Translations under genes and position numbers: made by a program | Shown: positions 1 through 24,000 of the stretch, piece after piece | How the letters are laid out: each line of letters opens with the position of its first letter | How positions within the stretch are numbered: position 1 is the stretch's first letter | NCBI GenBank assembly: GCA_050633705.1 | Contig: JBOEGZ010000006.1 | Coordinates: forward strand, 148,554-172,553 | Direction: 5' to 3' | Length of the DNA stretch: 24,000 nt | Source: Hyphomicrobiaceae bacterium | Lineage (GTDB): Bacteria > Pseudomonadota > Alphaproteobacteria > Rhizobiales > Hyphomicrobiaceae | The notes under the pieces: model-generated | The model's database searches: none | Seen by the model: the letters and a program-made list of their open reading frames with translations, nothing else | What the model was told of the DNA's origin: nothing

Positions 1-374
1 TTTTTTTTGCACAACGTGAGCAGGTGCATCATCCGTTCGCTTTCACACAGGTATTGCTTCATAAAATGCTCTTGCGCCATCGGCTTGCTTTTGCAGCACG
101 AACCCGCCTGCAAAAATATTAGCTAACTATCATATCATTCGTCGAAATCGAATTCCGACTTCAGTCACCCCAAGACATAACCTGGCGCTTGCCGAATCTT
201 CGCTTGCTTCGAATTTTGATTATATCAGAAAACGCCTGAGCTACCACAAAAGTCAATGCTGGCTGCAAGTGATTGCCCTTAGGCAAAAAAGAGTAATCTT
301 AAATCGTGAATAATAGCCCGAAAACGGCGCAGTAAGCCCAGCCTGCAATGGCCACGGTCAGGGCGGAGGGTTAA

Positions 375-1013
375 CTATGGAATAGACAACGCTGCGCCGC
401 GATGGAGTGCGTTATCAAACTTATCGCCAGGCGGCACTTTCTGGCGCAAAACTGACGATGGCAACGTATGCAGCACCTGCGTAATGGCACGGCGATTTTG
501 TGCCGCGCACTGCTGAGCGTCACAATATGCAATGGGTTCTGCGCGTCCCCTAATCTCAATGACAATCCGTTCGGGTGAGATTCCCTCGTCAATCAAACGC
601 TGTTGTACAGCCCTGGCACGTTCACTGGCCAAGCGGGTGTTATCATCAATTGAACCTGGATCATCTGCATGTCCGATAATTAAGGCACCAAAGCTTGGAC
701 GCAATTTCATCCAACGGGCTTGCGCCGACAAAACGATGCGTGCATTCGACCCTAGTCTTGAGCTTCCTGAACCGAAAAAGACCCGATCACCAGCCGTGCG
801 CCGCAGGTGTTGCGTCAGACGCTGGCTCACAGCGTGACGGTACTGGCTGACAAAATTGTCTGCTTGTTTGATGCCAACGCGGGTTATATGCGCTGTGTTT
901 TCAGTATAGGCCTGAGCATTGGCGACATCAGCCAACAGACGGCCACTTGTTACTCCGCCCATGAACGTTGAAACAGCAGCAACCGCGCACGCCGCAATGC
1001 TCATTTTCAGCAT
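375..1013 (-). CDS. Periplasmic OmpA-like (Pal-paralogous) peptidoglycan-binding protein, apparently not a lipoprotein
   Basis: The C-terminal half (RVFFGSGSSRLG...IIGHADDPGS...RLASERARAV...PIAYCDAQQCAAQNRRAITQV) aligns by eye with the adjacent Pal (IVYFSTDSSDL...IEGHSDERGT...ALGARRAASV...PVAVCNDISCWSQNRRAQTVL). A hydrophobic N-terminus (MLKMSIAACAVAAVSTFMGG...ANAQA) looks like a Sec signal. The start is uncertain: ATG at 1013 or 1004, or GTG at 1106, and none has a clear SD. Confidence 0.7.
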   Translation of the reverse strand: MLKMSIAACAVAAVSTFMGGVTSGRLLADVANAQAYTENTAHITRVGIKQADNFVSQYRHAVSQRLTQHLRRTAGDRVFFGSGSSRLGSNARIVLSAQARWMKLRPSFGALIIGHADDPGSIDDNTRLASERARAVQQRLIDEGISPERIVIEIRGRAEPIAYCDAQQCAAQNRRAITQVLHTLPSSVLRQKVPPGDKFDNALHRGAALSIP

Positions 1014-1315
1014 GAGACGAGACTGTTGGAATGACGATCGACGGCTCACTTTTTGTACGCCTTTTCTGGTGACCGCGACGGCCGGGCTGTTCGCCGCCAA
1101 AATCACCAGTTATTGCGGCCAAACTTTGCTGGTAAAACGATTGTTTCGTGCCAGGACATCTGCTCACAGGCCAACGATCAAAGGCGCCTTACACCGGCAC
1201 CAACACGGACACCGACATATGTGATTTAAGTGAAAACGAGAGAGGCCTGGACCAATGCCTCGCGCCAACTAATACCTACCGCACCGATGATGCCCCAAAA
1301 AAAGGCCTCGTCGGT

Positions 1316-1834
1316 TTACTGGGAGCCTGCGACGCGGTTGTTTAAAACCGTCTGCGCTCTGCGGTTTTGCGACCAGCATGAAATGTCGTTACAGACAGCA
1401 ACGGGGCGTTCTTTACCGTATGAAATCGTCCGCAATCGAGAGGAGTTGACCCCGGTGCGAGCCAAAAACGTCCGTACGGAGGCTGCACGTCGTGCACCAA
1501 GCGCGATGTTATACTCACGCGTGCCACGCTCATCGGAATGGCCTTCAATTGTAATCGTGTATTGAGGATATTGCCCAAGCCATTGCGCTTGCTTGCGTAG
1601 CGTTGCCTGTGCCTCTGGGGTCAAGTCGCTTGAATCGGTCGAGAAATAAACAATATCGCCAACGTTCACGCTAAAATCACGCCGCGTTCCCGGCGTTGCC
1701 GCAACGCCACCGCTACCCTGCCCAAGCTCCGCGCCTGGTTGAGCCTGTTTGTTGGCACACCCTTGCAGACCAAGCATCGCGACAGCGACAAGGCCAGCCG
1801 TTGCAATCGAAGCAATATTCCGGGACCTCAACAT
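1316..1834 (-). CDS. pal: Peptidoglycan-associated lipoprotein Pal
   Basis: Signal peptide with lipobox LQGC. OmpA-like C-terminal domain with GHSDERGTREYN...LGARRA...NRRA. SD AAGGGG lies 6 nt upstream of the ATG at 1834. Confidence 0.93.
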   Translation of the reverse strand: MLRSRNIASIATAGLVAVAMLGLQGCANKQAQPGAELGQGSGGVAATPGTRRDFSVNVGDIVYFSTDSSDLTPEAQATLRKQAQWLGQYPQYTITIEGHSDERGTREYNIALGARRAASVRTFLARTGVNSSRLRTISYGKERPVAVCNDISCWSQNRRAQTVLNNRVAGSQ

Positions 1835-2484
1835 CGGTCACCCCTTCTCACTTGTTTGTATCGACGCCGAAATAGCACGCCACACACGCGGCCAATCCAC
1901 ACCAATAACTCTTATCACTAGGCCCTAACGACAGGATCGTACGAAAATGTGGCCGGATATCATCGTCTCTGCGACCATCTGGGGCCGTCATGATGACCCA
2001 ATGTCCGTGCACCTAGCAGTCTGATCCCAAAAAGCCTTACCAAATGCGATTCCTATTGAGCGGTTTTGGGCGCAGCCCACGCGACCACTACAAGCACTTG
2101 GGTGGATTTTGTCCATCGATCAAAATGTCTCGCCGAAATCAGATTGCCACACATCACCGGCCACCAATCAACCGTGCTGAACCCGCGATGCACAACTTTC
2201 GGTTCAAATCTTGGATATTTCCCACGATTGCGACCGAGGAACATCAGTCGAGAAACCTGCGGCGCACAACGCATGCCTGTCTGAGCAAATTGGGGTGGCG
2301 AAGATTAAAGCCACGACCCATCCATTTTTTTTGGAGGCTGGCAGAAGATTACCGCAACAGGCCTGCAGAAACTGACCTGCAAAGACTTGCACACAAAGAC
2401 GTGGCACTCGTGATGGGGCACCTAATCCCTAAAATCTGCACCACTCCAAATGGGCGTTGGCGCTAGTCAATCCGCGGCAAAAAG

Positions 2485-2520
2485 AAAACCGAGACGCAGC
2501 GCGAGCCACATCTCGGTTTT
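2485..2520 (-). terminator. Rho-independent terminator downstream of the small lipoprotein genes, structurally bidirectional
   Basis: Perfect 10-bp inverted repeat AAAACCGAGA (2485-2494) / TCTCGGTTTT (2511-2520). On the minus-strand transcript the stem is followed by UUUUCUUUUU. Confidence 0.7.
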
Positions 2521-2560
2521 CCTAACGATTGCCACCACGTTGGGTGACGAAACGTCCAGC

Positions 2561-2686
2561 TTAGCGTGCAACTTCTGTTGTTGCTGGAACGTCAGCACCG
2601 AGCTTCAATGGTGCTGGAGCTTCACGACGGCAAGCGCCAAGAGCAACAGCAGAAGCAACGGCTGCAATAAGAACAATAGTTTTCAT
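2561..2686 (-). CDS. Small lipoprotein, 41 aa (MKTIVLIAAVASAVALGACRREAPAPLKLGADVPATTEVAR), copy 1
   Basis: Found by manual translation because it is below the ORF-track length cut-off. SD AAGGAG sits 9 nt before the ATG. It has a signal peptide with lipobox LGAC and a terminator follows. The paralogue 172 bp upstream differs only synonymously across the CRREAPAPLKLGA core. Confidence 0.75.
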   Translation of the reverse strand: MKTIVLIAAVASAVALGACRREAPAPLKLGADVPATTEVAR

Positions 2687-2732
2687 GATCTAGATCTCCT
2701 TAAGTTAAAACCCGTTCAAACTCAAATCCGGA

Positions 2733-2867
2733 CTATCGCGCGATATGCGTTGTTACCGGCATCTCAGCACCTAACTTTAATGGAGCCGGAGCTTCACGAC
2801 GACACGCACCAAGTACGAACGACGAGAGAACTACGGAAAAAAAGATCAGCCCCTTAACACCCTGCAT
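2733..2867 (-). CDS. Small lipoprotein, 44 aa (MQGVKGLIFFSVVLSSFVLGACRREAPAPLKLGAEMPVTTHIAR), copy 2
   Basis: Found by manual translation. GGAG sits 9 nt before the ATG at 2867; an in-frame ATG at 2876 would add MKT. It has lipobox LGAC and a mature peptide core identical to copy 1. Confidence 0.7.
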   Translation of the reverse strand: MQGVKGLIFFSVVLSSFVLGACRREAPAPLKLGAEMPVTTHIAR

Positions 2868-3202
2868 GGTCTTCATCTCCAGATAACTGAGCGGCAGTAG
2901 CCACGTACTGGCGTACCGGTGACCATCATGTCGATCAAGGCAAAGCCACAGCCTATCGCGGTTTTCGAACGTTGTTGATGCGAAAATACCACGCGATTGC
3001 CGAGCACCTTAGGTATGTTTTGGCAAATGAAATCAATGATTTGCCGCAAATAGCAGACCAAATGCCTTCATCTTTAGACAGATCACGTCACAAACAGAGA
3101 ATTGACCGCCCTGGCGCGACCTCGACAAAGGGGCATTGAGATGATTCACCAGGCATAGGCAACTACAGAATCACTGTTGGCCGGGTCGTCTGGCCATTCA
3201 AG

Positions 3203-4549
3203 TCAACGCAGCAGGGGCGACCACGCCGGATCCGAGGCAAAAGACGGTGTCCGCACAACCCTCTCGTTATAACCGGTGAGATCGACCGAAAGGATACGAG
3301 GACCTCCATTCGCACCCTGTGCCTCGCGAAAGAACATTAATACGCGACCGTTTGGAGCCCACGTCGGGCCCTCGTTGTGATAGCCCTCGCTAAGTATGCG
3401 TTCCCCACTGCCGTCCGGACGCATCACACCAATCAGAAAGCGTCCACTCGTTTGTTTGGTGAACGCGATATAGTCACCCCGCGGCGACCACACCGGAGTT
3501 GAATACCGTCCATTTCCAAAACTGATCCGGCGCGTACCTGATCCATTGGCATTCATCACATAGAGCTGTTGTGAGCCTTCGCGATCGGATTCAAAAACAA
3601 TCTGGCGCGCATCGGGCGAATAAGACGGTCCAGTATCAATGGCGCCTGGAACGTTGGACAGCTGCCGTTTTTGCCCCGATGCCAAATCCAATTCAAACAA
3701 ACTAGACCCGCCACCTTGTTGCAAGCTCATGACTATTCGCTGTCCGTTTGGCGAAAAGCGCGGCGCGAACGTCATTCCCGGAAAATCACCAACAACACGC
3801 CGTTGGCCAGTTTCCAAATTCATCAAATAGACCCGCGGTCGCCCGTTGCCGTATGACATATAAGTGATCTCTTGACGCGTCGGACTAAACCGGGGCGTCA
3901 ACACCAGGTCTCCCCCACGTGTCAGCAGGCGAACGTTTGCACCGTCCTGATCCATTATGGCAAGACGCTTTACGCGCTTGGCCTTTGGTCCCGTTTCATC
4001 GATAAACACAACACGTGTATCGAAATATCCTTTTTCCCCGGTCAGCCGTTCATAGATCTGATCTGCGATGAGATGCCCGATGCGGCGCCAATTTGTTGAC
4101 GCGGATGAAAATCGTTGCCCCGCAAGTTGTTTTCCCGTCGCAACGTCCCACAATCGAAACTCTGCTGAAACCCGACCATTGCCGCCAGGCACGACACGAC
4201 CAACAACCAGAGCATCGCTGCGAATGGCGCGCCAATCCGGAAAACGGGGGGCCTTGTTGATATTTGTGACCTGCTCAAGAAATGAATCTCGCGCCAACGG
4301 CCGAAACAAACCGGAATTGCGCAAGTCAGACGTAATGACGTCGCTGATTTCGGCTGCAAGCTTTGGATCAGCTCCGACAAAATAGGGAATGGCGATGGGA
4401 ATAGGTGCGATCGTGCCCTGGCGTTGCGTTCCTGTAAGACCACCCCCGTCTTGGGCCAAAACAGGTTGAAAATTCGCAACAAACAGAGCCAATGCAGCCA
4501 GTACAGTGGCTCCAATATGCCTTGCGAAATTGGTCGAACGAAGCGTCAT
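3203..4549 (-). CDS. tolB: Tol-Pal system beta-propeller protein TolB
   Basis: Signal peptide ([33 protein letters not shown]). Reiterated propeller motifs are present ([50 protein letters not shown]). It lies downstream of tolQRA. The ATG at 4549 is preferred over the longer ORF-track start at 4627. Confidence 0.95.
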
Positions 4550-4667
4550 TGCGGTTCCCAAGCTTGCGAATCCTTCAATCTTAAATCTCAGCCGAACACA
4601 TCCCGTCAGCAGAATGCAACTCAGCAATTACCTTGTCATACCCGACGAGAGCTGAATTTAAGCTGAA

Positions 4668-5708
4668 TTAGAGCATTTCACGCGGATCGAAGTTCCAAGT
4701 AATGGTACTCCATGATTGATATTTGTCCGGGGGAAGGCGGAACGGTGAACATTGCTTGACCGCACGCACGGCAGCTTCAGAAGCGATGCGATATACTGCA
4801 CCACTGCCTGGATTTTTCACGCGCGGCTCTCCGTTAAGGCTGCCATCAGGATTGAGACGCCACTGCAAGGTGACGACGACCGTTTCAACCCCGCCGCCAC
4901 CGCCAGGCAATCGCCAACAATCGCGCAATTGAGAGGCCACGGCCCCCTTCAACAGATCTTCTTCACGCGCAGAAAGCGTATTATCCCGCCCCCTGCGTTC
5001 ACCCGCGGTTGGCCCGTCATAATCGGTTGGCTGAGATGGATTGCGCGAAGCTCTGGGGGCTCCGCGCTTGTCGGGACTTTTATCAATCAAAGCTGCAATT
5101 CGGTCAGCATCAAACTGCTTTTTCTTCTTCGCCGCTGCAGCTTTGCGCCGCTTCTCGGCAAGTCGTTTTTTACGCAACGCCTCAGCTTTGCGCTTTTTCT
5201 CCCGGTCGCGCTTTTTCTTTGCCTCCGCCTTTTTCTTGGCTTCAGCTTTTTTCTTTGCCTCTTCAGCAGCCTTTTGCTTCTTAGCCTCTTCGTCGGCTTT
5301 CTTTTTTGCAGCCAACCGAGCGGCGGCTTCTAGTGCAGCCTTTTGTTTTGCAATTTCAGCAGGTGTTGGCCCCGGAGCAGGTGCGGGCTCTTCTTTGGGT
5401 AGGGCCGCAAGCTTATCCGCGATCGGGTCTGGTTCTGGTGCGGGCGGTTCAGGTGCCAGAACCGGTTTGGGCTTAGGCGCTTCTTTTTTCGAAATCTCGG
5501 GCTTTGGCTCATCTTTAGCCTTCGCCTCAAGCTTTTTGGCGTCCGGGTCACCTTGTTTCAAACGCGTTAGTTCAGATGGCGTAATAATCGCAACCGTAAT
5601 GGCCTGTGTTTCTTCCAGGTTCAACGGCTTGGTCGACTGCATGGACACAAAAGCCCATACTAGCAACCCACCGTGCAACAGAAGTGAAACAACAAAACCA
5701 AACGGCAC
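4668..5708 (-). CDS. tolA: TolA-like envelope-spanning protein
   Basis: N-terminal TM helix (FGFVVSLLLHGGLLVWAF), a Pro-rich segment, a long Lys/Ala/Glu-rich helical region, and a C-terminal TolA/TonB-like domain. GTG start with GGAGG 9 nt upstream. It sits between tolR and tolB. Confidence 0.88.
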   Translation of the reverse strand: MPFGFVVSLLLHGGLLVWAFVSMQSTKPLNLEETQAITVAIITPSELTRLKQGDPDAKKLEAKAKDEPKPEISKKEAPKPKPVLAPEPPAPEPDPIADKLAALPKEEPAPAPGPTPAEIAKQKAALEAAARLAAKKKADEEAKKQKAAEEAKKKAEAKKKAEAKKKRDREKKRKAEALRKKRLAEKRRKAAAAKKKKQFDADRIAALIDKSPDKRGAPRASRNPSQPTDYDGPTAGERRGRDNTLSAREEDLLKGAVASQLRDCWRLPGGGGGVETVVVTLQWRLNPDGSLNGEPRVKNPGSGAVYRIASEAAVRAVKQCSPFRLPPDKYQSWSTITWNFDPREML

Positions 5709-5713
5709 GTGCC

Positions 5714-6163
5714 TTAACCTCCATCCTCAACTTCAGTGACAAGTGATAGTTTTGTAAAGCCACCCGCGTTAATACGGCCCATGACCCGCATAATCGTGCC
5801 GTAGGAAACGCCTGTGTCGCCACGAACAAAAATTGTTTCATCAAAACCATTTTTTGCAATGGCTTTTAACTTTGCTGGAAGTTCATCCAGTGGAACAGAT
5901 GTTTCACCGATGTAAACATCGCCATTAGCTTTGATCGAAATGGACAGCGGCTCCCCACTCGATTGCAATTGCTTGCCTTGTGCCTTTGGCAACTCAATGG
6001 GTACGCCTCCCGTCATCAATGGGGCAGCAACCATGAATATAATCAACAACACCAACATAACATCGACAAACGGCGTAACGTTGATCTCGCTCATTGGGGC
6101 ATGTCGCGGGCGTCGGCGTCGGCGTCCGTCGTTACCTTGTGGTGCTTTGATACTGGCGCCCAT
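5714..6163 (-). CDS. tolR: TolR (ExbD/TolR family) biopolymer transport protein
   Basis: Single TM helix with the conserved Asp (TPFVDVMLVLLIIFMV) and a periplasmic ExbD-like domain. It lies directly downstream of tolQ. The start is ATG 6163 (MGASIK...) or TTG 6196. Confidence 0.92.
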   Translation of the reverse strand: MGASIKAPQGNDGRRRRRPRHAPMSEINVTPFVDVMLVLLIIFMVAAPLMTGGVPIELPKAQGKQLQSSGEPLSISIKANGDVYIGETSVPLDELPAKLKAIAKNGFDETIFVRGDTGVSYGTIMRVMGRINAGGFTKLSLVTEVEDGG

Positions 6164-6228
6164 CGTTCGGGTCCCATCTTGTTCGATCAACCTCAATGCA
6201 CTATGGCGCGAGGTCTGATTGCATTTGC

Positions 6229-6945
6229 CTAACCTCGGGTGTCAATCTGGCGAGAGACTATGGCTGAAAACTCATCTGAAAACGCTTCAAGTCGATGGCT
6301 TATTTGCGCGGAGTCTGCCTGAAATTTGTTATAAAAAACAACCGCCGGAATTGCGGCCAACAATCCAAGAGCTGTTGCAAACAAAGCTTCAGCGATACCA
6401 GGAGCGACGACAGCGAGATTGGTGTTTTTCGACACGGCAATAGCCTGGAAACTGTTCATGATCCCCCAAACGGTGCCAAATAGGCCAACAAAGGGCGCCG
6501 TTGAGCCAACGGTTGCCAAAAACAACAACCGACGATCCAAGCGTTCCATCTCACGGCTGGAGGTGACATCCATCACCTTTTCAACTCGCATTTGTATGCC
6601 GCCAAGCGCTCGGATCTGACCTTCTACAGATCGTTTCCATTCACGCATTGCAGCAACAAATAGCGCAGCGATGGCGATCGTTTTCCCACGCGACAAGTTG
6701 GCGTACAGCTCGTCCAAAGACTGCCCCGACCAAAACAATTGCTCAAACCGGTCGGCTTCAATTCTTGCGCGTCGAAAAGCAAACAGCTTCTCGACAATAA
6801 TGGCCCACGACCAGACAGAGGCGAGCAAAAGCCCAACCATCACGAGCTGCACAACGATATGCGCTTCTAAGAAGAGTTTTAGAAATGAAAAGCCGCCTGC
6901 ATTAACGACTGAAAGGTTTTGGTTCAGCAATACTGCCAAGGTCAT
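6229..6945 (-). CDS. tolQ: TolQ (MotA/TolQ/ExbB proton-channel family)
   Basis: Three TM segments. Motifs TAPFVGLFGTVWGIMNSF and IAEALFATALGLLAAIPAVVFYN are present. The context is ybgC-tolQ-tolR-tolA-tolB. Confidence 0.95.
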   Translation of the reverse strand: MTLAVLLNQNLSVVNAGGFSFLKLFLEAHIVVQLVMVGLLLASVWSWAIIVEKLFAFRRARIEADRFEQLFWSGQSLDELYANLSRGKTIAIAALFVAAMREWKRSVEGQIRALGGIQMRVEKVMDVTSSREMERLDRRLLFLATVGSTAPFVGLFGTVWGIMNSFQAIAVSKNTNLAVVAPGIAEALFATALGLLAAIPAVVFYNKFQADSAQISHRLEAFSDEFSAIVSRQIDTRG

Positions 6946-7364
6946 GGTGATATCCGCACGGTGTAATCCACGTTGAGCCTATTGCGCATTGTCCGTTTAC
7001 AGCCAGTTCGCACGTTCACGGAAAAGCACATCATCCTTAAATGCTGGAAGGGCACGAATTTAAGACAGCACCAACACCGATCCATTTTAGACCCCGTTGC
7101 CACTGCCAATTTTCGCATCTCAGATGAGAGGTCTGATACCCCCCGCTCCCTGGTCACGCAAACACGCTTTGCCCGACCCCCATCACGCGCACTGTAAGTT
7201 GTTGCGGTCCAATATGACCAAACGAGGGCTCAAAAGCCCCTCTATTAGGGCGGCTTATCCCCTATTTTTGGGCAATTTGAATGGCACAATGGTCAATTCG
7301 GACCATCTTTGTGTCGCGCAGACATCTTTGCCGCACGCGACAATGGCCAAATACCCGATCAAAT

Positions 7365-7865
7365 TCAGCCGTTTCGAGCTTTGAAGGCGCGGCGAATCTC
7401 TTCGCCAATGCGTAAAGGTTTACCCGACATAGAGATCAACACCACCGTCACGTCGGCTTCACAAATTCTCCGACCTGAGCGCTTGATTTCCTGCAACAAG
7501 GTTAAACTGGCACCGCCAATTTCCTTGACCGAAGTTTCGACCGTCAACACTTCATCGATCCGTGTTGGTCGGTAAAAATCGAACGACATTCTGCGAACAA
7601 CGAAAGCTGCTGGCTCACCACCATCTCGGCCATCAATCAAAGCCCCGTGGTTTGAACCAAGCAAACGCAGAAAGTCAGACCGTCCCCGCTCGCACCACCG
7701 CACATAGGACGCGTGATAAACAACTCCGGAAAAGTCTGTGTCTTCGAAATAAACCCGGACAGGCAATTGATGGCGTCGTTCGCCGTCCTCATCGGTTATC
7801 AGCCGCCCAGACAAGTCCGGCCATTCAGCTTCAGCGTCTTCGGGAGTGCTTTGTGTATCGCTCAT
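7365..7865 (-). CDS. ybgC: Tol-Pal-associated acyl-CoA thioesterase (4HBT/YbgC family)
   Basis: Hot-dog fold signature VRVYFEDTDFSGVVYHASYVRW. It occupies the position upstream of tolQ. Confidence 0.85.
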   Translation of the reverse strand: MSDTQSTPEDAEAEWPDLSGRLITDEDGERRHQLPVRVYFEDTDFSGVVYHASYVRWCERGRSDFLRLLGSNHGALIDGRDGGEPAAFVVRRMSFDFYRPTRIDEVLTVETSVKEIGGASLTLLQEIKRSGRRICEADVTVVLISMSGKPLRIGEEIRRAFKARNG

Positions 7866-7940
7866 AATATCGCTAACTCAGTTCCAATCAGGGGCATTCG
7901 CCGGTTGGGTTTCGCCTGCGCGAGGTATGCTTTAGGCGCT

Positions 7941-8852
7941 TCAGCCAGCAAGATCCAGTTGCACGATTTCCGGCGGCACGCCAAATCTAATCGGCAAACC
8001 ACTGACACCTAATCCACTTGAGACCAAGAGGTGGCGACCATCTTCAACGATATGGCCATAAGCATACCGACTGCCATAACGCGACGGTACAACTGGCTTA
8101 TACCCAAACACCTGAACCTGACCACCGTGCGTATGACCTGACACCGTAAGTGACACACGATCCGACATGCTAGAGAACACATCAGGTTCGTGCGCCATCA
8201 TAATCAAAGGTGCACCACGTGGCACTTGAGCAAGCGTCGCATCAAGGTCATCAACACCACGGTATGGAATCTTCTGGCGCCGCTCGGCACGCGTTCTGGG
8301 CCAAAACGCCCACTGATCTCCAAGTCCGGCCAACCAAAAGTCCTGTCCGTCCTTCTCCAGCTTAATCGCATCATTTTCGTAAACCGGAATGCCGACTTTT
8401 TGCAAAGCCTCTCCTGCCGGCGTTGGTCCAGCGCGCCGGGCTTGAACATCACGGTCCCACCAGTCGTGATTACCTAAAATTGCATGCGTTCCAAGCGGGG
8501 CATTCAACTCGGCCAACATTCCAGCCCAAACGTCGTTTGCAACCGGTCGACCCAACTTGGAAATCCGGCTGCTTGGGACGTAATCTCCGAGTAACAAAAC
8601 GATGTCGGGTGCCAAAGCGTTGGTTCGTGTAATCACTTGGCGAAGTCGTTGACGCCCCATCCATGGTTCACAAACATGCAAGTCCGTCAGGATCGCAAGT
8701 CTGAGATTGCAACCCTTCGGCCAGTTTGGTGGTGTTAGACTGTAGCGGGTCACCTGCAATCGAAACGGTTCTGCCAGGGCATACCCGCCAAAACCAATAC
8801 CGCTGACGGACAAGGCCGCAAGTCCTTTTAGAAGTGTCCGGCGGTTGAGCAC
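7941..8852 (-). CDS. Tat-signal metallophosphoesterase (calcineurin-like, YkuE-like)
   Basis: Twin-arginine leader MLNRRTLLKGLAALSVSG. Metallophosphoesterase motifs LTDLHV, GDYV, GNHD and GHTHGGQ are present. GTG start with GGAGA 6 nt upstream. Confidence 0.85.
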   Translation of the reverse strand: MLNRRTLLKGLAALSVSGIGFGGYALAEPFRLQVTRYSLTPPNWPKGCNLRLAILTDLHVCEPWMGRQRLRQVITRTNALAPDIVLLLGDYVPSSRISKLGRPVANDVWAGMLAELNAPLGTHAILGNHDWWDRDVQARRAGPTPAGEALQKVGIPVYENDAIKLEKDGQDFWLAGLGDQWAFWPRTRAERRQKIPYRGVDDLDATLAQVPRGAPLIMMAHEPDVFSSMSDRVSLTVSGHTHGGQVQVFGYKPVVPSRYGSRYAYGHIVEDGRHLLVSSGLGVSGLPIRFGVPPEIVQLDLAG

Positions 8853-8918
8853 AACAAGTCTCCATAAACGCAGAGGCGTTGCTTTAACGCCAATACAGAA
8901 TTTCTCGTCATTGAGTAA

Positions 8919-9983
8919 TCAGCGTTCGCCTTGATTGTCTGCGTCCTTGTCATCGGTATCGAAGAGCGGAAAATCGACCGCTTCACGGCGCGGGCCCGAC
9001 AAACCGAGGTGACGGTAAGCTTTCATTGTCAGAACACGCCCGCGCGGCGTCCGACTGACAAAACCTTGCTGCAACAAATACGGCTCAACGATTTCTTCAA
9101 GCGCATCGCGAGGTTCAGATAAAGCCGCCGCCAACGTTTCAATTCCAACCGGACCGCCGTCGTAATTCTCCACAACACAATTCAAATACCGGTGGTCGAG
9201 AGCATCAAGACCTTCGTTATCGACCTCCAACATCCTAAGCGCCTTGTCAGCAACGTCGGAATTAATCATCGGTTCTTCTGCAACAGATGCAAAGTCACGC
9301 ACGCGGCGTAACAAGCGCCCTGCAATCCGTGGCGTTCCCCGAGACCGACGTGCAATTTCATGCGCACCATCTGGTGACATTGGTGCGCCCAACACCCGCG
9401 CACCGCGCACAATGACACGCTGCAATTCCTCGATTGTGTAAAAATTCAAACGAATTGGAATGCCAAACCGATCCCGCAGCGGTGTCGTCAACAATCCAGC
9501 CCGCGTGGTCGCGCCAACAAGTGTGAACTTCGCCAAATCAATGCGCACAGAACGCGCCGCCGGGCCCTCACCAATCATCAAATCCAGCTGAAAGTCTTCC
9601 ATCGCTGGATAAAGAATTTCTTCAACAGCAGGGCTGAGACGATGAATCTCATCAATAAACAAAACATCTCGATCTTCGAGATTGGTCAAAAGCGCGGCGA
9701 GATCGCCAGCCTTGGAAATGACCGGACCCGAGGTGGCACGAAAGCCAACACCCAGCTCCTTTGCCATGATCTGCGACAGGGTCGTCTTGCCAAGCCCCGG
9801 CGGGCCAGCAAACAGCACGTGGTCGAGTGCATCACCACGTTTTTTTGCTGCCTCAATAAACACCCTGAGGTTGGCTCGCGCCTGTTCCTGACCGGTGAAG
9901 TCGTCAAGCGACTGTGGCCTGACAGACTGCTCAAAGACATCCGTTTCTTTTGGGCCAGACGTTACGATGCGATCATCAGTCAT
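8919..9983 (-). CDS. ruvB: Holliday junction branch-migration ATPase RuvB
   Basis: Walker [10 protein letters not shown], Walker [12 protein letters not shown], and RuvB-type N-terminus MTDDRIV...[12 protein letters not shown]. The ATG at 9983 is chosen; the ORF-track start at 10142 would overlap the upstream membrane-protein gene. Confidence 0.95.
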
Positions 9984-10065
9984 TGAAATGTCAGCTCTGT
10001 CATTTCCGTCAAATTCAGTTATATCACGGCCAAACACGCATCGTGCCAGTCCATTAACACGCCAT

Positions 10066-10506
10066 TCAGTCTTCTCGCAGCAAACCACCCAAATCCATGG
10101 CATAGCGCACAGCAATCGCCACCAGTCCGGCGAGCACCGCAAGTGCTGTTAGCAGATTTTGCGGTATGTCGACGGGGAAAAGAATATGCGCAATTGTGAA
10201 TGCGACAACTGCCGCCATCGCAACATATGATGGGGCAAACCTTCCCTCGCGCAACAAAAACGGCACCATCGCCAGGGCCGTTAAGGCCGCCGGCACCGCA
10301 GACCAAATGAATGAACGCATCGCGATCGCACCAAGCGGTAAATCCGTTGTCGGGATCAACGGATCAAGTTTCAGGATCGGCGCCAAAACAAGAATGATCA
10401 AAATCGCAAGTGCTGCGAAAAACGGACCGACTAAGGTAAACCCGAGAAAGGCCCAAAAAGCGCGTTGTCCGTTTGAAATGTCTTCATTGTCTTTTTGGCT
10501 AGTCAT
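10066..10506 (-). CDS. Hypothetical integral membrane protein (about 4 TM helices, 146 aa) between ruvA and ruvB
   Basis: Four hydrophobic stretches are visible. Its ATG (10506-10504) overlaps the ruvA TGA (10505-10503) as ATGA. No motif was recognised. Confidence 0.6.
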
Positions 10507-11150
10507 CGAGCTAACTCCTTCAAACCACGCTTAATCAATTCTGATACGGGTGCATCGCTACCAAGGTCTTGGACCGCCGTTGCAACAGCTTGGCTCGCGT
10601 GAGCGGGTTGATAGCCAAGATTGGACAAGGCCGAGATTGCCTCAATGGCCGCGTTGCCAGCTCCTGATCCATGGCCACCTTGTTTTGCGCTTGGCGTTGC
10701 CTTGTCGCCGCTGGCCGCCGCCTCAGCACTTGCGTCCGCCATCATCGACAGACCAGGGGCCTTGTCTTTTAATTCAGCAACAATGCGTTGTGCTAGTTTT
10801 TTGCCAACTCCGGGTGTTTGTTCAACTGTTGCGGCATTACCAATTGCAATTGCGCTCGCCAGGTCTTGCGGCGACATCACACCCAGCGCTGCCAAAGCCA
10901 CCTTCGCACCAACACCTTGCACGGTTTGCAGCGTGCGAAACCAACTGCGTTCACTCTCACTGGAAAAGCCAAACAAGCGTATTGCGTCTTCGCGCACATG
11001 TGTATCAATCGTCAAAGAAACATTTGCACCAATTTCGAGATTGCGCAGCGCGCGTGCAGATGCCTGCACCTCGTAACCCACACCATTGACGTCAATGATG
11101 AGATGACTTTCACCAATTGCATCGACGAGGCCTGTGAGTTTTCCAATCAT
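10503..11150 (-). CDS. ruvA: Holliday junction DNA helicase subunit RuvA
   Basis: N-terminus [10 protein letters not shown]...VNGVGYEV. Helix-hairpin-helix motifs [11 protein letters not shown] and [12 protein letters not shown] are present. The ATGA overlap with the ruvC stop lies at 11147-11150. Confidence 0.95.
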
Positions 11151-11755
11151 GCTGTGCGCCTCTTACTTTTCGCCATCAATGCCTTGTATTGCTCTGCAGG
11201 AGACTGCTTGCGGGCCTTACCAACATAAGAACCTTGTTTTTCACCGCCCGCCTCCAATTGCGAGGCCGCAGACATTCGGTGGTTGGCATGGCAAATGGCA
11301 ATTGCTAACGCATCGGCTTCGTCGGCGGTTTCAACAACGGCTTTTGGCAACAAAAAGCCAACCATCGCCTTGATTTGATCCTTGTGTGCGTGTCCTGCCC
11401 CGACAACTGTTTTTTTCACAAGGTTTGGTGGATATTCGCCCACGCGAAGTCCAAGCATTGCTGGTGCCAACATCGCCATACCACGCGCTTGTCCAAGCTT
11501 TAGCGTTGCCCGAGCGTTGTCATTGACAAATGTCTCTTCAACAGCTGCTTCGATGGGCTTGTATGATTTAATAACGGACGTCAGGCCCTCAAAGATTTCT
11601 CGCAGGCGAAATGCCAACTCTTCTTTTGTGGTTGAAGATATGTGCCCAGAGGCGACGTAGGTCAGGCGAATGCCATCGCTTTCGACAATGCCCCAGCCGG
11701 TATGGCGAAGGCCCGGATCAATTCCAATAATGCGTTTTGTGTTCTGTCCCTGCAT
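11147..11755 (-). CDS. ruvC: Crossover junction endodeoxyribonuclease RuvC
   Basis: [14 protein letters not shown] catalytic N-terminus, then ...EETFVN... and [13 protein letters not shown]. The gene order is ruvC-ruvA. Confidence 0.93.
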
Positions 11756-11860
11756 GGCACGGGCATAGCACAGGCGATGATTCGTTACCGGTGCAGAAAT
11801 TAATCAGCACGGCGCTGGTGCTTTCCCAGCCAAACCGTATCTGCAAAACCCTGTTGTCAG

Positions 11861-12064
11861 TTAAATTTGTCTTGAGCTTAAAGGGGCTGGTAATTCAACA
11901 CGATTGCGCGTTTTTTCTGCACACGCCTTGTGTGTTACTTCGACCATTACCGAATCGACAAGCTCAACCTGCTGGTTTTGCATTTGTTGGTCGATGAAAT
12001 CTGCCAAATAAATTCGACGCAGGTTACGTGCGTAGGTTTCAAAATTACCCGATCCAAGTTGCAT
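11861..12064 (-). CDS. Possible small hypothetical protein (67 aa from the internal ATG, 90 aa from ATG 12133)
   Basis: It is the only sizeable ORF in the 476-bp yebC-ruvC gap. The internal ATG at 12064 has AGGAG 8 nt upstream. A weak hairpin lies downstream at about 11800-11820. No recognisable motif. Confidence 0.3.
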   Translation of the reverse strand: MQLGSGNFETYARNLRRIYLADFIDQQMQNQQVELVDSVMVEVTHKACAEKTRNRVELPAPLSSRQI

Positions 12065-12231
12065 GACCATCACTCCTGCTGCGAAGATATCCTCCACTTG
12101 ACGTTCTAGGCCGCAGTGATGAACAACTTGCATGCAGCTTGGATAAAACCGGTCGCATTAAATTTACCACGTTTGTTATTAGGTTGCGGCAAAGGTAATG
12201 GCATTTGCGTGAAAAACGGTATCCGTACGCC

Positions 12232-12981
12232 TTAAGCCGCCGTCAACTTGCTTAAGACATCCTCCGAGACTTCGAAATTTGCGTATACGTTTTGCACATC
12301 GTCATCGTCTTCAAGAGCCGCAATCAGCTTTAAAATGCTGTCGGCATTTTCTTCATCAACTTCAGTTGTCAGGTTCGGGCGCCATACGGCTTTAGCGCTT
12401 GTCGCTTCTCCGAGAGCTTTTTCTAAAGCTGTCGAAACAGATGAAAGATCTTCGAACGTGCACGTAATCACATGCGTTTCGCTATCCGAGACAACATCAT
12501 CTGCGCCAGCGTCAATGGCTGCTTCCAACACCTCATCGTTGCTTCCGGCTGAACCTGGATAGGTGATCTCACCGACATGGCTAAACATATGAGCAACTGC
12601 ACCCGTTGCACCAAGGTTGCCCCCCTGCTTTGTGAATGCAGCACGCACGGCACCACCCGTCCTGTTGCGGTTGTCTGTGAGAGCCTCAACGATGATTGCG
12701 ATGCCACCAGGACCGTATCCCTCATAGCGCATTTCATCGTAGTTTTCGCCGTCACCGCCCGATGCCTTTTTAATGGCCCGCTCGATATTATCCTTGGGCA
12801 TATTCTCCGAGCGCGCCGTTTGCACAGCCAAGCGCAAACGCGGGTTCATGCCAGGATCTTCGCCACCCAATTTGGCTGCAACGGTAATTTCGCGCGCCAA
12901 CTTCGAAAACACCTTGGCCCGGACCTTATCCTGGCGTCCTTTGCGGTGCATGATGTTTTTAAATTGGGAGTGGCCGGCCAT
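12232..12981 (-). CDS. yebC: YebC/PmpR family DNA-binding transcriptional regulator
   Basis: [15 protein letters not shown]...[28 protein letters not shown] is the canonical YebC N-terminus. It is adjacent to ruvC. The ATG at 12981 is preferred over the extended start at 13044. Confidence 0.93.
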
Positions 12982-13073
12982 GAGGCGATCTCGCTTCAGT
13001 TCATAAATTTGGTTGAATTTTTCAGCAGGCCGCAGCTCATGCAAGCCCCAAGCTTATTGTCATATCACGGCCG

Positions 13074-13898
13074 TCACGAAGTGCCAAAATCAATGGCCTG
13101 AGGCGATAGCACGCCGCCTTGACGAAAGCCTTTTACGTGGGTTGCCAACCCCGTTGCATCATCAATCGTCACCGCCAGTCCACAAATTGTTGCTGGTCCA
13201 TCAGCAACTTCAAAACGTCCGCGCGGAATACGTGTTGTAAAGCGATTGATCGGTTCTTCGGGCTGCATGCCAAGGACAGAGTTATAGTCACCGCACATGC
13301 CCGCGTCAGACATATAAGCTGTCCCACCTGGTAAGACACGCTCATCAGCGGTTGGTGAATGGGTATGGGTCCCGACCACAACACTGACGCGTCCATCCAC
13401 GTATGCCGCCAGCGCTTGCTTCTCGCTGGTCGCCTCGGCATGGAAATCTATAAAGATGACATCTGCCGCGACCTTTAATGGGCAGGCAGAGAGTTGATCG
13501 TCGATGCCTTGGAATGGGCAGTCCAATTCATGCATGAAGGTACGCCCCATGGCATTCATCACGAGAACATCTGCACCATTCTTGGCTTTGACAAGCGCTG
13601 AGCCCCGTCCCGGCGTGCCTTTTGGAAAATTTAAAGGACGGATCAATCGTTCTTGGCGTTCAATGTAGACGAGCGTATCTCGCTGATCGAATGCATGATT
13701 ACCAAGCGTCACAACGTCTGCGCCGACATCTAACAGATCGGTCAATATCGGTTCGGTAATACCAAACCCGCCTGCAGAATTTTCACCATTGACGATAACG
13801 AAGTCGATATTGTGCGCGTCAATCATACCCGGCAGAGCAGCCATTGCTGCTTTGCGACCCGACCGACCAACAAGATCTCCCAGAAACAAAAGCCGCAT
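13074..13898 (-). CDS. YmdB-like metallophosphoesterase (TIGR00282 family, 2',3'-cyclic-nucleotide phosphodiesterase-like)
   Basis: MRLLFLGDLVGRSGR, VNGENSAGGFGIT, TLGNHAFD and GTHTHSPT motifs are present. Confidence 0.85.
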   Translation of the reverse strand: MRLLFLGDLVGRSGRKAAMAALPGMIDAHNIDFVIVNGENSAGGFGITEPILTDLLDVGADVVTLGNHAFDQRDTLVYIERQERLIRPLNFPKGTPGRGSALVKAKNGADVLVMNAMGRTFMHELDCPFQGIDDQLSACPLKVAADVIFIDFHAEATSEKQALAAYVDGRVSVVVGTHTHSPTADERVLPGGTAYMSDAGMCGDYNSVLGMQPEEPINRFTTRIPRGRFEVADGPATICGLAVTIDDATGLATHVKGFRQGGVLSPQAIDFGTS

Positions 13899-13901
13899 AT
13901 A

Positions 13902-14495
13902 TTATTCCATACAGCGCAAAACGCGCGTTTGCGTGAAAACCATATCAAGGCGCTGGTCATAGCTGTCATGAGGCACGGCGTCGACCTCTTGTTCATCAAA
14001 AGCTAAACCAATGGCAAGAACAGGTTTGATATTGCGCAGCTTTTCAAGCGTGCGATCGTAATATCCACCACCATAGCCGAGGCGAAACCCACGCTTGTCG
14101 AATGCCAGGAGTGGCACCAAAACTATGTCTGGATCGACCTCAGGTTGGCTATCGTGCGGTTCACGAATACCCCACTTGGCCGTTGTCATGTCATCACCTG
14201 GAACCCAAGTTCGAAAAATCAACGGCATGGCTTTGGCGACGATCACCGGAAGGGCAAGCTTAAATCCTTGAGCGTGCAAGGCACCTAAAAGCGGCTTTGT
14301 ATCCAATTCCTCGGGCATGGAAAAATAGCCCGATATTGTCGCGCCATCATGTTCAGCCGATGCCAGTTCTAAAAGTCCCGTGGCAGCAAGCCCCTGCGTG
14401 GCATCGCGAGCCGCGTCGGTTCCAGCCGCTTCAGCACGCCACGCTTTTGCCGTTTCGCGCATGTCATCTTTTTGGTCCGTGATGGATGAGGTCAT
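13902..14495 (-). CDS. ygfA: 5-formyltetrahydrofolate cyclo-ligase
   Basis: LVPLLAFDKRGFRLGYGGGYYDRTL signature. It lies downstream of zapA and a 6S-like RNA, as in the E. coli zapA-ssrS-ygfA locus. Confidence 0.88.
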   Translation of the reverse strand: MTSSITDQKDDMRETAKAWRAEAAGTDAARDATQGLAATGLLELASAEHDGATISGYFSMPEELDTKPLLGALHAQGFKLALPVIVAKAMPLIFRTWVPGDDMTTAKWGIREPHDSQPEVDPDIVLVPLLAFDKRGFRLGYGGGYYDRTLEKLRNIKPVLAIGLAFDEQEVDAVPHDSYDQRLDMVFTQTRVLRCME

Positions 14496-14515
14496 AAAGT
14501 TATGAAGTGGTTTGA

Positions 14516-14694
14516 GATAAAAAAATGCCGCGAAGGCCGTCGGAGCTGATGAACCCGCGGGATCCTACAAAATGTAGGTGGGCGCCGTGTGCCTAAGACC
14601 ACGATCGAAGGCAGGGACAGCTCCCATGCGAAGCTTATAGGCCCCCGGGCAAATGCTGCTCCTAACAAACCCCGCAGCACATCCAATCTAGAGC
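14516..14694 (-). ncRNA. ssrS: 6S RNA candidate
   Basis: A non-coding gap sits in the conserved zapA-ssrS-ygfA position. The minus-strand transcript forms an 11-bp closing stem: GUGCUGCGGGG (14680-14670) with CCUUCGCGGCAU (14536-14525). Further interrupted pairings follow (GGAGC/GCUCC, GCCCGGGGG/CCCGCGGGU), plus the internal hairpin CCUACAUUUUGUAGG. The span between the closing-stem ends is about 156 nt. The ends are approximate. Confidence 0.7.
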
Positions 14695-14766
14695 TGAGAG
14701 CTTAAGATTCCAATGCCCACTTGCGACAGCCGAAACTCACCCGCGCGCATCGGTCTAAAATAATGA

Positions 14767-15231
14767 TTAACGATAAGCCCGTTTTTGCTTTGTCGGAGCC
14801 GAATTATCGATACCAATGTCCATGTCGGTTGATGCGACCGACCCATGCGTTTTGGCAGACGCGACATCATCTTCGCCATCTTCTTGGCTGTGTTCGTCGT
14901 CAAATTCATCGCCAGACGCATCCAGATCGCCACTTTCACGCAACACTTGCCCACCTCCAGTTGCCGCCAAAGCGCGTAATTCCTCCTGGGCACGTCGCGC
15001 ATTTTCTTCGAGATCGTCGCGAAGGTCCCAAAGCTCATCGGCAATCATGAGGGACGCCATCAGCATCAACCGGTCTTCGCCAACCTGTCCGAATTGCTCC
15101 GTCAACAGCGAAACATGTGTCTCAACGTAAGATAACAGTTCGCTTAAACGCTGCTCCTCGCCGTCATTACAACTCATCTTGTAAGTCCGGCCGTTGATGG
15201 TCTTTGCGACTTGGCCCATGCCCCACCCCAT
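14767..15231 (-). CDS. zapA: Cell division protein ZapA with a long acidic C-terminal tail
   Basis: MGQVAKTINGRTYKMSCNDGEEQRLSELLSYVETHV...RLMLMASLMIADELWD matches the ZapA fold pattern, and the synteny with ssrS/ygfA fits. The start is ambiguous: ATG 15231 (AGAGG 10 nt upstream), ATG 15219 or TTG 15237. Confidence 0.85.
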   Translation of the reverse strand: MGWGMGQVAKTINGRTYKMSCNDGEEQRLSELLSYVETHVSLLTEQFGQVGEDRLMLMASLMIADELWDLRDDLEENARRAQEELRALAATGGGQVLRESGDLDASGDEFDDEHSQEDGEDDVASAKTHGSVASTDMDIGIDNSAPTKQKRAYR

Positions 15232-15261
15232 CGTCAAAACGCCTCTAAAACAGGAGGCGAA

Positions 15262-15552
15262 TCAATGTTTCTCGTCCACAATGTTATGAAGTGAATCCAA
15301 GACCCAATCAATCTGGTTGACGGCTTGTAAGTGTTTTGCCTTCAACGCGGTAATTTCTTGCTTGGCCAATTCTAACTGCGCGGCCAACTGATCACGTTCG
15401 ACCTCAACTAATTTTAGCCGCGTTTCCATACCATCGACGCCTTCCCCTACTGGTGACGTAGGCGGCGTTGAAGCCTTAGGCGACTTTGCCTTATCGCTCG
15501 CCGTTGCTGACTTAGGAGAAAATTTTGCTTTATTTTGTGTTCGCCCGGCCAT
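15262..15552 (-). CDS. Small coiled-coil protein upstream of zapA (DUF4164-like)
   Basis: A Lys/Ser/Pro-rich N-terminus is followed by a heptad-like helix (METRLKLVEVERDQLAAQLELAKQEITALKAKHLQAVNQIDWVLDSL). ATG at 15552. It ends 28 nt before the zapA start region. Confidence 0.6.
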   Translation of the reverse strand: MAGRTQNKAKFSPKSATASDKAKSPKASTPPTSPVGEGVDGMETRLKLVEVERDQLAAQLELAKQEITALKAKHLQAVNQIDWVLDSLHNIVDEKH

Positions 15553-16149
15553 GAGGGCCCCCGCCTCGTTGTCTCTACGCGTTGATTTCCATGCCCCAAC
15601 ACCAGCATTGGCGCACACATCGCCGGGAGAGCCGAACTTCCGAATTGGAATTGCGATGACATTGATAAGCCTGGGACAATTCTAAGTACCGCGCCGACAG
15701 CCCCACGATTTGGATAATTAATGCCGCTCACTGCTTATGCCAAACCGATCGAGTGATAACCATAGGTTGAAGGAGGCAAAAGCGTCAATGAATGGATGGT
15801 CCAATGAACGAAATGTGAGACCCCCGTCAGCCTCTTACAGTGTTCATTTTTGCATACTCGCCAGCGCACCCCGCACCACTTTTGCTCGCCGGATTAGGCA
15901 ACATCGACAAATGTAACCAAGAAAATAACCAAACTGACAGCAAAACAATCAAGAAACTGGGAGTTGTTGTCGCTTTTGGACGCTCCCCGATTGACAGCAC
16001 AGGGTCTCCCCAAGTTAATGGCGCCGCACAGACATGCCAAACCGGCTCACGTTGGCTCAATAATGTGAAATCCGTCGCCACAGCTCACGATCTTCGTGGC
16101 CCGTGCCGGTTATTCGCCACAAACAGAAGACCTCAGGAAGGATATGGAA

Positions 16150-17160
16150 ATGACAGTGAATGTCGCTATTTCGGGTTTTGGACGCATCGGCAGGAACATC
16201 CTGCGAGCGGCTGCCGAGGCCAAACGCAGCGACATCCGGTTTGTCGCCATTAACGATCTGGGTTCTGCCAAGGACAACGCTCACCTGTTCAAATACGACA
16301 GTGTCCATGGGCGATTTCCAGGCAAGGTCACAGTATCTGGTGACGAAATTGACGTCGGCCTTGGCAATCCAATTAAAGTTCTTGCCGAGCGTGACCCATC
16401 GAAATTGCCTTGGGGCGAGCTTGGTATCGACATCGTGCTGGAGTGCACAGGCTTTTTTGCTGACAAGGAAAAAGCTTCCGCACACCTGACAGCCGGTGCA
16501 AAGCGCGTGATTGTCTCAGCTCCTGCCAAAGGCGCTGATCTGACGATCGTGTACGGCGTCAACGATGACAAACTGACGGCCGATCACAAAGTGGTGTCGA
16601 ACGCATCATGCACGACCAACTGCCTAGCACCGGTGGCCAAAGTTCTGAATGAGCTTTGCGGAATCAGTCAAGGCTTCATGACAACCATTCACGCCTACAC
16701 AAACGATCAACGTATTCTTGACCAAGCTCACAGCGACATGCGCCGCGCTCGTGCCGCAGCACTTTCAATGATTCCGACATCAACGGGAGCTGCGAAGGCT
16801 GTTGGTCTCGTCCTGCCAGAACTTGCCGGTAAAATCGATGGCACGGCCGTGCGTGTGCCAACTCCAAACGTCTCCGTGGTTGACCTGAAGTTTATTCCAG
16901 GCCGTGAAACAACCATCGACGAAATTAACAAGGCGATGGCAACAGCAAGTTCGGGACCAATGAAGGGTGTACTTGACTACGTTACCGAGCCATTGGTTTC
17001 GATCGACTTCAATCACTCGCCGTTTTCATCAAACTTTGATGCAACCCAAACACAGATCGTCGACAGCAAACTTTGTCGCATTCTGACCTGGTATGACAAC
17101 GAATGGGGCTTTTCTAATCGCATGCTCGACACATCAGTTGCGATGGGCAAATTGCTATAA
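16150..17160 (+). CDS. gap: Glyceraldehyde-3-phosphate dehydrogenase (type I)
   Basis: NAD-binding N-terminus [12 protein letters not shown] and active site [22 protein letters not shown] lies 7 nt before the ATG at 16150. Confidence 0.96.
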
Positions 17161-17170
17161 CATTTAATAA

Positions 17171-17205
17171 AGCGCGCGCCTCTCTGGCGCGCGCTTTTCT
17201 TTTTA
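17171..17205 (+). terminator. Rho-independent terminator after gap
   Basis: Perfect 10-bp GC-rich stem AGCGCGCGCC (17171-17180) / GGCGCGCGCT (17186-17195) with loop TCTCT, followed by TTTCTTTTT. Confidence 0.9.
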
Positions 17206-17255
17206 AGGCGTGGACTTTCGCGCCCTCCAACACGACTTCACGAGGAGAGCAAGTC

Positions 17256-18290
17256 ATGGCTGAAAAACTCGAAGATATTGCCGCTGCTATGGTAACGCCG
17301 GGTCAAGGCATTCTCGCCGCCGACGAAAGCACCGGAACAATCAAAAAACGCTTCGACAGCATCAATGTCGAATCGACCGAAAGTACGCGACGCGATTACC
17401 GCGAGATGCTGTTTCGTGCCGACGAAGCAATGAAGAACCACATCTCAGGCGTTATTCTTTTTGATGAAACCCTGCGCCAGAAGGCGGCAGATGGAACCCC
17501 GCTTGTTGACCTCATAAAGGCTTCAGGGGCTGTTCCTGGAATCAAGGTTGATGCTGGTGCAAAACCACTGGCTGGATCATCACCAGAACTTGTCACCGAG
17601 GGGCTCGACGGTCTGCGCGAACGCCTCGCTGAATATTATGACTTGGGTGCAAGATTTGCGAAATGGCGCTCGGTCATCACCATTGCTGAACAAGGCAATC
17701 TACCAAGCTGGAACTGCATCAAAGCCAACGCTCACGGCCTGGCGCGTTACGCAGCCCTTTGCCAAGAGGCTGGTATCGTTCCGATAGTCGAGCCGGAAGT
17801 TCTCATGGATGGGGACTTGGCATCCCATAGCGTTGAACGCTGCCACGAAGTTACAAACTGGGCCTTGCGCACAACCTTCCGCGAACTTGCCGATGCCGGT
17901 GTTCGCCTTGAAGGCATGGTTTTAAAACCAAACATGATTGTTGCAGGACACAAATGTGCCACCCAACCGTCTGCCAGTGAAGTTGCAGAGCGCACGGTGA
18001 AGTGCCTCAAGGATAACGTCCCATCCTCTGTGCCAGGTATTGCATTCTTGTCCGGCGGACAGTCCGACGCGTTGGCAACAGAACACCTGTCCCTGATGAA
18101 CGCGATCGGTGATCTGCCTTGGGCTTTGACGTTCTCTTATGGTCGCGCCCTGCAGGCTGCGGCACTGAAAGCTTGGAGCGGCAAATCTGAAAACGTTGCA
18201 GCCGGTCAACGCGCCTTCGCCCATCGCGCAAAAATGAACGGTTTGGCAGCCGTCGGCAAATGGGACAAAGGCTTGGAAAAAGCCGCTTAA
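17256..18290 (+). CDS. fba: Class I fructose-bisphosphate aldolase
   Basis: GILAADESTGTIKKRF, the Schiff-base lysine context MVLKPNMIVAG, and FLSGGQS. SD GAGGAGAG lies upstream. Confidence 0.95.
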   Translation: MAEKLEDIAAAMVTPGQGILAADESTGTIKKRFDSINVESTESTRRDYREMLFRADEAMKNHISGVILFDETLRQKAADGTPLVDLIKASGAVPGIKVDAGAKPLAGSSPELVTEGLDGLRERLAEYYDLGARFAKWRSVITIAEQGNLPSWNCIKANAHGLARYAALCQEAGIVPIVEPEVLMDGDLASHSVERCHEVTNWALRTTFRELADAGVRLEGMVLKPNMIVAGHKCATQPSASEVAERTVKCLKDNVPSSVPGIAFLSGGQSDALATEHLSLMNAIGDLPWALTFSYGRALQAAALKAWSGKSENVAAGQRAFAHRAKMNGLAAVGKWDKGLEKAA

Positions 18291-18323
18291 AAAAGCACCT
18301 CTTATTTCGCTAAACACACAACA

Positions 18324-18354
18324 GTCTCACTCCTGGTATGGCCAGGAGTGAGAC
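18324..18354 (+). terminator. Strong hairpin after fba, a possible terminator that lacks a U-tract
   Basis: 13-bp stem GTCTCACTCCTGG (18324-18336) / CCAGGAGTGAGAC (18342-18354). No T-run follows it. Confidence 0.5.
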
Positions 18355-18539
18355 GCTCGAACCAAACCCACACACGCTTAAATGCGCTTTTGCCAAATCA
18401 TCGACGTGAAAAATTCGGCCAAATATACCAAATCCATTGGCTGAATACGTTCCTTGCCTAATCGCAATTCGATCGTCGCGATTTGGCCGTTTTCGCCGCA
18501 GATATCCTGAGGGGTATAAGATCTCTTGATCTGGCAGCG

Positions 18540-19271
18540 ATGATACTTGAAGGAATGAAACCTGTGACGTCGGACATCGACCCAGACTGCCTGCTTTATC
18601 TTATCGTCGAAGCCAACGAAGGTTCCGCGACACAACAAGCTTTGCATGCCGCACTTTCGGCCGGCCCGGTAACATCCGTACTCATTACACCTTTACCCGA
18701 CACATCTTTGAACGAACAACTCGTTCGCCCCCTGGTCGCCGCCTGCCAGGATGATGATGTTGTCGTTTTAATTGCTGGTGATGCAGCCCTTGCCAAGCAA
18801 GTTGGCGCAGATGGCGTTCACATTTCCTGGCGCGAAGATGTTGTTGCAGCATTTCAAGAGGCCCGCAACACACTCGGCCATGATGCGGTGATCGGTGGTG
18901 ATGCCGGACGATCGCGTCATACGGCCATGGAACTTGGTGAGGCCGGTGCCGACTATGTTGCGTTTGGTATTCCTTCACACGTAAAGGATCGAGAAACTGC
19001 AGAAAACCGTCAACGCGAACTGATTGCATGGTGGGCTGAAATCTTCGAGCCAGCATGTGTTGCCTTCACTTCGAATACGCCTGACCTCGCAGCAATTGGC
19101 AATCTTGTTGAGGACGGCGCGGATTTTGTATCCGTTACAATCAAGCCAGGACAAACAGCAGACGACATCTCAAACTACATTCGCGACGTATTACAGACCC
19201 TTGAACAACACAGCGAAATCCGCAATGCAGCCCTAGCGGAGGCTGAAACATCGGCCGGAGCAAAAACATGA
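18540..19271 (+). CDS. Thiamine-phosphate synthase-like (ThiE/TenI superfamily) protein
   Basis: The TIM-barrel ThiE-like pattern is present: LYLIVE..., ...SVLI..., VVVLIAGDAALAKQVGADGVHI, ...ELGEAGADYVAFG. The start is uncertain (TTG 18483, ATG 18540 or ATG 18555). The stop overlaps the next gene's ATG as ATGA. Confidence 0.75.
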   Translation: MILEGMKPVTSDIDPDCLLYLIVEANEGSATQQALHAALSAGPVTSVLITPLPDTSLNEQLVRPLVAACQDDDVVVLIAGDAALAKQVGADGVHISWREDVVAAFQEARNTLGHDAVIGGDAGRSRHTAMELGEAGADYVAFGIPSHVKDRETAENRQRELIAWWAEIFEPACVAFTSNTPDLAAIGNLVEDGADFVSVTIKPGQTADDISNYIRDVLQTLEQHSEIRNAALAEAETSAGAKT

Positions 19272-20353
19272 CTTGGTGGCGTTCTTCAACATATGCCCGC
19301 GCAGCAATGGCTCTTAGTCAGCTGAGCTTAGCCCTGCATAGCGCGCAAGCCGCGGCAAACATAAGCTCTCAGACTGTGCAAGAGAAAAAGGCCCAGGATG
19401 AGAGCGCTAACCTGCGCGTTGCCCGTAAAGGGACCAGCATTCATGAGAAGAAAAACAATGCAAACAGTGGTGCCAAATCGAAATCAGGTGAGAACAACGA
19501 TGCTGCTTACTTCGCCTATGACCAAGGGCAATATTTAACAGCTTTGAAGCTTGCCAAAGAAGCGGCGCAAAGAGGAAGTGCAGCGGCCCACACTCTGGCC
19601 GGTCGCATCTACGCCGAAGGCCGCGGTGTACCACAAGACTTCAAGAAGGCAGCCGACTGGTATGCACGCGGCGCCAAGCTCGGCGATGTGAATGCACGTT
19701 TTTCTTACGGTCTCTTGTTGGTTGAAGGGCGCGGCGTCAAAAAAGATTGGTCCAAAGCTGCCGAAATGTTTGAAAGGGCCGCGATGACAGGACATGCGGC
19801 GGCAAATTACAATCTCGGCCTGCTCTTTTTGTCTGGCAAAGGCAAACCAGAAAATCTCTATCGTGGCGCCAAACACATCGAGTATGCCGCACAAAAAGGT
19901 ATCCCTGCCGCGCAATACGAACTCGCCGGACTCTATCAATCCGGCACTGGCGTCCCCAATGACGCACTCCAAGCCTCAACGTGGTTGGCGCGGGCGGCAA
20001 ATGCCGGCATGGGGTCGGCTCAATTTGAATACGGAGTTCTGCTGCTGCGTGGCTTGGGTTTGAAAAGCGATGCGCCGCGCGCCATTGAATATTTGCTTAT
20101 GGCAGCCAAGCAAGGGGTGGCTGGTGCGCAAAACCGCTTGGCCCACGTTTACGCAGAAGGTGCCGGTGTCGACAAAAACCTCAAAGAGGCGGCAAAATGG
20201 TCGTTTATTGCCAAATCCAATGGGATGACCGACCTGTCTATCGACCAGAAACTGGTAAAACTCTCAAAAAAAGACCGCCAAGCCGCAGAAGTATTGGCGA
20301 GTGAATGGACCGAGAAAAACAAATTCCACGTCCCCGACGCCGCACTGCGCTGA
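19268..20353 (+). CDS. Secreted Sel1-repeat (TPR-like) protein
   Basis: N-terminal signal-like segment (ARAAMALSQLSLALHSAQAAA). Six consecutive repeats of about 36 aa follow the pattern A..L...Y..G.GV..D...A..W...AA..G. Confidence 0.85.
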   Translation: MTWWRSSTYARAAMALSQLSLALHSAQAAANISSQTVQEKKAQDESANLRVARKGTSIHEKKNNANSGAKSKSGENNDAAYFAYDQGQYLTALKLAKEAAQRGSAAAHTLAGRIYAEGRGVPQDFKKAADWYARGAKLGDVNARFSYGLLLVEGRGVKKDWSKAAEMFERAAMTGHAAANYNLGLLFLSGKGKPENLYRGAKHIEYAAQKGIPAAQYELAGLYQSGTGVPNDALQASTWLARAANAGMGSAQFEYGVLLLRGLGLKSDAPRAIEYLLMAAKQGVAGAQNRLAHVYAEGAGVDKNLKEAAKWSFIAKSNGMTDLSIDQKLVKLSKKDRQAAEVLASEWTEKNKFHVPDAALR

Positions 20354-20570
20354 ACATACAGCAAATATTCAATGGCGCGACGCCTTGCTGAAGGTTGCAG
20401 CATCACTGCAAATGCTAACGCTAGTCAATAAAGCTGGCATGGCCGTGATTGTGCCACCTTGTGCCAAACTCCGAGACCAGCTAACTCCCCATCATAAGTC
20501 TCACTCACTGGCACGATATGCCGATTGCCCAAACCTCTCATAACCGGGCATCTAAACTGGAAACCCGACA

Positions 20571-21362
20571 ATGGCTGCTTCTGCACTTCTGACTGTGATG
20601 ATCAACGCTGCGCGCAAAGCCGGGCGCAGCCTGTCGCGTGATTTCGGCGAAGTCGAAAACCTACAGGTCTCGGTGAAGGGGCCGGGTGACTTTGTGTCGG
20701 CAGCAGACGATCGTGCCGAAGAAATCATCTTTCGCGAACTGCGCAAAGCCCGTCCGACCTATGGCTTCTTGATGGAAGAAAGCGGTGTTTTCGAAGGCGA
20801 AGATAAAGATCAACGTTGGATTGTTGACCCACTCGACGGCACAACGAACTTCCTTCACTCAAATCCATTGTTTTCCATTTCAATCGCTTTGGAACGTCAT
20901 GGCCAACTAGTGGCTGGTGTTGTCTACAACCCCATCACCGATGAATTATTTACGGCTGAAAAAGGAAAAGGGGCATTCGTCAACGATCGCCGCCTGCGTG
21001 TCGCCGGCCGACGAAATGTCTCCGAAGCCCTCATCACAACCGGCATTCCTCATCGTGGTCGAGGTGAGCATGACGGCTTCATCAAAGACATGAAAACAGT
21101 GATGTCGGAAGTGATTGGCATTCGGCGCACAGGCTCTGCTGCCCTAGATTTGGCATGGACAGCAGCCGGCCGCTTTGATGTGTTTTGGGAACGCGCGCTT
21201 AAACCCTGGGATGTTGCCGCTGGTATTGTGTTGATGCGTGAGGCTGGTGGACAAGTGATCGACATTGACGGCGGCGACGATCCTCTCGAAAGCGGCAATA
21301 TTCTCGCCGCCAACCCGCAAATGCTGAAAGCTTTCGCCCCCCTCGTCGCGCGCAAAAAATAA
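20571..21362 (+). CDS. suhB: Inositol monophosphatase family protein (SuhB-like)
   Basis: IMPase motifs WIVDPLDGTTNF and PWDVAAG, with typical length and N-terminus. Confidence 0.9.
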   Translation: MAASALLTVMINAARKAGRSLSRDFGEVENLQVSVKGPGDFVSAADDRAEEIIFRELRKARPTYGFLMEESGVFEGEDKDQRWIVDPLDGTTNFLHSNPLFSISIALERHGQLVAGVVYNPITDELFTAEKGKGAFVNDRRLRVAGRRNVSEALITTGIPHRGRGEHDGFIKDMKTVMSEVIGIRRTGSAALDLAWTAAGRFDVFWERALKPWDVAAGIVLMREAGGQVIDIDGGDDPLESGNILAANPQMLKAFAPLVARKK

Positions 21363-21530
21363 GTCGACGGATTGAGACACATCCACCCATCAAAAAAGCA
21401 CGACTTGGAAATTTTACCGCCAGGGCGCCCCGGAGCCTGGAAATTCGGGCAGCGTCCCAGTCAAAATGTGTATAACATGACGTTTTCGGGCAACACTTAT
21501 GCCAGATGCATGATTTGCTTCACGTGGGCA

Positions 21531-21585
21531 CGATGTTGCCGGTTTCCGCTGTCATAGGCTTCGACTAGATTGTAAGGCAACATCG
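21531..21585. promoter_or_regulatory. Perfect 10-bp inverted repeat about 50 nt upstream of the motA-like gene, either a 5'-leader structure or a protein-binding site
   Basis: CGATGTTGCC (21531-21540) and GGCAACATCG (21576-21585) are separated by 35 nt. The stem is extendable by CGG/CGU pairs after one mismatch. Confidence 0.3.
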
Positions 21586-21635
21586 CGCTGCAAATAAGCA
21601 TCGCGAGCATAATGTTGAAGCCGGAGAATTTTTGG

Positions 21636-22727
21636 ATGGCACGAAAGCGACACTCTGAACCGGCAACCGTGGGTTTTCACCGGTCGCTCACGCCACCGGG
21701 CTTATTCCTGGTGCGCATGTTGATATTCCTGACCCTCGTCGGTTTTCTGGCCGCCATCCTGCACGAACGGCTGATCGTCTCGGTCATGACAAACCCTGGC
21801 CTCAACGGGCTTATTCTCGCGGTTTTGTTTTTCGGTATTCTCTACACGTTCCGCCAGGTCATTCGGCTCTATCCAGAAATTCGTTGGGTCAATGCGTTCC
21901 GCATTGCTGACCCCGGTTTGTCGATTTCCCACCAACCTGTCCTGCTGGCGCCAATGGCCACGATGCTGCGCGACCGGACCGGCGCGATTTCGCTCTCAAC
22001 AATGTCAATGACATCGATTATGGAATCGATTGGCTCTCGCCTCGACGAAGCGCGCGATACCGGACGCTACATGGTCGGGCTTCTCGTTTTTCTCGGTTTG
22101 CTTGGAACCTTTTGGGGCTTGCTGGCAACGATCCAATCGGTTGGCGATGTCATTGGTTCTATCGATTCCAAAGCCGACAACTCTGGAGCAATATTTGGGG
22201 ACCTAAAGGCAGGCTTGTCAGCGCCTCTAACGGGCATGGGCACAGCCTTTTCATCATCCCTTCTTGGTCTAGCTGGCTCCCTCATACTTGGCTTTCTCGA
22301 ATTGCAAGCCAGTCATGCCCATAACCGTTTTTATAATGAGCTTGAAGAATGGCTGTCCGGTATTACTGAGCTGACACCAGCTGGTGGTGTTAGCGATTCA
22401 TCTAGCGACAATCTCAATCGTCAACTCGGTGCAACGCTTTACGACATGCAGCGCGTATTGGAAGAACTCAACATAAGGCTCGGAGAGAACGCGGGGGCTG
22501 GTGGGTTATCTGCCGGTGGAGATGGAGGAGCGGCACAAACAGCGGCAATCAACCAGACTGAAAACTCGGTTCGTGAATTGGCGTCTGGCGTCAATGAACT
22601 CGTCGGACAAATGCGTGCAGAACAGCAAGTTGTCCGTGAATGGGTCGACGAACAAGCCAACCAGCAAAGCGAAGTAACAAACGTTCTTAAAAATCTCGCG
22701 GGCAACATCCAACGCCGGGGGAGCTAA
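21636..22727 (+). CDS. MotA/TolQ/ExbB-family proton-channel protein with 4 TM helices and a ~140-aa C-terminal tail
   Basis: The TM3 motif VFLGLLGTFWGLLATIQSV parallels TolQ PFVGLFGTVWGIMNSFQAI in this window. The TM4 segment MGTAFSSSLLGLAGSLILGF parallels IAEALFATALGLLAAIPAVVF. The topology is MotA-like: two N-terminal TMs, a ~70-aa loop, then two more TMs. GGAG lies 9 nt before the ATG at 21636; the ORF-track ATG at 21612 is also possible. Confidence 0.85.
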   Translation: MARKRHSEPATVGFHRSLTPPGLFLVRMLIFLTLVGFLAAILHERLIVSVMTNPGLNGLILAVLFFGILYTFRQVIRLYPEIRWVNAFRIADPGLSISHQPVLLAPMATMLRDRTGAISLSTMSMTSIMESIGSRLDEARDTGRYMVGLLVFLGLLGTFWGLLATIQSVGDVIGSIDSKADNSGAIFGDLKAGLSAPLTGMGTAFSSSLLGLAGSLILGFLELQASHAHNRFYNELEEWLSGITELTPAGGVSDSSSDNLNRQLGATLYDMQRVLEELNIRLGENAGAGGLSAGGDGGAAQTAAINQTENSVRELASGVNELVGQMRAEQQVVREWVDEQANQQSEVTNVLKNLAGNIQRRGS

Positions 22728-22730
22728 AAA

Positions 22731-23759
22731 ATGGCTCGCGGACGCGCCCGACGCGGCACAGATTATGGTGAATTCTGGCCTGGATTCGTTGACGTTCTAT
22801 CAACGTTGCTGCTGGTGGTTACATTTCTGATGTCGATCTTCATGTTGGCACAGCACTTTGCTTCCCAGGAAGCCTCTGGCAAGGAAACCGCCTTGCAACG
22901 GCTCAACCGACAAATCGCCGAGCTGACTAGCATTCTGTCGCTTGAACGCGGCAAAACAAAATCCGCACAAGACCAGTTGGCAGAACTGCAAGCGTCTCTT
23001 TCGACATTGCAAGCAGAAAACACAAAACTCTCAGGCTTCGCCTTATCTGGCGATGAACGCGCCAAGTCCGATGCCAAAAAAATCGCAACTCTTTCAACCG
23101 AACTCGACAAATCGAAAGAAGTATCCAACGAAGCGTTAGCCAAAGTTGACCTTCTCAACCAACAACTGTTGGCGCTACGTCGACAAATGGCAGCATTGAA
23201 CGATGCGCTCGATGCAGCAGATAAGAAGGATCAAGATTCCCAAACGCAAATCAAAGATCTGGGAACGCGCCTCAATGCAGCACTGGCGCGTCAAGTTCAA
23301 GAACTAAAGCGCTATCGCTCAGACTTCTTTGGGCGCCTGCGAGAACTCTTACGCGATCGTAAAGACATTCGCGTCGTCGGCGACCGCTTTATCTTTCAAT
23401 CCGAAGTGTTGTTCCCGTCAGGCCAAGCACAGATGACATCAGAAGGTCTGCAAGCTCTTGATCAGGTTGCTCAGGCAATTGTTGAAATAAGTCGTGATAT
23501 TCCAAATGAAATAAATTGGGCCCTACAGGTTGATGGGCACACAGATATTCGTCCAATTTCCAGTTCGCAGTTTCCTTCCAACTGGCACCTATCAACCGAG
23601 CGCGCGATCTCGGTCGTGCAATATCTTAACAGCCAAGGCGTGCCAGCAAAACGGCTCGTTGCGGCCGGCTATGGTGAATTTGCCCCGCTTGATACCGGCA
23701 CCAGTGACGATGCGCTGCGCAAAAACCGCCGGATCGAATTGAAGCTGACGAATAGATAA
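22731..23759 (+). CDS. MotB-like protein: N-terminal TM helix with conserved Asp, ~160-aa coiled coil, C-terminal OmpA-like peptidoglycan-binding domain
   Basis: WPGFVDVLSTLLLVVTFLM carries Asp21 (codon 22791-22793), matching TolR FVDVMLVLLIIF. A heptad-rich segment spans roughly residues 45-210. The C-terminus reads VDGHTDIRPISSSQFPSNWHLSTERAISVVQYL...AAGYGEFAP...NRRIELKL. SD GGGGGAG lies inside the end of the upstream gene, with a 3-nt intergenic gap. Confidence 0.88.
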   Translation: MARGRARRGTDYGEFWPGFVDVLSTLLLVVTFLMSIFMLAQHFASQEASGKETALQRLNRQIAELTSILSLERGKTKSAQDQLAELQASLSTLQAENTKLSGFALSGDERAKSDAKKIATLSTELDKSKEVSNEALAKVDLLNQQLLALRRQMAALNDALDAADKKDQDSQTQIKDLGTRLNAALARQVQELKRYRSDFFGRLRELLRDRKDIRVVGDRFIFQSEVLFPSGQAQMTSEGLQALDQVAQAIVEISRDIPNEINWALQVDGHTDIRPISSSQFPSNWHLSTERAISVVQYLNSQGVPAKRLVAAGYGEFAPLDTGTSDDALRKNRRIELKLTNR

Positions 23760-23794
23760 AACTTGGCGTTTACCACGTCTGACAAATTCTCAAT

Positions 23795-23829
23795 GGACTG
23801 GCCAAATAGCGGTGGCAGTCCTTTTGATT
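23795..23829 (+). terminator. Rho-independent terminator after the motB-like gene
   Basis: GGACTGGCC (23795-23803) pairs with GGCAGTCC (23814-23821) with one bulge, followed by TTTTGATT. Confidence 0.65.
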
Positions 23830-24000
23830 GAGCCCCTCTGCGCCCTTTTCCCAAATGGTTGAGCCTTAAATGAACGGCCTATGAATGCGGCGTTCAAAAG
23901 CAATTCAGGCACGTAACATCATATTGCCTCTCACAGAACACAAAGTTTAAACCTCAAGGGAAAAGACAATGTCCTCGATTTCAAAAATGCAAACAGGCGC

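What the first reader, a model, noticed from the sequence alone, without database searches (positions are those of the whole stretch)
21636..23829. Orphan MotA/MotB-like stator pair with coiled-coil elaborations, not linked to flagellar, Tol or TonB genes
This tightly coupled two-gene module has a 3-nt gap, and the SD of the second gene lies inside the first. It starts after the housekeeping suhB gene and ends at its own terminator.

**A subunit.** It keeps the channel motifs visible in the window's TolQ (GL.GT.WG in TM3 and the G/A-rich TM4). Its topology is MotA-like with four TMs. It also carries a ~140-aa C-terminal tail (22305-22724): two helical segments split by the Gly/Ala linker GENAGAGGLSAGGDGGAAQTAA.

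**B subunit.** It keeps the proton-relay Asp (D21 in FVDV, identical to TolR FVDV) and a canonical OmpA-like domain. About 160 residues of heptad-rich coiled coil (roughly 22863-23361) are inserted between the two. MotB, TolR and ExbD have no such spacer.

**Interpretation.** The motifs and domain order are seen directly. That the pair forms a 5:2-type ion-driven motor is inference from family knowledge of MotAB, TolQR, ExbBD and ZorAB. I could not assign it to any described stator system. At about 0.15 nm per helical residue the B spacer could span around 20 nm or more, which is on the scale of the periplasm. That suggests a mechanical tether or reach function.
Basis: partly seen in the sequence, partly recalled or inferred. 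Interest (0 to 1): 0.75.

Follow-up and report, generated by a model that had tools for sequence, protein, structure and literature searches.

The report
Uncharacterised wall-anchored proton motor gene pair
Two tightly coupled genes encode what looks like a small proton-driven membrane motor, tied to the cell wall by a long rigid rod; the pair sits at the same housekeeping spot in many related soil and water bacteria, and I found no study of its function.

Summary
Gene A (21636-22727, 363 aa) and gene B (22731-23759, 342 aa) are 3 nt apart, and B's ribosome-binding site lies inside A.

A has four membrane helices and a MotA/ExbB-type channel core. It scores best against ZorA profiles (E 2e-14) and reaches no flagellar MotA, TolQ or ExbB model. 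Its 140-aa tail is helix, flexible Gly/Ala linker, then a conserved terminal helix.

B has a MotB-like membrane helix with an invariant Asp, about 165 residues of heptad coiled coil, and a MotB/MotS-type peptidoglycan-binding domain. B belongs to the curated but unstudied NCBIfam family PRK09039.

The order suhB-A-B recurs in more than 150 loci, including Sinorhizobium meliloti. No flagellar, Tol, Ton or Zorya partner genes are linked.

New here: the Asp-to-wall-domain spacing is 173 residues in 74 distinct Hyphomicrobiales-set sequences. Elsewhere it ranges from 158 to 383, and 19 of 29 distinct lengths differ from 173 by exact multiples of 7. That marks a continuous rod of about 24-56 nm, too long for a simple perpendicular membrane-to-wall spacer.

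Most likely it is a wall-anchored, proton-driven 5:2 motor with an unknown housekeeping output. Assembly and function were not tested. It is a new variant of a known kind.

The parts
21363..21635 (+). Intergenic region between suhB and gene A. It presumably holds the promoter and 5' UTR.
   Evidence: No sigma-70-like site and no Rfam family. Sequence read.
21636..22727 (+). Gene A: 363-aa ZorA-like MotA/ExbB-superfamily channel subunit.
   Evidence: ORF; start fixed by homologues. PADLOC ZorA1 E 2e-14. Pfam MotA_ExbB 15.7 bits, below the gathering score; 14 of 16 family members hit it at E<=0.01.
21702..21863 (+). A: TM1 (residues 23-45) and TM2 (residues 54-76).
   Evidence: Hydropathy; AlphaFold2 helices 21-52 and 54-90.
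21864..22070 (+). A: conserved cytoplasmic domain between TM2 and TM3 (residues 77-145), with YPEIRWVN, LLAPMA and RLDEARDTGRY.
   Evidence: Invariant columns.
22071..22304 (+). A: channel core. TM3 (residues 146-168, GLLGTFWG, T158), an acidic periplasmic loop, and TM4 (residues 203-223, AFSSSLLGLAGS).
22305..22724 (+). A: acidic cytoplasmic tail (residues 224-363). Two heptad helices, a Gly/Ala linker (residues 281-302, 22476-22541), and a conserved terminal helix (..QMRAEQQVVREWVDEQANQQ..).
   Evidence: Heptad scan; alignment. Tail length shows no mod-7 constraint. Net charge is -10.
22717..22723 (+). Shine-Dalgarno GGGGGAG for gene B, inside the 3' end of A.
   Evidence: Sequence. The A-to-B gap is 0-6 nt in most loci, with a mode of 3.
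22731..23759 (+). Gene B: 342-aa PRK09039-family peptidoglycan-binding stator-type subunit.
   Evidence: NCBIfam NF006545, 447 bits against a cutoff of 372.
22776..22850 (+). B: single TM helix (residues 16-40) with invariant Asp21 (codon 22791-22793), preceded by an Arg-rich cytoplasmic N-terminus.
22851..23348 (+). B: periplasmic coiled-coil rod (residues 41-206). One heptad register runs from residue 41 to about 165, followed by a +4 shift.
   Evidence: Heptad scan; AlphaFold2 helices 17-101 and 107-206; mod-7 length conservation across the family.
23349..23756 (+). B: MotB/MotS-type OmpA-like peptidoglycan-binding domain (residues 207-342).
   Evidence: Pfam OmpA E 3e-15. PDB MotS 9ljk E 4e-24. 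Foldseek 9ljl E 2e-11, TM-score 0.78.
23795..23829 (+). Weak terminator-like hairpin followed by UUUU.
   Evidence: Sequence. Fold z-score -0.5; not found by the consensus scan.

Best explanation
A and B form a proton-driven stator-type complex of the 5:2 kind, with five A subunits around two B subunits. It is conserved as a core-genome two-gene operon after suhB.

**Shown**
- A carries a MotA/ExbB-type channel core that is closest to ZorA.
- B carries a MotB-like transmembrane helix with an invariant Asp and a MotB/MotS-type peptidoglycan-binding domain.
- These two parts of B are joined by a continuous heptad coiled coil whose frame is conserved across the family.
- The pair is strictly co-inherited and translationally coupled.

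**Inferred from the MotAB, TolQR, ExbBD and ZorAB structures**
- The two B helices sit inside an A pentamer.
- Protonation and deprotonation of the Asp drives A to rotate around B.
- B is held still by its wall-binding domain at the far end of a rigid rod of about 24 nm.

**Inferred about the output**
- The likely output is on the cytoplasmic side. Each A subunit ends in an acidic tail whose conserved terminal helix hangs on a flexible linker and could engage an unknown partner.
- This would parallel ZorAB, where the A tail transmits the signal.
- The rod is much longer than the membrane-to-wall distance. It would therefore act as a long tether, or as a strain sensor between the inner membrane and the wall.
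- That points to an envelope housekeeping or envelope-sensing role rather than motility or phage defence.
For: **Family placement**
- A: all 16 diverse members hit ZorA1 and ZorA3 profiles (best E 1e-16), and 14 of 16 hit Pfam MotA_ExbB. The TM3 motif is shared with the window's TolQ.
- B: D21 is invariant. The wall-binding domain matches MotS/MotB by sequence (E 4e-24) and by fold (TM-score 0.78). ZorB matches over 227 columns.

**Coupling**
- The gap is 3 nt with an internal Shine-Dalgarno site.
- A is followed by B in every locus with enough flank.

**Rod**
- Heptad score is 0.48 against 0.25 +/- 0.04 for shuffled sequence, with one register across the AlphaFold2-predicted break.
- The Asp-to-RYRS[DE]FF distance differs from 173 by exact multiples of 7 in 32 of 44 sequences and in 19 of 29 distinct lengths (p 4e-10). 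Most of the rest fall at +3 or +4.

**Tail**
- Three heptad segments are present, but tail length shows no mod-7 constraint, which indicates a flexible linker.

**Housekeeping context**
- The synteny gap / fba / thiE-like / Sel1 / (efp) / suhB / A / B holds across Hyphomicrobiales, including S. meliloti.
- suhB-A-B also holds in 80 more distant metagenome loci.
- No third gene on the same strand is conserved.
Against: - No multimer model or experiment was available, so the 5:2 assembly is an analogy.
- The A monomer model is poor (pLDDT 61.7) and has no significant Foldseek match in the PDB; the best is MotA at E 0.12.
- Two A-family profiles, one of the whole protein and one of the channel core, reach no solved 5:2 motor by sequence.
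- The window's A is below Pfam's gathering score (15.7 against 22.9).
- No cytoplasmic partner or phenotype is known.
- A rod of 24-56 nm has no precedent among described stators, and its geometry in the periplasm is unexplained.
Confidence: 0.55

Rival explanations
1. Periplasmic force transducer. The same motor core is present, but the useful work is done in the periplasm. B would combine the roles of TolR (axle), TolA domain II (long helix) and Pal (wall binding). It would pull or twist the wall, or position wall-remodelling factors along the rod.
For: - The rod is rigid and frame-conserved.
- The conserved rod segments at both ends could be docking sites.
- In Hyphomicrobiales the pair lies two or three genes from an RgsF-like Sel1 protein. 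RgsF is an essential polar-growth factor in S. meliloti.
Against: - No periplasmic partner gene is conserved next to the pair.
- The Sel1 gene is not linked in the more distant loci.
- The conserved terminal helix of A's tail would be left without a role.
Confidence: 0.2
2. Passive envelope tether. B simply staples the inner membrane to peptidoglycan, and A is a membrane chaperone or a vestigial channel with no ion-driven movement.
For: B has a canonical wall-binding domain and a long structural rod.
Against: - The Asp and the channel motifs of A are invariant or nearly so across about 45%-identical relatives. This is unexpected for a vestigial channel.
- Strict A-B coupling.
Confidence: 0.1
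3. Spare flagellar stator. This is the reading implied by the NCBI name 'flagellar motor protein MotA'.
For: - B's wall-binding domain is most like MotS, MotB and MotD.
- A has a four-TM, MotA-like topology.
- Names given by sources.
Against: - No NCBIfam MotA model hits A at E<=1.
- B is far below the MotB, MotD and MotS cutoffs (113 against 283).
- No flagellar genes occur in any of about 160 loci; the linkage is to suhB and glycolysis genes.
- The cytoplasmic loop is only about 69 aa.
- S. meliloti has its own motA/motB elsewhere (my knowledge, not tested here).
Confidence: 0.04
4. Zorya-type anti-phage module. ZorAB would have lost its effectors or would work with effectors encoded elsewhere.
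For: A's best profile matches are ZorA1 and ZorA3. B matches ZorB1 and ZorB3.
Against: - No ZorC, D, E, F or G-like neighbours.
- The core-genome position is fixed across an order or more, unlike a defence island.
- The tail is 140 aa with a flexible linker rather than a continuous tail of several hundred residues (PMC11946911).
- ZorB has no coiled-coil rod.
- Scores are far below the NCBIfam ZorA cutoffs (17.8 against 500).
Confidence: 0.05

Closest known systems
ZorAB (Zorya anti-phage motor; E. coli ZorA5B2, PDB 8QYD; PMC11946911)
   Same: - A's channel core and the start of its tail score best against ZorA profiles (E 2e-14; 16 of 16 family members).
- The B-type subunit has a transmembrane Asp and a dimerising wall-binding domain (Foldseek 8qyd_F, E 4e-7).
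- The A subunit ends in a helical cytoplasmic tail.
- There is no obvious MotB-type plug.
   Different: - A has four TM helices and a cytoplasmic N-terminus; ZorA has three.
- The tail is about 140 aa, interrupted by a flexible Gly/Ala linker, instead of a continuous bundle of about 500 aa and 70 nm.
- B has a coiled-coil rod of about 165 aa that ZorB lacks.
- There are no effector genes, and the location is core-genome.
Flagellar stators MotAB / PomAB / MotPS
   Same: - Four-TM A topology.
- A MotB-like TM motif (F-V-D-x-L-S-x-L-L).
- The wall-binding domain is closest to MotS and MotB (E 4e-24; TM-score 0.78).
   Different: - A matches no flagellar MotA model.
- The cytoplasmic loop is short, and there is no linkage to flagellar genes.
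- A rigid 24-nm rod replaces the plug plus flexible linker.
TolQR-TolA-Pal and ExbBD-TonB
   Same: - The TM3 motif GL.GT.WG is shared with the window's TolQ, and FVDV is shared with TolR.
- The concept is similar: an inner-membrane motor coupled to a long periplasmic helix and a wall-binding OmpA-like domain.
   Different: - The three roles are fused in one B polypeptide.
- There is no TolR/ExbD periplasmic domain and no TolA/TonB partner.
- A genuine ybgC-tolQRAB cluster sits elsewhere in the same window.
NCBIfam PRK09039 (NF006543-NF006546) 'peptidoglycan-binding protein'
   Same: B is a full-length member: 447 bits against a cutoff of 372. The S. meliloti and metagenome B proteins are members too.
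   Different: The family carries only a generic name. I found no described function, and its partner A has no curated model in Pfam or NCBIfam.

Membership tests
MotA/TolQ/ExbB superfamily (Pfam PF01618), for A | Score at or above Pfam's gathering threshold | tested here: inconclusive
   The window's A scores 15.7 bits against 22.9. However, 14 of 16 diverse family members hit at E<=0.01, with a best of 1.8e-6.
MotA/TolQ/ExbB superfamily (Pfam PF01618), for A | Conserved channel helices with a G-x-x-G-T motif and a Ser/Thr-bearing last TM helix | tested here: met
   GLLGTFWG aligns with TolQ's GLFGTVWG. T158 is invariant, and F205 and S208 are invariant in the diverse alignment.
5:2 ion-driven motors (MotAB, ExbBD, TolQR, ZorAB) | Adjacent partner gene with a single TM helix carrying an essential Asp | tested here: met
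   B's D21 is invariant. The A-B pairing holds in every locus with enough flank.
5:2 ion-driven motors (MotAB, ExbBD, TolQR, ZorAB) | A5B2 assembly with the B dimer inside the A pentamer | not testable with these tools
   Only single-chain prediction was available. The monomer models had pLDDT 61.7 and 66.7.
Flagellar stator MotAB | A matches curated flagellar MotA models | tested here: not met
   No NCBIfam MotA or PomA model hits at E<=1. S. meliloti A and a distant A have no NCBIfam hit at E<=1e-20.
Flagellar stator MotAB | B reaches the MotB, MotD or MotS model cutoffs | tested here: not met
   MotD 113 bits against 283; MotS 100 against 264; MotB 66 against 301.
Flagellar stator MotAB | Genomic linkage to flagellar or chemotaxis genes | tested here: not met
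   About 160 loci show suhB upstream and no flagellar genes.
Zorya (ZorAB plus effectors) | A and B match ZorA and ZorB profiles | tested here: inconclusive
   PADLOC ZorA1 E 2e-14 and ZorB1 E 4e-18. But NCBIfam ZorA_4 scores 17.8 bits against a cutoff of 500.
Zorya (ZorAB plus effectors) | Adjacent ZorC/ZorD, ZorE or ZorF/ZorG genes | tested here: not met
   Downstream genes vary and are often convergent: ABC transporter, EAL protein, DUF1272 and others.
Zorya (ZorAB plus effectors) | Long continuous ZorA tail of hundreds of residues | tested here: not met
   The tail is 140 aa with a Gly/Ala linker, and its length shows no heptad constraint. The ZorA tail description comes from PMC11946911.
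TolQR / ExbBD | Match to TolQ/ExbB and TolR/ExbD curated models | tested here: not met
   No such NCBIfam hits for A or B. hhalign of B against TolR gives probability 1%. The true tolQ and tolR are at 5714-6945.
NCBIfam PRK09039 peptidoglycan-binding protein, for B | Full-length score above the curated cutoff | tested here: met
   NF006545, 447.3 bits against 372, covering 1-342 of 342.
OmpA-like peptidoglycan-binding domain (PF00691), for B | Pfam gathering score and MotB-like fold | tested here: met
   56.9 bits against 27.2. Foldseek MotS E 2e-11, TM-score 0.78. The DGHTD and NRRIE motifs are invariant.

The most novel reading that the evidence does not exclude
This is a previously unstudied class of housekeeping 5:2 ion-driven motor. 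It is conserved at one chromosomal position across Hyphomicrobiales and, judging by shared synteny, probably across much of the Alphaproteobacteria.

Its stator axle would be a rigid, length-tunable periplasmic rod of 24-56 nm ending on peptidoglycan. Its rotor would signal to the cytoplasm through tethered terminal helices.

In effect it would be an envelope strain or spacing sensor, or an actuator, related to the Zorya motor but recruited for normal cell-envelope physiology.
Probability: 0.3. Interest if true: 0.8.

Novelty: new variant of a known kind. Interest (0 to 1): 0.66.

Why it matters
Only a handful of 5:2 motor systems have a known job: flagella, gliding, type 9 secretion, Ton, Tol and Zorya.

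This pair would add a widespread, core-genome member with an unusual architecture: a ZorA-like ring, a MotB-like anchor and a rigid rod between them.

It is present in genetically tractable species such as Sinorhizobium meliloti, so its function can be tested directly.

The heptad-quantised rod length gives a ready experimental handle. Adding 7 residues should be tolerated, whereas adding 3 or 4 should break the rod.

The result also flags a likely mis-annotation, 'flagellar motor protein MotA', which is spread over many genomes.

Tried and rejected
- **Rgs identity.** I checked whether the pair is one of the S. meliloti Rgs polar-growth proteins (PMC7327166). It is not. Only the upstream Sel1 gene corresponds to RgsF.
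- **Sequence profiles of A against PDB chains.** The whole-protein profile and the channel-core profile reached no solved motor.
- **Helical-hairpin reading of B's spacer.** AlphaFold2 predicts a break at residues 102-106, which could suggest a hairpin. I rejected this because the heptad register is the same on both sides, and family length changes include both odd and even multiples of 7.
- **Taxon names for the distant A subfamily.** Cluster look-up returned none. The plasmid searches found only a few chromosome-sized (3.5-4.6 Mb) Sinorhizobium and Shinella records.
- **Literature.** Nine searches covered stator phylogeny, Zorya, 'ZorAB-like', PRK09039, locus tags and organism names. None found a paper on the pair. 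The stator phylogeny paper PMC12505986 and the force-transducer survey PMC12204202 do not describe it.
- **ChvI lead.** PMC3687685 reports a ChvI-bound DNA fragment inside SMc03993. It may lie in the S. meliloti A gene, but my locus-tag mapping is unverified, so I did not use it.
- **Terminator and promoter scans.** Both were inconclusive.
Full report
**1. What is in the sequence.**

Two ORFs on the + strand fill the region. A is listed from 21612, but all 33 aligned homologues begin MARKR, so the true start is 21636, giving 363 aa. B runs from 22731 to 23759 (342 aa).

A's TAA stop (22725-22727) is followed by AAA and then B's ATG. GGGGGAG lies at 22717-22723, inside A. Upstream is suhB (20571-21362).

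Downstream there is a hairpin followed by UUUU at 23795-23829. It looks like a terminator but folds no better than shuffled sequence (z -0.5), and the consensus scan did not pick it up. No Rfam family and no sigma-70-like site were found.

The window comes from a Hyphomicrobiaceae metagenome-assembled genome, with 100% matches at P0001 and P0121.

**2. What the two proteins are.**

*A subunit*
- It has four hydrophobic helices (23-45, 54-76, 146-168, 203-223), a basic N-terminus and an acidic loop between TM3 and TM4. This is the MotA-type topology.
- Pfam MotA_ExbB matches only TM3-TM4 and falls below the gathering score (15.7 against 22.9 bits). Even so, 14 of 16 diverse relatives hit it (best E 1.8e-6).
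- The strongest matches are to ZorA profiles of PADLOC: E 2e-14 for the window protein, and 16 of 16 relatives (best 1e-16).
- No NCBIfam MotA, TolQ or ExbB model hits it.
- Against the window's own TolQ, only the TM3 motif aligns (24 columns, E 8e-5).
- Profiles of the family reach no solved structure by sequence.
- The AlphaFold2 monomer is poor (pLDDT 61.7) and has no significant Foldseek match. MotA and ExbB do top the list, at E 0.12 and 0.2.

*B subunit*
- It is a full-length member of NCBIfam PRK09039, 'peptidoglycan-binding protein' (447 bits, cutoff 372).
- Its TM helix carries an invariant Asp21 in a MotB/TolR-like FVDV context.
- Its C-terminal domain is an OmpA-like wall-binding domain. 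It is closest to flagellar MotS and MotB by sequence (E 4e-24) and by fold (E 2e-11, TM-score 0.78). It remains far below the curated MotB, MotD and MotS cutoffs.

**3. The elaborations are real.**

*B rod*
- Residues 41-206 are predicted helical, with a short break at 102-106.
- They are strongly heptad-periodic: 0.48 against 0.25 +/- 0.04 for shuffles.
- One register holds from residue 41 to about 165, straight across the predicted break. A +4 shift follows.

*A tail*
- Residues 224-363 have three or four heptad segments separated by a Gly/Ala-rich linker.
- The tail ends in a highly conserved helix (..LVxQMRAEQKVVREWVDEQAxQQ..).
- The tail is acidic, with a net charge of -10. B's cytoplasmic N-terminus is Arg-rich.

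**4. Conservation and context.**

*How large the families are*
- A exceeds 8000 database relatives, and so does B.
- A has 2758 clusters at 50% identity with E<=1e-3.

*Hyphomicrobiales set*
- This set has 84 loci, mostly Hyphomicrobiaceae, plus Rhodobium, Stappia and S. meliloti.
- The gene order is gap / (pgk) / fba / thiE-like / Sel1-repeat / (efp) / suhB / A / B.
- The A-B gap is mostly 0-6 nt, and B is 342-343 aa.

*Downstream genes*
- They vary and are often convergent. An ABC transporter is the commonest, in 66 of 119 loci.
- No third same-strand gene is conserved.

*Second A subfamily*
- A second subfamily has a different terminal tail motif (..ELRxEIRLLARTIAALAEE).
- Searching metagenomes with it returned 80 loci.
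- A B-like gene is again downstream wherever the contig allows, and suhB is upstream in about half of them, sometimes with thiE-like, gap and fba.
- The B proteins tested from these loci pass the PRK09039 cutoff.
- These contigs carry no taxonomy. Calling them other Alphaproteobacteria is an inference from the shared synteny.

**5. A new quantitative result: the rod is heptad-quantised.**

I measured the distance from the TM Asp to the RYRS[DE]FF motif just before the wall-binding domain.
- In the Hyphomicrobiales-derived set it is 173 residues in 74 of 75 distinct sequences.
- In the distant loci it ranges from 158 to 383.
- There, 32 of 44 sequences, and 19 of 29 distinct lengths, differ from 173 by an exact multiple of 7 (binomial p 4e-10 on distinct lengths).
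- Most of the rest fall at +3 or +4, the classic coiled-coil stammer and stutter.
- Both odd and even multiples of 7 occur, which argues against a symmetric hairpin.

The membrane-proximal and wall-proximal rod segments are conserved, while the middle expands. A's tail behaves differently: its length varies without any mod-7 preference, as expected for a flexible linker.

The B spacer is therefore a continuous rod. At about 0.15 nm per residue it measures about 24 nm here and up to about 56 nm in relatives.

**6. How it most likely works.**

By homology with solved 5:2 motors, two B helices would sit in a ring of five A subunits. Proton flow through the A/B interface via Asp21 would turn A around B. 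B would be immobilised by its wall-binding domain.

What differs from the known systems:
- The anchor is a rigid rod about 2.5 to 6 times the inner membrane to peptidoglycan distance (about 9 nm in E. coli, as quoted in PMC11946911). It cannot be a simple perpendicular spacer. It must lie obliquely, acting as a long tether or strain gauge.
- The rotor's output is a set of conserved terminal helices on flexible leashes, not a continuous ZorA-like bundle.

I favour a ZorAB-like logic, in which an envelope-coupled motor signals to the cytoplasm, used here for housekeeping. A periplasmic, Tol-like output is the main rival.

The steps beyond homology are all inference. These are assembly, ion use, rotation, and the identity of the output.

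**7. Comparison with known systems.**

The pair works like a stator unit but fails the membership tests for flagellar MotAB, for TolQR/ExbBD and for Zorya.
- Flagellar MotAB: no curated model is reached and there is no flagellar linkage.
- Zorya: there are no effector genes, the position is core-genome, and the tail is short and interrupted.
- Positive membership: the pair is a member of the PRK09039 family, which has only a generic name.

The NCBI product name 'flagellar motor protein MotA' given to A in many genomes is not supported by any curated model.

**8. Literature.**

Nine full-text searches found no study of the pair. The MotAB-homologue phylogeny (PMC12505986) leaves ZorAB out of its tree, and a term search found no mention of a coiled coil or of Alphaproteobacteria. 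A term search of the survey of periplasmic force transducers (PMC12204202) also found no description of the pair, and that survey notes that more 5:2-driven systems remain to be found.

The library lacks most subscription-journal papers, so an existing description cannot be excluded.

**9. Limits.**
- No multimer prediction was possible, and the monomer models have low confidence.
- No taxonomy is available for the distant loci.
- No phenotype data were found.

Noticed in passing
window 19268-20353 (+), with 18483-19271 (+): A 361-aa Sel1-repeat protein starts 4 nt before the stop of a divergent thiE-like gene (101 bits against an NCBIfam cutoff of 218). The same gene pair sits upstream of suhB-A-B in S. 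meliloti, where by my locus-tag counting, supported by its Sel1-repeat content, the Sel1 protein is RgsF (SMc03995), an essential polar-growth and septation factor (PMC7327166). It is linked in most loci of the Hyphomicrobiales set but was not detected in the distant metagenome loci.
   Followed up: partly
window 3203-7865 (-), 375-1106 (-), 1316-1834 (-): A complete ybgC-tolQ-tolR-tolA-tolB cluster, plus two OmpA-family genes (one of Pal size), lies about 14 kb away on the other strand. The organism therefore has a normal Tol-Pal system besides the A/B pair. ruvCAB, yebC and zapA lie between them.
   Followed up: partly
window 23969-24000 (+); L085 11239-11700: A 153-aa ORF with no Pfam match starts 210 nt after B. 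In the source contig it is followed by a convergent EAL-domain gene. It is not conserved next to the pair in other genera.
   Followed up: partly
L020 10160-10777 (-) and 19 other Hyphomicrobiaceae loci: A convergent protein of about 200 aa, with one TM helix and a coiled coil, sits about 80 nt after B in 20 loci. It is restricted to this family.
   Followed up: no
A-family representatives P0241-P0390: The A family splits into two classes by the motif of the terminal tail helix: ..MRxEQxxxRxW.. (as in the window) and ..ELRxEIRLLARTIAALAEE... Total lengths run from about 250 to 614 aa.
   Followed up: partly
P0335 (502 aa): One representative carries an A core followed in the same frame by a B-like rod start (RLNRQVAELSDMLSLER). 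It is either a natural A-B fusion or an assembly frameshift.
   Followed up: no
S. meliloti locus L084 13974-16111; PMC3687685: A screen for ChvI-bound DNA lists a fragment inside SMc03993. By my counting of locus tags this may be the S. meliloti A gene. The mapping could not be verified with the tools.
   Followed up: partly
L026 (JAXDQC010000003.1): A contig labelled 'Betaproteobacteria bacterium' carries an A gene 70% identical to the window's. This is most likely a mis-binned Hyphomicrobiaceae contig.
   Followed up: no
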